DNA of 64,000 bases. It comes from a virus. Its lineage: Duplodnaviria > Caudoviricetes. Both the position numbers and the translations under genes were made by a program. Numbering within the stretch: position 1 is the first letter of the stretch; each line of letters opens with the position of its first letter. The stretch lies in the IMG/VR virus record IMGVR_UViG_3300012280_000034, positions 299 through 64,298 of that record. One strand, 5' to 3'. The notes beneath the pieces were generated by a model. It searched no databases. It was not told the DNA's origin and saw nothing but the letters and a program-made list of their open reading frames with translations. This document shows, piece by piece, positions 1-64,000 of this stretch.

Positions 1-84
1 TAATAATATCCAGCAAATGTATAAAAATGTATTAATTTATTTTTCGTACAATCACAGTCTCACTCACCAAGGTTGTCTGCATAC

Positions 85-111
85 AAAAAGAGCAGCCTAA
101 GCTGCTCTTTT
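85..111. terminator. Bidirectional intrinsic terminator downstream of tRNA-Pro
   Basis: AAAAAGAGCAGC-CTAA-GCTGCTCTTTT hairpin with A/T tracts on both sides. Confidence 0.85.
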
Positions 112-117
112 AATGAG

Positions 118-191
118 TCGGAGTGAAAGGATTTGAACCTTCGGCCTCATGGTCCCGAACCATGCGCGATACCAAGCTTCGCTACACCCCG
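118..191 (-). tRNA. Host tRNA-Pro (anticodon CGG), CCA not encoded
   Basis: Reverse complement CGGGGTGTAGCGAAGCTTGGTATCGCGCATGGTTCGGGACCATGAGGCCGAAGGTTCAAATCCTTTCACTCCGA folds as a cloverleaf; anticodon arm CATGG-TTCGGGA-CCATG; GGTTCAAATCC T-loop. Confidence 0.97.
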
Positions 192-202
192 GCAACATTA
201 AT

Positions 203-231
203 ATTATATTCAATTCATGGTTTCTTGTCAA
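203..231 (-). promoter_or_regulatory. Sigma-A promoter of tRNA-Pro
   Basis: Perfect TTGACA(231-226)-17 nt-TATAAT(208-203) on the minus strand. Confidence 0.85.
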
Positions 232-274
232 TATCTTTATGAGCGGATTCGAAATTTTTTTGCAGTATTACTTG

Positions 275-299
275 CCTATGCCGTTCTCCCTGGCATAAT
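275..299. repeat. att core, left copy (carries the displaced native 3' end of ogg)
   Basis: CCTATGCCGTTCTCCCTGGCATAAT matches 63135-63159 at 24/25 nt; minus strand reads YARENGIGK* with stop at 270-268. Confidence 0.93.
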
Positions 300-431
300 T
301 CTAAGCAAATTTTATAAAGATACGCTTAATTATGATGAGTTTCAAATCTCACTATTATGACGGGTTTTGAAGGGTTTGCAAAAATTGTTCGCTTTGTTCA
401 AAGTCGATAAAACATAATTAGCGTTATTATT

Positions 432-472
432 TTTGCCCGAAGTTTGCCCGAAGTTTTTATTCGGGCAAACTT
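432..472. repeat. Putative integrase arm-type sites
   Basis: TTTGCCCGAAG tandem (432-442, 443-453) plus inverted copy TTCGGGCAAAC (460-470); TTTGCCC also occurs twice at 63077-63094. Confidence 0.6.
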
Positions 473-548
473 CTTTTGTCTAATGTTTTTTTACTTTAAA
501 AGTGTTTATTTCCCTTAATTCTCGGTATACTATAATAGAGGTGATTTT

Positions 549-1145
549 ATGTGTGGAAGATATTATTTCGATATAGATGAAAAAGAACTTAAGCAAATAG
601 TTCAAGAAGTCCAAAGAAATATAAATATGGAGTTAAAGACTGGAGAAATCTACCCTACAAATATAGCACCTATTATAACAGCTCAAGGCGCCATTCTCGC
701 TAAATGGGGATTCCCAAAATGGAATAGCAAAGGCGTTGTTATTAACGCAAGAGCTGAAGGTCTTGCTGATAAAAGAATGTTTAAAAATCTTGTAAATGCT
801 AAACGATGCATAATTCCCGCATCCGGTTTTTTCGAGTGGCAGCAAAACGATACGGGAGCAAAAAATAAATATTATTTTAAAAATCCTGAATCCGTTCTAT
901 ATATGGCAGGGTTATTTAATACTTTTAACCATAAAACCGAACAATTAAGTTTGTTCGATGTAGACGAAGAACAGCCGTCATATGTTATCATAACTAAAGA
1001 TGCAAACAAATATATGGCTGGAATTCATGACCGTATGCCTCTTATATATAATAAGGAAGAAAAGTCTGCATGGTTGAATGGTGAAAACTTTGATTTTCTT
1101 CTACATGCAAACAACACCGTTCTTGAAAATTCTGTTGTTGTTTAG
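549..1145 (+). CDS. SOS response-associated peptidase (SRAP/YedK-HMCES family)
   Basis: N-terminal MCGRY with catalytic Cys2, INARAE, GFFEW and IHDRMP motifs. Confidence 0.93.
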   Translation: MCGRYYFDIDEKELKQIVQEVQRNINMELKTGEIYPTNIAPIITAQGAILAKWGFPKWNSKGVVINARAEGLADKRMFKNLVNAKRCIIPASGFFEWQQNDTGAKNKYYFKNPESVLYMAGLFNTFNHKTEQLSLFDVDEEQPSYVIITKDANKYMAGIHDRMPLIYNKEEKSAWLNGENFDFLLHANNTVLENSVVV

Positions 1146-1147
1146 GA

Positions 1148-2386
1148 TTACAATATGCTGCTCATTCCTGGGTATTCGTCGTCAGGATATCCCCCGAGCA
1201 ACGGGCTCAGTTCTGAATTTGCAAACACGCCCCTTATAACTGCTGTATCACCGAATCTTTCTCTTATACTATCAATAACCTTATCCAATTTTTCATTGTT
1301 CAAAGTATTGCGATCCTTAAACATGCTCAATTGTTGAAACTTCGCAAATTCAAGCTCTGAGACAGAAACACCAAGCTGCCTAATAGATCTGCCGTCCCAA
1401 TATTTATCAAACAATTTACATATATTTTTATAAATCTCTTTAGTACAATCTGTGAAATAAGGAAGTTTCTGTTGTCGAGAAATATACCCGAAGTCCTTAT
1501 CTTTTATACTTACGCTCACTACCCTGCAAGTCATTTCTGCTTCTCTGAGCCTCCATGCTGTCATTTCCACGAGGCTGAGTATTATTGCATGTGCAGTATC
1601 GGTGTCTTCAACATCAAATTTCAGGGTTGAGCTGTTCCCTACACTTTTTATGGGCGGTGCTGGCTTAAACGATGACGCATCAATTCCATTCGCATAAGCA
1701 TGTATTAAGCGCCCATGCACTCCAAGTAAGCTGAATATTAACTTCGGGTTAAATTTTGCTAAGTCTCCTATTTTATAAATCCCCCACCGATTCAATTTAG
1801 GCTTAGTACGGCGCCCGACCATGAATAAGTCTTCTACTGGGAGCGGCCATAACTTTGCTTCTATCTCTTCTGGAAAACATGTATGACATTTATCCGGCTT
1901 TTCAAAATCTCCTGCCATCTTGGCAAGTAGTTTATTTGTAGATATCCCTACATTGACAGTATAGCCAAAGTTCTTCTTAATGCCTTCTTTTATCTCATGT
2001 CCCAAAGCAATTGCCTGCTCTCTGCTCTTATCCGTAAAACGCAAAAAGCATTCGTCGATGCTGAAGACCTCGACGTCGGGTGTAAAGGTGTTTAAGTATT
2101 CTCTCAAAGCCTTACTTGCTCTTGTATAAACTCGATAATTCGGTGGCATAACAAGAAGATTAGGACATAGTTGTCTTGCTTCCATGAGCGACATACCCGT
2201 CTGAATTTTATATTTTTTCGCAGATATAGATTTTGCAAGGACAATTCCGTGTCTGTTTTGCTCGTTCCCACCTATTACAGCAACTAATTCTCTCAAATCT
2301 CTTTCAATCCCTTGCTGCTGTTCAAAAGCTGCAGTCCAACTCAGAAATGCCGAGTTTACATCAACATGCATTACTATTACGGACAT
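1148..2386 (-). CDS. Y-family translesion DNA polymerase (DinB/UmuC/UvrX-like)
   Basis: HVDVNSAF, SIDECF, NKLLAKMA motifs; C-terminal QLSMF and D.IRERFG; start taken at ATG 2386. Confidence 0.93.
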   Translation of the reverse strand: MSVIVMHVDVNSAFLSWTAAFEQQQGIERDLRELVAVIGGNEQNRHGIVLAKSISAKKYKIQTGMSLMEARQLCPNLLVMPPNYRVYTRASKALREYLNTFTPDVEVFSIDECFLRFTDKSREQAIALGHEIKEGIKKNFGYTVNVGISTNKLLAKMAGDFEKPDKCHTCFPEEIEAKLWPLPVEDLFMVGRRTKPKLNRWGIYKIGDLAKFNPKLIFSLLGVHGRLIHAYANGIDASSFKPAPPIKSVGNSSTLKFDVEDTDTAHAIILSLVEMTAWRLREAEMTCRVVSVSIKDKDFGYISRQQKLPYFTDCTKEIYKNICKLFDKYWDGRSIRQLGVSVSELEFAKFQQLSMFKDRNTLNNEKLDKVIDSIRERFGDTAVIRGVFANSELSPLLGGYPDDEYPGMSSIL

Positions 2387-2404
2387 AAAAACACCCTTTC
2401 GTAT

Positions 2405-2418
2405 CGAACTTACGTTCA
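2405..2418. promoter_or_regulatory. LexA (SOS) box upstream of the Y-family polymerase
   Basis: CGAACTTACGTTCA fits Gram-positive CGAAC-N4-GTTCG with 1 mismatch; lies just downstream of a minus-strand extended -10 TGATATAAT (2434-2426). Confidence 0.8.
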
Positions 2419-2569
2419 CCTTAACATTATATCACATATATATTATTTTAAAATAGCAATATTTAGAAACATAAAACGGTTTTATATTTTTATTGCAATA
2501 AATGGTAAAATGATGTAAAATAATAGAAATTACAGTACAGGAGAAAAGCAAGAAATAATTCCAACGGAT

Positions 2570-3166
2570 TTGTTTTTCGAATTTGAGTTAACTCCGAAAG
2601 GGAAATATGGATTAATAAGTAGGAAAATTAATATGAAATTTACTGATAAGTTAAGCAAGTCTTTAAATGAGGGCATTGGGTGCTTGATGCTCATAGTTAT
2701 AATGATTGGTGTATTAGTACTTCCAGAAATATTTCTATATGGCGCTGTGTTGATTCGAGATAAAATATTTAATTTGTTACATATTGAATTATCATCATTG
2801 TCAGGAATATTAATATCAGTATTTATTGGATTATCGTTTTTTGCATTGACTTTTGCAATTATAATGTACATCAAAGATAGAGGACGTAATAATAAGAACG
2901 CTCTTAATTTTATTGGCAGTCTTATAATGATAAGTGTTATGGCTCTTGCATCTATAATTGGTTTCATTTTTATTTTAATATTTGCAGAATTATTCGATAT
3001 ATCACTTATAGTAGATTTATTAGAATTTCTTTCCCCGTTAGGTTCGTTTTTAGATATTGCTATCGCTTTTACTACAATATTATTTATTGTAGTTAGCTTT
3101 TTAAAGTTTGTTGTTTGGGATACTCTTAAAGCACGATTTATAAAGGGAAGGAATTCCGATGAATAA
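2570..3166 (+). CDS. Multi-pass membrane protein of unknown function (moron); start may be 2633
   Basis: 198-aa ORF with about four long hydrophobic segments, very AT-rich. Confidence 0.65.
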   Translation: MFFEFELTPKGKYGLISRKINMKFTDKLSKSLNEGIGCLMLIVIMIGVLVLPEIFLYGAVLIRDKIFNLLHIELSSLSGILISVFIGLSFFALTFAIIMYIKDRGRNNKNALNFIGSLIMISVMALASIIGFIFILIFAELFDISLIVDLLEFLSPLGSFLDIAIAFTTILFIVVSFLKFVVWDTLKARFIKGRNSDE

Positions 3167-3273
3167 AGTTTTCTTAAACGCTGACTATAGTTTTACCCTA
3201 TGGTAGTATTCACAGGACTATATTTAGTTTCAAATAAATAACTTACCTAAGTTTGGCGCCAATCTCCTTGTCA

Positions 3274-3296
3274 AATAAAAAAGAGCCGAAGCCCTA
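3274..3296 (-). terminator. Terminator of the leftward small-gene operon
   Basis: Minus strand AGGGC-TTCG-GCTCT followed by TTTTTATTT. Confidence 0.7.
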
Positions 3297-3374
3297 TGAA
3301 TTATTTTGAGCACTGATAAAGCCCTGCACATCCAAGATATCGCTAAACCTATTCAAATCAATTGAGTTACTCAT
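3294..3374 (-). CDS. 26-aa small ORF MSNSIDLNRFSDILDVQGFISAQNNS
   Basis: GGAGG SD 8 nt upstream of ATG; below the ORF-track cutoff. Confidence 0.4.
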   Translation of the reverse strand: MSNSIDLNRFSDILDVQGFISAQNNS

Positions 3375-3407
3375 TAAACATGCCTCCTGCTATGTGATAA
3401 AAAACTT

Positions 3408-3623
3408 CTAACGAAAATCTACATCATAGGGATTGTTATAGTCAATATCCTCTAACCCCTGCTCTCCATCCCATTTATAAAGCAGCGTGCAATCTTTACC
3501 ATCTATACGTCCGTCTATTCTGACCCAATTGTTAGGATTTGGGCTCCATGATTGATAGCTAATATAAGCATCTTGTACAATCTCTACATTTAATTCTTTA
3601 CCTTCATAATTTACTTTAAACAT
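3408..3623 (-). CDS. Small acidic hypothetical protein (71 aa)
   Basis: AGGAGG SD; ORF track. Confidence 0.75.
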   Translation of the reverse strand: MFKVNYEGKELNVEIVQDAYISYQSWSPNPNNWVRIDGRIDGKDCTLLYKWDGEQGLEDIDYNNPYDVDFR

Positions 3624-3743
3624 TTTCTTTTCCTCCTAATTTTCTAATAATTTAATTATAATCGATTTTCCATATTGTGACAAGGGTTTTGTCTATGAAT
3701 TATTTTGGGTGCTGATAAAGCCTTTATCCTATGTGGTTTGCTT

Positions 3744-3977
3744 TTAATTTTCCTTTGCCTCTTCGATACTTGAGATTGCGTCTTCCAATAAATCAAGTGC
3801 CTCTTGCATAGAATCACAAGCAGCTTCAGCAATTTCATATCTTTCAGATCCCTGTAAATTTTCGGGCATGTTATCTTTATATTCCTCTTCGTCATTCATT
3901 ATAGTTTCAAGCTCATCCTTAATATTATTAATTTTGTCAATAACTTCATCCAGTTGTTTTCTTCTTAATTTATTCAT
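3744..3977 (-). CDS. Small, highly acidic coiled-coil phage protein (77 aa)
   Basis: GGAGGAG SD before ATG 3977; D/E-rich heptads. Confidence 0.8.
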   Translation of the reverse strand: MNKLRRKQLDEVIDKINNIKDELETIMNDEEEYKDNMPENLQGSERYEIAEAACDSMQEALDLLEDAISSIEEAKEN

Positions 3978-4073
3978 AATCTCCTCCATATTGACTTTAA
4001 AGGCGGCACAGTTCAAAATATTTATACCGCCTTGGGTGGTTAGCAGATGTTTATGCTTGCAGGCTGGCATCTG

Positions 4074-4223
4074 CTATTTCTTACCGTCGTATTCAAATGC
4101 ATATAACTTACCGTCAGCGAATACATGTGCAACATTGCTTTTCTTGTATTCTTGCAATATGTCTGTAGCTGGTGTTTTGCCGATATCCCTTATTAAACCA
4201 TTATCAATTATTATTGATTGCAT
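4074..4223 (-). CDS. 49-aa hypothetical protein MQSIIIDNGLIRDIGK...
   Basis: GGAGGT SD; read manually, below the ORF cutoff. Confidence 0.65.
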   Translation of the reverse strand: MQSIIIDNGLIRDIGKTPATDILQEYKKSNVAHVFADGKLYAFEYDGKK

Positions 4224-4290
4224 TTTATACCTCCGTTTTATTTATTCTCTGTTGCAGACCGCCGGAGCGGTTTCGGATATTTAACCCTCG

Positions 4291-4476
4291 TCAGTGCAAC
4301 TGTTCTATTACAAATATGTTTCCCATTACTTCAAGTGTTACGTCCTCGACTTGGACTCCGATGTCATTTTCTATGTAGTAGCCAGAGCCACTGGGATAAT
4401 TGATGTAGTGTTCGTTCTCTGCTATACCGATGTTCGTTGTGCTCAGAAGAGCGGTTATGATTAGTAGTGTTTTCAT
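4291..4476 (-). CDS. 61-aa protein with hydrophobic N-terminus
   Basis: GGAGGT SD; first gene after the strong promoter. Confidence 0.65.
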   Translation of the reverse strand: MKTLLIITALLSTTNIGIAENEHYINYPSGSGYYIENDIGVQVEDVTLEVMGNIFVIEQLH

Positions 4477-4545
4477 TTTATTACCTCCGTTTATCTGCGT
4501 GATTTATCTTTAACAATTAAAACAATTATTTATTATCTTAAATAT

Positions 4546-4631
4546 ATTATAGCAAATATAAATTTATATGTCAACAGTTTTATTTTAAAATATAAATATA
4601 TCTTTACACTTGCAAACATTTATTGTATAAT
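4546..4631. promoter_or_regulatory. Divergent promoter pair with palindromic operator
   Basis: Leftward TTGACA(4574-4569)-17-TATAAT(4551-4546); rightward TTTACA(4603-08)-17-TATAAT(4626-31); perfect palindrome ATATAAATTTATAT at 4556-4569. Confidence 0.75.
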
Positions 4632-4664
4632 ACAATTATCAAGAAACACATGGGAGGGATTTAA

Positions 4665-4901
4665 GTGACCATTAAATTTTACAAGCTAATGGACTTATTA
4701 AACAGGAAAGATATATCTAAAGGTAATCTACAAGCAATGGCTGGGTTTTCTTCAACAACAGTTGCCAAGCTTGCAAGCAATAAAGCCGTATCGCTTGATA
4801 TAATTGATAAACTTTGCAAGGTTTTAGATGTACAGCCGGGCGAGATCATGGAATATGTCAACGAAGATAATAACAATGATGTAAAGGAGGCGCAGCAATG
4901 A
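4665..4901 (+). CDS. Cro/C1-type (HTH_26-like) transcriptional regulator
   Basis: GFSSTTVAKL...VSLDIIDKLCKVLDVQPGEIMEY pattern. Confidence 0.88.
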   Translation: MTIKFYKLMDLLNRKDISKGNLQAMAGFSSTTVAKLASNKAVSLDIIDKLCKVLDVQPGEIMEYVNEDNNNDVKEAQQ

Positions 4902-5110
4902 TGAAAACAGTAAAGGACATTGAAGAGATGAAGAATCATAAAACTAAAATGTTTGGGAATGCATACAACATGTTATTGATGACCTTGGAAGATTATCACA
5001 TCAGTAAAGTAGATGGAGCGGAACGCATAAAGCAAGAACTAAATAATTGGGATGACGAAGCGAAGCAGATTATATTAGAGGACTTAAACAGAGGCGGAAT
5101 GTGCACGTAA
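4898..5110 (+). CDS. Hypothetical protein (70 aa)
   Basis: AAGGAGG SD; coupled to the HTH gene. Confidence 0.7.
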   Translation: MMKTVKDIEEMKNHKTKMFGNAYNMLLMTLEDYHISKVDGAERIKQELNNWDDEAKQIILEDLNRGGMCT

Positions 5111-5118
5111 TTCCATAC

Positions 5119-5146
5119 AAGAGCAGCCGGACAGCTGTTCTTTTTT
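5119..5146 (+). terminator. Intrinsic terminator
   Basis: AAGAGCAGC-CGGACA-GCTGTTCTT followed by TTTT. Confidence 0.75.
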
Positions 5147-5674
5147 ATGTCTATTTTGCTGATTCATCAAACTATGATTAACTTAATAATATCATTGTGT
5201 CAGGTTTCTGACATCGGTATCACAGCACTATAGTAAACCCTTATATGCAATATTGCATATGCAAAAATGCATATATCGGTTCTTTGCTTAAATTTCACAT
5301 ATTTTCAGAGATTTTACTATTGCATTTTTATTCTAATAATATTAAAATTTTCTGCAATTTTTTTATACAAAACCGCAACTGCGTTTTAATGAAGCGGAAC
5401 ATATGTTGTATTTTGAATGCATGCATCCATTTATTTAAAATTCGAATTTGTCGCATAGCTGAGGTTTTGCGACATAATTATTAATATTTATGACATTTTA
5501 CCGCCATTAATTGTATATTATATACATTTTAAGCAGACCCCCGGGGGGCTCCTTGCCTTCGGCGCCGGAGAGTTACCTCTCATAAAAATATCCCCTTTCC
5601 ACGTGACTTTTTATAATTCTATTTTATTAAATATCACTCCCCTATCCCCCGTAATTAACTCGAAATAATATAGG

Positions 5675-5757
5675 TGTCCTGTTTTGTCCAGAAATTGTCC
5701 TATAAATGTCCTGTTTTGTCCCTTTTAATATTCGGAATTATGTGGTACAATTATAAT
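5675..5757 (+). promoter_or_regulatory. Putative activator-dependent late promoter with five phased TGTCC repeats
   Basis: TGTCC at 5675, 5685, 5696, 5707, 5717; extended -10 TGGTACAAT (5743-51); no consensus -35. Confidence 0.55.
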
Positions 5758-5761
5758 ACGT

Positions 5762-5793
5762 AGAAGTGGCTAAGAAATTAGTCGCTTCTTTTT
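5762..5793 (+). terminator. Terminator-like hairpin directly after the putative late promoter
   Basis: 12-bp stem AGAAGTGGCTAA-GAAA-TTAGTCGCTTCT followed by TTTT. Confidence 0.6.
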
Positions 5794-5945
5794 GTTTGGC
5801 AAAAACAATGTAAGAATTTATTAACCTATATGATTAAGACCGTCCGAATTTGCTAAGGCAATTCGTACAATAAGATTAATAAAAGGACTAAAAGCATCAA
5901 AAATAACGCTTTTGAGTTGAAATATCAATGAAAAACAGACTTTAA

Positions 5946-5976
5946 AAAAGGGATGAAAAAATCCCTTTTCTTTTTT
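5946..5976 (+). terminator. Terminator-like hairpin before the repL-like gene
   Basis: AAAAGGGAT-GAAAAA-ATCCCTTTT followed by CTTTTTT. Confidence 0.6.
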
Positions 5977-5995
5977 GTAAAAGTAGGTGATATAT

Positions 5996-6571
5996 TTGCA
6001 GTTAGGAGAGAATGAATTTTTGTTATTCAACCCTGATACCGGAGAGATAAAGGGCGTGTTTGATAGCGAAACTCAGACCATTAGAAGTAAAACTCAGGTT
6101 GAATATTATATAAATCATAAACATGAAATAAATTCAGACAAAGTATATGATTTCGGGCAAAGCGGCAAATTTAGTATGCTTAGTGCTTTTTCTATAGACC
6201 AACTTGCTAACGAAGGACTAACAGGTACAGACTATCGGGTTTTAATGACCATGATGGCGGGTGTTGGTTATAAGTCGGGTTATATCTCAATGGGAAACAA
6301 TCACTCGATGACATCTGAATGGATAGCTAAAAAGCTTGATGTTGATAAGAAAACTGTTGACAGAGTAATTAAAAAGTTAATCGATAAAGGAATAATTGCT
6401 GTAAATATAACCGAAAAGAAAAAGTCCTATTTCATGAACCCTTACATTCAATACAAAGGCCGCTGGATAAGCAAAGACCTGTACAATATGTTTAAAGATA
6501 CCAGGTGGGCTAAAAAGGCGGCGGAAGAAAGAGAGAAAGAGGCTAAGAAAAGAGGATTATCTAATGGGTAA
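5996..6571 (+). CDS. RepL-like (Firmicute plasmid replication family) winged-HTH protein
   Basis: IAKKLDVDKKTVDRVIKKLIDKGII wHTH followed by YFMNPYIQYKG; TTG start after AGGTGA SD (track start 5987). Confidence 0.6.
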   Translation: MQLGENEFLLFNPDTGEIKGVFDSETQTIRSKTQVEYYINHKHEINSDKVYDFGQSGKFSMLSAFSIDQLANEGLTGTDYRVLMTMMAGVGYKSGYISMGNNHSMTSEWIAKKLDVDKKTVDRVIKKLIDKGIIAVNITEKKKSYFMNPYIQYKGRWISKDLYNMFKDTRWAKKAAEEREKEAKKRGLSNG

Positions 6572-6869
6572 GCTACTTCACCGACATAATAATTACATAA
6601 TCATCGAAGAAGAAAATAACCGCGGCTGCATCTTGATAAATACCGCAGGCACTTATAAAAACCATGGACATATTAAACGTCTTGAAACGGCTTTAATGAT
6701 GATAAAGCTAATCGAACGTGGAATTGTACCAAAGAGCGATTATCTTCGTGGCACGGCGCTCAGAGTGTCTACAAACGAAAATTATAAACAATCTATATTG
6801 AACAGAATTGAAAAAGATAAAAACAGAGAACATTATGTGAATATAAATAAATGCATAAAAGGCAGGTGA
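6564..6869 (+). CDS. Hypothetical phage protein
   Basis: ORF track; overlaps the upstream stop. Confidence 0.75.
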   Translation: MGKLLHRHNNYIIIEEENNRGCILINTAGTYKNHGHIKRLETALMMIKLIERGIVPKSDYLRGTALRVSTNENYKQSILNRIEKDKNREHYVNINKCIKGR

Positions 6870-6875
6870 TTAAAT

Positions 6876-7352
6876 TTGCCGTATAAAAGAAAATACAACA
6901 AAAGACCAATAGATAGCAGATATTATAACTACTTCGATGTGTGCAAGATGGAAGGCATTGCAGAGACAAGAGCTAAGAATGCTGTATGTGAAAAGAGAGT
7001 TGAAGGAATAAAATATCTTGAAGAGCTGAAGCCCATTGAGCATCTTTTTGAACAGTTTGAAAAGCCTATCAAGGGTGGTATGGTCAATTCCTATGGCATA
7101 TTAAGAAGATATTACGACGAGTGGAAAGCCACGGGAAAAGTTCCGGTTATTCGCTCCGGCAGACCTCCAAAGATAGGCATGGTTGAAAGGAAATTTGATA
7201 TTCCGGAACATGTAGCATTAAAATTTAAGGCAGTCGTGGACAAGGCTAATTCCATGTCAATTAAGAAAGTTACCTATTCGGATATGGCTGCAGTTGCACT
7301 TTCCGAGTTCTGTGACCGCAGACCGCAGTTTTTGGAGGATACAGATGAATGA
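6876..7352 (+). CDS. Putative DNA-binding protein (GRPPK AT-hook-like motif plus C-terminal ribbon-helix-helix-like segment)
   Basis: SGRPPK then VERKFDIPEHVALKFKAVV...TYSDMAAVALSEF. Confidence 0.5.
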   Translation: MPYKRKYNKRPIDSRYYNYFDVCKMEGIAETRAKNAVCEKRVEGIKYLEELKPIEHLFEQFEKPIKGGMVNSYGILRRYYDEWKATGKVPVIRSGRPPKIGMVERKFDIPEHVALKFKAVVDKANSMSIKKVTYSDMAAVALSEFCDRRPQFLEDTDE

Positions 7353-7497
7353 TATTATCTTACTGTTAGCTGCATTTGTTTTAGAAGTAACTTTTTTATT
7401 TAATTTATATGCTTATGGTCGCTGTAAAAACGCGGATTACTATTATATTAAAGAATATCCAGTTCCAAATAGACCAAACGATGATACTCAGCCCTAA
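7345..7497 (+). CDS. 50-aa single-TM protein
   Basis: GGAGG SD; hydrophobic N-terminus. Confidence 0.6.
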   Translation: MNDIILLLAAFVLEVTFLFNLYAYGRCKNADYYYIKEYPVPNRPNDDTQP

Positions 7498-7551
7498 ACG
7501 GGCAGCATAGAACACGCAGCCTTTTCAGGCAGCATATAAAACGAGGTAAAC

Positions 7552-7755
7552 ACGGAAAACAAAGAATTATTAAAAAAGGCGATTGGATTAGTTGAAAACA
7601 CACATAAAGAATTTGATAGTTCTTTTTTAAAACTCAAGCTTGGAATAGGAATTATTTCATGCAACAAGTTAATAGAAAAATTATTAGAACTTGGAGTTGC
7701 TAAACAAGTTATTCAATCGAATGGAACTATAAAATATGAAAAACAGTGCCGTTAA
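7552..7755 (+). CDS. FtsK-gamma-like winged-helix small protein with ACG at the start position
   Basis: 67 open codons (LLKKAIGLVE...SSFLKLKLGIGIISCNKLIEKLLELGV); GAGGT SD 4 nt before ACG; in-frame TAA at 7537 and no ATG/GTG/TTG in the N-terminal part. Confidence 0.45.
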   Translation, partial: TENKELLKKAIGLVENTHKEFDSSFLKLKLGIGIISCNKLIEKLLELGVAKQVIQSNGTIKYEKQCR

Positions 7756-8300
7756 GCGGTAGGATAAAAAGCAGATACTTAAAGTTATATAGTATATATA
7801 CTATATAACAAATGGTATCGAGCAATGTAGTATATATACTAATTGACTCATGTACCAGGTGTACAAGGAGATTCTGATTACGCCATAATGGTGTTTTCTG
7901 ATTAGCCTACCTACCAAGCGTAGGAAAGGAGACCGCTTCAAGTAATGTTTGTTGCGGATTTTGACCCGAAAGGGATTGGTTTATCATTGAGCCGAAATCA
8001 ATGAATTACGGACATATGAGCCGTGCAGGGTATAGGTGGCTGAAAGTTTGGAGTTAAGTGAAAGATACGTAGATATGTGAGGTTAATCGCTTATAGATTT
8101 TACCTATTTACAGGTTTAGATAGGCATAAGTTGAAAGGATATATACTTGTGCTGACTATTTAACTGTCACGGTACAGTGCTTTCTAAGCGTGTTTATAGG
8201 TGTACTTATATTATAGATTGCATATTGGGATTAATTCAAGTAGCGAAGTAGCCAATAAGTGAACAAGCTATCTAATGTAATAGTTCTACCTATACAAATT
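7754..8300 (+). ncRNA. Candidate large structured ncRNA (ROOL/GOLLD/raiA-like class; family unassigned)
   Basis: No ORF of 60 aa or more; long-range helices 7754-60/7932-38 and 8030-39/8286-95; more than ten local hairpins; repeated GAAAG. Confidence 0.6.
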
Positions 8301-8443
8301 ATTGCGGTGGCGGAAGTGGAAGACGCAGTGTAACGGTGTATACAATGGCTCTTGATAATAGAGTGCTGAGTTCCCAGCAATATCGGGCATAAACGAGATA
8401 CCGTGAAAATTATCGTGCAAGGTTCGATTCCTTGCCTGCAATT
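8301..8443 (+). ncRNA. tRNA-like RNA with an expanded anticodon domain
   Basis: Acceptor ATTGCGG/CTGCAAT; Leu-like D-arm TG-GCGG-AAGTGGAAGA-CGC; T-arm GCAAGG-TTCGATT-CCTTGC; ~85-nt branched insert between the arms. Confidence 0.65.
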
Positions 8444-8541
8444 TTAAAAATTAGGTTGGCGTGTAAAACCGCAGGGAAAAATGTTCATTTAGAGCTTAGG
8501 GGTGGGAAGCGAACATAAAAACGCTGAAAGGCGGTGAAAAA

Positions 8542-9048
8542 GTGGCAAAAAGTAAAATAGATAAATCAAATAAAAATAAAGCAATAGATTTAGTTGAAAA
8601 TCCCCTATTGACAGAAAATCCTTTGATTTCAAGTCCTGTTATTTCAGTAAATAATGAACTTGATATGAAAGTTGAGGCGATTCATGAAATTGAATCTCTC
8701 GCTGAATTAAGCAAACAACATTTATCTGCTAAAAGACAGCGTGTCGAACTGGAAGTTGATAATAAAAAGCTTGATACCGCTAAAAGAACAATTTCAACCA
8801 TAGAAAAAATAATATCATCAGTAGCTAAAGAGGAAGTTCTTCAGAGGGTTGCTGATAATATCAAAACTCCGCAGGATATGAAATACATGGCTGAAGCTGC
8901 TGAAAAACTGACAGGAACATTAAGAAACTTGATGAATCCGAATGTTATGGATGAATTCGGCACTAAAAAGCGTACGAAAATCAACTTTATGTTTAAAAGC
9001 TCAGGAGCTGTACAAGCTGCTGTTCAAGTTGAAACTTCTGATGATTAG
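8542..9048 (+). CDS. Probable terminase small subunit (by position and helical character)
   Basis: GTG start with AAGGCGGTGA SD; coiled-coil; upstream of terL; no diagnostic motif seen. Confidence 0.45.
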   Translation: MAKSKIDKSNKNKAIDLVENPLLTENPLISSPVISVNNELDMKVEAIHEIESLAELSKQHLSAKRQRVELEVDNKKLDTAKRTISTIEKIISSVAKEEVLQRVADNIKTPQDMKYMAEAAEKLTGTLRNLMNPNVMDEFGTKKRTKINFMFKSSGAVQAAVQVETSDD

Positions 9049-9057
9049 GGTGATTAA

Positions 9058-9594
9058 ATGATAGATATGTTTAAATATACGGATAAAGAGATAAAAGAAC
9101 TTTTAAAAAGCATGATAATTTTAGTCGATAGCCGGGAAAATGCTAACCAAAATATTACATCATGGCTTGATGAAAAGAAAATACCATATAAAATTGAAAA
9201 ATTAGAATTTTGTGATTACAGCTTTATGCTCCCTGCTAACCTTCCATTAGGATTTAACAGGGATTTATATTTTACTGACAAAATATCAATTGAACGCAAG
9301 GGAAACTTAGAGGAACTTAGTGGAAATATGACAACCGATAGATTGCGTTTAGAAAGCGAATTTATAAGAAGTAAAGGGAAAGTTCATTTACTTATAGAAA
9401 ATGCTTCCTACGAAGAAATAATCAACCACAATTATAAAACAGAATATAATCCTGTTTCCTTTTTAGCAAGCTTACATAGCTTCGCTGACAGATATAATTT
9501 TTCAATAAATTTTATAAAGGATATCAAGTATTCGGCACACTTTATTTATTATACTTTTTACTACTACCTTAGAAATTATTTAATGAATAAATAA
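9058..9594 (+). CDS. ERCC4-domain nuclease
   Basis: ILVDSRE, L...DYSF, SIERKG..EEL motifs. Confidence 0.88.
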   Translation: MIDMFKYTDKEIKELLKSMIILVDSRENANQNITSWLDEKKIPYKIEKLEFCDYSFMLPANLPLGFNRDLYFTDKISIERKGNLEELSGNMTTDRLRLESEFIRSKGKVHLLIENASYEEIINHNYKTEYNPVSFLASLHSFADRYNFSINFIKDIKYSAHFIYYTFYYYLRNYLMNK

Positions 9595-9619
9595 AATAAA
9601 AATTAAATGGAGGTAACAA

Positions 9620-9898
9620 ATGAAAATACAAAATGAGGTCAAAGACGGAAAAGCAAAATTTACTGTTAACGATAAAGAGTTAGACATAAGACATCTATAC
9701 GAGAAATTAAACAGTATTGGAAAAATTACGCAAAGTTTCGATGAACAGGATTCATATGACAATAGACTTGTCATATTATCCGTAATGGACGAATCTTTAA
9801 TTGAAGGGTGTTTTAATGTTAGCGAACTAAGAAAAATAGCTGATATAATAGATGAGTTAGCTTTTATGGTATCTAAAGAAATTGATAATACCATTTAA
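9620..9898 (+). CDS. Hypothetical protein
   Basis: GGAGGT SD; ORF track. Confidence 0.7.
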   Translation: MKIQNEVKDGKAKFTVNDKELDIRHLYEKLNSIGKITQSFDEQDSYDNRLVILSVMDESLIEGCFNVSELRKIADIIDELAFMVSKEIDNTI

Positions 9899-9913
9899 TC
9901 TACGGAGGACAAT

Positions 9914-10408
9914 ATGAAAAATATTTTAGATAATTTATATGTTGGTAATCAACAGGACTATGAATCAACATTCTTTGATGATGGGTTTTCTTTTTTATTG
10001 GCAGCTAAAGAACCATGGCACAGAGAAACACTTAATTATACGAGTAGGTCTGCTCCAAAAGAACACCCAGAATATCTTTGGGCTTACAGAGATAGAGGAA
10101 CTAAGTTAATTCTTAATATGGTTGATGCTCCCTCTTCCCTATTTTTTAGCAAAGAAATGATAGACGAATCACTTTTATTTATAGAAGAAGAATTGTTCAA
10201 AGGCAGAAATGTTCTTATTTGCTGTAATAAAGGTGAAAGTCGCTCCGCAAGCATTGGACTTCTCTACCTCATTAAAAACGGAATTATTAAAGGTGAAGCT
10301 TTGGAAGATTGCGAAGCTGAGTTTTTAAAACTTTATCCTGACTACAATCCCGGTAAAGGGATAAGGGAATTTGTTAAGATGAATTTTAAGGAGTACAGCT
10401 ATGAGTGA
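9914..10408 (+). CDS. Dual-specificity protein phosphatase-like protein
   Basis: ILDNLYVGN N-terminus and VLICCNKGESRSA CX5R P-loop. Confidence 0.82.
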   Translation: MKNILDNLYVGNQQDYESTFFDDGFSFLLAAKEPWHRETLNYTSRSAPKEHPEYLWAYRDRGTKLILNMVDAPSSLFFSKEMIDESLLFIEEELFKGRNVLICCNKGESRSASIGLLYLIKNGIIKGEALEDCEAEFLKLYPDYNPGKGIREFVKMNFKEYSYE

Positions 10409-10567
10409 TTTTTCTATATTAATCATTTTGATATCTTTAGGTATTACGATTCTTAGATTTTTAAGCGAACGCGAGTTTAGAAAGAATATTGAAAACATTA
10501 TAGATGATGAATAATAAGCACTTCTATCGATATTGCTTGTTTTATGTGAAAAAGTAGGTGATGTAGC

Positions 10568-12136
10568 ATGCCGAGAAAAGGCGGTTCAGTCAGTATTAAA
10601 CAACAGAAAAATGAAAAGTTAATACAACATTCTACATCGGACAAAATGTCAATATGCAAAGAGTGCGGCAAGCCATTTGCACAGGTTTGGCGACCCGAAT
10701 ACGAAGCCTATACGTCATTTCTTACTTGCCCTGAATGTCGAATGCGTAATGCAAGAGGCGGAGTTAATGTTACTGCTGAATATAGTCCTCATTGGGGACA
10801 AGAATTAGTACATAATTCAAAAGCGAGATTCAAAGTAATCAATGCAGGTAACAGGTGGGGTAAAGACCGTTGTTCTATCATGGAAGGCATTCGTTACTTC
10901 ATCGATATACTTAACGAAGAAAGAGATTCGAGCATGGTTCCTCATGCTTTATGGTGGATCATAGCTCCTTTAGATAGATTGGCAAATCAAAACTGGCGAG
11001 AACTCCTGCATAACTTACCTAAAGAATTGGTTGTCGATGTTTCTAAAACAACAAGAACTATCGAAACTATAAACGGCGGCATTATAGAAGTGCATTCGGC
11101 TTATGACCCTGAATCGTTGGTCGGTGTCGGTCTTGACTTGGTTACAATAACAGAAGCTGCACGAATAGCCGATATGGAAGATGTTTGGGATAACATCGAG
11201 GCTCGTTTAGCTTCTCCCGGTAGGGGTTTAAATGGCGAGGGTGGAATGGCGATAATAAATTCATCACCACTTGGCATGAATTTCTTTTATAAGATGTGGA
11301 AATGGGGACAAAAAGAAACTTCTGAATGGGACCCCGATTGGGAGTCGTGGACATTTACTACGTGGGATAATCCTTATATGGCTGAAAGAGGCGATAAAGT
11401 AGCAGCCAACGGAAAGACATATAAAGAAAACCTCAAAAAAAGAATGTCTCGAAATAAATATAGACAAAACTGGATGGCGGAATTTTTATCAAAGATAAAT
11501 GCCGTATTTCCTAATTATGAAAGAGTGTTAAAAAAAACACCTCCTGAACTAACAACTGAAAAAGAAATTAATAATTACTGGAAGGAATGGGAAAAGCCTG
11601 ACCCATATGAAACTTATACGATAGGCTATGACCCTGCGTCTAAGGGCGACGGAAAGCCGTGTGTTATTAGAAATAGCAAGGGAAAAGTTGTCAAAATAGA
11701 TACTATGGATGCCTTGGGATGGGACGCTCAATGGGACAGAATAGCTTTTTATTCAAGGCTATATAACAATGCGCATTGTAATTTCGGACAAACCGGGGTT
11801 GGTGAAACAATTGAATCTCAACTTACAAAGCGTGGAGTAACTAATACTCCTATACCGGAACAAGGAAGAAATAAAGAAAAGCTTGTTGAGGATTTTTCTA
11901 TAATAGTAGAACAACAATGGTGTGAATTTCCGTGGTCGCAGGAGTTAGAAAATCAAATGAAAGATTATATTTCTGTTATGCGACCGGGGCAGTCAACTCA
12001 ATATAAAAACAGTGGATCAGATAGCGAATATGACGACCTCATCAGTGCGTCATATTTTTGTTTTGCAGATTTCCAAACACCTGCTATAACTACTCCGTGG
12101 GTTGGAATTATGATAGGCGTTCAAACAAAGAAATAA
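10568..12136 (+). CDS. terL: Terminase large subunit with N-terminal Zn-ribbon
   Basis: CKEC...CPEC; GNRWGKD Walker A-like; ITEAA Walker B-like; SSPLG coupling motif; IGYDPA and DDLISA nuclease motifs. Confidence 0.85.
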   Translation: MPRKGGSVSIKQQKNEKLIQHSTSDKMSICKECGKPFAQVWRPEYEAYTSFLTCPECRMRNARGGVNVTAEYSPHWGQELVHNSKARFKVINAGNRWGKDRCSIMEGIRYFIDILNEERDSSMVPHALWWIIAPLDRLANQNWRELLHNLPKELVVDVSKTTRTIETINGGIIEVHSAYDPESLVGVGLDLVTITEAARIADMEDVWDNIEARLASPGRGLNGEGGMAIINSSPLGMNFFYKMWKWGQKETSEWDPDWESWTFTTWDNPYMAERGDKVAANGKTYKENLKKRMSRNKYRQNWMAEFLSKINAVFPNYERVLKKTPPELTTEKEINNYWKEWEKPDPYETYTIGYDPASKGDGKPCVIRNSKGKVVKIDTMDALGWDAQWDRIAFYSRLYNNAHCNFGQTGVGETIESQLTKRGVTNTPIPEQGRNKEKLVEDFSIIVEQQWCEFPWSQELENQMKDYISVMRPGQSTQYKNSGSDSEYDDLISASYFCFADFQTPAITTPWVGIMIGVQTKK

Positions 12137-12229
12137 TTTATTAATCGGTAAATAACAGGGGCTTTGAAAAAGGGCGCACCTCCCGCCCTCCCCTCCAGTG
12201 CCGATAATTAAGTCTATGGAGGTTTAATT

Positions 12230-12483
12230 ATGAGTAAATTCAAATTATACTTAAAAGTTTTTAAACAACTATTTATTGTAATTTACAAGATTTTTGATTA
12301 TTACATTTCGTATTTTTTGTATAAGTTAAAAGTTAAAATATTTGGAGGTAATTTATGAAACAATTTTTTTATGACATGATTCATAACACAAATGGCGAAA
12401 ATTTAATTAAATACTGGTGGCTTTGGTTAATTTACTTATTAATCATAGTAGCAGTAAGTTATTCTGCAAAAAGGAGGCGTAAG
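12230..12483 (+). CDS. Two tandem small hydrophobic ORFs (MSKFKLYLKVF... and MKQFFYDMIH...WWLWLIYLLIIVAVSYSAKRRRK)
   Basis: Each preceded by GGAGGT; about 42-43 aa; read manually. Confidence 0.55.
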
Positions 12484-12487
12484 TAAT

Positions 12488-13645
12488 ATGCGAATAGCAA
12501 TCCTCACAACGCCATTCTTTCATGATGCAGAAGAAGTTGTACACATTGATAAAGACGGCAATAAGAAACAAGGAAAAGACAAAATCATATATGGGGGCGC
12601 AGAACGCTACCTCTTAGATTTATGCCAATTATTAATATCTAATGGACATTTAGCTACTGTATATCAACCATTCCCCAACATAAAAACGCCTTTTATGAAA
12701 GAGTACAAAGGCATAAAGTTTGTAATGATACCGAACAATGGAGGCTGGGAATACCATACATGCACAGATTTAAACTGGCGATTCAATGAAATGTCTGCAT
12801 TAGATGATTTACGAATATATTTCGCAACATATTTAGCTTTTCCTAACGCTGTATCCCCTTGCATAACCGTTTCTCACGGAATTTATTGGGACGCTATACA
12901 AGGTTCAAGCGTAATTAACAACTATAACGACATTCAACTCAAAGAGTTCTATAAACGACAGCTGTACGGCTTTAAAATGGCTGATGTTTGTGTTTCCGTA
13001 GACAGTAATGTAAGAAAAGTCATTCAAGCAATCGAACCGGGCGCAGAAAAAAGAATGCAAATAATTTACAACTATGTTGACACAGAAAAATTCAAGCCTG
13101 CTGATAAAAAAACTTGGGAAGGTATAAATGTTCTATTTCCTCGCAGATTAACTTCTTTGAGAGGCAGTACAGATGTTACAAGGGCATTCATGAATCTACC
13201 ACAATATAATTTTACGCTTGTTGGACAATCTCACGACGAACAGTCACAACAAGCTTTTATTGACAGCCATAAAGATAGAACAAATGTAACTATTACTCAT
13301 AAAGCAACAGATGATATGCTATCAGTTTATCAGGATACTGATATTTCCCTCGTCCCTACTACGGCCTGCGAAGGATTATCATTAAGCCTACTTGAAAGCA
13401 TGTCATGTGGATTGCCTGTTATTACAACTCCTGTTGGTGGTTTAGGCGATGCGGTTATTGATGGTTATAATGCTTTGATATATGACCCTAATCATGAAAG
13501 GCTTGAAAATTACATCATTTCATTAGCAGGGAACGAGGATTTGCGAAATAAGTTTGGCAGAAGAAACAGAGAGATTGCAGTCGAGTGTTTTGATATTAAG
13601 ATTTGGCAAAACAAGTGGCTCGATTTAATCAATCAATTCAAATAA
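12488..13645 (+). CDS. Glycosyltransferase family 4 (GT-B fold)
   Basis: GGAERY N-terminal motif; EGLSLSLLESMSCGLPVITT EX7E motif. Confidence 0.9.
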   Translation: MRIAILTTPFFHDAEEVVHIDKDGNKKQGKDKIIYGGAERYLLDLCQLLISNGHLATVYQPFPNIKTPFMKEYKGIKFVMIPNNGGWEYHTCTDLNWRFNEMSALDDLRIYFATYLAFPNAVSPCITVSHGIYWDAIQGSSVINNYNDIQLKEFYKRQLYGFKMADVCVSVDSNVRKVIQAIEPGAEKRMQIIYNYVDTEKFKPADKKTWEGINVLFPRRLTSLRGSTDVTRAFMNLPQYNFTLVGQSHDEQSQQAFIDSHKDRTNVTITHKATDDMLSVYQDTDISLVPTTACEGLSLSLLESMSCGLPVITTPVGGLGDAVIDGYNALIYDPNHERLENYIISLAGNEDLRNKFGRRNREIAVECFDIKIWQNKWLDLINQFK

Positions 13646-13659
13646 AAGTAGGTGGTATA

Positions 13660-15072
13660 ATGGCGTTTTGGAGCAGAAAAGATAATAAGTCAAGGGATGA
13701 GCCTACAATACCTGTAGGAAGAATGACCTCAGTTGGAAATAGTTTTTATTCAAGCCTCTCCCCTCTTCGCTCAAGGAATACAGAGATTTTAAAAACCCTT
13801 AGAAGAATACCAGAAGAAAATGAGGCTATAGAGTTTCTGAAAAAAGTAAATCCCGATGTTTCTATGGCTGTGTGGAACTTTGTTCGACTTGCTAACCAAG
13901 GGCATGAAATGCACTTTTATGCTATCGACGGGAAAACAAGGCGTACAGATTTGGATGACAAATGGAGAGACTTTGCGGCAAGAGTAAATGAAATATCTAA
14001 CAGCGGACTCGATGGCCTTATAGACCAATTACATTACAGTTCTTATGTATTAGGCGCTATGGGTGTTGAAGCTGAGGTTACCGCTGACAGAAAAGACATA
14101 TACGACATATACCCGGTTAAGCCTACAACTATTCAATGGGAGTTAAAAGAAATCAAAGGCAGAAAGATGTATGTCCCTTATCAAGAAATAGATTTTAAGA
14201 AAGTTTATCTTAATAAAGAAAGTGCTAATTTCTTTTGGGTTCCGGCTGACCCTGATATCGGAGACCCGAGAGGCTCATTAGCGCTCACACCTGTCTTACA
14301 GGCAGTTGATTTTCAAATGCAAATATTGCAAGACGTACAAGCAGTATTACATCACCAAGGATACCCACGAAATGATATATCTATGGATATTGAAAAATTA
14401 ATGGACTTATGTCCGCAAAATATTAGACAGGACGGAAAAAAACTTAACGACTGGCTAAACGGTCAAGTTGAGAATATGAGAGCAAGCTTGGTTAATATGG
14501 CTCCCGATAGTGATTATGTTCATACAAGCGATACAACTATAAATCAAAATCAGGGCGCCAATGCTACAAGAAGCTTAGACTTTAGAGCATTACTTGAAGG
14601 TATAGACCCCCAAGTCCTATCAGGCTTAAAACAGATGGCTATTTTTATGAATAGAAATTCAGGTATAACCGAATCTTGGGGTACAGTACAATTCCGCATA
14701 TACTGTTCGGGAATAGCCTCATGTCAACGTGGAAGCAAAAGAATAATTGAAGAAATAGCAAGACTTTGGTTAAGGGTAAACGGTGAACAAGCAACACCGA
14801 AATTTACTCACAACACGATAGACTGGAACTCTGAAGAGCAAAGAATGACAGTTCAGTTAATGAAGCAAGAGTTTTTTGCTATTGCTCAGTTAATGGGTTG
14901 GATATCTCCTGATGAAGCTGCACAAGAGGCAACCGGAGTTAAAGAGGCTTTTGACAAACCAAGCGATAGCATAAGGATATCTTTTAGTGTTGGGGGTGAG
15001 AAAATTGATAATTACAAACATTCGAAAGAAGTCAACAATTCCGATATACGAGGAACTGCAAGATTGCTTTAA
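13660..15072 (+). CDS. Portal protein
   Basis: Position after terL, 470 aa, portal-like size; ATG 13660 with AGGTGG SD. Confidence 0.7.
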   Translation: MAFWSRKDNKSRDEPTIPVGRMTSVGNSFYSSLSPLRSRNTEILKTLRRIPEENEAIEFLKKVNPDVSMAVWNFVRLANQGHEMHFYAIDGKTRRTDLDDKWRDFAARVNEISNSGLDGLIDQLHYSSYVLGAMGVEAEVTADRKDIYDIYPVKPTTIQWELKEIKGRKMYVPYQEIDFKKVYLNKESANFFWVPADPDIGDPRGSLALTPVLQAVDFQMQILQDVQAVLHHQGYPRNDISMDIEKLMDLCPQNIRQDGKKLNDWLNGQVENMRASLVNMAPDSDYVHTSDTTINQNQGANATRSLDFRALLEGIDPQVLSGLKQMAIFMNRNSGITESWGTVQFRIYCSGIASCQRGSKRIIEEIARLWLRVNGEQATPKFTHNTIDWNSEEQRMTVQLMKQEFFAIAQLMGWISPDEAAQEATGVKEAFDKPSDSIRISFSVGGEKIDNYKHSKEVNNSDIRGTARLL

Positions 15073-15149
15073 TTGCAAGGGTTGTATTTGCGAAGATACA
15101 TGCATGGAATTAGGAAAAGATATTTCAAACAGAAAGAAGGTGAAAAATA

Positions 15150-16520
15150 ATGAGTAAATTTGGAACGCCAACAGATGAACAGCTAACTAAAATAAATAAG
15201 CTTGCAAAAAGAACCTTGCTGGCAGAAGAGGTTTTTATTTTTACCGGAAAATCTGCTGGCGATATGATGATACCTAATAGGTATACAAAAATAAGTCCTG
15301 AACTACTTCAAATTATGGTTGATGATGCTAAAAAAGGCGTGTCCTTTATGCTTAATCATAATTGGAGTAATTGGGGTGGTATTCAAGGTGTGCCTTATGG
15401 GAAGGTATTTGACGGAAGAATAATTGACAGTTTAGAAGAAGGTGAAAGCAAGGCTTTATATCTTGATAAGTACATTTTTAGAGATGACGAAGTTACAGAC
15501 GGTATATCGGCTAATTCGTTGATTAAAAAAATAGAATCTGGAATCCTATCTGATACGTCAATTAGTTTTAGCACCGACATAATGAAATGCTCCATATGCG
15601 GTGAAAATTATTATGGCGGCAAATGTCGGCATTGGAAGGGCGTAAAATATGAGATGGGAGATGGAACGCAGAAAACATGTACTGTTACTGCGATGCCGCC
15701 TACTACAATAATACCTTACAATAACAACGCTTTATACGAAGAATCCATTGTATGGGACGGGGCTTATCCTGGGGCTGTAGTTTCCCAATCTAAACACGGA
15801 GATATAATTGAATTGCCTACAGGCAATTTTTCTATTTTAGAGAGTAAAGAAGAGTTGCCAGAAAATACATTATTTTTAAATAAGTATCATAACGGTGATT
15901 TGCTTACTTTAGTAAAAAAGTCTGAACATAAAAAACTTTACAATTTAGGCGAAATTGAAAAGCCAAAAAACGAGAAATTGAAAGGAGCTGAAAAGTCAGT
16001 GAATGAAAAATTAAAAACAATGTTAACTTCATTTGGTTGGAGTGCTGAAGAAATTCAGAATCTCGGAGTCGATGAAACGAATAACTTATTAGACAAGTTA
16101 GCTGAAAAATGGGATAGCGTAGTAGAATCAATTCAAGCTTCAGCTGAACCATTGAATGCGGAAGGACCGACCTTGTCTGAAGGTGACGTAGTATTTCCAT
16201 CGAAATACATGGAAAAAACCTTCGGTAGATCTCTATCCAGCGAGCAATTAAAAAAATTCGTTAAAGAGGGGCAGGAATATCACAAAACCCTGTCGGATGA
16301 TGCAATATCAATGGGTGTTCGTGCTATGGGAAATGACTTTCCTAAAGAAACTTGGGAACAGAGTTTCGCCAATATGGAAACTAAATCAATTAAAGATATC
16401 ATGAAAACATGGGAAATACAGGCTAATGCAAGCATTCCGTCCGGAAGAAAAACGAATCCTGAGAACCCAAGTATTTCTACAAACTCTCAGGCGTTGCCTG
16501 ATGAAGCATTCAGGGTTTAA
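15150..16520 (+). CDS. Prohead protease/scaffold protein
   Basis: Position after portal; LNHNW and YEESIVWDGA protease-like segments; helical C-terminus. Confidence 0.6.
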   Translation: MSKFGTPTDEQLTKINKLAKRTLLAEEVFIFTGKSAGDMMIPNRYTKISPELLQIMVDDAKKGVSFMLNHNWSNWGGIQGVPYGKVFDGRIIDSLEEGESKALYLDKYIFRDDEVTDGISANSLIKKIESGILSDTSISFSTDIMKCSICGENYYGGKCRHWKGVKYEMGDGTQKTCTVTAMPPTTIIPYNNNALYEESIVWDGAYPGAVVSQSKHGDIIELPTGNFSILESKEELPENTLFLNKYHNGDLLTLVKKSEHKKLYNLGEIEKPKNEKLKGAEKSVNEKLKTMLTSFGWSAEEIQNLGVDETNNLLDKLAEKWDSVVESIQASAEPLNAEGPTLSEGDVVFPSKYMEKTFGRSLSSEQLKKFVKEGQEYHKTLSDDAISMGVRAMGNDFPKETWEQSFANMETKSIKDIMKTWEIQANASIPSGRKTNPENPSISTNSQALPDEAFRV

Positions 16521-16548
16521 AAAAGCAAATAAACAAGGAGATAAAATC

Positions 16549-16722
16549 ATGCAAGATTTTACTAAAAATGTATTGACAAAAAGGGTGGATTATTTAAGAA
16601 GTACCATAAAGGTTGAAGAAGAAAATATTCAGTACCTTGAAGTCAAGCTTAATGAATCTAAGGCGGCTAAACAGCGGCTTGAAGAAGAATTAAATGCAAT
16701 TGAAAGCGATATAAGCAAATAA
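16549..16722 (+). CDS. 57-aa coiled-coil protein
   Basis: AAGGAG SD; heptad pattern. Confidence 0.6.
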   Translation: MQDFTKNVLTKRVDYLRSTIKVEEENIQYLEVKLNESKAAKQRLEEELNAIESDISK

Positions 16723-16729
16723 ACTAATT

Positions 16730-16751
16730 ACCGCAAATTAAGCGGTTTTTT
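16730..16751 (+). terminator. Terminator-like hairpin upstream of the capsid genes
   Basis: ACCGC-AAATTAA-GCGGT followed by TTTTT. Confidence 0.5.
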
Positions 16752-16792
16752 ATTGCCAAAATATTAAAAATCATGAAAGGAAGTGTTTATAA

Positions 16793-17191
16793 ATGGCAAG
16801 AGGTGGATTAAGTTTTGAAGGAATAGGCGCAACTTCAACAAGCTATCGTGCTGGAAGTGCGATTAAAGCAATTGTTGAGGCTAATGACAGAGATTATGTT
16901 GTAAATATGGCCGTAGCCATTAGTGGTGCTGCTACAGCAGATTTTGGAGCTGATGGAGATGCACTATTAGGGTTTGTTGATGTATTTGAAAATGATGGAT
17001 ATATAGGTGTTCAAGACAGAGGATATAGAATTGAGGTTCCTACGGTGAGCTCTTCACCTACTGTTGGACAAATAGCTGTAGTTGATGGCGCCGGGAAAGT
17101 AAAAGGTGTTGCCAACACAAACAAGCTTAGAAGTCCTATATTTGTGGAAGTTGATGCAACAGCAAAAACAGCAACCGTATTTTTAGGTTAA
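16793..17191 (+). CDS. Head decoration/cement protein
   Basis: Ala/Gly/Val-rich 132 aa immediately before the capsid gene. Confidence 0.6.
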   Translation: MARGGLSFEGIGATSTSYRAGSAIKAIVEANDRDYVVNMAVAISGAATADFGADGDALLGFVDVFENDGYIGVQDRGYRIEVPTVSSSPTVGQIAVVDGAGKVKGVANTNKLRSPIFVEVDATAKTATVFLG

Positions 17192-17211
17192 TTTGAAAGG
17201 AGAATGATGCT

Positions 17212-18300
17212 ATGAACAAAATAACATTACAAAACATAAATATGGATACTTATAGAGAGGCTTCTTCCAAAGGATTGACCCTCTCTTCTTATTTGGAAAT
17301 GAATGATCCTTCACCCGAAGATAGCAAAATTGATGCATTCGGAAGACTCTTGAAAGAAGCTGGAATAATTACTCAGTCGATTGCCGATAAAAATATATTC
17401 GCTTCAACTGTAGAAGCTTTTTACAGAACTGACGAAAATAAGGCTCTGTTTCCGGAATATATTGCAAGAACACTCATAAAAGCAATGAATGGCTTTCCGC
17501 TTTACAAGTACTTAGTTGCAACAAGAACACCTATCGATAGCAACGTTTATAAAGCATCGTACTTGGATTTAGGAGATGCTAAAAACAAGAAAGCGCTTGA
17601 AATGAGAAGAGTAACCGAAGGCTCTGATTTACCAGTAGCTAAATTAAAGCTTGGAGAAAGTGCAATAACTTTCTACAAATACGGTAGAGCTGTAGAAGCT
17701 TCTTACGAAGTTCTAAGAAGAGCAAGTCTTGATTTTGTCAGAAGACAAATCGGCTGGATAGCAAGTGAAGCAGCTAATAATAAAGTTTCAGAAATATTGT
17801 CTGTAATTAAAGATGGCGACGGAAACAATAATGCCGCACCTTCACACAAAGCAAGCGACATCGTGAGCGGTTCAACAAAAATCACTCGTGATGTATGGGT
17901 AAAATTCTTATTGAAATTTTATCCTAATGGGGCAAATACAGTTGTTGCAAATGAAGATGGATTACTTCAGATACTTGAAGTACTTTATCCGAAATTTGAA
18001 GTTGCGGGAAAAATGGACGAGCTGCTTACTGACGGCTTGAATGTAGAGACTATACTACCGCAGAATCTAATTGCAAGAACAACACTGTTGTACAGCCCTA
18101 ATGCTGAGAAAATTGGCGGAAAAGAAGCTGTGTATGCTATCAATAGGGAGAACTGCATTGAAGAACTTGTTGAGATTGGGTCCACTATTCAGGAAGCGGA
18201 TAAGTTCATAAAGAATCAGACTAACCTATTGACAATATCTGAGAACAGTGGTTTCAGAAAGATGTTTGTTGACTCAGCAAGAATATTGACTATTGAATAA
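17212..18300 (+). CDS. Major capsid protein (HK97 fold probable)
   Basis: 362 aa; position; LFPEYI and KYGRAVEASYE segments typical of MCPs. Confidence 0.8.
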   Translation: MNKITLQNINMDTYREASSKGLTLSSYLEMNDPSPEDSKIDAFGRLLKEAGIITQSIADKNIFASTVEAFYRTDENKALFPEYIARTLIKAMNGFPLYKYLVATRTPIDSNVYKASYLDLGDAKNKKALEMRRVTEGSDLPVAKLKLGESAITFYKYGRAVEASYEVLRRASLDFVRRQIGWIASEAANNKVSEILSVIKDGDGNNNAAPSHKASDIVSGSTKITRDVWVKFLLKFYPNGANTVVANEDGLLQILEVLYPKFEVAGKMDELLTDGLNVETILPQNLIARTTLLYSPNAEKIGGKEAVYAINRENCIEELVEIGSTIQEADKFIKNQTNLLTISENSGFRKMFVDSARILTIE

Positions 18301-18323
18301 ACCTTGAAAGGCGGTGAACGCCA

Positions 18324-18758
18324 ATGGACAATAAAATACTAACTGACGAAGGATGGGAGCAGAGAATCAGAGATAAATTAGGGGTAGATGTAGAATATCT
18401 ACCCGACTCTGTCCTGCAACAACCTGATTGTATAACAGTTGCAGAAACAAAAATTATAAATAGAGTGCCCGACTATATTTCTATTCCAAGTGATAGCAAA
18501 GTCATGCTTGAATACGTCGTTGTCCTGCAGTGTTGTGTATTGCTTTGTGACGGTATGCCCTCTCGCCTACCTAAAAAGCAATCAGGCCCTCATGAAAGCT
18601 ATGAATTGGAAACAGAATGGAGCAATAGAAAAGCAACACTCAAAGATGAACTTGACGAAACTATTCAAGGGATTATTGATGATAATTTCCCTGAATTTAG
18701 CGGCATATTTAGACCTGTATTCACTATCACATATCCTAAAAGGGAGTGGGAGCAATGA
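18324..18758 (+). CDS. Head-tail connector/adaptor
   Basis: Position after MCP. Confidence 0.6.
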   Translation: MDNKILTDEGWEQRIRDKLGVDVEYLPDSVLQQPDCITVAETKIINRVPDYISIPSDSKVMLEYVVVLQCCVLLCDGMPSRLPKKQSGPHESYELETEWSNRKATLKDELDETIQGIIDDNFPEFSGIFRPVFTITYPKREWEQ

Positions 18759-19336
18759 GTTCATATGCTAATAAATTCATTCGGTCACGCGGTGAGGATG
18801 CTATAATCAAAAGAAATCCTGAAGTTAATACAAAAGTTTCAATAAAGCGCTCTACAAGAGCGGCAAGAGACTTAGGTATAAGAGAGGCGTATTGGGAGGG
18901 CTTGATTCCTCGTTTAAGCAATGTTTTAAGTGGGGAATATATTTTAGTCCGCGATAACACTTACCTCGTACAATCAGCTAATAACGACCCTGCTTCATTA
19001 GAAAGGGCATTCTTTGCTACAAAATGTAATTGTATTATTCATCACAAACAACAGGAAGAAACGGTTGACGAAGATTATAACGTTGTAGTCAATTGGAAAG
19101 ATAAAAATACCAACGTTTCATCTTACTGCGAGATTATAACTTACAGATTAAGACAGGAAGACCCTGGATTACTTGAAAGTACAAAATATACTTTTCAAGT
19201 ACCTAAATCATTAGAAGTAAAATTATTGGATAGGTTTGTTTACAACGGTGAGAATTATCAAGTTGATTCGATTGACGACACTGGAATGAGCGGAGTTGTA
19301 CGCTGTCAAGTTTCTATTGATGTGAGAGAAGATTAA
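18746..19336 (+). CDS. Head closure-like virion protein
   Basis: Position; beta-rich; ends RCQVSIDVRED. Confidence 0.5.
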   Translation: MGAMSSYANKFIRSRGEDAIIKRNPEVNTKVSIKRSTRAARDLGIREAYWEGLIPRLSNVLSGEYILVRDNTYLVQSANNDPASLERAFFATKCNCIIHHKQQEETVDEDYNVVVNWKDKNTNVSSYCEIITYRLRQEDPGLLESTKYTFQVPKSLEVKLLDRFVYNGENYQVDSIDDTGMSGVVRCQVSIDVRED

Positions 19337-19350
19337 AGCAAATTGGAGGT

Positions 19351-19725
19351 ATGGCTATGTATAAAGAATATTTAGGGGATGGATATCACGACAAAATCAG
19401 GAAGATGCTTACGGTAAAGGAAGATTTACTCCCCAACCGAATAATTGATGCGGATGCCAATATAGGAGCAATGAAAAGATTAATTGCTCCGGCATTGGAG
19501 AAAATGAATATGCTCGGTAAGGGCATTCAAACAGAAGAAAGATATAAAAAACTATCTGATATTGGGGTTTATTACCTTTGCGGAATATTATGTAATGCAA
19601 TGAAAAGCCGTACCTCTGTCCCGCCATACAACGCCCCAAAATACAAGAAAAACTGGGACAAGAAGCAGAAAGGTTATATGCTTAAAGGAAATCAGTTAAT
19701 ACAGGAGCTGATGTCCATGGGATAA
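19351..19725 (+). CDS. Neck/connector-like virion protein
   Basis: Position; resembles the 18324 ORF (IRKML...LPNRII). Confidence 0.5.
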   Translation: MAMYKEYLGDGYHDKIRKMLTVKEDLLPNRIIDADANIGAMKRLIAPALEKMNMLGKGIQTEERYKKLSDIGVYYLCGILCNAMKSRTSVPPYNAPKYKKNWDKKQKGYMLKGNQLIQELMSMG

Positions 19726-19769
19726 AGTCTGACAGTCAAGGCTGCATTAATGCTCTTAGAAAAGAATTA

Positions 19770-20258
19770 ATGTACGCCATGAAGCAACTGCAACAAGAGC
19801 TACTCGATGAAGCAAAATCCAAAATGCAGACTCCGGAAGGCGGTGAAAGTTTAACTGACGGCGAAATTGAAGAACTTGCCAATATAATTAGTGTAACAAT
19901 AGTTGGCGGTGCATGGGCGGCCATGGATGAATTCGGAACAGGCTCACTGATGGATGAAAGCAATCCTTCCCTATTAAGTTATAAGGGCGGCGATTTATGG
20001 AATCCGGCAAGAGCTGATAATAAAATTCGAACAAGACCTGCGGGTCCATATACTGATATATTTGGAAATAAGAAAATCGGACGCGCTCCTATTGCCGGCG
20101 TAGATTTAGAGGCGACTGGTGCATACTCTCCCACCCCCCCATCACATGCGATAAGAGATGCTACAAGATGGATGAAAAATTTCAAAATGCAAAAGACAAT
20201 AAAGAATACTTTAGCATTATTCCCGTTCGGGAAATATATAATAACTAATTTGAAATAA
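19770..20258 (+). CDS. Tail completion-like protein (frame open from 19686)
   Basis: MDEFGTGSLMD resembles HK97 gp10-type E.GT motif; no clear SD. Confidence 0.5.
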   Translation: MYAMKQLQQELLDEAKSKMQTPEGGESLTDGEIEELANIISVTIVGGAWAAMDEFGTGSLMDESNPSLLSYKGGDLWNPARADNKIRTRPAGPYTDIFGNKKIGRAPIAGVDLEATGAYSPTPPSHAIRDATRWMKNFKMQKTIKNTLALFPFGKYIITNLK

Positions 20259-20278
20259 GCCCTTTTATGGGCTTTTTT
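20257..20278 (+). terminator. Internal late-operon terminator
   Basis: AAGCCC-TTTTAT-GGGCTT followed by TTTT. Confidence 0.6.
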
Positions 20279-20292
20279 ATGCCCTAAAGGCG

Positions 20293-20718
20293 GTGATAAA
20301 TATGTTCAATCCTTCAAAGGATTTGACGGCTGTTATAGGCATTTTAATCAATGATGATAAACTTCTTGACCTATTAGACCTTAAGAATAAAGACGTCGGT
20401 GAAAGAGCAAAGAAAATCATCAAACGTAGCACATGGAGCGATTTGGTAACCAATGAAAAACGTCTATGTGTTTATTTCCTACCCGCAAGAAAAACAGGCA
20501 ATATAGTTGTTCGGGAAGAAACTTTGCAAATTGATTGCCATGTCTCAGCTGCTCAAAGCGATAAAGCTTACAAGGTTCAAGAAAGGATTTATGAACTTTT
20601 GCATCATAAAAAAATAAATTGCCGAAATGTTGAGTTTTACGGACAGCTTGGCGAACTTGCCACCATGAGTGGCTTTTTTTGTAGCGGTAGCCGCTACACA
20701 TTTCATAGAATTGTTTAA
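20293..20718 (+). CDS. Tail terminator-like protein
   Basis: Position before the major tail gene; LQIDCHV...AYKVQERIYELLH. Confidence 0.55.
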   Translation: MINMFNPSKDLTAVIGILINDDKLLDLLDLKNKDVGERAKKIIKRSTWSDLVTNEKRLCVYFLPARKTGNIVVREETLQIDCHVSAAQSDKAYKVQERIYELLHHKKINCRNVEFYGQLGELATMSGFFCSGSRYTFHRIV

Positions 20719-20729
20719 AAAGAAAGGAA

Positions 20730-21530
20730 GTGTTTTATATGATACAACCAATAAGGTTTCAAAAAGCAGGAAAAATAATGCTTGTCGGCTACAAATGCGG
20801 AAAGCCCGATAGGAGCGATCCGTCTAATGTAATAGCACGTAATGGCGTCGTTCAACAAATTACACCTAACATAACAATAAACGGCTCTAACATTAGTGAT
20901 GGAAACAGCTTATGGGCTGCTGCCAACCAAGATACTTCAATTGAAGGAAGCGTTGCTGTTCAGTTTGCTTTCTTACCAATTGAATTATATGCGTTTATTA
21001 TGGGGGACAGTACAGAAGAATTGCAAAGTCAAGCTTTTCCTATCATAGACGAAGAGTATGTAATTCCTGAAGTTTCGCCATATACGGTTAAACTCGGACA
21101 GACTCCTATTGCAGACAGCATAATACTTACTGATATAGATGGTGATGTTTGGACTAAGGAATCGTCTCCTGCAAAAGGAAAGTATTCAATTAGTGGTGAA
21201 ACTCTATCTTTTGCCTCTGCTGATGCCGGAACAGCTATATTCATTAACTTTGATTATCAAACAGATGTTGTTAAATTCGGCTTACCAAAAGAGCCAAAAA
21301 GAAAAGCTTGTCAGTTGATAATATCTGGTGAAGCAGCAGGAGAAGATGAAAAACTCTTTAACACCGCTTTGATTGTTGATAAAGCAAAAGTCACAGGAGC
21401 AATTAATCCACCGCCCCAAGGTGGCGAACCTCAACCCGTAACAGTAACATTCAATGTCCTTAAACCAAGAGGACAAAGGCGTGCCGTTGAATACATGGCT
21501 ACGCCTTTGGATGACGGCTGCGGTCAATAA
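20730..21530 (+). CDS. Major tail (tube) protein
   Basis: Position; 266 aa, beta-rich. Confidence 0.7.
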   Translation: MFYMIQPIRFQKAGKIMLVGYKCGKPDRSDPSNVIARNGVVQQITPNITINGSNISDGNSLWAAANQDTSIEGSVAVQFAFLPIELYAFIMGDSTEELQSQAFPIIDEEYVIPEVSPYTVKLGQTPIADSIILTDIDGDVWTKESSPAKGKYSISGETLSFASADAGTAIFINFDYQTDVVKFGLPKEPKRKACQLIISGEAAGEDEKLFNTALIVDKAKVTGAINPPPQGGEPQPVTVTFNVLKPRGQRRAVEYMATPLDDGCGQ

Positions 21531-21554
21531 TTATAACTCAGGAGGTAACATATC

Positions 21555-21878
21555 GTGTCAGTTAAAGATAATTCTCCCACTCCCCTATCAGTGATGATAG
21601 GGCGAGGTGGAAATTTAGAAGCAAAAGGCAAAACATACACCGTTAAACCTATAAAACTAATGGATATTGAAGATTTCATGAAGGATAATTTGAGTTTAGG
21701 AGCTCAATTATTTAATGTATCTGATAAAAAGTCAAGAGATATTATTGACAAGTGGATAACGGGATATTGTCTTGACTCTGAAGGTAATACAGTTAGCCTT
21801 GAAAAGGCATCTATTGATGGTTGGGATGTAGTTGATTTAAAAGAATTTATAAAAAAACTGTGTGATATATCGGGATAA
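21555..21878 (+). CDS. Tail assembly chaperone (G-like)
   Basis: Between the tail tube and tape measure genes. Confidence 0.7.
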   Translation: MSVKDNSPTPLSVMIGRGGNLEAKGKTYTVKPIKLMDIEDFMKDNLSLGAQLFNVSDKKSRDIIDKWITGYCLDSEGNTVSLEKASIDGWDVVDLKEFIKKLCDISG

Positions 21879-21880
21879 AT

Positions 21881-22159
21881 GTGGCTCCTTCTGACAGCGA
21901 TGACAAAGAAAAAACTGAACCTCCTGACTGGGGTGAAATTTATGCCCGATTGCTGTATCATACAGGGATGTGTTATGAAGAAATCGCAAGAAGAACTATT
22001 CCGCAGATAATGGCAATCTTAGAAGGAGCCGGAGAAAACATATCTATTAAACTTGGATTGCCTTATAAAAATGATACTGAAGAACAAGGATTATCCCAAG
22101 AGCCGCCTAAATTAAGTCAATTTGCGGCTTTCGCAAATATGTTTAGTGGCATTAAGTAA
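21881..22159 (+). CDS. Tail assembly chaperone, T-like segment
   Basis: In the -1 frame relative to the upstream chaperone; directly before the TMP gene. Confidence 0.6.
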   Translation: MAPSDSDDKEKTEPPDWGEIYARLLYHTGMCYEEIARRTIPQIMAILEGAGENISIKLGLPYKNDTEEQGLSQEPPKLSQFAAFANMFSGIK

Positions 22160-22171
22160 GGTGGTGATTTT

Positions 22172-25100
22172 ATGGATGATAACAGCATGGTTAAAATTAT
22201 GCAGAGCCTTGGGCTGGACTACAGCCCGGCTATTTTATCAACAAAACAATTCGAGCAGTCAATTGAAAGTTTAAATAAACAATTATTAGGAATGAAAGGC
22301 ATTGCTATACAGACCGCAAAGGATGTAAGCAATGCCTTTTCTTCTCAAATGGGCGGTGCGGTTGGCAGTAAAACAATTGTAGACCAATATGGAAATGCTT
22401 TTAAAACAATTCAAAACGAATCTGTGAAAATGTCTGAGTCGCATATTAGAATATCAAATGCCGCCAAGCAACACAGTCAATCCGTAGAAGATGTAAAAAA
22501 TCAATATGACATGCTTGGCAATGAATTTCAAAGACGTGCATCATGGTTCATAACTGGCGGAATGTTCTACGGTGGCATAAAGGCTGCCAAGGAAACTGTT
22601 TCATCAATCAAAGATGTTGAGATGGGAATGGTAGAAATTGCACGTGTTATGGAAGATTCGACATTCAGATTTAATGGTTACAGAGACCAATTGTTGCAAT
22701 TAGGTGTAGATTATGGACAATCTTTTGATAATGTTCAGGATATCGCCTTAAGATGGGCTCAAGCGGGATACAACGTCAAGGATAGTTTAGATTTAACAAG
22801 AACCTCTCTGTTAGCTTTAAATACAGCCGAACTTGACGCTTCGAATGCAACAGAATCTATGATTGGTATTATGTCTCAATGGAACATGACAGCAAGCGAA
22901 TTACCGTTACTTATGGATAAAATCAATAAAACTGGCGACGACTTCACGGTAACTTCCCAAGATTTAGTTGACGGGTTACTACGTTCTTCAAGTGCTGCAA
23001 AGATAATGAACATGAATGTTGACGAAACAATAGCTCTTTTAACTGTTATGCGTGAAGCAAGCGGACGTACTGGGCGTGAAGTTGGTAATGCACTAAACAG
23101 TATATTAAGCTATATTCAACGCCCTAAATCAATTGATACTCTTGAAAGCATGGGAATTACCGTTTTCGCTGATGAAGCAGGAACTCAATTTAGAAATGTG
23201 ATGGAGATTTTCCAAGATGTTGCATCTAAATGGAATACTGCAAGCGATGAGATAAAAGACGGCTTTGTATCTGCTGCTGACGATGCTGGCTTGTTTAGCG
23301 AAGAATTGGCAACAGCTTTGGGATTGCAAGAAGAATGGAATGACATACAAGCACGTGATATAGCTCAAGCTTCAGCTGGTGTGTATAGAAGAAACTATTA
23401 CATTGGTATGATTGAAAGACTTTCAAATGCTCAAAATGTTTTGAATGGTTTAACAAATGCGGCTGGTTACTCTCAATCTGAAAACGCAAGAACGATGGAC
23501 ACTCTCGAGAAAAAATATCAATCATTGCAAACCTCAGTTACACAATTAGCTGTTGCGTTGGGTGATGCCGGATTACTTGATGTTTTGAAAAATATCACTG
23601 ATAGTGCCGTAAGCGTAACGCAAGCCATTGGCAACGTTGATGATGAAGGGAAAGCCTTAATATTAACCGTACTTGAAATAACGGCTGCAGTAACCGCATT
23701 AAAGGGTGTAGCTGGACTATTTACAACAAAAAATATCTTATTCGGAACTGCGGAAGCCGCGGCATTATTACCAGGATGGTTGAAGCTACTCGCCATAATC
23801 CCAGCGGTTATTGCAGGAATATCACTATATAATAATAACTTAAACAGCGCCAAGTTTTCTTCGGATGATTTTATTAAGAAACAACAGACTTTAGTAAAAA
23901 ATTATGAATCTCAGGTTAAAGCTACCGAAGAAACTGCAAAAATCATGGAAGTTGAAGCAAAAACAGCGGAATTACTCGCTGATAAGTTGGAAACTCTCAA
24001 TCAAAAAGAAAGCCTTAATGTTTCTGAAAAGGCACAATTAAAAGATATAACCGAGAAACTCAATAGCACTTTTCCACAACTTGGACTTGCTATAGATGAA
24101 CAAACGGGTAAAGTTATCGGAAACACATCCGCTATTTATGACAATATTGCAGCATTGAGAGAACAGGCTATAGCTCAAGCCTATCAAGCTAAAATGCAAG
24201 CAACAGCAACGGCCTATGTTGAACAAGAAATGCTTTTAGGACAGACGAAGAGCGAAATTGACTTAGCCAAAGGCGATATTGTTTCACTCTCAGGAAACAA
24301 GTTTAACAACTATCAAGACTATTTGGCTGAAGCTGCAGAGCTGAAAAGTAAAGCAGAAATGCAAAATTGGGGAAAGCGCACATTGACACTCCGACAACTT
24401 GAACTGAGAAAAAAATACGGCATTGTTGAAGCTGAGACAGAGATAAACAAAAGATTTGATGAGGTAAATTCTTTAGAAAAGCTTGCTACTGAGCAGGAAG
24501 TTAGACTAAAAGAGTTGGATGATGAACTGCAAGATTGGATGAATAAAGCTGTTGAAACAGCCTCAAATGTCTCTAAAACCGATTATGTTCCAAGCACTTC
24601 ATCTCCTAAATCAGGTTCGACTTCTGGAAGTACTTATAAAAACCCTGCTTTAAGCGAAGCGTTGAAAGTCCTTGACTACAAAAAATATATCAACAAGCTG
24701 ACTACTGAGGAAGAAATTGCAACGCTTAATGAAATAAAAGCAAATCATGTTAAAACTGCCGATGAGTTAATGGATATCAATAAGCGCATTTATTCAGCCG
24801 AAAAGCAATTGGAGCAAGACAAAAAAGATGAATCCGAAAAGACATACAAGGAAGAAATCAACAATATTCAATACATGGCAAGACTTGGTATATATAGCGT
24901 TCAGCAACAAATTGATGCGTTTAAGGAACTCTATTCCATAAAAATAGATGGATTAGACAATGAGCAAGAACGAATTGAGAATTTATTTAGTCTTTATAAA
25001 CAATTGTTGTCGGAAGAACAGAAGAAGATTAAGGACGCTTACGATGAAAGGCTAAAACTCATTGACGAAGAAGCGGACAAAAAGAAAAAGGCTCGTCAGG

Positions 25101-26080
25101 ATGAAATATCAGACCTTCAAGAACAGCTTAAACTTTTGGACAGAAAAGACAATCAACGCAGCTATGAGCAAACAATCGCTGACTTAAAACAACAAATCGA
25201 ATATTGGAGCGTCAGAACATCCGAAGAAGCGAGAAAAAAAGTTGTTGAACTTGAACAGCAGATTGACGAAGAAAAATACAAGCATCAACTCGAACAACAG
25301 AAACAAAGCCTAAACGATAAAATCGACGTACTTGAGGATGAAATCGATGAAATCGAAGCCACTGCTAATGAAGAAAAAAAGAAGTGGGAAAAATCCTATA
25401 AGCAAATTGAAAAAGCCTTCGACAGCCATAGTGCTAATATAGTTGCATTAGCCGGAGCAATGTCTAAGGAAGCATATGAACAATGGGTTAATAATTATCT
25501 AAACCCGTTGCAAGAGGCATTAGCTGAGAATGATTACGGTTCATTTGATAGCATCTCAGGCGGTCTAAGCGGTTCTATAGGAGATTTAGACAATAAGGCT
25601 GGTAATTCATCTAATGCCAAAATTTATCAAGCTGCAAAATCAATTCTAAGCCTAAAAAAACAATGGACTGATGGAGATATGTCGGCAGCAGATAAGGCGG
25701 TTCAGTATTACAATCAACTTAGGAACTTGGGAAGTACAGGGCAAACAGTTGCTGATTATTTGAATACTGCAAATTACGAATCAGCTAAAAATTATGTCAA
25801 TAACCTTCCTAAAATGCATTCCGGCGGAAAGACACTATCATATGGTGCTGTTTATATGAAACCCGGTGAATTAACATTCCCACCTGATTTATCAAAGGGA
25901 TTGGAAAGGTTGTTCCCTCTTTTAAGCAATTTAGCAAAGTCAGGAAATATGACATACGACCAAAAGAAAGAAATTAAAATTGATAGGCTTGTTAACATCG
26001 AAAACAACCGTATGGAAGATAATGCGGATGAGCAGAGTTTTGCAAGAGAAATTAACAGGGTTTTAAACTCAGTATTTTAA
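22172..26080 (+). CDS. Tape measure protein (TP901 family)
   Basis: 1302 aa, helical; TP901-type core (LMDKINKTGD...TGREVGNALNSILS). Confidence 0.93.
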   Translation: MDDNSMVKIMQSLGLDYSPAILSTKQFEQSIESLNKQLLGMKGIAIQTAKDVSNAFSSQMGGAVGSKTIVDQYGNAFKTIQNESVKMSESHIRISNAAKQHSQSVEDVKNQYDMLGNEFQRRASWFITGGMFYGGIKAAKETVSSIKDVEMGMVEIARVMEDSTFRFNGYRDQLLQLGVDYGQSFDNVQDIALRWAQAGYNVKDSLDLTRTSLLALNTAELDASNATESMIGIMSQWNMTASELPLLMDKINKTGDDFTVTSQDLVDGLLRSSSAAKIMNMNVDETIALLTVMREASGRTGREVGNALNSILSYIQRPKSIDTLESMGITVFADEAGTQFRNVMEIFQDVASKWNTASDEIKDGFVSAADDAGLFSEELATALGLQEEWNDIQARDIAQASAGVYRRNYYIGMIERLSNAQNVLNGLTNAAGYSQSENARTMDTLEKKYQSLQTSVTQLAVALGDAGLLDVLKNITDSAVSVTQAIGNVDDEGKALILTVLEITAAVTALKGVAGLFTTKNILFGTAEAAALLPGWLKLLAIIPAVIAGISLYNNNLNSAKFSSDDFIKKQQTLVKNYESQVKATEETAKIMEVEAKTAELLADKLETLNQKESLNVSEKAQLKDITEKLNSTFPQLGLAIDEQTGKVIGNTSAIYDNIAALREQAIAQAYQAKMQATATAYVEQEMLLGQTKSEIDLAKGDIVSLSGNKFNNYQDYLAEAAELKSKAEMQNWGKRTLTLRQLELRKKYGIVEAETEINKRFDEVNSLEKLATEQEVRLKELDDELQDWMNKAVETASNVSKTDYVPSTSSPKSGSTSGSTYKNPALSEALKVLDYKKYINKLTTEEEIATLNEIKANHVKTADELMDINKRIYSAEKQLEQDKKDESEKTYKEEINNIQYMARLGIYSVQQQIDAFKELYSIKIDGLDNEQERIENLFSLYKQLLSEEQKKIKDAYDERLKLIDEEADKKKKARQDEISDLQEQLKLLDRKDNQRSYEQTIADLKQQIEYWSVRTSEEARKKVVELEQQIDEEKYKHQLEQQKQSLNDKIDVLEDEIDEIEATANEEKKKWEKSYKQIEKAFDSHSANIVALAGAMSKEAYEQWVNNYLNPLQEALAENDYGSFDSISGGLSGSIGDLDNKAGNSSNAKIYQAAKSILSLKKQWTDGDMSAADKAVQYYNQLRNLGSTGQTVADYLNTANYESAKNYVNNLPKMHSGGKTLSYGAVYMKPGELTFPPDLSKGLERLFPLLSNLAKSGNMTYDQKKEIKIDRLVNIENNRMEDNADEQSFAREINRVLNSVF

Positions 26081-26099
26081 AAAACAAGGACGGTGGAAT

Positions 26100-26600
26100 A
26101 TGTATGTAGACATTATTAATTATATTAAATCAATTCAGGAAACAAATCCTGTGTTATCTATTTTTATAGGCACATTAACATATGTATTGTTCCCTGAACA
26201 AGCTTATTTAACAGCATTTTGCGCCGTATTAGCGATAATGGTGCTCGATGTTGTGACTAAGTATTATTCAATATCAGTTAATCACGGTGGACTTTGGAAA
26301 AGCATTAAATTAAAGCATATAAATAGTAATAAGATGTGGGAAGGTACTTCAAGAAAAATATTTACCTATATGATTATCTTCATCATGATAGGTCTCTCCT
26401 ACAGAGTTTCTCCGGTTGCTGGCGCGGCTTCTTTTTTAGGAACAATAGTATATTCATTGCTGTTTCTAAGAGAATGTCAATCGATACTGGAAAATTTAGA
26501 AGACGCTGGAGCCGATGTTGGTTGGCTCCTTTTAATTGTAAAAAAGAGAAAAAATAAAATATTAGAAGATGAAGGAGTAAAAGAAGATGCAGAAAATTAA
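26100..26600 (+). CDS. Holin (phage holin family 4-like)
   Basis: Several TM segments; RECQSILENL motif. Confidence 0.8.
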   Translation: MYVDIINYIKSIQETNPVLSIFIGTLTYVLFPEQAYLTAFCAVLAIMVLDVVTKYYSISVNHGGLWKSIKLKHINSNKMWEGTSRKIFTYMIIFIMIGLSYRVSPVAGAASFLGTIVYSLLFLRECQSILENLEDAGADVGWLLLIVKKRKNKILEDEGVKEDAEN

Positions 26601-26805
26601 TTGGAAGCAAAAATTGACATCAAGAAAGTTTTGGGTTGCATTTACAGGTTTTGTCACTGCTCTTTTGGTAGCATTTAAAGTACCAGACTTGACAATTGAG
26701 CAGGTTGTAGCATTAATTACGGCTGCTTCAACTTTAATCGCTTATATAATCGGTGAAGGCATGGTTGATGCCGCGAGGATAAACGGAAGTGATAAGATTG
26801 AATAA
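26587..26805 (+). CDS. Second small holin-like protein
   Basis: KINWKQKLTSRKFW; two TM segments; YIIGEGMVD. Confidence 0.75.
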   Translation: MQKINWKQKLTSRKFWVAFTGFVTALLVAFKVPDLTIEQVVALITAASTLIAYIIGEGMVDAARINGSDKIE

Positions 26806-27469
26806 CGGTTTAAATATAATACAAAGACTTGTTCCAGCCGAAAAATACGGCGTAAAATGTCCGTATAAAATGAATCCCACGTGTTATGTAGTGCATAATA
26901 CAGCAAATGATGCTACTGCAAGAAGCGAAATAAATTACATGATTAGCAATGATAATCAAACGTCGTTTCATTATGCGATAGACGACATAGAGATAGTGCA
27001 AGGAATTCCAGAAGACAGGAACGCTTTTCACGCAGGCGACGGCGCAAATGGCAAAGGAAACCGTTACGGAATATCTATTGAGATTTGTTATTCAAAATCA
27101 GGCGGTGAACGCTTCGGAAAAGCCGAACAGTTGGCGGCGAGATTCATAGCTTACGGACTCGTAAAACGTGGATGGGATATTAAGAAAGTAACAAAGCACC
27201 AAGACTATTCCGGCAAATATTGCCCTCATAGAACGCTTGATATGGGGTGGCAAAGATTTTTAAACATGATAAAAAAAGAAATGGAGCTGATTGTGTTGAC
27301 TGAAATAAAAAGATATAAAAATATATCAGAAATGCCTGAGTTTTACCAAGGATATATAAAAAAGTGGGTTGATGCCGGATACATTAAAGGTAATAAGGAT
27401 GGCACTTTGGACTTTACCGAAGATATGGTAAGATGCCTGATTATAGCAGAAAGAATGCAAGGTAAATAA
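26789..27469 (+). CDS. Endolysin, N-acetylmuramoyl-L-alanine amidase (Amidase_2, XlyA/CwlA-like)
   Basis: VVHNTAN, SFHYAID, AFHAGDG, SIEICYS, KHQDYSGKYCPHR motifs. Confidence 0.93.
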   Translation: MIRLNNGLNIIQRLVPAEKYGVKCPYKMNPTCYVVHNTANDATARSEINYMISNDNQTSFHYAIDDIEIVQGIPEDRNAFHAGDGANGKGNRYGISIEICYSKSGGERFGKAEQLAARFIAYGLVKRGWDIKKVTKHQDYSGKYCPHRTLDMGWQRFLNMIKKEMELIVLTEIKRYKNISEMPEFYQGYIKKWVDAGYIKGNKDGTLDFTEDMVRCLIIAERMQGK

Positions 27470-27478
27470 AAATATATA

Positions 27479-27504
27479 AAGTCACTCGTTCGGGTGACTT
27501 TTTT
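27479..27504 (+). terminator. Terminator after the endolysin
   Basis: AAGTCACTC-GTTC-GGGTGACTT followed by TTTT. Confidence 0.75.
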
Positions 27505-27507
27505 CAT

Positions 27508-28053
27508 TTGAAAGGAGTGATTTTATTGTTTAAAGACATGGGAAAAGGAATAGATAATATAAATGTTGGCTCAGCTCTTGGGATACATGAACATGCTAAG
27601 TGGCACCCTCAATGGAAAATAGATAAGTATAATGAAAATATGGATCTATACGAAACTGAGATTATTGACGGAAACTTAATGCTTAACGAGGGAATCTCTG
27701 AATTATTGAAATTACTAATCGGCGACGGAACAGCAACTAATTTTAATAATTCTAATGCCTACATTGGTGTCGGTGATGGTACAACTGCTGCAAGCGCAAC
27801 ACAAACTGGATTAACAGGGGTAAACAAAACTTATGCTCCAATGGATGCAACTTATCCTCAAATTAGTGGACAAACAATTACATTCAGGTCAACTTTCGGA
27901 CCAAGTGCTGGTAACCATAATTGGCGTGAATTTACGGTTGCTAATGGCAATTCTGACGCTGCTAAAAACCTGAATCGTAAAGTTGAGTCCGCCCTAAGAA
28001 CAAAAGTATCTCCGGATACATGGATAGTACAGCTCACAATCACGATATCGTAA
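27508..28053 (+). CDS. Minor tail/baseplate-type protein
   Basis: IGVGDGT...ATQTGL; GNHNWREF; precedes the fibre gene. Confidence 0.55.
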   Translation: MKGVILLFKDMGKGIDNINVGSALGIHEHAKWHPQWKIDKYNENMDLYETEIIDGNLMLNEGISELLKLLIGDGTATNFNNSNAYIGVGDGTTAASATQTGLTGVNKTYAPMDATYPQISGQTITFRSTFGPSAGNHNWREFTVANGNSDAAKNLNRKVESALRTKVSPDTWIVQLTITIS

Positions 28054-28068
28054 CCAGAGGTGATATAA

Positions 28069-30240
28069 ATGGCTAAAACGAATTGGCAAGACCCGCAATC
28101 CACCGAAATTATTTCTCCTCATATTTCAGGACTTCAAGAGGCTGCGGGAAAAATTGAAGAAAGCATCGGTTTACCCACTATATCTGAGACGGGAATGGTA
28201 TTATCAGAAGTCTTTATCTCAAACGATGATAGATATAGAATATTTCAAGCACCACAAGGTAAAAGAAATTGGGTTGCCTCCCCTACTCCAATTATTAAGA
28301 AAAACGGAACTATAATCAACAGTGATTTTATAATAGACTTCGGCGGCGGTGCGGTCATCTTTACCAATCCGATAGCCGGAAGCGATATTCTTACTGCTGA
28401 TGCTACATATACGGTTAAAATTGTAGGAAAGGGTTTATCAGAAGAAGACTTTACTACAGAAAATAAAGAAACTTTGAATTATGTTCATGATAATATTCAA
28501 ATAACTAAATCCCCCATTGGATTTCCTAATAGAGAAGATTCAATTTTTTCTTTTAATCAATCCACAAGGGAGTTTACAATTGAACCAACGAATGCAAATT
28601 ATGATGTTTATTTTAAAGATAAAAAATACACTAAATCATCAGCTGAGACTATTATTATTCCATTGCTAACAGGATTGCATTTTATATTCTTCGACCAATA
28701 CGGAACATTAACAACAAGTCAGGCTTTCCCTGGATTGCAAAATATGATTTATATTTCATACATTTATTGCAATGCAGATACTGGACAATATTTCTGTATG
28801 GGCGACGAAAGACATGGAACTGTTATGGACAAAGCTACACACGAGCGATTACATTCTGTTGATTGGACGCAGTGGGTTAATGGTTTGCAGGCATACGACT
28901 ATGAACTTAATAATCCAAATGGTGACAATGCTGTCAAGTTAAGCATAAATAACGGTATTGTCGCGGATGAAGACTTGAATCATTATATTTCTAATTCCCC
29001 TGCTCCATTGGCATTCTTTGAACAGTTTTTACAATCCTTTGCTAAACTTCCGGTTATGCATAGAAGTGGTGAAAATGGAGCATGGAATCAAGATACTGCA
29101 TCAGAATTTCCATTTAAGAACACAGCGAGTGGCCGCGTGAATTTCAATGAATACGATGGGACTACGTGGAAACAAACAGAAGCCCTGAATGGTGCTTTTG
29201 TTGCTTATTATGTAATATTTGCTGGCGATGTGAAAGAGCCTATCAAAGTTATTCAGGGTCAAAGATACGATTCGACATTAGAAGAAGCGCAAGCTAATAA
29301 TGATGATAGAAATATCTTGTGGGGCAATCAACCGTTTCAGGAATTTAAGGTGCTGTATAGGTTAATATATCAAACTTCAAATAGCTATGTTAATAGCAGA
29401 AAATCGCAGTTAGTTGATGTGCTTGACTTGAGAGCTGCTAAGCGTTCGCCCGGTGGCGGCGGCATTATTCCTTCAGCTCATAGTAATTTGACCGGGCTTG
29501 ATTATGCAAGTAGCGGTCATACGGGCTTTGCAAGTCAGGAACAAATTGAAAATTTAGATACCAAAACTAAAATACTTTACGCAAGATTTTATAACGGACC
29601 GCAAAGTGGCTTAGATAACATAGCACTGAATGTATTCGGCATAACAACCACTAATAATTTAATTTTTAAAATTACAGTTAATGAGAGTGCTCCTCCGTAT
29701 TTATTCGCGGGTAGTGCGTACGAAGTTGAAGAATACACGTATACAAACTTATATAAGGCTCAGACTGCTATATCTTACGGTGGTAATAAAAAGTTTAGAA
29801 AATGCGTAAATGGTGCATGGACAGCTTGGGAAGAAATTCCCACAACTGAAGAAGGAGTATGGACTCCTGAGCTTCGATTCGGAGGCAATAGCGTAGGAAT
29901 AGCCTACAGTCAAAGAAGCGGCAGATACAGACGAATTGGAAAATTTGTATACTGGGAAGCACAGTTTTCGCTAACAAGCAAAGGAACAAGTGTTGGACAA
30001 GCAAGCATAGGCGGGTTACCTTTTGCAGCTTCTGGAGATAGGTATATACCTATAAACAGATTAAGAATTAATTTTCCTTCAGGTGGTATAGATTTAAAAC
30101 TGTGGTTAGCTCACAATTCCGCAAGTTTAGTTTTTTATTCCAGTAGCGCCAGTGGGGGCGCTTCTGATTTAACTGTTACAGATGTGGAGTTTCTTAATAA
30201 TTCATCTTTTTACGCTTGTGGTACATACACAATAAATTAA
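28069..30240 (+). CDS. Tail fibre/receptor-binding protein
   Basis: 723 aa mosaic; C-terminal EEGVWTP...GRYRRIGKFVY...GGLPF module typical of fibres. Confidence 0.7.
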   Translation: MAKTNWQDPQSTEIISPHISGLQEAAGKIEESIGLPTISETGMVLSEVFISNDDRYRIFQAPQGKRNWVASPTPIIKKNGTIINSDFIIDFGGGAVIFTNPIAGSDILTADATYTVKIVGKGLSEEDFTTENKETLNYVHDNIQITKSPIGFPNREDSIFSFNQSTREFTIEPTNANYDVYFKDKKYTKSSAETIIIPLLTGLHFIFFDQYGTLTTSQAFPGLQNMIYISYIYCNADTGQYFCMGDERHGTVMDKATHERLHSVDWTQWVNGLQAYDYELNNPNGDNAVKLSINNGIVADEDLNHYISNSPAPLAFFEQFLQSFAKLPVMHRSGENGAWNQDTASEFPFKNTASGRVNFNEYDGTTWKQTEALNGAFVAYYVIFAGDVKEPIKVIQGQRYDSTLEEAQANNDDRNILWGNQPFQEFKVLYRLIYQTSNSYVNSRKSQLVDVLDLRAAKRSPGGGGIIPSAHSNLTGLDYASSGHTGFASQEQIENLDTKTKILYARFYNGPQSGLDNIALNVFGITTTNNLIFKITVNESAPPYLFAGSAYEVEEYTYTNLYKAQTAISYGGNKKFRKCVNGAWTAWEEIPTTEEGVWTPELRFGGNSVGIAYSQRSGRYRRIGKFVYWEAQFSLTSKGTSVGQASIGGLPFAASGDRYIPINRLRINFPSGGIDLKLWLAHNSASLVFYSSSASGGASDLTVTDVEFLNNSSFYACGTYTIN

Positions 30241-30253
30241 AGGGAGATTGAAA

Positions 30254-30547
30254 ATGTCAGAAAAATACACATTAGATATACTTACAGACGATAATGTTAG
30301 CATTAAAAAAGAGGATTGCCGCAAGGCGTATGCAAATAGTGAGAGCGGAAGGCAGGAGTTGAAAACTGAAATTCCTGAACCTTATTTAAGTCAAGTTCTT
30401 GCTATATGGGGAGATGTGCCCACAGTTATTGAAGAACTGCCGGAATCACAAGAACCAACCTTATTAAAACCGACAGTTGAGGATAGACTTGAAGCAATGG
30501 AAGAAGCTTTATTATTTATAACGTTAGGAGGTGGAATGGATGTATAA
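30254..30547 (+). CDS. Tail-fibre chaperone-like protein (XkdW-like position)
   Basis: C-terminal PTVEDRLEAMEEALL; precedes xkdX-like gene. Confidence 0.55.
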   Translation: MSEKYTLDILTDDNVSIKKEDCRKAYANSESGRQELKTEIPEPYLSQVLAIWGDVPTVIEELPESQEPTLLKPTVEDRLEAMEEALLFITLGGGMDV

Positions 30548-30668
30548 CTTTATATTAAACATGTGGGTTATGAAAAGAATAACCGAGGAACAAGTGCAAG
30601 CTTATGTTGTTAAAGGCTATATTACGCAGGAACAGGCTAATATGATACTTGCAACCCCTCAGGCATAG
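30540..30668 (+). CDS. xkdX: XkdX-family small protein
   Basis: MYNFILNMW...VVKGYITQEQANMIL, 42 aa; read manually. Confidence 0.75.
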   Translation: MYNFILNMWVMKRITEEQVQAYVVKGYITQEQANMILATPQA

Positions 30669-30673
30669 GGAAT

Positions 30674-30766
30674 AAAAAAGCCACTCGGCTCAAAACTACG
30701 TTTGTTAGGCTCCTGAGTAGCTAAGTGGTAATCAGACCAAGGCTCCAATTGCCGAGTGCTGATACC
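30674..30766 (-). ncRNA. Candidate ~93-nt sRNA
   Basis: TTGTCA(30801-796)-17-TATAAT(30778-773) promoter; terminator GAGCC-GAGT-GGCTT followed by TTTT; no ORF; GGAGCCT twice. Confidence 0.6.
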
Positions 30767-30863
30767 ATAGTTATTATATTAAAAAATAAATACATTGACA
30801 ATAGGCAACAAAAGAAAAATTTAGCGGACTAAAAGCGGATATATTAAAATCCGCTTTTAACTT

Positions 30864-30995
30864 TTACGCAAATTCAGTCCCATTGCATTTTGAACATGGC
30901 GGCATTTTATCAGTATCATCATCGAGCGTTACTTTTTGACCGCATTTCAAACAAATGTAAGTACCTTTTCCCGGCTTTTCTCCAGTTGTAGGCAT
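30864..30995 (-). CDS. 43-aa zinc-ribbon protein (moron)
   Basis: MPTTGEKPGKGTYICLKCG...PPCSKCNGTEFA; own extended -10 TGTTATAAT (31051-43). Confidence 0.75.
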   Translation of the reverse strand: MPTTGEKPGKGTYICLKCGQKVTLDDDTDKMPPCSKCNGTEFA

Positions 30996-31094
30996 TAAAA
31001 TCACCATCCTTTTGCAATTATTTGTCAAAATATGACTAAATCATTATAACATATATCTGTAACTTTGCAAACCATTTCATATTAGGAGTTTAAT

Positions 31095-32177
31095 ATGGCA
31101 AACTATAATTCAGGAAAATTCTATAATAAAAAACTTCCGGAAGGCGGAGCTACGTATAATTCGGCTCCGTTTCTTATTTTAATACTTGATAACGGCTCAT
31201 GCATAGATGACGTTTACAGTATTTTATCTAACATAAATACAACAGATACCGCATACTTTAACGATAATGTTCTAATAGCTGCAAGTATTGAATTAATTGA
31301 CGTATCTGAAGGTAATGACGAAGTTGAAAGCGTATCAAATATATCTACAATTGAAGATTCGGGAATAGGTGAAGATCTATTACAATCCATAATTAATAGC
31401 TTAAAAATTCAAGATGTATCATATGGAAATGATGTTGTTTCAGCTCCTGCGGTCGCTTTCTTTACAGTTGATTCTGATAATATACTTCAGCCGTTAGGTG
31501 TGTTTGTTACAAAAGATAGCAGATATGAATTGCTTCCGTCTACAAGAGATATCTCCGAAGAAATAGCAGGAATACACGGAGAGCTTGACTTTGGGACAGA
31601 ATTCAAGGCAAGAACTTTAGAATTGACAGTTGCCTTGATTAATGATAATGATTGCGAAACTGATACGCCAATGACAAGAGAAGAATTGAAGCGATTGTAC
31701 GCAAAATATCTTGACCCAACGAAAGGTTATCGTAATCTTGTTTTCTCTGACGATGTCAACAAAACATATCAAGTTAAATACTCAGGTAGAATTGATTTTA
31801 CGCAATATCCTAATTGGTTCGAGTTTACAATACCTTTCAAAATGGCTAATCCGTTTATAATAGGTTCAATTGAAAAGACTCAAATTGGTAGCGGGATATT
31901 AGTTAATGATGGCACTTATGAAACAGGCATATTAATTGAAATTAATGGTCCAGTCACAAATCCTTCATTGACAATTAGCGGTGATATTTTAAGTTACAAC
32001 GGAACAATATTTGGTGGTCAGGTGTTGTCCATAGACACAGAAAAGAAAATTGTTAAAATTGGAAATGAAAATGCTGTTAGTAATTATAACGGTGCCTTCC
32101 CTCTTCTGCCTCCCGGTAAAACCTCAATTGTGGCAGAGAATAATATCACTGTAAAATGGAGAGATAAATGGTTGTAA
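31095..32177 (+). CDS. Distal tail protein (Dit) with N-terminal extension
   Basis: FKARTLEL, FTIPFKMANPF, YNGAFPLLPPG, WRDKWL motifs. Confidence 0.75.
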   Translation: MANYNSGKFYNKKLPEGGATYNSAPFLILILDNGSCIDDVYSILSNINTTDTAYFNDNVLIAASIELIDVSEGNDEVESVSNISTIEDSGIGEDLLQSIINSLKIQDVSYGNDVVSAPAVAFFTVDSDNILQPLGVFVTKDSRYELLPSTRDISEEIAGIHGELDFGTEFKARTLELTVALINDNDCETDTPMTREELKRLYAKYLDPTKGYRNLVFSDDVNKTYQVKYSGRIDFTQYPNWFEFTIPFKMANPFIIGSIEKTQIGSGILVNDGTYETGILIEINGPVTNPSLTISGDILSYNGTIFGGQVLSIDTEKKIVKIGNENAVSNYNGAFPLLPPGKTSIVAENNITVKWRDKWL

Positions 32178-32195
32178 TCTATAGGAGGTCTATTA

Positions 32196-34370
32196 ATGGA
32201 AATACCAAAATATATAGAAATCAAAGCCGCTGATAAAACAGTGGCTTTTTTATCCCCACAAAGTGATGGACTAAAAGAAGTTTATACGGATTGCAGGATT
32301 AACGGTGAATCTACATTGGAGTTTAGTCTGCCTTCGGATAATGAGAAAATAAACGAATTAAGTCCTGAATGTGAAATATATGCTGGTGGTAGAGTTTATA
32401 ATTTATTAAAAGAAGATGCTGTTGATGATGTTATGGATGACCAAGGACGATTATGGTCTAAATATATAGCCGTAGAGCGCTGGAATGAATTAGACAGCGA
32501 ATATCCCGAACCTTATATAACTAATGACCCCACTATCCCCTATCCCGCTGATTTAGCTGTTATAATCGTCGGTGGTGGCACAAACTTGTCTGGTGGACTC
32601 TATTCTGTAGGAACTGCCACTCATGCTCTCTACGCTGTTTTAAAAGGCTCAGATTGGAATATAGGTATCTGTGATGTAACAGGAATATATGACTTAGAAG
32701 CAGAAAAAATAAGTCGCTTACAGCTGATAAAGCAAATCCAAAACACATGGGGCGGTTATTTAGTTTGGGATAGTGTTAACAAGATTGTTCACTTACGAGA
32801 CGGTCAACAATGGCAGAATTACACAGGTTTTCAAGTCAGATACGCCAAAAACATGAAGCATATAACAAGAACCCAGTCTAATAAACTTGTTACAAAGCTA
32901 TACTGCTTTGGAAAAGATGATTTAGACATTGCTTCAGTAAATGGCGGTCTAAAATATGTAACAGACTTCAGTTATACAAATAAAGTCTATACAGGAATAT
33001 ACAGTAATCCTGACATAAGCGAACCTGATGAATTAAAAGAGAAAGGCCTTGCGGAACTTTCGTTAAATTGCAAACCCAAATATAATTATCAAATTAAAAT
33101 GGTTGATTTGAGGACTCTACCTGAGTACTCACATGAAGATTTTACCCTCGGAGATATGGTAGACGTTGTTAATCCAAAAATGAATATTGAGGAAAATGTA
33201 AGGCTTATTCGTCATAAGTATAATTTGTTCAAACCTTGGGAATGTGAACTTGAACTCGGCGACGTTAACGAAAGATTTATCGAAAAGCTTAAAGCATCAT
33301 TTGATACAACGAGCTTTATTGATAAGACTTTTAACTCTATCGGTAATATGTCAGGTTCCAGAATTGTTGACGGCTCTGTTATAAGTAATAAAATCGCTGA
33401 TGCCGCAATTGAAGCTTCAAAGTTCAATACCAAGCAGATAATATTGACAGGTGATATTTGGAAGAACAATAACCCTGCGAATGGATATGTTTCTTGGAAC
33501 ACGCATCAAGTGGCTTATGATGGTACCATGTATACCATCATGGCGGGCAATACAAATAAAAAATATATTGTGTGGAGAAAGAGTATAAGTCAAGGTGTTT
33601 ATCAAACATACACCGAATCGGAGTTTACTAATGTAACTTTAGCTGATGATGAACTGGTAGTTGCTGTTAATAATGGCGGTATACACGACATAGCTTGGTA
33701 CAGTAGACTTGCAAGACAGTTTATAGGTAGCGCATTTATAGCTGATTTAGCTGTTAAGTCTGCTCATATTGCCGATGCTGCTATCACTAATGCTAAGATA
33801 GCACAGTTAGCCGTACAAGCTGCAAATATAGCGAATGCAGCGATTACTTCCGCTAAAATTCAGGATTTAGCAGTTGACACATTAAAAATTGGTGATACAG
33901 CAATTACTGAGGAAAAACTCGCAAATTTAGCTGTTACATCCGCTAAGTTAGCCAACCTTGCTGTAACTACGGCAAAGATAGCAAACTTAGCTGTAACTGA
34001 TGCTAAGATTCAGAGTTTATCGGCGGATAAGATTACGGCGGGAATCATAAGAGCATTGATTGAGATAATGTCTCCCAAAATATATAGTGGTAGATATTAC
34101 GGTTCTACTTCAGGTGGCCCATTTTTAGAAATAGGCATTGCTGGCGGTGGGGGGAGAGGACAAATATCATTGTTTAATGGGTCTTCACAAGATGTAGTTT
34201 TTGCAGCAATTGAAGCGCTAAGCGAAACTCAACTTGCTTTCGCTCAACAAGGCGGAACGCTAAAATCCTTTCTTGACGTGAGCAAAACCGAAGCGGTGGC
34301 TAAGCCACAGGGCAACTGGGATTTCTCAGAAGCTAATACAACTGGAATCATAGCGAGATTTGCAGGATAA
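32196..34370 (+). CDS. Tail spike/Tal-like protein (prophage endopeptidase-type N-terminus plus 10-aa repeats)
   Basis: VRYAKNMKHITR, LVTKLYCFGKD, LGDMVDV motifs; about ten (L/A)A(V/I)xxAKIAx repeats. Confidence 0.8.
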   Translation: MEIPKYIEIKAADKTVAFLSPQSDGLKEVYTDCRINGESTLEFSLPSDNEKINELSPECEIYAGGRVYNLLKEDAVDDVMDDQGRLWSKYIAVERWNELDSEYPEPYITNDPTIPYPADLAVIIVGGGTNLSGGLYSVGTATHALYAVLKGSDWNIGICDVTGIYDLEAEKISRLQLIKQIQNTWGGYLVWDSVNKIVHLRDGQQWQNYTGFQVRYAKNMKHITRTQSNKLVTKLYCFGKDDLDIASVNGGLKYVTDFSYTNKVYTGIYSNPDISEPDELKEKGLAELSLNCKPKYNYQIKMVDLRTLPEYSHEDFTLGDMVDVVNPKMNIEENVRLIRHKYNLFKPWECELELGDVNERFIEKLKASFDTTSFIDKTFNSIGNMSGSRIVDGSVISNKIADAAIEASKFNTKQIILTGDIWKNNNPANGYVSWNTHQVAYDGTMYTIMAGNTNKKYIVWRKSISQGVYQTYTESEFTNVTLADDELVVAVNNGGIHDIAWYSRLARQFIGSAFIADLAVKSAHIADAAITNAKIAQLAVQAANIANAAITSAKIQDLAVDTLKIGDTAITEEKLANLAVTSAKLANLAVTTAKIANLAVTDAKIQSLSADKITAGIIRALIEIMSPKIYSGRYYGSTSGGPFLEIGIAGGGGRGQISLFNGSSQDVVFAAIEALSETQLAFAQQGGTLKSFLDVSKTEAVAKPQGNWDFSEANTTGIIARFAG
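33747..34040 (+). repeat. About ten 30-nt/10-aa tandem coding repeats in the tail spike
   Basis: LAVKSAHIAD AAITNAKIAQ LAVQAANIAN AAITSAKIQD ... LAVTDAKIQS. Confidence 0.85.
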
Positions 34371-34392
34371 ATCAATGAAAGGTGGCGAGGAA

Positions 34393-34539
34393 ATGGAAGA
34401 AATGGTTTTAATGGAATCAAAGTATTGTATTGGTGATAGTCTACGCAATGCTTCCGCAATAGATGAAAGTTTTGCTAACATTGATTTTCATAACAGAAAA
34501 ATACTTAATACTCTTATAACGGAAGCTATTAAAGCGTAA
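34393..34539 (+). CDS. 48-aa hypothetical protein
   Basis: GAGG SD; read manually. Confidence 0.5.
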   Translation: MEEMVLMESKYCIGDSLRNASAIDESFANIDFHNRKILNTLITEAIKA

Positions 34540-34554
34540 ACTATGCGAATTAAA

Positions 34555-34821
34555 TTAGCTCAACGTGTATTCTTTCCAAGGTATCTGACTTGGAAGAAGA
34601 TTAGCAAGGAAGTTTACAATATCTTTTCTACCGTGATAATATAATCTTCCTCCTGCTTTTTCTTCAGCGAGAACAACCGGAGCGCCTTGAAATAGGGCAC
34701 TAACTTGGTTTCGCAATATCTCTCTATTTGTATCGTTGGCTATAACATTTGGTTTTACCATAGCAATTGCGAATACTTGTCCTTGTTCCTTTATTAAAGC
34801 ACCTGTAAATTTCATTAACAA
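34555..34821 (-). CDS. Hypothetical moron protein (about 86 aa)
   Basis: AGGAGGTGA SD; antisense to the late operon. Confidence 0.75.
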   Translation of the reverse strand: MLMKFTGALIKEQGQVFAIAMVKPNVIANDTNREILRNQVSALFQGAPVVLAEEKAGGRLYYHGRKDIVNFLANLLPSQIPWKEYTLS

Positions 34822-34891
34822 TCACCTCCTCTCTACCAAAATATTACATCTTACTACAAAATATGTAAAGGTAAATATTCACAAATAACCT

Positions 34892-34920
34892 TTGCATGAT
34901 TTTGTCAAAAAGGGTATAAT
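34892..34920 (+). promoter_or_regulatory. Moron promoter
   Basis: TTGCAT-17-TATAAT. Confidence 0.7.
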
Positions 34921-34948
34921 AAGCATATAACTAATGAGGAGGGTTTCT

Positions 34949-35536
34949 ATGAAAAGATTTAGAGATGTTTTTATAGGTGTTATAATTGGTTGTATGCTTA
35001 TGGCTACGCCTGTGCTGGCAGATAGTATATTGACAAAAATAGATGTTATTTTAAATGGCGTGAATGTACAGCTTGAAGGAAATAATGTTCAAGTTGATAG
35101 TATTTTGTATAACGGTACAACATATTTACCTATGCGTAAGGTAGCTGAATTAGTTGGTAAAGATATTCAATGGAATCAAGACACTAAGACGGCGAACATT
35201 GTAAATAAAACCGATGTGAAAGAAGGTGATTCTGTGACAGAACAACCTACGGAAGATTATAAGATAATCAAAGAAGAAGATAACAAAATTTTGGTTATTC
35301 AGAAAGACGGCAAGGAATATTATTCATGGGATTATATTGCACAATTTGAAAGGCCAAAAGGCGTTACAATTTTCATAGGCGGTAGCGAGTATCGAATTAT
35401 TGATGGTCGATTACAACCCGCCCAAAGTACAGATACCATAGAAATTGATGAAAGTAATTATGTGAAGATTGGTATAGATTATTACATTTCCAAAGACTAC
35501 TATGAGAATATTATACTACCGTTAATAAATAAATAG
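34949..35536 (+). CDS. Secreted protein with copper-amine-oxidase-N (stalk) domain
   Basis: Signal peptide; YNGTTYLPMRKVAELVGKDIQWN motif. Confidence 0.8.
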   Translation: MKRFRDVFIGVIIGCMLMATPVLADSILTKIDVILNGVNVQLEGNNVQVDSILYNGTTYLPMRKVAELVGKDIQWNQDTKTANIVNKTDVKEGDSVTEQPTEDYKIIKEEDNKILVIQKDGKEYYSWDYIAQFERPKGVTIFIGGSEYRIIDGRLQPAQSTDTIEIDESNYVKIGIDYYISKDYYENIILPLINK

Positions 35537-35544
35537 AGGTTTTT

Positions 35545-36363
35545 ATGAGAAGAACTCTGCATTTTGTTTATATGGTCTTAATAATACTATTTTTAGGATG
35601 TTCAAAAAAGCCATCGGTTGTAGAACCGATAAGAATAATGAAAGAAGAAATCACAGAGCAAACTAAAAAAATCAGTGTAAATGACATTCTCACTAAGTTT
35701 CAAGAATGGGAAGGCGCCAAAACTCCTGGCAAATCAATTTACACGCTTAATTATAACAACGATGAATATATTTTAACTATAGTTCCTCAGTCAGCCCAAA
35801 CACTAAACTGGACCGATATTTATTATTTTAAAAATATAGATAATGAAAATGTTACTGTCGAAGAGTTGAAGCCAATGGATGATTTGGCTTCAACAATTTC
35901 ATCATATTGGAGCGAAGATAAGAGATGGATAGACAAAGTTATTAATATGGAGCTACCGTATAATGAAACTTCCGATAATTACACATTATCTGTAGATAAG
36001 TATATTTATAATGGTATTGCTTCAGGAGTATATTTTAAAATAATTAACAATATTGAAACAAAAAATAGTCTTACGAAAGAAGAAATTCTTAAGCAAGCTT
36101 ACTTAAAAGTTAATGCCGACAAAGAATCCGCTTGGATATTTGCAAAAGATGCAGTTAAAGAAAATCTAAAAGCTCCGTCTACTGCTAAATTTCCCTTATA
36201 TGATGAAAGCTATCTCGAAGTTTTGGAAAACGGAATCTACATTATTAGATCTTATGTAGATGCTGAAAATTCGCTTGGCAGTAACATTCGTACGAATTTT
36301 TCTGTGCAAATAACAATTAGAGGTGAGCATGAATATACTTATTCAAATTTAGTATTTAACTGA
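35545..36363 (+). CDS. Lipoprotein of unknown function
   Basis: LFLGC lipobox; C-terminal LKAPSTAKFP...SYVDAENSLG. Confidence 0.75.
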   Translation: MRRTLHFVYMVLIILFLGCSKKPSVVEPIRIMKEEITEQTKKISVNDILTKFQEWEGAKTPGKSIYTLNYNNDEYILTIVPQSAQTLNWTDIYYFKNIDNENVTVEELKPMDDLASTISSYWSEDKRWIDKVINMELPYNETSDNYTLSVDKYIYNGIASGVYFKIINNIETKNSLTKEEILKQAYLKVNADKESAWIFAKDAVKENLKAPSTAKFPLYDESYLEVLENGIYIIRSYVDAENSLGSNIRTNFSVQITIRGEHEYTYSNLVFN

Positions 36364-36384
36364 AACATTCATTAATTATAGCAT

Positions 36385-36410
36385 AAGAGCGATTTGTTCG
36401 CTCTTTTTTT
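36385..36410 (+). terminator. Moron terminator
   Basis: AAGAGCGA-TTTGT-TCGCTCTT followed by TTTTT. Confidence 0.75.
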
Positions 36411-36432
36411 ATATCTAAAACGAGGTGATACA

Positions 36433-37056
36433 ATGTCTCAACTCCAAATAACAAATACAACAAAAAACTCAATAAGCGCACGTGTTATAGAATTAGATAC
36501 CGGATTTGCCTATACAAGAAGATTTGAATGGTACTTAGACGGAGTTTATAAAGGTGCGAATTACACTTCATCGGGCGCATCCACTTCGCCTACCTTTGTT
36601 TATACTGGATTGAATCCAAGCACTGAATATTTAGTTAGAGTTGATATTTATAATCAAAACACAGGTGCATTTTTAACTTCATTTTTGCGATTTGTATCTA
36701 CATTACAGGGAATTACTCCTTGGGAGTGGTATACTCCCAAAACTGAAAACCATATGCTTAATCCAGTTACCCGCCAAGAATGGTTAGATTTCTGCAGTAA
36801 AATAAATGAGGTTAGAGATGCAAGGGGACTTCCACTTTATTCATTTACCACAAGCACAACTTATATAGATAAAGACAAGCCTTTTACAGCATGGATATTC
36901 TTGCAAGCAGCTAATTCCATTAATGATATGGGTGGAATTGCACCACAATTATTAGCCGTGAAATCTATGAGCGCTTCGCCATGGGGTAATGATAGCGTTA
37001 TATATCCATGGTACTGGGACAACCTCAAAGCTGCCTTAAACAATGCTATTCCATAG
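36433..37056 (+). CDS. Fibronectin-III-domain tail-associated protein
   Basis: YTGLNPSTEYLVRV Fn3 signature; C-terminal EWLDFCSKINEVR. Confidence 0.65.
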   Translation: MSQLQITNTTKNSISARVIELDTGFAYTRRFEWYLDGVYKGANYTSSGASTSPTFVYTGLNPSTEYLVRVDIYNQNTGAFLTSFLRFVSTLQGITPWEWYTPKTENHMLNPVTRQEWLDFCSKINEVRDARGLPLYSFTTSTTYIDKDKPFTAWIFLQAANSINDMGGIAPQLLAVKSMSASPWGNDSVIYPWYWDNLKAALNNAIP

Positions 37057-37167
37057 AATTGTATTACAAGTCATTTAAACAGCGTTTAAGAACCTTGTAT
37101 GTCTTTCTTGTGCCTTTGTACTACGCGACAATTAATGTGCATCTATGAGCCTGTAATCGCCTTATAC

Positions 37168-37210
37168 TGAAGAAGAAAACCACCCATACGCTGAGTGGTT
37201 TTCTTCTTCA
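37168..37210. terminator. Bidirectional terminator where the late and early arms converge
   Basis: Perfect 16-bp inverted repeat TGAAGAAGAAAACCAC / GTGGTTTTCTTCTTCA. Confidence 0.8.
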
Positions 37211-37744
37211 CTTAAATCTATTTGTTATTATTTTTAGAGAGTCAAATGTATCACTTTCTATCCTTGCCACAATAGCAGCATTTGTTAAAGCTCTTTTTAA
37301 ATTTCTTTGCAGGCTCTTTTCGGAATAAAAGTCTGCGCTTAATTCACTTAATGTTTGTCCCCAGTTTTTATTTTCCTGAAGCTTGAGTTGAATAAGTCTC
37401 TGATGTTTTGTGGGTAGCGATTTAAAGGCGCGTTCTGTTTTTTCTCTAATGGTAGCAATAATATATAATTCTTTTGTAATTTCTATGGCCATCTGCTTTT
37501 TTTCTTTGTCAAGATTTTGCATTGCATTTACCGCTTTTTCCACAGGCATTGATACTTCTCCGGTGTTTGAATGTGGCATATCCGATAATTTATGATTAAA
37601 TGATACACCATCTATAACGTCATCACAGCCATCGTACTGTTCTATAATTTTTAAATCTGCTTTAATTGAAGCCTCAAGTCCTTTTAGCAACGGGATAAAT
37701 GTAAATACTTCCCGCATTTCGTCTCTGCCTATGTATTTAATCAA
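37208..37744 (-). CDS. Late transcriptional activator (ArpU/RinA, sigma-R4-like)
   Basis: Last gene of the early arm; AFKSLPTKHQRLIQLK...WGQ...YSEKSLQRNLKRAL pattern. Confidence 0.65.
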   Translation of the reverse strand: MIKYIGRDEMREVFTFIPLLKGLEASIKADLKIIEQYDGCDDVIDGVSFNHKLSDMPHSNTGEVSMPVEKAVNAMQNLDKEKKQMAIEITKELYIIATIREKTERAFKSLPTKHQRLIQLKLQENKNWGQTLSELSADFYSEKSLQRNLKRALTNAAIVARIESDTFDSLKIITNRFK

Positions 37745-39295
37745 TATTTTTCTCCCTCCTTCTATGCGTCCTATACCAATCTGCTTTCCTTATGCTCGTC
37801 CGAATAATATTTTTATACCTATCCTTATACTCGAACACATACAAATGCGGCGTTATTGATATCAGGATGCCGTCAACTAAACGCACCTTACTTCTGATGT
37901 TCGGGTCTTCTTCATAGAGGTAAGCTTTTTGAATTTCTATAGGGATTTTATATGTTTGTCCAATTTGCATTCAATCACCGTCCTTATTTTATTTCAACTG
38001 CTCTTACATTTGCAATCTGATAAAAAGTCGGATTCATTCCATGTTTTACAAGCCACTCCTCAACTACCTTTGATAACTGTTCAGAAAGTTCGTCCAAATT
38101 CTCACGTTTTGCTTCTATTAACGGTTCCCAACTCTCCGCTGCTTCTCCAGCAAAATCAAAAGCGTCCTCTTCTAAATTTTCCAAAACCCTATCAGAATCA
38201 ACATTTATTGTGAAGTCAACAGGCTCACCAACATATATTATATCGCCGATTTCCTTATCATAATTCTCAACGGCATCCTTAATACAATCCTCTATTGTTT
38301 CACATATATCATGTTGCCACAATTCGGCATCTTCATTATGCTCCCATGTAAATTTACTCATCGCTTATCCTCCCTCAAATCATCAATCTCCACATCAACA
38401 CACTTACCCATCTCAAGGAGCTGACACCCTTAGCAATTACTGCTTGCACAAAGGACTTGTCCGTCTTCGATGTTTGCTTTAGCTGCGTACTTCATCTGTT
38501 TTCATCCTCCTTGTCATTATGATTATGTATGATTTTTATAGGTGTCCAAGAGAATACGCTCCAAACTATTAAGATGCTCAGGATTGGATGCTCGCTCATG
38601 AAATTCAGCATTAATTGCAAATTACTCATTATTGCCATCCTCCTTCAGCAGTTCCGGCAACGGTCTCCATGCTATCACATATTCCTTATTTAGAAAGTTA
38701 GAAGAAAAATCATCACCATCAAAAGCCTTATATTCACCGCTTAAATGTTTCAAAAACTTATTATCGGAATGGTATAAACACCCTACAACTTGCGCTGTAG
38801 CTCCTTCTCCATCCTTTAAGTACAAAAGAATGTGCTTATTGTTTTCAGGAAGTTTTTCAGTAACAGGAATCCACCTATTTAGCGCCCTTAACCGCTCAAT
38901 TTCTTCAATCAAATAGGAGAACCCGTCAATAAGCCATTCGCAAAATTCAGCATGTCCCTCATGGTATGAATCGCCATTATTCCCTTTTCCACCGTGACAA
39001 TGGCTTTCAAAATTTATATAATCTTCATAATTTCTTTTTATTTCCTGCAATTCTTTATCTGTCATCACAATCACCACCAATGCCTTTTAATTATCTGATA
39101 ATTTGTTACTATGACTGCGCTAAATCCCTCTCCGTCACGTATAAATTCGCCAGTATCTATTACATCTTTTATACTTTTTATTTTTTCAGTTTTACCTATA
39201 AGTACAACTCCTGTCCCGATATTCCCGTCTTTAGTTTTATTAGAATACGCAATTAGATAATCATACTTCATAGCTATACTCCTTACACATCTCAA
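37737..39295 (-). other. Run of small hypothetical early genes (37737-37970, 37984-38361, 38622-39080 DUF551-like, 39071-39295)
   Basis: Coupled ORFs with SDs; WIPVTEKLPE...AWRPLPE in 38622-39080. Confidence 0.65.
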
Positions 39296-39304
39296 CGATT
39301 ATCG

Positions 39305-39592
39305 TCATTGATATATTATCTCCTTCCCACTCAAATCTGCAATTTGATGCTCAATCTTCGCTCCTGTGCTTTCCTTCCAATTATTCAGCATATAAATGGT
39401 ATCGCAGGCCTTCAACATTGCTGTGCATATGTTCATATAGTCGTCATACATCAACCCCTCAGGCACCACAGAAGGATTAACAACAATATGTCCTTGTTTC
39501 TTTAACTCTTCCTCAGCTTTGTTGAAGTGCTCTTTATGATTTGGCAGGCCTGTTATTTTGCCTGCTATATATATTTTCTTCTTCATAATCAA
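39305..39592 (-). CDS. DUF4406 (nucleoside deoxyribosyltransferase-like) protein
   Basis: KIYIAGKITG, VVNPS, CDTIYML..W..S.GAKIE motifs. Confidence 0.85.
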   Translation of the reverse strand: MIMKKKIYIAGKITGLPNHKEHFNKAEEELKKQGHIVVNPSVVPEGLMYDDYMNICTAMLKACDTIYMLNNWKESTGAKIEHQIADLSGKEIIYQ

Positions 39593-40041
39593 TCCTCCAC
39601 ATCCTCAAACATCACGGTATTAAACCCATAATCTGGTATCTCTTCAAACTCGACATCTGAATTGCAATTGTGCACATAGATTTCTTTAACTGTTAATACG
39701 TCGCCCTTTTTCATATACTTATTGGCAAACTTTCTATCGCCATCATACCCGTTCTTATCTAAATACCTTACCTTTCTACCTTTAGGAGAAGGCCCTCTCA
39801 TGTATCTTTTGCCCGGATGGTACATATCAATTCCACCGACAAGACTCATGGTTTCACTTTTAACCAAGTCGGGATTTGTACATCCGCTTAGAAGCAGTTG
39901 AAGTTTTCTATATTCAAGTGCTTCGGTTGCCAAGTCTATTGCTTGTCGTGTTGCATTGTGCTGTTGGTATAACTTTTTAAAGTCATAATCATTTTTAATG
40001 GTATATATCGCTTTTTCAATTTCATTTATATCATCAAACAT
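39589..40041 (-). CDS. Hypothetical phage protein
   Basis: ORF track; coupled. Confidence 0.7.
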   Translation of the reverse strand: MFDDINEIEKAIYTIKNDYDFKKLYQQHNATRQAIDLATEALEYRKLQLLLSGCTNPDLVKSETMSLVGGIDMYHPGKRYMRGPSPKGRKVRYLDKNGYDGDRKFANKYMKKGDVLTVKEIYVHNCNSDVEFEEIPDYGFNTVMFEDVED

Positions 40042-40060
40042 ATTTTCTGATTTCCTTTCC

Positions 40061-40966
40061 TTATTCGATTTCTTCTGAAATTTTCATCGATATCCTGCGT
40101 ATTAAATCATTTAACAGCATAGACTGATTAATATTACTTTCAACCATATCTTTAATCTCTTCATCAGAAAATTTCATCTTAACATCATTTAAGTATTGAC
40201 TAACCATTGCCGTTTTTTCTCTGTTATCAAGTACCGTTATTTCATGTTTTAATGAAAACCTACGTAACAAAGCCTCGTCTATCCTGTCAAGTCTATTAGT
40301 TGCGGCGATAACTATTACATCATTAGGTAACTTATCAAACTCCTGCATAAGTGTAATTGTAATACGCGCCATTTCTCCGCTTGCACTATTGCTTGAATTT
40401 GTATCTGATCTCCTAATGCTAATACAATCTATTTCATCAAGCATAAATACACACGGATTAGTTATTGCGTAGGAAAAAGCTTTGCTTATATTTTTAGATG
40501 TACTTCCCATATACGAATCAACTAAATGCGAAAAATTCAAATAGCAAAATGGTAATCCTGTCTTATATGAAATATATCTTCCGAATGTTGTCTTTCCTGT
40601 CCCACTCTCGCCATAAAGCAAAGTAGAATTAATATATGGTATGCCTAACTCCATAAGCTTCTCATTTATTCTCTGCATGCGGATTATATTTTCGTATACG
40701 TTCTTTTCTCTGTCAGATAAAAAGTATCTGTTTGATTTGAATGAATTTGATACATCTTCTACCAATAGCAGACCTTTCATATCGTATGGAAGCTCCATCA
40801 TATTACTGCCATTAGATTCTAAGATGTTTTTATATTTACTACAAAACCACTTATTTTTAGCAGTTGTATCTTCCGTTACACAGGCAAGTGCACATTTTTT
40901 AGCTTCCACAATGTCATTTTTAGATACTGCCTGTATTAGCTTCTGTTGTCTGTCTGTCAATCCCAT
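40061..40966 (-). CDS. AAA+ ATPase
   Basis: GESGTGKT, FMLDEID, AATNRLDRIDEALLRRF. Confidence 0.92.
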   Translation of the reverse strand: MGLTDRQQKLIQAVSKNDIVEAKKCALACVTEDTTAKNKWFCSKYKNILESNGSNMMELPYDMKGLLLVEDVSNSFKSNRYFLSDREKNVYENIIRMQRINEKLMELGIPYINSTLLYGESGTGKTTFGRYISYKTGLPFCYLNFSHLVDSYMGSTSKNISKAFSYAITNPCVFMLDEIDCISIRRSDTNSSNSASGEMARITITLMQEFDKLPNDVIVIAATNRLDRIDEALLRRFSLKHEITVLDNREKTAMVSQYLNDVKMKFSDEEIKDMVESNINQSMLLNDLIRRISMKISEEIE

Positions 40967-41188
40967 AATTTATGTTTCCTTTCCTTAAATTATCGTATAT
41001 ACTTTTGGTAGCAGCAGGAGAAGCCTGTCCTATCCGCCAAGATTAACGGCTTCCCCTTGCTTGCTGTTAATTATGAAATATAAAGTATGTCCTGCCGCAC
41101 TTCCGACAAACACCTTTTTTGTCTTTGAAGTAATCTAAATCGTCGTTATGGCATCCTATTATTGCGTGAAGTATAAAGTATAGAAATT

Positions 41189-42745
41189 TCATATTTCCTC
41201 CTGCTCAATTACTTCCATTTTACTCACATCAGATATTCCGTTTTCGTCGACGCAAGGGAATAAATCATAACCATCCCAACAGAACACAACTCCCGTTATA
41301 TGAACTGTTGTAAATTCAGCATCAAAATCAGGATGGCATTTTACTGTTCGTTGAACCGTTTTAAAACACACATCGAATTCTCTTACTTCGCCATCGTCTA
41401 AAACAAGCCTTGTCCTGTCACCAAATTTAATAGGTGTGCCATTACTGTCCTTTAGTCCCGTTAAAAAACCCGTTAATCCGTTGTTCATATTCCCTCCTTT
41501 TCCTCTGTAAAATATTCCTCCAATTCATTTACAAAGTCGCAAAGCTCTTTCTTCTCCTTGCTTTGAAGAAACGAACCCATAATAACACCTCTTATTATGT
41601 TAAAATTTCTTTCTGCTTCTTGCGACAGTCCATTTTCTTTGTAATTTTCAAATTTATTCATACTTCCTCCTAAAATGGTAGTCCAAATTCAATACACCTA
41701 TAACCCTTCTGCTCCTTCGCAAGCCCCTTAACCTCTTTTAACGGTTCATAGGCTCCCGTGCCAGCCATTATCTGCCATAGCAAGTATTCATCTGCTATAA
41801 AGTTGTTGGATGCACAAGTACCCATACATTCGCCTTTTGATGTGTATACAAACACCTTTTCGCCTTGTTTTAAACTGATGTCCATTGGTAACTTAAATAA
41901 GAAATTTTTATTGCTGTCACCGTGATTTACAAATACTAAATTGTGATACATTTGGTTTCCTCCCTCTTTTTCGAGAACACTTTCGAATTCTACGACGTTT
42001 TTTTCTTCTTTTGCCGATGGACCATTTATATTTCCATATGTCACCCACTTGCATGCTTCTACATTATAGTAAGTATTTTTCCGATATACACACCAATGGC
42101 TACCATCAAGCAAAGAATTTCCACCACCCCAAACAAACCCGTTCTCATGCAAGAATTTCAGTAGTTCGTTAGCTTTTACCTCCGTGTTACAATGTACTTT
42201 TTTTCCTATTATTTTTTCTAAATTAAATTTCATATTTCCTCCTATTGTTGGAATCTAAATTAATGAAACTCAACCGCTCCATTCTCAGCAGCCATTTCAA
42301 AAGCCTTCTGCCACAACTTATATCTTTCAAGCCACCATTCACCTTCGTCATTAGGTATTGTTTTTGAAAATGCATCCGCTTCATCAACATATGTCTTAAA
42401 ATCTTCTGCTAATTTTTTAGACACTACCGAGCCGATAACACCTTCGTTGTCTGCAAAATCAATCAACTCTTGAAATGCAACATCACCTTTAAACGTATTT
42501 AATTGTTTTCTCCAATAATTATATCCGCTATAACTTCCTGCTGGAAAATTCAACCTTTCCTCATATTCATAAACAGTGTTTAATTCAACACCTTCAGAAC
42601 GTCCCGGGAAGTGTTTTTCCGCCCATTCAATACTTGCATCAGGCGTAAGCCACTGCGTTTCCCAATTTCCAAATTCTCCATATTCATTAATTTCAGGGTT
42701 TTCAACCTTTTTTAAATTTTTATAAGCTGTAATATCTAATCCCAT
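41189..42745 (-). other. Hypothetical early genes (41189-41488, 41670-42233, 42260-42745)
   Basis: ORF track with AGGAGG SDs. Confidence 0.65.
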
Positions 42746-42757
42746 GTTATTTCCTCC

Positions 42758-43183
42758 TTAAAATGGTATTTTGTCATCGTCCACCGGAACAAATATATCC
42801 TCGTCCGTATCAAAATTCGTCTGCGGTCTTGCTTGTCCCTCTGACTTACTGCCTAAAAATTCAACCTTTTCTGCCAAAATATCAGTAGTGTATCCCTTGG
42901 ATCCGTCTTCTTTGCTATAAGAACCTGTGTTTATTCTTCCTTTAACCGCAACTTGGCTGCCCTTTGATAGATATTGAGCCGAGGTTTCTGCCATCTTGCC
43001 AAATATCGTTACAGGAATAAAATCTGCAGTTTGTTTTCCTTGGTTTTGTGCTTCTTGTTTCTTGTCCTTTGCCATATCCCTATCAACTGCTATTGTCATT
43101 TTGCATACCGCCATACCGCTTGACGGTATAAACTTTAATTCAGGGTCTCTTGCACACCGCCCTATAATAACTGCTAAATTCAT
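42758..43183 (-). CDS. ssb: Single-stranded DNA-binding protein
   Basis: MNLAVIIGR..RDPEL, TADFIPV, KGSQVAVKGR, acidic DDDKIPF tail. Confidence 0.95.
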   Translation of the reverse strand: MNLAVIIGRCARDPELKFIPSSGMAVCKMTIAVDRDMAKDKKQEAQNQGKQTADFIPVTIFGKMAETSAQYLSKGSQVAVKGRINTGSYSKEDGSKGYTTDILAEKVEFLGSKSEGQARPQTNFDTDEDIFVPVDDDKIPF

Positions 43184-45246
43184 TATTCTTCCTCACTTTC
43201 TTCTTTATACTTCCTTAACAACTCTAAATCCTTTACGTTATTTTCTTCGCAGTATTCCAAGTATCTTCTGTCTATTTTACCTAACTGATATGTGGTGTTT
43301 CTTGTCTTGACTATTCCTTTTATTAAATCAAAATCAACGCTACTTTGTATACTGCTTGTATGTACATACTTACCATCCTCAATCCTTGGATGATTATATA
43401 CGTTACCACACAGTATTTTACTTCTTAACTCCGGAGCCGTAAAAGGATTATTACCTGATTCTTGTATGCTCCAATTTTCAATAGTTACAACTTTATTTTC
43501 CATTTATTCCTCACTTTCCTTTTCTAAAATATATTCAGTTCCTTTTTTGCCGCCGCTCAAATCAAACTGATTTGCCATCACAACTGTATAACCTTGGTTG
43601 AGAGCATTTGATAGGTTTGTAGTTGGATTTGTGTAAGTTTCAGGAAAAGTTCTAATTACAATTTGCTTTTTCATCTATTCCTCCCTATTCAATTCATCAA
43701 TCAGCTTACTCAACTCTACCGATACATTAGCTGCTATTTTGCCCGCTTTGGCAAATGCCTCATAACTAAAAGGCTTGTTAATCGACAATCCGATTATCTT
43801 GTCAATTTCATCATTGAGCTTGTATATTTTCTGTGCTATTTCAAAGTTATCCATTAATCGTCCTCCGCTAATTACTCTTATATTTCTTGCTATATCCGCA
43901 CTTCTTGCAGCGGTAGGTTTTAATATCATATATGTCTTGAGTGCCTATAATAATGTCTCTAACTTCAAAATCTTTAATATCAAATATCATTTCCCAATCA
44001 TGCTGACAGAAGCACGAACGGATGTAGTTTATTAGAAATCGCATGATGCAGAAACCTTTTTTTCTTGTTCCTCTTTGACCAAGGCTTTCAACAATATCAA
44101 ATAATTTATGTGATCCGTGATTTTTTCACTCCATTGTTCCACGCTGTAATCTTCCCCACTGTTTATCATGTCATAAACGCTGATTGTATGCTTCGCCATC
44201 ATGCCTGCCAAAGCCTGTTCAGGTGTACAATTTTGAATCTCTGCTGCCACTTTGAAGTTATGCAGCCTGTCGTCGGTAGCGTACTCTTTTGCTTTCGATT
44301 GAAGTATACCTTTGATTGTCTCTATTTGTTCATTTAAAACCGTATTAAATTGTTCTGCGTTCATACTTCCTCCATTTTAATTTGATTTTCTAAATCTCTT
44401 TTCATTACTCTTGGCTTATATGTCTTTTCAATATCAAATACATCCATCTCATTGAACCCAAAATCTTTGCATTTATTTGGTGTCACGCATAATTGTTTCG
44501 GTCTTTGATGTTGCTTTACCTCGCAATAAGCAATATCTTCGTCAATCAGTACGGCATTTGCACAGTAGCGGCAGTATTGCTTCACTCTTCTTCCTCCCCA
44601 TTAATCACGTTAAGCCACTTGTCGCAACAAGATATGCACATATAAGACGATACCGGACCTTCATCTAAAAAACCTGTCTCTCTTAAAGCTTGTTCGCCTT
44701 TTGGAATCTCTTTTTGACAAGAAAAACATGTATGCTCTTTTCTAACTTTCACTACTTTTTGTTTATGATTGAGCAAATCTTCGTCAGCTCCAAAGAATTC
44801 TGTTTCTTCATAATCGCTAATTTGATATTTCATTTTTTACTTCCGCTCCTTTCAACGCCCACTCGGCTTCTTTTCTGCCCCGCTCTTCTAAATCCTAATA
44901 TTCAGCCAACCTGTTTAGGACAGACCCATAAGTACATTTTTCCTCTAAGCATTTGTCTGTACCTTGCCGCTTACAATGATGGCAGGGAGAATGCTTTTCG
45001 TATCTTTCTTTAGAACACACTATACCGTCTATTCTTTCAGTTAACCTATCCATTTCAAACCTCCTACTCCCAATGTGCTATATTGTCAGATTCTCTTATG
45101 TTTGAAGCATATAATTTTTCATCAGCTATTTTATTTTTAAAAATTATATTCAATTCGAGTGAACCGTCTATTCCGTCTCTGTGCAGATAAAAGTCATCTA
45201 TACCGCCTATATCTTCAATTTCTTTGATTACTTCTGATAGTTTCAA
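43183..45246 (-). other. Small hypothetical early genes (43183-43503, 43675-43929, 44032-44364, 44361-44585, 44582-44833, 45064-45246)
   Basis: Coupled ORFs; several Cys-rich. Confidence 0.6.
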
Positions 45247-45680
45247 TTAGCAGCCTCCTTCTTCCTTTTCTTGTTCTCCCGGTAGATTTTCTTCAAATCC
45301 TCATAAAGAATCCAACCGTCTTTATCGCCATGTTTCAAGTTCCTGCATACCCAAACAAGGTTTATTTTCGGGTATCTGTATTCAAATAGCTTTCTCCTTA
45401 TTTCTCCCTGCTGCGTAGCTGTTCCCATGCTTTTTACATCTATCGCCGTAATGCTGTTGTCGTGATGAATTACGTTGAAGTCGGGAGTATAGGTGATGGC
45501 TTGTCTCTTTTTACCTTGGTATTCAAACTTTGGTATAAGCTCATACTTAGGTTGAATTTCAAAGTCTTTTATCAAGTCTGCTTCTTTCTGAGATTTTAGG
45601 AGAAGGTAATAAATTGATTCGTCTTTGCTGTCGAAGGTTATTCCGTCAACAGTTACTTTCTTATTGCCATATTTACTCAC
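45243..45680 (-). CDS. DUF1064 family endonuclease-like protein
   Basis: SKYGNKKVTVDGITFDSKDE...YTPDF...DVK; GTG start. Confidence 0.85.
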   Translation of the reverse strand: MSKYGNKKVTVDGITFDSKDESIYYLLLKSQKEADLIKDFEIQPKYELIPKFEYQGKKRQAITYTPDFNVIHHDNSITAIDVKSMGTATQQGEIRRKLFEYRYPKINLVWVCRNLKHGDKDGWILYEDLKKIYRENKKRKKEAAN

Positions 45681-46891
45681 TTTCACCCTCCCTTTTCTTT
45701 TTATAATCACCGCAATAATTTTTGTGACTGTGTGATGTAATTTCCGTTGGGTCAAATGGTTGTTCACACCTCGGGCAATATGGCATGAGGTCATTCAAGT
45801 AACAATTTTGAAGGTCTCTGAATTTGTTCAATCTAAACCTTTTTGTGTATAATTCATTGACTTCTTTGGCATATGATTTTTTACGCTCAATGAGTTCATC
45901 TAACTGTTTTTCAAGTCTCTCTCCGTTTGTAGCGAGCTCAACCATGGCGTCAAACGGGTCAATATAAGCTCCACATTCTGTACATTGTATTAATCTGTTT
46001 TTAACATCAATTTCATAAGCAGGAGGTTTACATGTACATATTTTTCTACAATCCCTATTGATTTTTATTACATCAAAGGAAATAACTTTATTGTCATTCA
46101 TCTTTTTCTCCAATCAGGATTATATCTATTTATATATCTCTCATAGTTATCCCATGCTTCATTTTCATCCTCTGTTGCATCTGGTCCAACATTTACAAGA
46201 ATATATTCGCTATTTCCTTCTGCTTCCGCTAATTCTTCTTTGGTTATACCGCATAAATCAATATCTTCGTTATCTGCATCCTCTGCTTCAGCCTCTATGC
46301 CAAGCGGACAACTCCAACAGTAGCATTTTCCATGCTCTTTTTTATTTTCATCAGGATCCGTTTCTTCTTGTTTTGGATGTGTGCAGCCATATCCGTTATT
46401 GACATCTGTTTCTGATGTAAAGTAAGGGCATGCATAGGCGAACTCATCAAAACTTGCTATTTTACGGTTCATCTTCTGTCTCTCCTTGGATTTTTTACAC
46501 TTTTGCATATAGTTTTCCAAAAAACGAATCTTCGTTGATTTTGTAAGTTTTAAACTCTAATTTCATTCCTTGCCCTCCCTGCATAAATCTCGCTCGTATA
46601 CCATTTTTCCGTAATACACGGATTTTTTATTCGTACACTTCCTGCAGTCATCGAACATCGTTTTTTCGCCGTGTCTACAATCTAAGCAGGATTTCATTGC
46701 TACACCTCCTTCGCATTAACTGGCTTCTCAAAATTTAGCCACTCAACCATAGATTTATATTTCAATAACAATTCACCTTGATTTATATCCGGATGTTCAT
46801 CTCCTAATTCAGCTATAATTGATTTAAAAGCTTGTATATGCGGTTCTTCATTGGTTCCTGTTACTTGATTGAAGTATTGTGCATTAGTCAT
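45673..46891 (-). other. Hypothetical early genes (45673-46113 Zn-binding, 46098-46520, 46700-46891)
   Basis: ORF track; CxxC motifs. Confidence 0.6.
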
Positions 46892-47340
46892 TGTTGTACC
46901 TCCAAAAGTTCAGGATTTTTAAATGAGTTGCCTAAAATCTTTGTATCGAACTTCTTTGCATTTGCTATAACAAAATACAAATGAGTATCTCCATATGGAC
47001 TATGACCTATCAATTTAGCTTTAAAGCATGCATCTTCAAAGTAAATCAAGTATCGTTTTACAATTCTTCCATTATTCAAAGGACTGAAGTAACTCTGTTC
47101 TAAAATGTCACCTTCATATATCATCTCTCCTGTACTTGGAATGACCTCTTCTGTATATTGAAGAATTTCGTAATCATCTGCATGCTCTGCGCATACCGTC
47201 CAATTATTATCCTTGTCAGTACCCAGTCTTATAAATGTCTTACTGTTTAAAGATTCTATAAATTTGAAATTTTGCATATTTGAAATCATTTCTTGATTCT
47301 TCTTATCCCAAATCTGGAATTTTATTTCTCTATTCATCAA
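46888..47340 (-). CDS. YopX family protein
   Basis: MNREIKFQIWD, LQYT, IYEGDIL, GNSFKNPELLE. Confidence 0.88.
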   Translation of the reverse strand: MMNREIKFQIWDKKNQEMISNMQNFKFIESLNSKTFIRLGTDKDNNWTVCAEHADDYEILQYTEEVIPSTGEMIYEGDILEQSYFSPLNNGRIVKRYLIYFEDACFKAKLIGHSPYGDTHLYFVIANAKKFDTKILGNSFKNPELLEVQQ

Positions 47341-47499
47341 CTCACCCTCCTAATCCTCAAATTTTTAATAAACTGTCCGAACGTCTCATAATATTCACAT
47401 TCGCCTTTAAGCCAAATCTTATAACGTGCCTTGCCGATTGTTTCTGCATCTATGAAATGTTCTCGTTCAAATTCAAGATAATTGTCGTAGTAGACGTAC

Positions 47500-48528
47500 C
47501 TATTCATCTTCTACCTCCACAACATCAAAATACTTTATTTTTTCATCCTCACACCATTTCTTATAATCATCCACGTCAGTTACGCCACTGTTCAAACATT
47601 CTAAATGCCTGCTGAAATACTCAAGGAACTTGTCCATCCGTTTAGTTCCGATTCCGTAAGCCTCATAGATTGAGTTGCAGGCTATCGGATAAATCATCAG
47701 AAGAGCATTCCTTGTCGCATCCGTTTTCGCTTGTTCAACAGCGGCATTGTATTTTTCGTGATATTCTTCAATGGCTTTGTCAATCTTGGGTTGGATTTTA
47801 CGCTGTATTTCAGCATTAAGCTCGTCAATGAGCTTTTGTGCCTTTTCATTATTGATATAATACTTTTCATCAACTTCATCTTCTAAATAATCCTTCATTG
47901 TTTTAGTCAGTGGAATTGGCTTGGGGAAACTGTAATTCCATTCACCCAACAAACTAACCATGAAAGTCCTATCTCTGTTCTGAGCAATTCCGTAATTCTT
48001 GGCATTTAGAGTTTCAACATAGTTTGAATATCCTTTATCCTCAAGAAACTTCTGCCACAAGTGAAAATCTTTTATATTTTGTTGTGAAATTACTTGGGGT
48101 ACATTTTCCATTAGGAGCACCTGCGGAAGATTGTCAACCTCATTTAGCAGCCTTTCCACTTCCCACAACAACCCGGACCTTGTGCCGCTGTCTTTAGTCA
48201 TTCCTTTCATTTTGCCAGCCACGGAAAGGTCTTGACAGGGGAACGAGTATGTCATTATGTAGCAATACTTATTTGTATTTACGACCGCTAAATCAGTTCC
48301 CTTAACCTCAGTAATATCTGTTATTTTAAAATCCGTTCCGTGTATTGCGTTATAACTTGCAAGGGCATATTTATCAAGCTCAACCACTCTATAATGTTCA
48401 AAATCAACTCCTATGTTCCGTAATGCCATCGCTTGAGAGCCAACCCCGGCAAAAAGTTCTATCAATCTTACAGGCTTGTCTATCTTGAACGTAGGATGCA
48501 TTATGTCAAATATTGATATATTGTCCAT
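47500..48528 (-). pseudogene. C5 DNA cytosine methyltransferase lacking motifs IX-X, fused in frame to an unrelated C-terminus
   Basis: LFAGVG (I), FPCQDLS (IV), ENV (VI), QNRDR (VIII) present; sequence changes character after KLIDEL; no GNS motif X. Confidence 0.65.
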
Positions 48529-49083
48529 CTAATCACCATTCCCCAGTACATAAACCTTCGCCATATGCCTACCGTTCGCTAAAGCCGTTTCCAAATCCTC
48601 AACGTAAATGTCTAATTTATTACCAACTATCGCTGAGCCTGTATCGCGCACCGTCCTAAAACCGATTCCGTCTATATAAATTTTAGTCCCATTCGGTAGA
48701 ACGCCCCAATCAGCTGCTACAGTATATCCTTCCAATACAAGTTCGCCACTTGCCGTGATTCCATAAAACGGGTCGTCCGGTGTTTTCCCCGTGCTTTCAA
48801 CTCCCGCAGTGTAATAACTAATATCAAATTCACCCGCATACTCACTTGTCACGAAATCCTGCATCAGCTTGTCTTTATCTGAAACAATCCTCTTTGTGTA
48901 AGCTAATTCAAGCTTTGTCTGCTCGTGCTTTTCCTTCTCAACAAGATACCTGTTTTCAACCTTAATCAGCCTGTTTTCATAATTCTGAATTTCAATTTTA
49001 TGCACTTTATCCGACTGCTGCATCACGAAAACTAATGCACCAAGCAGAAACATTTGAAATATTAAAAGTGTTTTATTTTTCAA
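48529..49083 (-). CDS. Membrane-anchored 3D-domain (MltA-like) protein
   Basis: N-terminal TM, coiled coil, TASG...VAAD...GTKIYIDGIG...DTG.AI.GNKLDIYV. Confidence 0.88.
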   Translation of the reverse strand: MKNKTLLIFQMFLLGALVFVMQQSDKVHKIEIQNYENRLIKVENRYLVEKEKHEQTKLELAYTKRIVSDKDKLMQDFVTSEYAGEFDISYYTAGVESTGKTPDDPFYGITASGELVLEGYTVAADWGVLPNGTKIYIDGIGFRTVRDTGSAIVGNKLDIYVEDLETALANGRHMAKVYVLGNGD

Positions 49084-49092
49084 TTTATCCTC

Positions 49093-49898
49093 CTATGCAA
49101 AACCAAATCCTGTTTTAATTAAAAACCATTGTCCTTCACCTTGCCTCTGATACTCAACTTCCGACAGAGGAGCCAACAAATGCACTCTCCAATCATTATC
49201 AGGGTCTTTTTTTGCCATTTCTTCAGCATCGGCAAATGTAATGCAGTCTTCCCACTCTTTGTTTCTTTCTTCCCAAATAATTTCGCTATTCTTGATTAGT
49301 TTTGCCTCTCCAAAACCAACAGCAATAACTTTTTGCATAGGTGCTATTTGTGGTTTAAATCCGCAAGTTCCACATCCAACAATTTGACTTTCCAAAGGTT
49401 TTTCTTTTTTCCAATTCATCCCTGCCTCCTATTCTCATTGAACATCGCGCCATAACTATTCAAATATGCATCCCTCGTCCTGTGCGCCTGCTCAATTTTC
49501 TCTTTTTCCAATCTGTATCGTTCACACTCACCGTGACACCCAAGGTGACGGTCTGTGCATTTTAAACATACTTTCATAAATACACCTCTTATATTGATTT
49601 TATTTTGGATATTTATGCATTCTTATCCTTGTTTCATATACAGCCTTACAAGTTCTTTCCTAAGCTGCACTGCTATTCTTTCAATCTCAGCATTCGTAAC
49701 TGTCTCTACAGGCTCTTTTTCTACTTTCCAATGGTAATCCCATATACCAACATCAGTTCTTCTTTCAAATTGCTCGTGCCATTTTAGCGCTCTTTTTCTC
49801 CATTCCACGTAATCTTTATTGTATTTTTCAAGCTCCGCGGCTTTCTCGCATAGCATCTCGCTTAATGTTTTTACAATCTCTATTTGTTTTATTTCCAT
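49093..49898 (-). other. Hypothetical early genes (49093-49419, 49623-49898)
   Basis: ORF track with SDs. Confidence 0.6.
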
Positions 49899-50160
49899 AA
49901 CCATACCTCCTATTTTCTTCTGTGAGCTATTTATTTGTACTTTAAAATCGTTTTGCACCTCTGCTTGTCCTATCCGTCGATTGAGAGTTAATTTTCTTTA
50001 AATCGAATTTAAAGACGTCACTTTTTCAACTTAATCAACCTCAACATTTCTTGTTGTGCTAAAATCCCCAAGGAATTCATTCCAAACTGTTCAATTTCCT
50101 CAATTTGTTTAGCTTCTAAATATGTTTCCAATTCGGCTATGCTGTTTAAACCATCTGTTT

Positions 50161-51483
50161 TCAATCGAATTCACTCCAATCAGATTTTTTTCTTCTTTTG
50201 GTTTTTCCTTTTGTGTCATAAAGACCAAGTTCTGAGTACATCATGTATTTTCCCTTGAACTCCAACTCGACAGCCCCAAGACTTCCCCGCCTATTTTTGT
50301 TGATTACAAGACCGATTTTATTATTTTCAACGTCTGTTTTCCAAAGCATCATACTCTTGACAAGGTCTTGTTCAATTGCTCCGCTGTCTCTATAATCCTT
50401 CAGTGACGGTATTTCTGTTTCGTCTTTATCCCTGTTAAGCTGCGACAATAAGAGTATTGGACAACCAAGGTCGGAAGCTAAGATTTTCAATTCTCTTGTT
50501 ATTTGAGCAATGTCTAAATTCCTGCTCTGTTCTCTTTTTACAGGTGACATTAATTGCAAGTAGTCAATTATTATCAGCCCTAAATTTTTGAATTGCTGGC
50601 AAGTGGCTCTTACTGTAGCTGTTGTTAATCTTGTGTGGTCTGCTATTATCATTGGCAACTTTGATAAATCATTTGATTTCGAAAGTATTTTGCTGTAATA
50701 AATATCTTCAGTCTCTTTTGCAGTCCCCTTAAATTTTTCAATCAAATTGTCCATGGGTATGTATGCCTGATTGGCTATCATTCGCTCAAAAACCTCGTAT
50801 GCCTCCATTTCCTGAGTAAACATAACCACCGTTTTGCCTTTCTTTGCGACATTCAATCCGATTGTTGTACCTAATGCCGATTTTCCGCATCCCGGGCGTG
50901 CCGCTAATCCAATCAGCTGACCTTTGAACATTCCTTTCAACATACTGTCAATCAGAGGAAATCCCGTGTCGCATCTATTGCCGTCGTCCTTATTTGAAAG
51001 AAAATCCAAATATTCAAACGAAACATCTAACATGGTTTTAACTCGTTTTTTACCGTCTTCCGCTCCAGTTCTAAGTTCATATAACCCTTGTAACAATTTT
51101 TCTATGTTTGAATCAAGTTCGCCAGTGTCATTCAAGCTTTGAGAAAGTATCTCTTCAAACTCACGCCTTTGGTGTAAATCCTTCAGAAGTTTTAAATTGC
51201 CCTTAAGCTCATATTTTGTGATTACAGTTTCAGCACATCCCACCATGTGGTTTGAGATAATCACATCCGCATATCCGCAATTTTTCAAATGTTCTTGAAC
51301 CGTAAATGGCGTAAAATCTTCTTTGTTCACATAGCAGAATTTTGCTTTCTCAATTACGTCTCTGTTTATCTTTTGGCTGAAATACTCAGGTTTAAGCATA
51401 TCAAAATGTTTTATCACGTCATTGAAATCTGTGAACAAAATGCCGATTATACTGTTTTCAAGTTCCAAATTTACGTTTTTCAT
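50161..51483 (-). CDS. dnaB: DnaB-like replicative helicase
   Basis: AARPGCGKS, IIDYLQLM, LSQLNR, RDSGAIEQD. Confidence 0.93.
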   Translation of the reverse strand: MKNVNLELENSIIGILFTDFNDVIKHFDMLKPEYFSQKINRDVIEKAKFCYVNKEDFTPFTVQEHLKNCGYADVIISNHMVGCAETVITKYELKGNLKLLKDLHQRREFEEILSQSLNDTGELDSNIEKLLQGLYELRTGAEDGKKRVKTMLDVSFEYLDFLSNKDDGNRCDTGFPLIDSMLKGMFKGQLIGLAARPGCGKSALGTTIGLNVAKKGKTVVMFTQEMEAYEVFERMIANQAYIPMDNLIEKFKGTAKETEDIYYSKILSKSNDLSKLPMIIADHTRLTTATVRATCQQFKNLGLIIIDYLQLMSPVKREQSRNLDIAQITRELKILASDLGCPILLLSQLNRDKDETEIPSLKDYRDSGAIEQDLVKSMMLWKTDVENNKIGLVINKNRRGSLGAVELEFKGKYMMYSELGLYDTKGKTKRRKKSDWSEFD

Positions 51484-52304
51484 GGTTCTTCACCTTGTTT
51501 CATTTTCGCCAACAGTGTCATATATTGCTTTCTAAATTTACCTGCTGACATTATGTTTGCTTGCCAAAATGGATCTTTCTGACTAAAAACTAATACGTCT
51601 TTTACTTCGTCTATGTCATTGCCGTCAATTCTTACCGTCTTTTCAAAGTCAGCAGCCCACCTTTGCAATGTTTCTTCTTTCTGCAATGGCTTGTTCAATC
51701 TCTTAGCGATTTGCTTAGACAAATAACTTGCAAGCTTATATTCCTTATCCTCCGTTGAAAAAACCGTCTTAACTTTTGTTTTTTTAGATTTAGGTTCAGA
51801 AGGAATAACATCTTCGTTTTCAAGTTGAGATTCATTTTCGGTTTTTTGCAACGAAGAAGTATTTATACTAATCTTACCTAACCTAACCTGTGTCTCCAAA
51901 CCGTACGCATTATGTATACATTCTGTATCCATTTTGTTTCCGACAATTAATTCTTGTTCATTTTTCAACGTATAAGCTTTATTGTTTTTTATCTCAAGCA
52001 TATTCTTTTCTTCTTGATAAACAGTTTCTTTATATCTGTCTTTCTGAATATAGTTATGTATACGCCAATGCTTAATAACGACGATTCCGCTTTCAAACGG
52101 GACAATAAATCTTTTGACAATCAACAACTTTAAATCATCGTCTGAACAGCCCAGCGAACGTTGAATTTTTTTTGGGTTGTTTATAAATCCGTCGTCATCA
52201 GCACGCATTGAAAGATGAAAATATAATGCTTGAGTTGACAATGGCATATCTAAAAATGCATCTGAATCTATAATTGTTTTTGCAAACATCCTTTTCTCTG
52301 CCAA
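51480..52304 (-). CDS. Phage replisome organiser / replication initiator
   Basis: MAEKRMFAKTIIDSDAFLDMPLSTQALYFHL N-terminus; FWQANIMS.GKFRKQY C-terminus. Confidence 0.85.
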   Translation of the reverse strand: MAEKRMFAKTIIDSDAFLDMPLSTQALYFHLSMRADDDGFINNPKKIQRSLGCSDDDLKLLIVKRFIVPFESGIVVIKHWRIHNYIQKDRYKETVYQEEKNMLEIKNNKAYTLKNEQELIVGNKMDTECIHNAYGLETQVRLGKISINTSSLQKTENESQLENEDVIPSEPKSKKTKVKTVFSTEDKEYKLASYLSKQIAKRLNKPLQKEETLQRWAADFEKTVRIDGNDIDEVKDVLVFSQKDPFWQANIMSAGKFRKQYMTLLAKMKQGEEP

Positions 52305-52337
52305 TCTATCACCACCTTTGGGGGATTGCTCCCCCGG

Positions 52338-53228
52338 TTATTCTCCTAAGTCCAGCCAATACACAGGCTCTGTAACTTTCTTAATGCTCTTGCAGTAGTC
52401 GCACTTTCCGCATCCGACAGGCTCTGCCTTACCCTCTTTTAAGTCCTTAACTCGAAGTATGTACGGTTTTAATTCTTCGAGCGTTGATTGTACAAACTGC
52501 TCAACTGAATTTTCATCCTCTGTAGCAAAGGTGATTAAATCTTTATCAGGAGTTTTTTCTTTGCTTGCTGCCATGATGTTAGGAATGAAGTAACTACCCA
52601 AATTTTGCCTGATAATCTCGCAATAAATAGCCATTTGCCAGTCATACCGCCATGCAAGAATAAAATTTACCTTCCGCCGAAATTCGTCACTCCAAGATTG
52701 TTCAGAAATACTCTTAACGATTTTGAGGTCTACGAAATATTTCTGTTTTCGATGGAGCATGTCCACTTTTATCTTGAACGGCAAGCCGTATATTTGCCCA
52801 GTAAACGCAATTTCTTTCTCGGTTTGAGCAATTACCTTATATAGACTTTCATCGTTCTTTAAAACGTCGATTATCTCGTCAGCCTTTTGGAATTTCTCTT
52901 TCAATCCGCCTGCATTTTTACCTTTGCTCGCCATAATCTCGGGATGTTCTTCTATAAACTGCTGCAGTGTTCCTTCCGACCAAGCATGAACATAGCTTCC
53001 GACAAGCATATCCTCTGTGGTTTCTCTTTGAAATTCTCCATTTAACTGAGCCGTCGCTTGTAATTCACATTCTATATATTGTTTCAGTTGGGTAGAACCG
53101 CAAAATAAGCGGTTCATTTCCGGACTGAAATAGTTATTATTATTCAATTGATTTGTATATTTTTGCATTTTGTCAGCAGAAATTTCTTCATAATCTTGTA
53201 TTAAATCTGTAACCGTTATATTACTCAT
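52338..53228 (-). CDS. PD-(D/E)XK exonuclease (DUF3799/RecE-like)
   Basis: GSYVH, KIKVDML...DLK, YDWQMAIY, CGKCDYC; adjacent to recT. Confidence 0.85.
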   Translation of the reverse strand: MSNITVTDLIQDYEEISADKMQKYTNQLNNNNYFSPEMNRLFCGSTQLKQYIECELQATAQLNGEFQRETTEDMLVGSYVHAWSEGTLQQFIEEHPEIMASKGKNAGGLKEKFQKADEIIDVLKNDESLYKVIAQTEKEIAFTGQIYGLPFKIKVDMLHRKQKYFVDLKIVKSISEQSWSDEFRRKVNFILAWRYDWQMAIYCEIIRQNLGSYFIPNIMAASKEKTPDKDLITFATEDENSVEQFVQSTLEELKPYILRVKDLKEGKAEPVGCGKCDYCKSIKKVTEPVYWLDLGE

Positions 53229-53231
53229 TGT

Positions 53232-54050
53232 TTACTCCTTGAAGACGTCAGGGATATCTTCATCGATTTCTTTTCCATCGTCAGCGTCTTCCTCAATTAT
53301 TTGAAATTCTGCTTCTTCGGCGATTATTGCATCGTGAGATTCTACATCCAATATATTCTTAGGTTTTGAATTTTTCTTTTCAAATTCAACATCCGCTCCA
53401 TCTTCCCAGGCTTGTCTTTGTTCTATATTGTCAAAATCAAGAGAAATCATTTTGCATAGTCTTCTTAGAACGGTCTTTTTACACATTTCGCCGTAACTCT
53501 TTGTCCAACTTGTACCTTTCGGCATCTTTGAATAATCGTCTCTCGTCTTGTCGATTTCTTCTTTGCTCATTGTGTCGTATTTCATGCTACCATCTGCAAA
53601 GAAGCAAATTGCGAAAGCCCCTATTATGCTGTCATTGTTAAATGGTATAGGCTTGAAATTCACATACTGCTTACCTTCTTTGATTTCCTCTTCAAAGAAA
53701 TCTCCCTTTCTAACCAATTTGGCGTAAATGTCCCTTATTGGTTCAATGCTGTATTTTTTAGCAAGCTTTATTTCACCTTTATAATCCGTCTGAAATTGCA
53801 AACTGTTTCCGTATGGTATTGCATAACACTCTTTATTCAGAAAATCCAAGCCGAGAAATGCACCCTTAAGCATTGTCCTTGCAACACTTATTGCATTGCA
53901 TTTTTCAATACCTTTTGTGTCCTGTAATACTGTGATTGAGTTTTGCAGAAATCTTGTTTTGTTAAAATCTTTTGGTAAAGCCGCTGCCTTTGATTCAAGT
54001 AGTGAATTCAAGTGTTTATGTGATTCTTTTAAAATTAAATCATTTGCCAT
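53232..54050 (-). CDS. recT: RecT family recombinase
   Basis: GLDFLNKECYAIPY, DYKGEIKLA, YGEMCKKTVLRRLCK. Confidence 0.9.
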   Translation of the reverse strand: MANDLILKESHKHLNSLLESKAAALPKDFNKTRFLQNSITVLQDTKGIEKCNAISVARTMLKGAFLGLDFLNKECYAIPYGNSLQFQTDYKGEIKLAKKYSIEPIRDIYAKLVRKGDFFEEEIKEGKQYVNFKPIPFNNDSIIGAFAICFFADGSMKYDTMSKEEIDKTRDDYSKMPKGTSWTKSYGEMCKKTVLRRLCKMISLDFDNIEQRQAWEDGADVEFEKKNSKPKNILDVESHDAIIAEEAEFQIIEEDADDGKEIDEDIPDVFKE

Positions 54051-55714
54051 TATTTATCTTCCTCTCCTAATTGGTTTTTTACTTTAAATTGGTTATCTTT
54101 AGTACCTTGTGTAATGGTTATAAATGCCTGAATATCATTCTTTTCGCATAACTCAATTACCGTTTTCTGTCTATCGATATCCAGTTTTTCAAATCCGTCG
54201 AGACACATGATTTTCAATTCGCCCATTCTCTGAAGCGCAATCTTGAAAGCCGCATCCATCTTTTCACCATCGCTTAAGCCATCTAATAATGTGCCGTTTA
54301 TGCGAATTAAGCCGTTCTCGTCAACCGATATACCCTCAAGCGGCAGTTCGTGCGTTTTAAGCAACTCTGACGGCTTGTTACGTGCGATTGAGATAATGTT
54401 TGTAAAGTAATCGCTGCGGCTTTTCTTTGTAGTAAGTTCTCCGTCTCTTATGAAAAGCATTCTGTCCCAATCTCTCAAATAGCCTTGCATTTCAACAACT
54501 TTTTCCGCATCAGCTCTTAATGGGTCAACATCTATAAGATTATTATTTTCAAGATATTCAGAGGCTTTACCGATTTTCTCTTTCTCAATTTCAATAAGTT
54601 GTGCGGTTTCTTTTTCAATACCTTCTTTTTCAAGCTCTTTCTTATCATCAAGCCCGGAAACCTCTTGTTCCTTAACGGCTATTTTCTGTTCCTGTTGTTT
54701 TATTTCTTCTTTGCTTTGCTCTTCTGCTATAGCTGTCTGCCTTTTGACTGTTTCTTTCATTTCAAGGTAATTTGCTTTCAATCTTGCTATTTCTTTTTCA
54801 AGTTGCATGTCATAGTCTTTTAATTGATTTTCCAACAAAGATCCAAGCCCATCTATTTTACTTTTTTCTTTCTCAATCTTCTGCTGCGACAAATCAATGA
54901 GATCTCTTAAATCTTGCTTTATTTCGGTATATTTAACATCAAGTCTTGCTTTCTTGGCTTCTGCAGCAGCGTTAATTGAATTAACTTTGTCGTCGTAGTT
55001 ATCTTTTAATGCTTTCGCCTGCTCGATGTATTTATTGATTTTTTCAGCTTCGGAAACTTTGGAGTAGTATTCCTCGACTTTTTTATCTTTCCATTCATCG
55101 CCGTTGTAATTATCAGGCAACCCTCTTTCAATATTTTTAACTTGGATTTCAAGGGTCTTAACGTCTCTGTTTACTTCTTCACGTTCTTTATAAAACTTGT
55201 TCTCAATATCCTTAAGAATTTGCAGCATGTGCTTGTCCGTATTTATTCCATTTAAAACATCCGCATCATTTAGGAACCATTGAATGATTTCATCCGCAGG
55301 ATAATCCATCTTTATCATGCTCAATATAATATTTGTCTGCTCCTTAACAGGAAGTGCTATAAAGTCAAGCGGTCTAAACACATCACCTCTGACGAATTTT
55401 CTAAGTTCTGCTTCAGTAGACTTTATACCTTCGCCCTGCTGCCTAAGTTTGAAGTAGTCTGCTTTATCGTCACGGAGCTTTCTTTCAACTTCAAGTCCGC
55501 TATCGGTTTCGATATAAAGCGTAGCTTCACTTTCACCATGTTTTATTAATTCTGTTCTTCTGCCTGTATTGCTGAAAGTTTTTTCTACGGCTTCGATAAC
55601 AGAAGTTTTTCCGCTACCTGTCGGCCCGATTAAAATATTCAGCTTTGGGTCGGGGTTATAATTAAATTCTTCAATCCCCAAGAAATCTTTAATTTTCAAT
55701 GCTTTTATTTTCAT
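54050..55714 (-). CDS. SMC/SbcC-like AAA ATPase
   Basis: GPTGSGKTS, long coiled coil, LSDGE signature, CLDGFE. Confidence 0.85.
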   Translation of the reverse strand: MKIKALKIKDFLGIEEFNYNPDPKLNILIGPTGSGKTSVIEAVEKTFSNTGRRTELIKHGESEATLYIETDSGLEVERKLRDDKADYFKLRQQGEGIKSTEAELRKFVRGDVFRPLDFIALPVKEQTNIILSMIKMDYPADEIIQWFLNDADVLNGINTDKHMLQILKDIENKFYKEREEVNRDVKTLEIQVKNIERGLPDNYNGDEWKDKKVEEYYSKVSEAEKINKYIEQAKALKDNYDDKVNSINAAAEAKKARLDVKYTEIKQDLRDLIDLSQQKIEKEKSKIDGLGSLLENQLKDYDMQLEKEIARLKANYLEMKETVKRQTAIAEEQSKEEIKQQEQKIAVKEQEVSGLDDKKELEKEGIEKETAQLIEIEKEKIGKASEYLENNNLIDVDPLRADAEKVVEMQGYLRDWDRMLFIRDGELTTKKSRSDYFTNIISIARNKPSELLKTHELPLEGISVDENGLIRINGTLLDGLSDGEKMDAAFKIALQRMGELKIMCLDGFEKLDIDRQKTVIELCEKNDIQAFITITQGTKDNQFKVKNQLGEEDK

Positions 55715-57134
55715 TTAATCCTCCTTATATTCTCTGTTCCAACATTCTTTGCATCTATTGAGTGCGCATCTTTCAAATTCTGCATTAATTCCAAATATAC
55801 TTTTGGGACAAAGGTGTGGAGTGCCATCATCTTCATCCAATTCTACATTCGGAAACTTCTCCAACAGCACCGACAGATAAGTTCTAACCGGATGCTCTTT
55901 TGACCATTGCTCGACGATTGCGATGGCTTCCTCTGTATTTTCGGCTTCATATTCATTGCATGTTTTTTTAGTCCCATTATTGCGATTACCTAAAGGGCAT
56001 TTCATGCACGAACCACAACAGTTATTTGTCATTCTGTGTTTTCTTTCAAATACTTAACTGCATCCATCACAACCTCCTACAGCGCATCAAATTCAGCCTG
56101 AAGCTTTTGCAAATCTGTTTCCAAAGAGCGCTTTGCTGAGGCAAGAATTGCTATGTTATCTTTTAACATTCCTATTCTGCGGTTCAATTGGTTTGCTTTT
56201 TCTAATTTTCCATTATCCATTAGATTTCCTCCCTTAACCGCTCAATTGCCCTTGCCGCAGCACCTATCCCGTTATCTCTGTCATAGAACCGTTCATTAAA
56301 TTCATCATCAGACGATAAATCAATCTTCATGATTTTTCCGTACAAGTAATCAAAATCGGTTCTATAATCAAGCAACTTCTCTGCTTCTTCTGTTGTCATA
56401 TCTTTACCTGTTGCTTGTAAAAATCCCAACCCTTGTACTTTTGAATTGTTATACAATTCCTTTAAAACATCTGCTTTGTTTAATCCTTTGATATTAATCA
56501 TTAGCTTTCCTCCTGCAAAAACTTAATCCATTCATCCATAAATTCAAGGCAATACTCTTTAACTCTTGCCAATTTATGATTCCAGTCATTGTCCATATCA
56601 ATTGATTCTTTGTATGCCTTTTCAAGCACGTCTATCAAATCACTTTTTAAATCCTTATCCACCTTTTCAACCCCATAGGCATCAAGATAAAAATCTCTAT
56701 ACTTTTCTATGTATTTAAGCCCCAGCCTGTCCGTGTATTCCTTCTCTGCGCACTCATAGCATATGTCTTTGTGCATTTCATCATGTGACTTCCATTCGTC
56801 ACATAAAGAGCATTTAAAGACGTCTGTGTATGTTCCTTGGCATTGAGGGTCTGGACAACCAGCGAATATCTGTTCTTCGGTGCAGTATTCTTTTGGAGTT
56901 TCAAATACTGTGTTGCATTCGTCGCATTTATACATGTCATTCCTCCACTACTGCTAAAGAATTAATAAATGCATTTTCCATACGTCTCGACATCATCGCG
57001 TATTCTTCAGGACTTAGAGTTATGCTTTGATTGCCTTTGGTTACTGTGATTTCAATTGCTATAGGTCGGCAGTATGTTTTCTGTGTTCCTTCTCTTTCTT
57101 CTCTTTTTTCTTCCGCAATTCTTCTTGGGTTCAT
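55715..57134 (-). other. Hypothetical early genes (55715-56032, 56220-56501, 56501-56935, 56937-57134)
   Basis: Coupled ORFs; Cys-rich. Confidence 0.6.
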
Positions 57135-57154
57135 ATTTCCTCCTATTTTTAAAT

Positions 57155-57204
57155 AAAAAACACCGCAAACTGTTATCTCTTATCCTCTGATAACTAATTT
57201 GCAG
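57155..57204 (-). terminator. Long-stem terminator within the early arm
   Basis: CACTGCAAAT..GTTATC / GATAAC..GTTTGCGGTG followed by TTTTTT. Confidence 0.7.
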
Positions 57205-57358
57205 TGTCTCCCGTGTTCTTGGTGATGCGGCACTCTAACATCTATTCGGTTGTAAGTATTCATTGTATATCGACCTCGCTAACTTTGGATTTGCAAGCTT
57301 AAATTTCTGATGATTCTTAGCGAAATAACTTTCCGTTTTTTGCTCAGGCGGTAGGTTA

Positions 57359-57916
57359 TTAAAAATTGACTTTATCATTTGTATCTTTTCGGGTCGCATT
57401 TGCTCCTCCTTTTTTCGCTTTTTCTGCTATACCGTAATTCGCAGGCAATCCGTTATTTTTCCGAAAAAGGCATACTGTACTCTGCGATACTTTCAATTCT
57501 TGTGCAATTTTATAATCTCCATATCCAAGTTCATACAGTTTCTGTATTTCTATGTTTCTTGCTTTAATTTCCTTAAGCTTTTCATCTTCTTCTTGGCTGA
57601 GATTTTCTTCAAGATTATTTGCTATGCGCCAAAATCTTATCGTTCCCTTGGTAACATTTTGCTTGTCAGCTATCTGAGCATCCGTCATACCGAGGTTGTA
57701 CAGTTCTGCTCTTTGTATGTATCTTTCTTCTATTGAAAGTTTTGGAGATTCCAAGATTTTAACAACCAGTTTGTCCAGTTTATCGGGTTCCTTGTAGCGT
57801 TCAGGCAATTCAGGGTCAAGCTTCAGCCAGTCCCTAAGCTCATAATCTTCGACCTCGCCGTCTTTGGCTATGATATTGCGGTATTGACTTATCAGTGATA
57901 ATAGTAATGTGTTCAT
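57359..57916 (-). CDS. Protein with two HTH repeats
   Basis: LYNLGMTDAQIAD...WR..NNL and LYELGYGDYKIAQ...FRKNNGL. Confidence 0.75.
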   Translation of the reverse strand: MNTLLLSLISQYRNIIAKDGEVEDYELRDWLKLDPELPERYKEPDKLDKLVVKILESPKLSIEERYIQRAELYNLGMTDAQIADKQNVTKGTIRFWRIANNLEENLSQEEDEKLKEIKARNIEIQKLYELGYGDYKIAQELKVSQSTVCLFRKNNGLPANYGIAEKAKKGGANATRKDTNDKVNF

Positions 57917-58029
57917 ATCATAGGTTTTCCTCCTATATTCCTAATTTGATTACGGCTACGAGTAAAACGTTAAAGATGAACAGGAGAGCAATTAACACAA
58001 ATTCGGCTTTGTATTCATTGATTTTTCGT

Positions 58030-58455
58030 TTAATTTTGTTCATCTTCAGGCTTTCTCTTATATGCGAGCCATGTTTTGCCGTATTCTTCATATTCAAAGT
58101 GAAATCCAAGCCCGGGATAGCCACAACAAAACGCTTCACCTTCGGTATAATCTGAATGCGCTTGATAATATGCGGATTCGATATGTACACTCGAATACTT
58201 GCTTCGTTCCGGCAACACTTCAATCCATACCCACGGGCGGTTTTCCATGTCGTCATTGATTTTTTGTAGCTCCTCAATCGTCAACACCGGGTTTTCGTCT
58301 GCTGCTCGGGTGTTCCATGCGGCAATCGACTGATTGTCGAATTGATATTGAGGTGTTTTTACTCCACATTTTTTACACTCTACCCAACTACAAACACTCA
58401 AGTATTGCTTTGCTTCTCCCTCGCAAAACGGACAACTCTTAAGCTTTTCGTTCAT
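58030..58455 (-). CDS. Lar-like restriction-alleviation domain protein
   Basis: LKSCPFCEGEA...VECKKCG...AIAAWN.R-type pattern. Confidence 0.75.
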   Translation of the reverse strand: MNEKLKSCPFCEGEAKQYLSVCSWVECKKCGVKTPQYQFDNQSIAAWNTRAADENPVLTIEELQKINDDMENRPWVWIEVLPERSKYSSVHIESAYYQAHSDYTEGEAFCCGYPGLGFHFEYEEYGKTWLAYKRKPEDEQN

Positions 58456-58570
58456 TTCCTACCTCCTTATATCTCTTACAATGACGACTTCTTGCGCCAG
58501 AGCAATTACCTCCGTTTAGCATGTATCTCTTGCAATTAGTGCAATTTAGGTACTTTATAGTCATTATTTA

Positions 58571-58762
58571 TCACTCCTTTCCAACCCAATCATAAATATC
58601 CTGTGCCAACGCCTTATTTTCCGTGGCTGCTGCGTATGCCCGGAGCGCCGTCACTGCCGCAGGGTCTTTGTCAGGCTCAAGCACAAAGCAATTAAAAACA
58701 GGAGTCAAGTCACACCTATATACTCTATATTTGCTGTATAGACCTTTTTCATTGTCGCTCAC
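58571..58762 (-). CDS. Hypothetical protein
   Basis: ORF track; AAGGAGTGA SD. Confidence 0.65.
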   Translation of the reverse strand: MSDNEKGLYSKYRVYRCDLTPVFNCFVLEPDKDPAAVTALRAYAAATENKALAQDIYDWVGKE

Positions 58763-59195
58763 TGTTCACACACTCCCTTTCCTGTCGTCTCATCTCCGCA
58801 TTAGGAGAATAAGCACTAAACCCGTTATAACACTCTTTTGCTTTGCTGCATCCATAGAAGCTCTCATCTTTATATTCGCAAGTATTACAACATCTATACA
58901 GTTTCTCCTTTTCAATCTCCATCACGCTTTCACCTCAGTATCTTGCGGCATTTCGAATACGGGAAAGACAGCCAATTCATCAGGATAACATTTTGCTCGT
59001 TCATATATTTCATAGTGCTGTTGAATCTGATTTAGCACTTTTATTGCTTTTTTTTCAGAAGAATACACTCCTAAGGTTTGAGATTGCATCCCGGCAAAAT
59101 GTGCAGTTATGTTTTTTCTTCCGCTCGTTGTCAAGAGTTCTATTCGGTCTAAGTTAACCAATCCATTCTTATCTTGGGTTCTAATTAACATATCT

Positions 59196-59453
59196 CTACC
59201 TCTCCAACCACAGCTCACCGATACATTTGTTGCAAACACATGAACCGTTCTTTTCGGTGAGCTTGTCCAACTCTGCTTCACCGCAGAATGCACAAGCTCT
59301 TGTGTTTGAGTACTTTTTCAGGACGATGCTGTCATTGTCTGTGAAGATTTCGAGCGGGTCTCCCGGTTGTATTTGCATTGTCCTTCTTAGTTCCATAGGT
59401 AATACTAATCTTCCTAAAGAATCGATGTTTCTTACTATTCCTGTAGCTTTCAT
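59196..59453 (-). CDS. AbrB-like transition-state regulator
   Basis: MKATGIVRNIDSLGRLVLPMELRR...GDPLEIF...IVLKKY; C-terminal CAFC...CNKC. Confidence 0.92.
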   Translation of the reverse strand: MKATGIVRNIDSLGRLVLPMELRRTMQIQPGDPLEIFTDNDSIVLKKYSNTRACAFCGEAELDKLTEKNGSCVCNKCIGELWLER

Positions 59454-59467
59454 AAATTTATTCTCCT

Positions 59468-59821
59468 TTATACAACTTTAGTAATTCTGCCTTGATATTT
59501 AGCGGGAGTCATTTTTACTGTACCCCTTTTTTCTTCTTCTCGTTTCTTCACCCACTCAAGTAACTCGGTTTTCGTAAAAACATACCTTCGTCCCATTCTT
59601 GTATGAGGTATACCTAAATCATGTTTATTATTCTTAATATAGCTCTCAGTAAGGTGCACAAAACTTGCAGCTTGTTTTAAGTTCATTATTTCTGGAAAAC
59701 CATCGGATTGCTGTGGCAACAATCCCGCTTCTGCAATGGCTGTCGCTACGGCTTCTGCTACTATTGAAGGCATCACTTCCGTAACTGCCAATTTAATTAA
59801 TTCCTTTAATTGTTCTTCCAT
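59468..59821 (-). CDS. Excisionase-like HTH_17 protein
   Basis: IMNLKQAASFV...IPHTRMGRRYVFTKTELLEWV. Confidence 0.8.
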   Translation of the reverse strand: MEEQLKELIKLAVTEVMPSIVAEAVATAIAEAGLLPQQSDGFPEIMNLKQAASFVHLTESYIKNNKHDLGIPHTRMGRRYVFTKTELLEWVKKREEEKRGTVKMTPAKYQGRITKVV

Positions 59822-59830
59822 TTCATACTC

Positions 59831-60634
59831 CTAAACTGCAATTTTATCAGCAATTCCGTGTTTAATGGCCATCTCTTTAACAATAGCTACATATCCTTCG
59901 ATAAGTCTTTTATCTTCAGCAATCACGTCTATTTTGGTAAGTGCATCGCGCTTTGACTTGCTTGTGCCTTCCTCTGCCATACGGCGACGTTTATTGGTTA
60001 ATCTGATTTGCAGTCTTGCCGCCATGCGCTGGTCGAGAAGTTCATAGCTTTCATTTCTTAGCTGTCTGTAAGATTCGCTTGTCCCACCCAAAGAAACAGC
60101 TATCTTATTTAGGAGATTCTGTGTATCGGCTCTCCATGCTGTGCTGTCAAGAGCAACAACTTCTTTTATGCTATCGATACGGGCGTTTGTGTCGGCAACG
60201 GATTTTTCAATTTCCTGCTGTTTAATCTGAGTCAATGCAACGGTATCAAATATCTGCTTGAACATTTGGAGTTCAGGACTAAGTTTTGAGACATCAAGCT
60301 TGTACTTTTCCTCAACGCTTATTATGTACTTTCGGTACTCTTTACCTTTTTCGTTACGTTCCAGCATTGCCATTTCCTTGGCGGTAGGAAGTTTTACGAT
60401 GTATTCTTTTCTTACCGTACCGCCTGTGCTCGTTTCACAATTTTGTGAAATGAGGGTATAGTCTGAATTTTCAACCGCCCCAACTTCATCCAATCTTTGT
60501 TTCACCCAATCAGAGAATTGTCTCTTATTTTCTAAGCCTTCATGCAATTCTCTTGCATTTACAACTTTTTCTCCTTGGTCTGTTTCATATACCTTTATCA
60601 TACCTGTGCTTTCAAGAACTTTTAATTCTTTCAT
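59831..60634 (-). CDS. AntA/AntB family antirepressor
   Basis: VNARELHEGL...FSDWVKQRL...AKEMAMLER.EKGKEYRKY. Confidence 0.88.
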   Translation of the reverse strand: MKELKVLESTGMIKVYETDQGEKVVNARELHEGLENKRQFSDWVKQRLDEVGAVENSDYTLISQNCETSTGGTVRKEYIVKLPTAKEMAMLERNEKGKEYRKYIISVEEKYKLDVSKLSPELQMFKQIFDTVALTQIKQQEIEKSVADTNARIDSIKEVVALDSTAWRADTQNLLNKIAVSLGGTSESYRQLRNESYELLDQRMAARLQIRLTNKRRRMAEEGTSKSKRDALTKIDVIAEDKRLIEGYVAIVKEMAIKHGIADKIAV

Positions 60635-60642
60635 GATTCCTC

Positions 60643-60780
60643 CTATTCTTTTTGTAGACAATTAAGTTTTCGTTGCATGTACATTCCTATGTATGCGCTT
60701 TTTTCAATTGGCGTCATGTTTTTGAAATCTTTGAATTCCTTTTCGATTTCCTTAATTAAATCATCTATGTTGTCAAGCAT
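60643..60780 (-). CDS. 45-aa first lytic gene (cro position, no obvious HTH)
   Basis: GAAAGGAG SD; MLDNIDDLIKEIEKEFKDFK...; read manually. Confidence 0.65.
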   Translation of the reverse strand: MLDNIDDLIKEIEKEFKDFKNMTPIEKSAYIGMYMQRKLNCLQKE

Positions 60781-60807
60781 CTATTTATCTCCTTTCAATA
60801 AATTTTA

Positions 60808-60889
60808 TTGGCTATGCCAACATTATATATGGCTTTGCCAATATTGTCAATACTTTTATCTTGACTTTGCCAAGTATTTTTGATATTAT
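60808..60889. promoter_or_regulatory. Lysis/lysogeny switch: divergent promoters and three 13-bp operators
   Basis: Leftward TTGACA(60850-45)-17-TATAAT(60827-22); rightward TTGACT(60861-66)-17-TATTAT(60884-89); TTGGCTATGCCAA, ATGGCTTTGCCAA, TTGACTTTGCCAA. Confidence 0.85.
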
Positions 60890-60936
60890 TATTACAGATA
60901 TCAATTATGTTAAAAATATGCGGTAGGAGACCAATA

Positions 60937-61305
60937 ATGAATAATAGAATTTTTGAAATAAGAAAACATTTTAAATTAAGCCAAGAAAAGTTTGCCACTG
61001 CAATTGGAATGACCGGAGCAGGAATCTCTAAGATAGAAAGCGGAGATAGAGGCATAACTGAGCAGACTATAAAAAGTATATGCCGTGAATTTGATATTAG
61101 CGAAGAGTGGTTGAGGTCTGGCAAAGGCGAAATGTTTAATAGTTACGAAACAGAAGACAAATTCGGAAAAGCTATGGATTTGATATTTAAAGACACGGAT
61201 CCTTTTATAAGAAATATGATAATTGAAATGGCAAGTTTACCGCAGCAAGAAAAAGAAACCATGAAGAAAGCCATTGAAATAATAAAAAAAATAACATCTA
61301 AATAA
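60937..61305 (+). CDS. CI-like XRE repressor without S24 peptidase domain
   Basis: RIFEIRK...SQEKFA..IG...ISKIESG...SEEWLRSGKGEMF; 122 aa. Confidence 0.9.
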   Translation: MNNRIFEIRKHFKLSQEKFATAIGMTGAGISKIESGDRGITEQTIKSICREFDISEEWLRSGKGEMFNSYETEDKFGKAMDLIFKDTDPFIRNMIIEMASLPQQEKETMKKAIEIIKKITSK

Positions 61306-61329
61306 TGTTATTTTTTTTATGTAATCCTG

Positions 61330-61434
61330 CTATCCATTTAAGTGACTCTTTAAAAAAGAAATTAAAATTTTAATATAACGCCTGTCCTTTACTAAATATA
61401 ATAATTCGATAGCTTTCCTTAAATCTTCTTCCAT
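61330..61434 (-). CDS. 34-aa peptide MEEDLRKAIELLYLVKDRRYIKILISFLKSHLNG
   Basis: GGGAGG SD; directly downstream of the HTH gene. Confidence 0.55.
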   Translation of the reverse strand: MEEDLRKAIELLYLVKDRRYIKILISFLKSHLNG

Positions 61435-61454
61435 TCCGTCCTCCCGTTGTTTTT

Positions 61455-61664
61455 TTATGTTTCATCACTGCGATAATCAAACAAAATCTTTGCGTCAACT
61501 TCCAACGCTTCAGCTATCTTTACCAATGTATCAAGCGTTGGAAATTTATTGCCGTTTTCAATTTCATTGATTGTCGTTTTCCCCACCCCAGATAAATCCG
61601 CAAGATGTCTTAGGGAAATTCTCTTTTCTGTTCGTATTCTATATATATGTATGTATATTTTCAT
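61455..61664 (-). CDS. Small XRE HTH protein (69 aa)
   Basis: SLRHLADLSGVGKTTINEIENG..PTLDTL.KIAEAL. Confidence 0.88.
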   Translation of the reverse strand: MKIYIHIYRIRTEKRISLRHLADLSGVGKTTINEIENGNKFPTLDTLVKIAEALEVDAKILFDYRSDET

Positions 61665-61837
61665 ATGCTTATAATCCCGGTTGTCGTTACCATAAGCATA
61701 CGATAAAAAAGAAAAAGTTCCTATGTTAATTATAATACATATTTTCAAAAATGTGTCCCCTTTAGCGGACATTTTGCAAAAATGGTAAAAATTTTTTTAA
61801 AAGTTATTATTTATTAAATAATTTAGGTAGTATAAAT

Positions 61838-61866
61838 ATTATATACCGAACATTTGTTCGTGTAAA
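61838..61866 (-). promoter_or_regulatory. SOS-controlled leftward promoter with a perfect LexA box in its spacer
   Basis: TTTACA(61866-61)-17-TATAAT(61843-38); CGAACATTTGTTCG at 61847-61860. Confidence 0.85.
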
Positions 61867-61887
61867 GTTACAAAAATATAATAATTA

Positions 61888-61916
61888 TTGTACTTTAAAA
61901 AGAATCAATATATAAT
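61888..61916 (+). promoter_or_regulatory. Integrase promoter
   Basis: TTGTAC-17-TATAAT followed by AAAGGAGG SD. Confidence 0.7.
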
Positions 61917-61939
61917 GTTCTTAAAAGGAGGATAAAGAT

Positions 61940-63076
61940 ATGAGCATTGAATACCGTGGCGACGGGAAATTTAGATTTAGAGTACGTAAAGATGGGATTT
62001 ACTACACTCAGAACTATTTCTATGAAAAAAAATTGACCGACAAAGATGTTGAAGTTAAAAATTGGTCAAAAGAGATTAAGGATGCACATAAGACTTTTGA
62101 AGTTAATATTATGCAAGGCGACATTGGAACTGGTGAAAATATGAAATTTTCACACTTAGCACAATTAGTGCTTGATGAATATGTTCGACCAACCTTAAGA
62201 CCAGCATCAGTACTTCAGTATATTTCAATTACAAATAATCATTTGCTAATTTTTTTTGGAGAAATGAAGATTCAAAGTATTAAAACTATTCACGTACAGA
62301 AATTCGTAAACGAATTATTAGCAAAGGGTTTGAAATTAACGACGGTAAAGACGATTTATAAGGAATTCATCAAAATCATGAATAAAGCAGTTGAATGGGA
62401 CCTTATTAAAGAAGCGAAATATAATATAAAATTTCCTACACAATCAAAAAGTAACTATGCAGAGCTGCTATCAGACAAAGATATAGAAAAATTAATGAGA
62501 AGTATTGCAAACGAAGAAGATATAACATTGAAGACAATCTACTCAATTGCGCTATTTACAGGAATGAGACAAGCTGAAATCTTAGCATTGCAGATTACCG
62601 ATATTGATTTAAAAAATAATAAAATTAAAGTCGATAAGCAATACGGAAAAGTTTATAATGAAGAAAACAAGGTAGAACGCAATATAACAGATACTAAGAC
62701 AAGCAATTCTGTCAGGACAGTTTATGCCCCTACTTTTGTATGCGAAATAATAAAACAGTACATCTCAGCAATTAAGGTATTGCCGCAATCCGGGTTATTG
62801 TTCTTTAATATTAATACTCAAAAGCCTTATAGTAGAGAATGGATTACAACGAGGTTTAGAAGCATGTTGCTACTAAATAACATTCCAAAAATAAAATTTC
62901 ATGATATGAGGCATCTTTACGCCACTATAGCACTCCATAACGGCGTAAATATTGTTACGGTCGCTAAGACAATGGGTGATACAATTGATACTGTTATAAA
63001 GAATTATACACATGGGATTGATAATATACAGCAAAGCTCAGCTGCAAGCTTTGATAAGTATTCAAAAATTTTATAA
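61940..63076 (+). CDS. int: Tyrosine recombinase (integrase)
   Basis: TGMRQAEILAL, FHDMRHLYAT and NYTH motifs. Confidence 0.95.
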   Translation: MSIEYRGDGKFRFRVRKDGIYYTQNYFYEKKLTDKDVEVKNWSKEIKDAHKTFEVNIMQGDIGTGENMKFSHLAQLVLDEYVRPTLRPASVLQYISITNNHLLIFFGEMKIQSIKTIHVQKFVNELLAKGLKLTTVKTIYKEFIKIMNKAVEWDLIKEAKYNIKFPTQSKSNYAELLSDKDIEKLMRSIANEEDITLKTIYSIALFTGMRQAEILALQITDIDLKNNKIKVDKQYGKVYNEENKVERNITDTKTSNSVRTVYAPTFVCEIIKQYISAIKVLPQSGLLFFNINTQKPYSREWITTRFRSMLLLNNIPKIKFHDMRHLYATIALHNGVNIVTVAKTMGDTIDTVIKNYTHGIDNIQQSSAASFDKYSKIL

Positions 63077-63103
63077 TTTGCCCCACATTTGCCCAGACTT
63101 ATA

Positions 63104-64000
63104 TTATACAGCTGATTTATAAGCATTTTTTACACCTATACCGTTCTCCCTGGCATAATAAAATAAATATTGCTGTGCATAGCCTGACAGCTTCCCAAAT
63201 TTATTTTCAGCGAATTTTCTTATATCAGCATCTTTTGTATCCTTGTCCACATACAGTGTCTGCATAACCCTTCTCACCCATACATCAACGGGGAATGTGT
63301 CAAATTGCTTCATTGAAAACAGAAGTATGCAGTTGGCAACCTTGTCCCCTATTCCGGCGTAGGTTTTCAGATATGTCAGTCCTTCGTCATAGCTTGTCTT
63401 CTTTATATTGTAAACAATATCTCGTTCAGTCAGAAATCTTGAAGCTGCATCTCTTATCCTCGGAGAGCGGAAGCCTGCCTTGCATTCCTGAATTTTCTCA
63501 ACAGGTGTCTCCGAAAGCTGCTGAGGGGTCGGAAAGCTGTAATATTCCCTTCCTCTGTAGCTGCAGATATGGTCACCGAATGATTTGCTTAAATTCTCTA
63601 TTACCTTCTTTATCATAGGAATTCTGTTGTTGGCAGAAATCATGAATGAAATCATTGTTTCCCATTCATCCTGATTTAAAATTCTGATTCCTTCACCGAA
63701 TTTTATGGCTTCTGCCATAATGTCATCCGTATTGACAGCTTTTTTTATTTCAGAATAATCTGTATTGAAATCAAAATAGTCCATTATTATTTTTTCGTAA
63801 TCGTCTATTCCTATATTGTTGAATGTAACATCCGTACCTTCCTGCACAACATTTATGACATTCCTGCCGACCACTCCTGTATATGAACCATCTTCCTCCT
63901 TATTCCACCGGAAACACTGACCGCAGTCAAAAATATGCGTCAAATTGAAGTCTTTCACATCATGAAGTATTATTTGATTTTTTCTTTCCGTAATATTCAT
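63104..64000 (-). CDS. ogg: Host 8-oxoguanine DNA glycosylase (OGG1-like) with a prophage-supplied C-terminal tail
   Basis: FDCGQCFRW, HhH GIGDKVANCILLF, FPVDVW, GYAQQYLF. Confidence 0.93.
   Translation of the reverse strand: MNITERKNQIILHDVKDFNLTHIFDCGQCFRWNKEEDGSYTGVVGRNVINVVQEGTDVTFNNIGIDDYEKIIMDYFDFNTDYSEIKKAVNTDDIMAEAIKFGEGIRILNQDEWETMISFMISANNRIPMIKKVIENLSKSFGDHICSYRGREYYSFPTPQQLSETPVEKIQECKAGFRSPRIRDAASRFLTERDIVYNIKKTSYDEGLTYLKTYAGIGDKVANCILLFSMKQFDTFPVDVWVRRVMQTLYVDKDTKDADIRKFAENKFGKLSGYAQQYLFYYARENGIGVKNAYKSAV
63135..63159. repeat. att core, right copy
   Basis: CCTATACCGTTCTCCCTGGCATAAT; 19-bp perfect match to 281-299. Confidence 0.93.

Follow-up and report, generated by a model that had tools for sequence, protein, structure and literature searches.

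Does a stretch of prophage DNA that is rich in hairpins and free of genes encode one large, ornate RNA, or is it an assembly of smaller elements with separate histories? The question is raised by positions 7754-8300 of the window, a stretch of 64,000 nucleotides drawn from a provirus record in IMG/VR that is 64,298 bases long. An earlier note on this DNA had proposed that about 545 nucleotides here make up a single RNA, belonging to a known class or founding a new one. The reading preferred here, to which we give about an even chance, is that 7754-8300 strings together at least three modules with separate inheritance, carried as the cargo of a small tRNA island situated where the replication module of a Clostridia-type prophage meets its packaging module.

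The locus

Along the phage, the integrase and switch region come first, followed by a replication module and then a packaging module. Among the replication genes is one for a helix-turn-helix protein resembling a replication initiator (5987-6571), followed by genes at 6564-6869 and 6876-7352. The packaging module opens with an unassigned protein of 168 amino acids (8542-9048) and continues with an ERCC4-type nuclease (9058-9594), a dual-specificity-phosphatase-like protein (9914-10408) and the large terminase subunit (10568-12136). Positions 7754-8300 sit inside the 1.19-kb gap between 6876-7352 and 8542-9048. The terminase had been named as the adjacent gene, but the gene immediately downstream of the gap is that of the unassigned protein, and the large terminase starts only at 10568. 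Ruminiclostridium hungatei and Tissierella pigra carry related prophages (GTDB genomes), from which the host is taken to be a Clostridia-type Firmicute. No sigma-70 promoter stands out upstream of 7754-8300, where promoter-like sites number 4 against 6.0 expected. Two copies of a 16-nt junction motif lie at 7501-7516 and 7528-7543.

Coding potential, known RNA families and folding

The stretch is non-coding, as had been claimed: the plus strand has no open reading frame of 30 or more amino acids with a start codon anywhere in 7757-8541, and the longest stop-to-stop frames within 7754-8300 span 26-33 amino acids. A decayed protein gene is ruled out, for a six-frame read-through of 7754-8300, with X written at stops, gave no match to any Pfam or PHROG family.

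Searches with Rfam 15 at gathering scores returned only the flanking tRNA-Pro for the whole window and nothing for 7754-8300; at E<=10 over 7300-8700, on both strands, they added four chance microRNA and snoRNA matches. ARAGORN reported no tRNA in the 1.19-kb gap. As far as the models reach, these results exclude GOLLD, ROOL, raiA, introns, tmRNA and riboswitch classes. The suggested membership in GOLLD, ROOL or raiA thus fails at both thresholds, and the raiA-like junction motifs that had been suggested are borne out by no alignment. A group I or group II intron is rejected on further grounds, since the flanking genes are complete in relatives that lack the stretch and the tRNA-like RNA beside it is a complete unit elsewhere. 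No homolog of 7754-8300 was found by blastn in the GenBank phage collection or in three host genomes that carry related prophages, and the 547-nt query drew only short, TA-rich chance matches from 399 sampled Clostridia genomes.

Every helix quoted in the earlier note can be read from the sequence, including AAGCGGT/ACCGCTT (7754-60 with 7932-38), GTATAGGTGG/CTACCTATAC (8030-39 with 8286-95), GCATAAGT/ACTTGTGC (within 8124-52) and ACTGT/ACAGT (within 8163-78). The reported excess of GAAAG also holds, with five copies against 0.92 expected per 547 nt at the window's own frequency, an enrichment of about five-fold. GNRA loops on stems of at least 3 bp show no enrichment (1 observed, 1.04 expected). 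Compared with dinucleotide shuffles, the entire 547 nt folds with z -4.08 on the plus strand and -2.91 on the minus strand. The excess is limited to 7754-7940 (z -6.22); for the remainder, 7940-8300, z is -1.19 and 12 of 100 shuffles are equally stable. The observation of dense structure is therefore confirmed in part: the region is genuinely non-coding and rich in hairpins, yet structure in excess of chance is confined to its first third. The argument from G-U pairs, that the structure belongs to RNA rather than DNA, divides in a similar way. It is weak for 7754-7940, which folds nearly as well on the minus strand (z -4.68), and it gains some support from 7850-8028, which prefers the plus strand (z -2.70 against -0.87).

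A variable slot for RNA genes

About 25 syntenic loci were gathered by way of the downstream and upstream proteins, from IMG/VR, from GTDB genomes and, through close protein relatives, from ENA, Logan and NCBI assemblies. Loci are cited below by number (L004 and so on). In all of them the homologs of the 6876 and 8542 genes, the ERCC4 nuclease, the phosphatase and the terminase keep their order, while the spacing between the first two ranges from overlap (L013) to about 770 nt. The slot between them holds true tRNAs in some loci (Ile in L004; Thr in L005, L007 and L049; Pro in L039; two in L047) and tRNA mimics in others (L004, L028, L039, L041, L047, L059), along with short non-coding modules in varying combinations. 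Because the flanking genes of relatives either abut or enclose tRNAs, mimics and hairpin modules, 7754-8300 is read as accessory cargo of a recombination-prone slot for RNA genes. Relatives with the same genes do without the region, so it cannot serve this phage group as an essential origin, pac site or late promoter.

The components of the stretch are distributed differently. The first domain (7754-7940) has no homolog; module A (7963-8025) or its central hairpin, a2, occurs in seven phages; and module B (8030-8295) occurs in one other phage. Being non-coding and lying beside a tRNA-like RNA in a prophage, 7754-8300 belongs to a neighborhood of RNA genes.

The tRNA-Leu-like mimic

The tRNA-like RNA that had been noticed next to the non-coding stretch is indeed there. 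At 8303-8441 on the plus strand lies a tRNA-Leu-like mimic of about 139 nt, with an acceptor stem, a D arm and a T arm, in which a multi-hairpin insert replaces the anticodon arm. It is missed both by ARAGORN and by the Rfam tRNA model. Copies 79-95% identical occur in differing contexts on at least nine contigs (L010, L020-L023, L041, L047, L050 and L051), and the boundaries of the conserved unit are sharp, at 8303 and about 8441. Nine of the 34 consensus pairs in the alignment show compensatory changes, a covariation strong enough to indicate that the slot encodes structured RNAs on the plus strand. None of the mimic's other loci carries 7754-8300, and a search of JGI metagenomes with the mimic core added three more mimics and no module A or B. 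On this comparative evidence the mimic is a separate, independent RNA gene and not the 3' domain of the proposed large RNA.

Module A

Module A occupies 7963-8025 on the plus strand and consists of three small hairpins: a1, CCC-GAAA-GGG (7965-74); a2, UCAUUGA-GCCGAAA-UCAAUGA (7984-8004); and a3, UACGG-loop-CCGUG (8007-8025). It is 91% identical to positions 2528-2593 of L039, whereas the adjacent coding DNA of the two phages is 77% identical. The module might be suspected of encoding a peptide in an 18-codon frame at 8001-8057, but that frame shows only amino-acid-changing substitutions and a premature stop in L039, and so is not coding. The high identity of a non-coding block next to less conserved genes, together with the amino-acid-changing differences in its longest small frame, suggests selection at the nucleotide level.

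A covariance model, R1, built from the module A sequences of the window, L039 and L041, also matches L004 (24.9 bits). Distribution of the module is uneven: it accompanies module B in L039, occurs without B in L041, and is represented by a2 alone in L004, L059, L047 and L049. With the window, a2 is thus present in the same slot of seven phages. Its core, CAUUG/CAAUG, is invariant across all seven; the loop runs to 7-14 nt, beginning with two Cs (usually as RCC) and ending with AAA; and the pair that closes the loop varies among A-U, U-A and G-U, giving one or two compensated pairs. The spacing of the half-sites differs by 5-7 nt between phages, and this variable distance fits a hairpin better than it fits a fixed operator for a dimer. 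Hairpin a3 has the stem UACGG/CCGUG in the window and L039 and UUAAG/CUUAG in L041, which amounts to three compensated pairs once a single alignment gap is moved. The substitutions in L039 and L041 would also allow an alternative hairpin that pairs 7976-83 with 7988-95.

Searches for module A beyond the syntenic loci gave two chance matches, both inside coding sequence, among viral contigs, and none in JGI metagenomes. Loose local alignments to the slots of L047, L049 and L059 scored no better than alignments to shuffled targets.

Module B and the case for one large RNA

Module B, of about 266 nt, spans 8030-8295 on the plus strand and is closed by GUAUAGGUGG and CUACCUAUAC. Its sole homolog is L039 2595-2866, to which L040 is identical. 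The ends are conserved and the center has diverged: the first 35 nt or so and the last 60 or so align well, while the center is barely alignable. The ends lie in blocks 91% and 82% identical to L039, against 77% for the flanking genes.

The long-range helix 8030-39/8286-95 had been predicted from the window alone, and L039 bears it out, since the G-C pair at 8035/8290 has become A-U there and the closing helix still pairs. In a second helix, GGCUG (8038-42) with UAGCC (8249-53) in the window corresponds to GUCUG with UAGAU in L039. Two compensated pairs are thus found in the well-aligned ends, from a comparison of two sequences. Other apparent covariation in module B is given little weight, because it falls in poorly aligned columns and because the structure had been derived from the very two sequences under comparison; for the latter reason the control comparison, made with an RNAalifold structure, is not independent either. 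When modules A and B are folded jointly, the result is marginal, with z -2.0 for window positions 7960-8300 and -1.7 for the L039 counterpart.

In L041, module A directly precedes the leader of the mimic, and module B is missing exactly at its closing helix. An absence so precise is what would be expected of a self-contained RNA domain or of a small mobile insert. In L039 the order is module B, a terminator-like hairpin and tRNA-Pro, and the Rfam 15 search of this slot, taken to E<=10, finds the tRNA-Pro only. Two module B patterns run against 2.9 million viral contigs found no further copies.

These data bear on the proposal of a single, large structured RNA of a new family, about 545 nt long, or about 690 nt with the mimic included, resembling GOLLD and ROOL and having a fast-evolving 5' part and a variable center. 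The z of -4.08 for the whole stretch speaks for it, as does a prophage site beside tRNA-like genes, which is typical of GOLLD and ROOL (PMC5737381). So do the roughly 335 nt of contiguous, conserved non-coding sequence that modules A and B form in two phages, and the long-range helix that was predicted beforehand and then found compensated. Against these points, the three parts differ in distribution, with 7754-7940 found nowhere else, module B only in L039 and module A also without B, and nothing links them; the 5' part is missing from every relative; the global fold that closes all 547 nt depends on a 5' strand absent from L039, so that its closing helix has no counterpart there; 7940-8300 alone is no more stable than shuffled sequence; and no Rfam family matches. 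Given the separate distributions, the stretch is most likely not one molecule, and we regard the single large RNA as very unlikely.

A narrower version would take modules A and B (7963-8298, about 335 nt), possibly with the first domain, as a rare new family of large phage non-coding RNA that shares a precursor with the mimic and works with it, for example as a scaffold or as a decoy against host enzymes that target tRNAs; the variable center of B would then be a swappable specificity domain. This too we consider highly doubtful. On the preferred reading, a2, module A together with module B, and the mimic are candidates for new families of small RNA.

The first domain: RNA fold or DNA site

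The first domain (7754-7940, 187 nt) accounts for the strong folding signal. A 7-bp stem, 7754-60 with 7932-38, closes it around five hairpins: H1 (7774-7819), which contains a perfect palindrome of 26 nt at 7784-7809; H2 (7820-7849); H3 (7851-7865); H4 (7880-7894), which is terminator-like in being followed by the U-run UUUUCU; and H5 (7910-7924). The minimum-free-energy structure coincides with the centroid and makes up 5% of the ensemble. A genome-wide null was drawn from 140 windows of 187 nt on the phage plus strand, with mean z -0.43, standard deviation 1.29 and minimum -4.41. That minimum belongs to a window starting at 7787, which overlaps the first domain, so that 7754-7940, at -6.22, is the most extreme region of the phage. 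No relatives of the domain were found in the syntenic loci, in the GenBank phage collection or in the 399 Clostridia genomes. Since its stability on the minus strand is nearly as great, no strand is assigned to it and readings as RNA and as DNA both stand; the first domain could act as either.

Two of its hairpins contain twin perfect palindromes of 14 bp, TAGTATATATACTA, at 7790-7803 and 7828-7841, 38 bp apart from center to center. These are the only perfect copies in the 64 kb, where matches with up to two mismatches number 4 against 0.5 expected. The flanks of the two copies differ and yet are self-complementary in each case, GTTATA/TATAAC around one and CAAT(G)/ATTG around the other, a pattern that suggests a hairpin more than an operator consensus shared between the copies. 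The twin arrangement is also seen in three unrelated viral contigs (L054, L056 and L058), at center distances of 48, 48 and 57 bp compared with 38 bp here, and these contigs have no gene in common with the window. The recurrence may point to a binding protein common to these phages, or it may come simply from how easily (TA)n palindromes form. A CRISPR-like mini-array was considered for the twin repeats and set aside, as a period of 38 bp is too short for one and the repeat occurs only twice. An NrdR box was likewise rejected, because its consensus has C and G positions swapped relative to TAGTATATATACTA.

Directly upstream of the first domain lies an open frame of 67 codons (7552-7755, plus strand) for a stand-alone winged-helix protein resembling FtsK gamma. 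The frame is open throughout 7540-7755 and lacks any ATG, GTG or TTG start; at the expected start, 5 nt after a GAGG Shine-Dalgarno sequence, stands ACG. For the product, 22 of 30 matches in the Atlas fall in FtsK_gamma clusters (score 0.92), and the comparison with Pfam FtsK_gamma gives E 0.11, below the cut-off. Neither a pattern scan nor a protein search found sequence homologs of the 7540-7755 frame. It may be either a recently inactivated gene or a gene with a non-canonical start. The frame and the first domain are jointly missing from every relative, and together they look like one inserted cassette.

The palindromes allow the first domain to be read purely as DNA. They would then be operators, or a site for some other symmetric protein, with the adjacent winged-helix frame or a late-gene regulator as conceivable partners, or else a site of recombination or replication, and the RNA fold would be a by-product. 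The uniqueness of the perfect pair within 64 kb fits this, as do the good folding on both strands, the DNA-binding type of the frame directly upstream, the position at the early/late junction just past the replication genes, and the recurrence of the twin arrangement in three unrelated contigs, where the steps in distance are close to one helical turn. Other points count against it. The recurrence may mean little where (TA)n-rich palindromes arise so easily, and the contigs concerned share no gene; the flanks, differing between copies while each is self-complementary, favor a hairpin over an operator consensus; the adjacent frame lacks a canonical start codon; and the region is missing from relatives whose replication and packaging genes are the same, which takes away an essential origin, pac site or late promoter as its role. 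On balance we judge a pure DNA site unlikely.

It may also be asked whether the stretch has any function at all, or is filler made up of scars of illegitimate recombination and decayed cargo, its hairpins arising by chance or through (TA)n slippage. The slot is a mosaic whose content differs in almost every relative, the adjacent frame seems to have lost its start codon, the 16-nt motif is duplicated at 7501-7516 and 7528-7543, and module B has a center that cannot be aligned with L039 and a z of about -2 only. Such filler is hard to reconcile with a first domain that is the phage's most extreme region (z -6.2), with the stronger conservation (91% identity) of module A and of the ends of module B than of the neighboring genes, with compensated changes in stems, and with the presence of a2 in seven phages. 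We regard it as quite unlikely, though some portion of the stretch may be a scar of recombination.

Discussion

If the preferred reading of separately inherited modules is right, a single precursor covering both the slot and the mimic would be made by rightward transcription. RNase P and RNase Z might then cut the tRNA-like ends, and a double-strand-specific RNase might cut the long A-U hairpins of the first domain, leaving small stable RNAs. Modules A and B could serve as leader, processing or stability elements; alternatively, they could be partners that work in trans with the tRNA-like RNAs, for instance to resist attack by the host on tRNAs. The first domain may be the structured 3' end of the co-inserted winged-helix gene cassette, or a DNA site for a symmetric protein. 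The functions named here, whether processing scaffold, mimic partner or counter-defense, are inferences only.

The closest precedents by setting are GOLLD and ROOL, large ornate RNAs of prophages and Firmicutes whose structures have been studied by cryo-EM (bioRxiv 10.1101/2024.12.08.627333). Both are often found near tRNAs and in prophages, and the average length of ROOL is 581 nt (Rfam 15; PMC5737381). The locus described here resembles them in being a non-coding prophage stretch beside tRNA-type genes, probably co-transcribed with them, and its 545 nt come near the ROOL average. It differs in that neither covariance model (that of ROOL is RF03087) matches 7754-8300 even at E<=10, in that the stretch is not inherited as a unit, and in that only the first third folds better than chance; for the multistem junctions and pseudoknots that define the architecture of GOLLD and ROOL, 7754-8300 offers no evidence. 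The Rfam covariance model for the raiA motif RNA is likewise unmatched. The claim of a new giant ornate RNA is accordingly not upheld, and the portion with the best fold may act as a DNA site.

The nearest analogs are the small stable RNAs found within tRNA clusters of phages, such as species 1 and 2 (rnaC and rnaD) of phage T4. The likeness lies in short, separately folding RNAs, other than tRNAs, that sit among tRNA or tRNA-like genes and vary between related phages. There is no sequence relationship between these RNAs and 7754-8300, and the island described here differs: it lies between the replication and packaging modules, in a temperate phage of Clostridia type, and has one mimic and no true tRNA. 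If expressed, the modules would join the mounting indications that tRNA islands in phages contain other things besides tRNAs, and would show tRNA look-alikes and small folded RNAs, so far uncatalogued, being shuffled between phages in the manner of protein-coding accessory genes. Both a2 and the mimic recur often enough to seed covariance models with which such islands could be mapped at scale.

Module B may also be compared with miniature inverted-repeat elements, for it is an insert of about 266 nt with a terminal inverted repeat of 10 bp, present in two phages and precisely absent from a third. Unlike such elements, it shows no visible target-site duplication at its junctions, and no further copies were found among the 2.9 million viral contigs searched by pattern or the 399 Clostridia genomes searched with the 547-nt query. 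Its inverted repeat, moreover, changes by compensation, as the stem of an RNA does.

A tRNA-like element in the variable RNA-gene slot

The window carries a tRNA-Leu-like mimic at 8303-8441, in which a multi-hairpin insert takes the place of the anticodon arm. This element is missed by both ARAGORN and the Rfam tRNA model. At least nine other contigs, viral or from metagenomes, carry conserved copies of it in unrelated surroundings, and nine of its pairs covary. More diverged variants occupy the same slot, the variable gap between homologs of window genes 6876-7352 and 8542-9048, in the compared contigs L004 (3666-3812), L028, L039 (2278-2440) and L059; these have the same arms as the window mimic but a different insert.

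The 16-nt motif GGCAGCATAGAACACG is duplicated in the window (7501-7516 and 7528-7543), just past the stop of a small membrane ORF (7294-7497). L028 and L039 have one copy each at the same junction, directly 5' of the tRNA mimic. The motif may act as a promoter element or mark a recombination boundary.

Two further non-coding modules are shared among slots of relatives. The first, with CCCTAACRAGCCTC and GCGTAA, appears in L028 (2830-2990), L039 (2450-2527) and L059 (1995-2045) and is absent from the window; its L028 copy terminates in a second tRNA-like T arm. The second consists of a hairpin, GCTTGCTTAWAGCTTGC, followed by GTCAAGGTTTT, and lies immediately 5' of a hairpin of the a2 type (window 7984-8004) in L047 (2625-2675), L049 (105-160) and L059 (2225-2262). 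A type-P1 twister ribozyme, scoring 70.5 bits and so exceeding the gathering score, is found on the minus strand of the related viral contig L012 (118-180), about 3.3 kb from the syntenic slot, on its upstream side.

Twin palindromes and flanking protein-coding regions

Three viral contigs that have no genes in common with the window also carry, in intergenic DNA, the exact twin arrangement of TAGTATATATACTA: L054 (7932-7993), L056 (10199-10260) and L058 (11146-11216). Center distances are 48, 48 and 57 bp, respectively, compared to 38 in the window. Three further matches (L053, L055 and L057) are TA-rich contig ends.

Window 7552-7755 is an open frame whose predicted product is a stand-alone winged-helix protein resembling FtsK-gamma. 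It contains no ATG, GTG or TTG start codon; an ACG lies 5 nt downstream of a GAGG Shine-Dalgarno sequence. Its product and the downstream protein 8542-9048 have similar N-termini (KKAIGLVEN and NKAIDLVEN, respectively), with a direct repeat at 7572-7598 and 8574-8600.

The conserved phage protein encoded at 9914-10408 shows weak matches to dual-specificity phosphatases and to Rit1, a DUSP-like initiator-tRNA phosphoribosyl-transferase. Its gene is always close to an ERCC4-type nuclease, upstream of the terminase. Homing-endonuclease-like genes (HNH, YonG_N) are inserted near its counterpart in L028 and L061, another compared contig.
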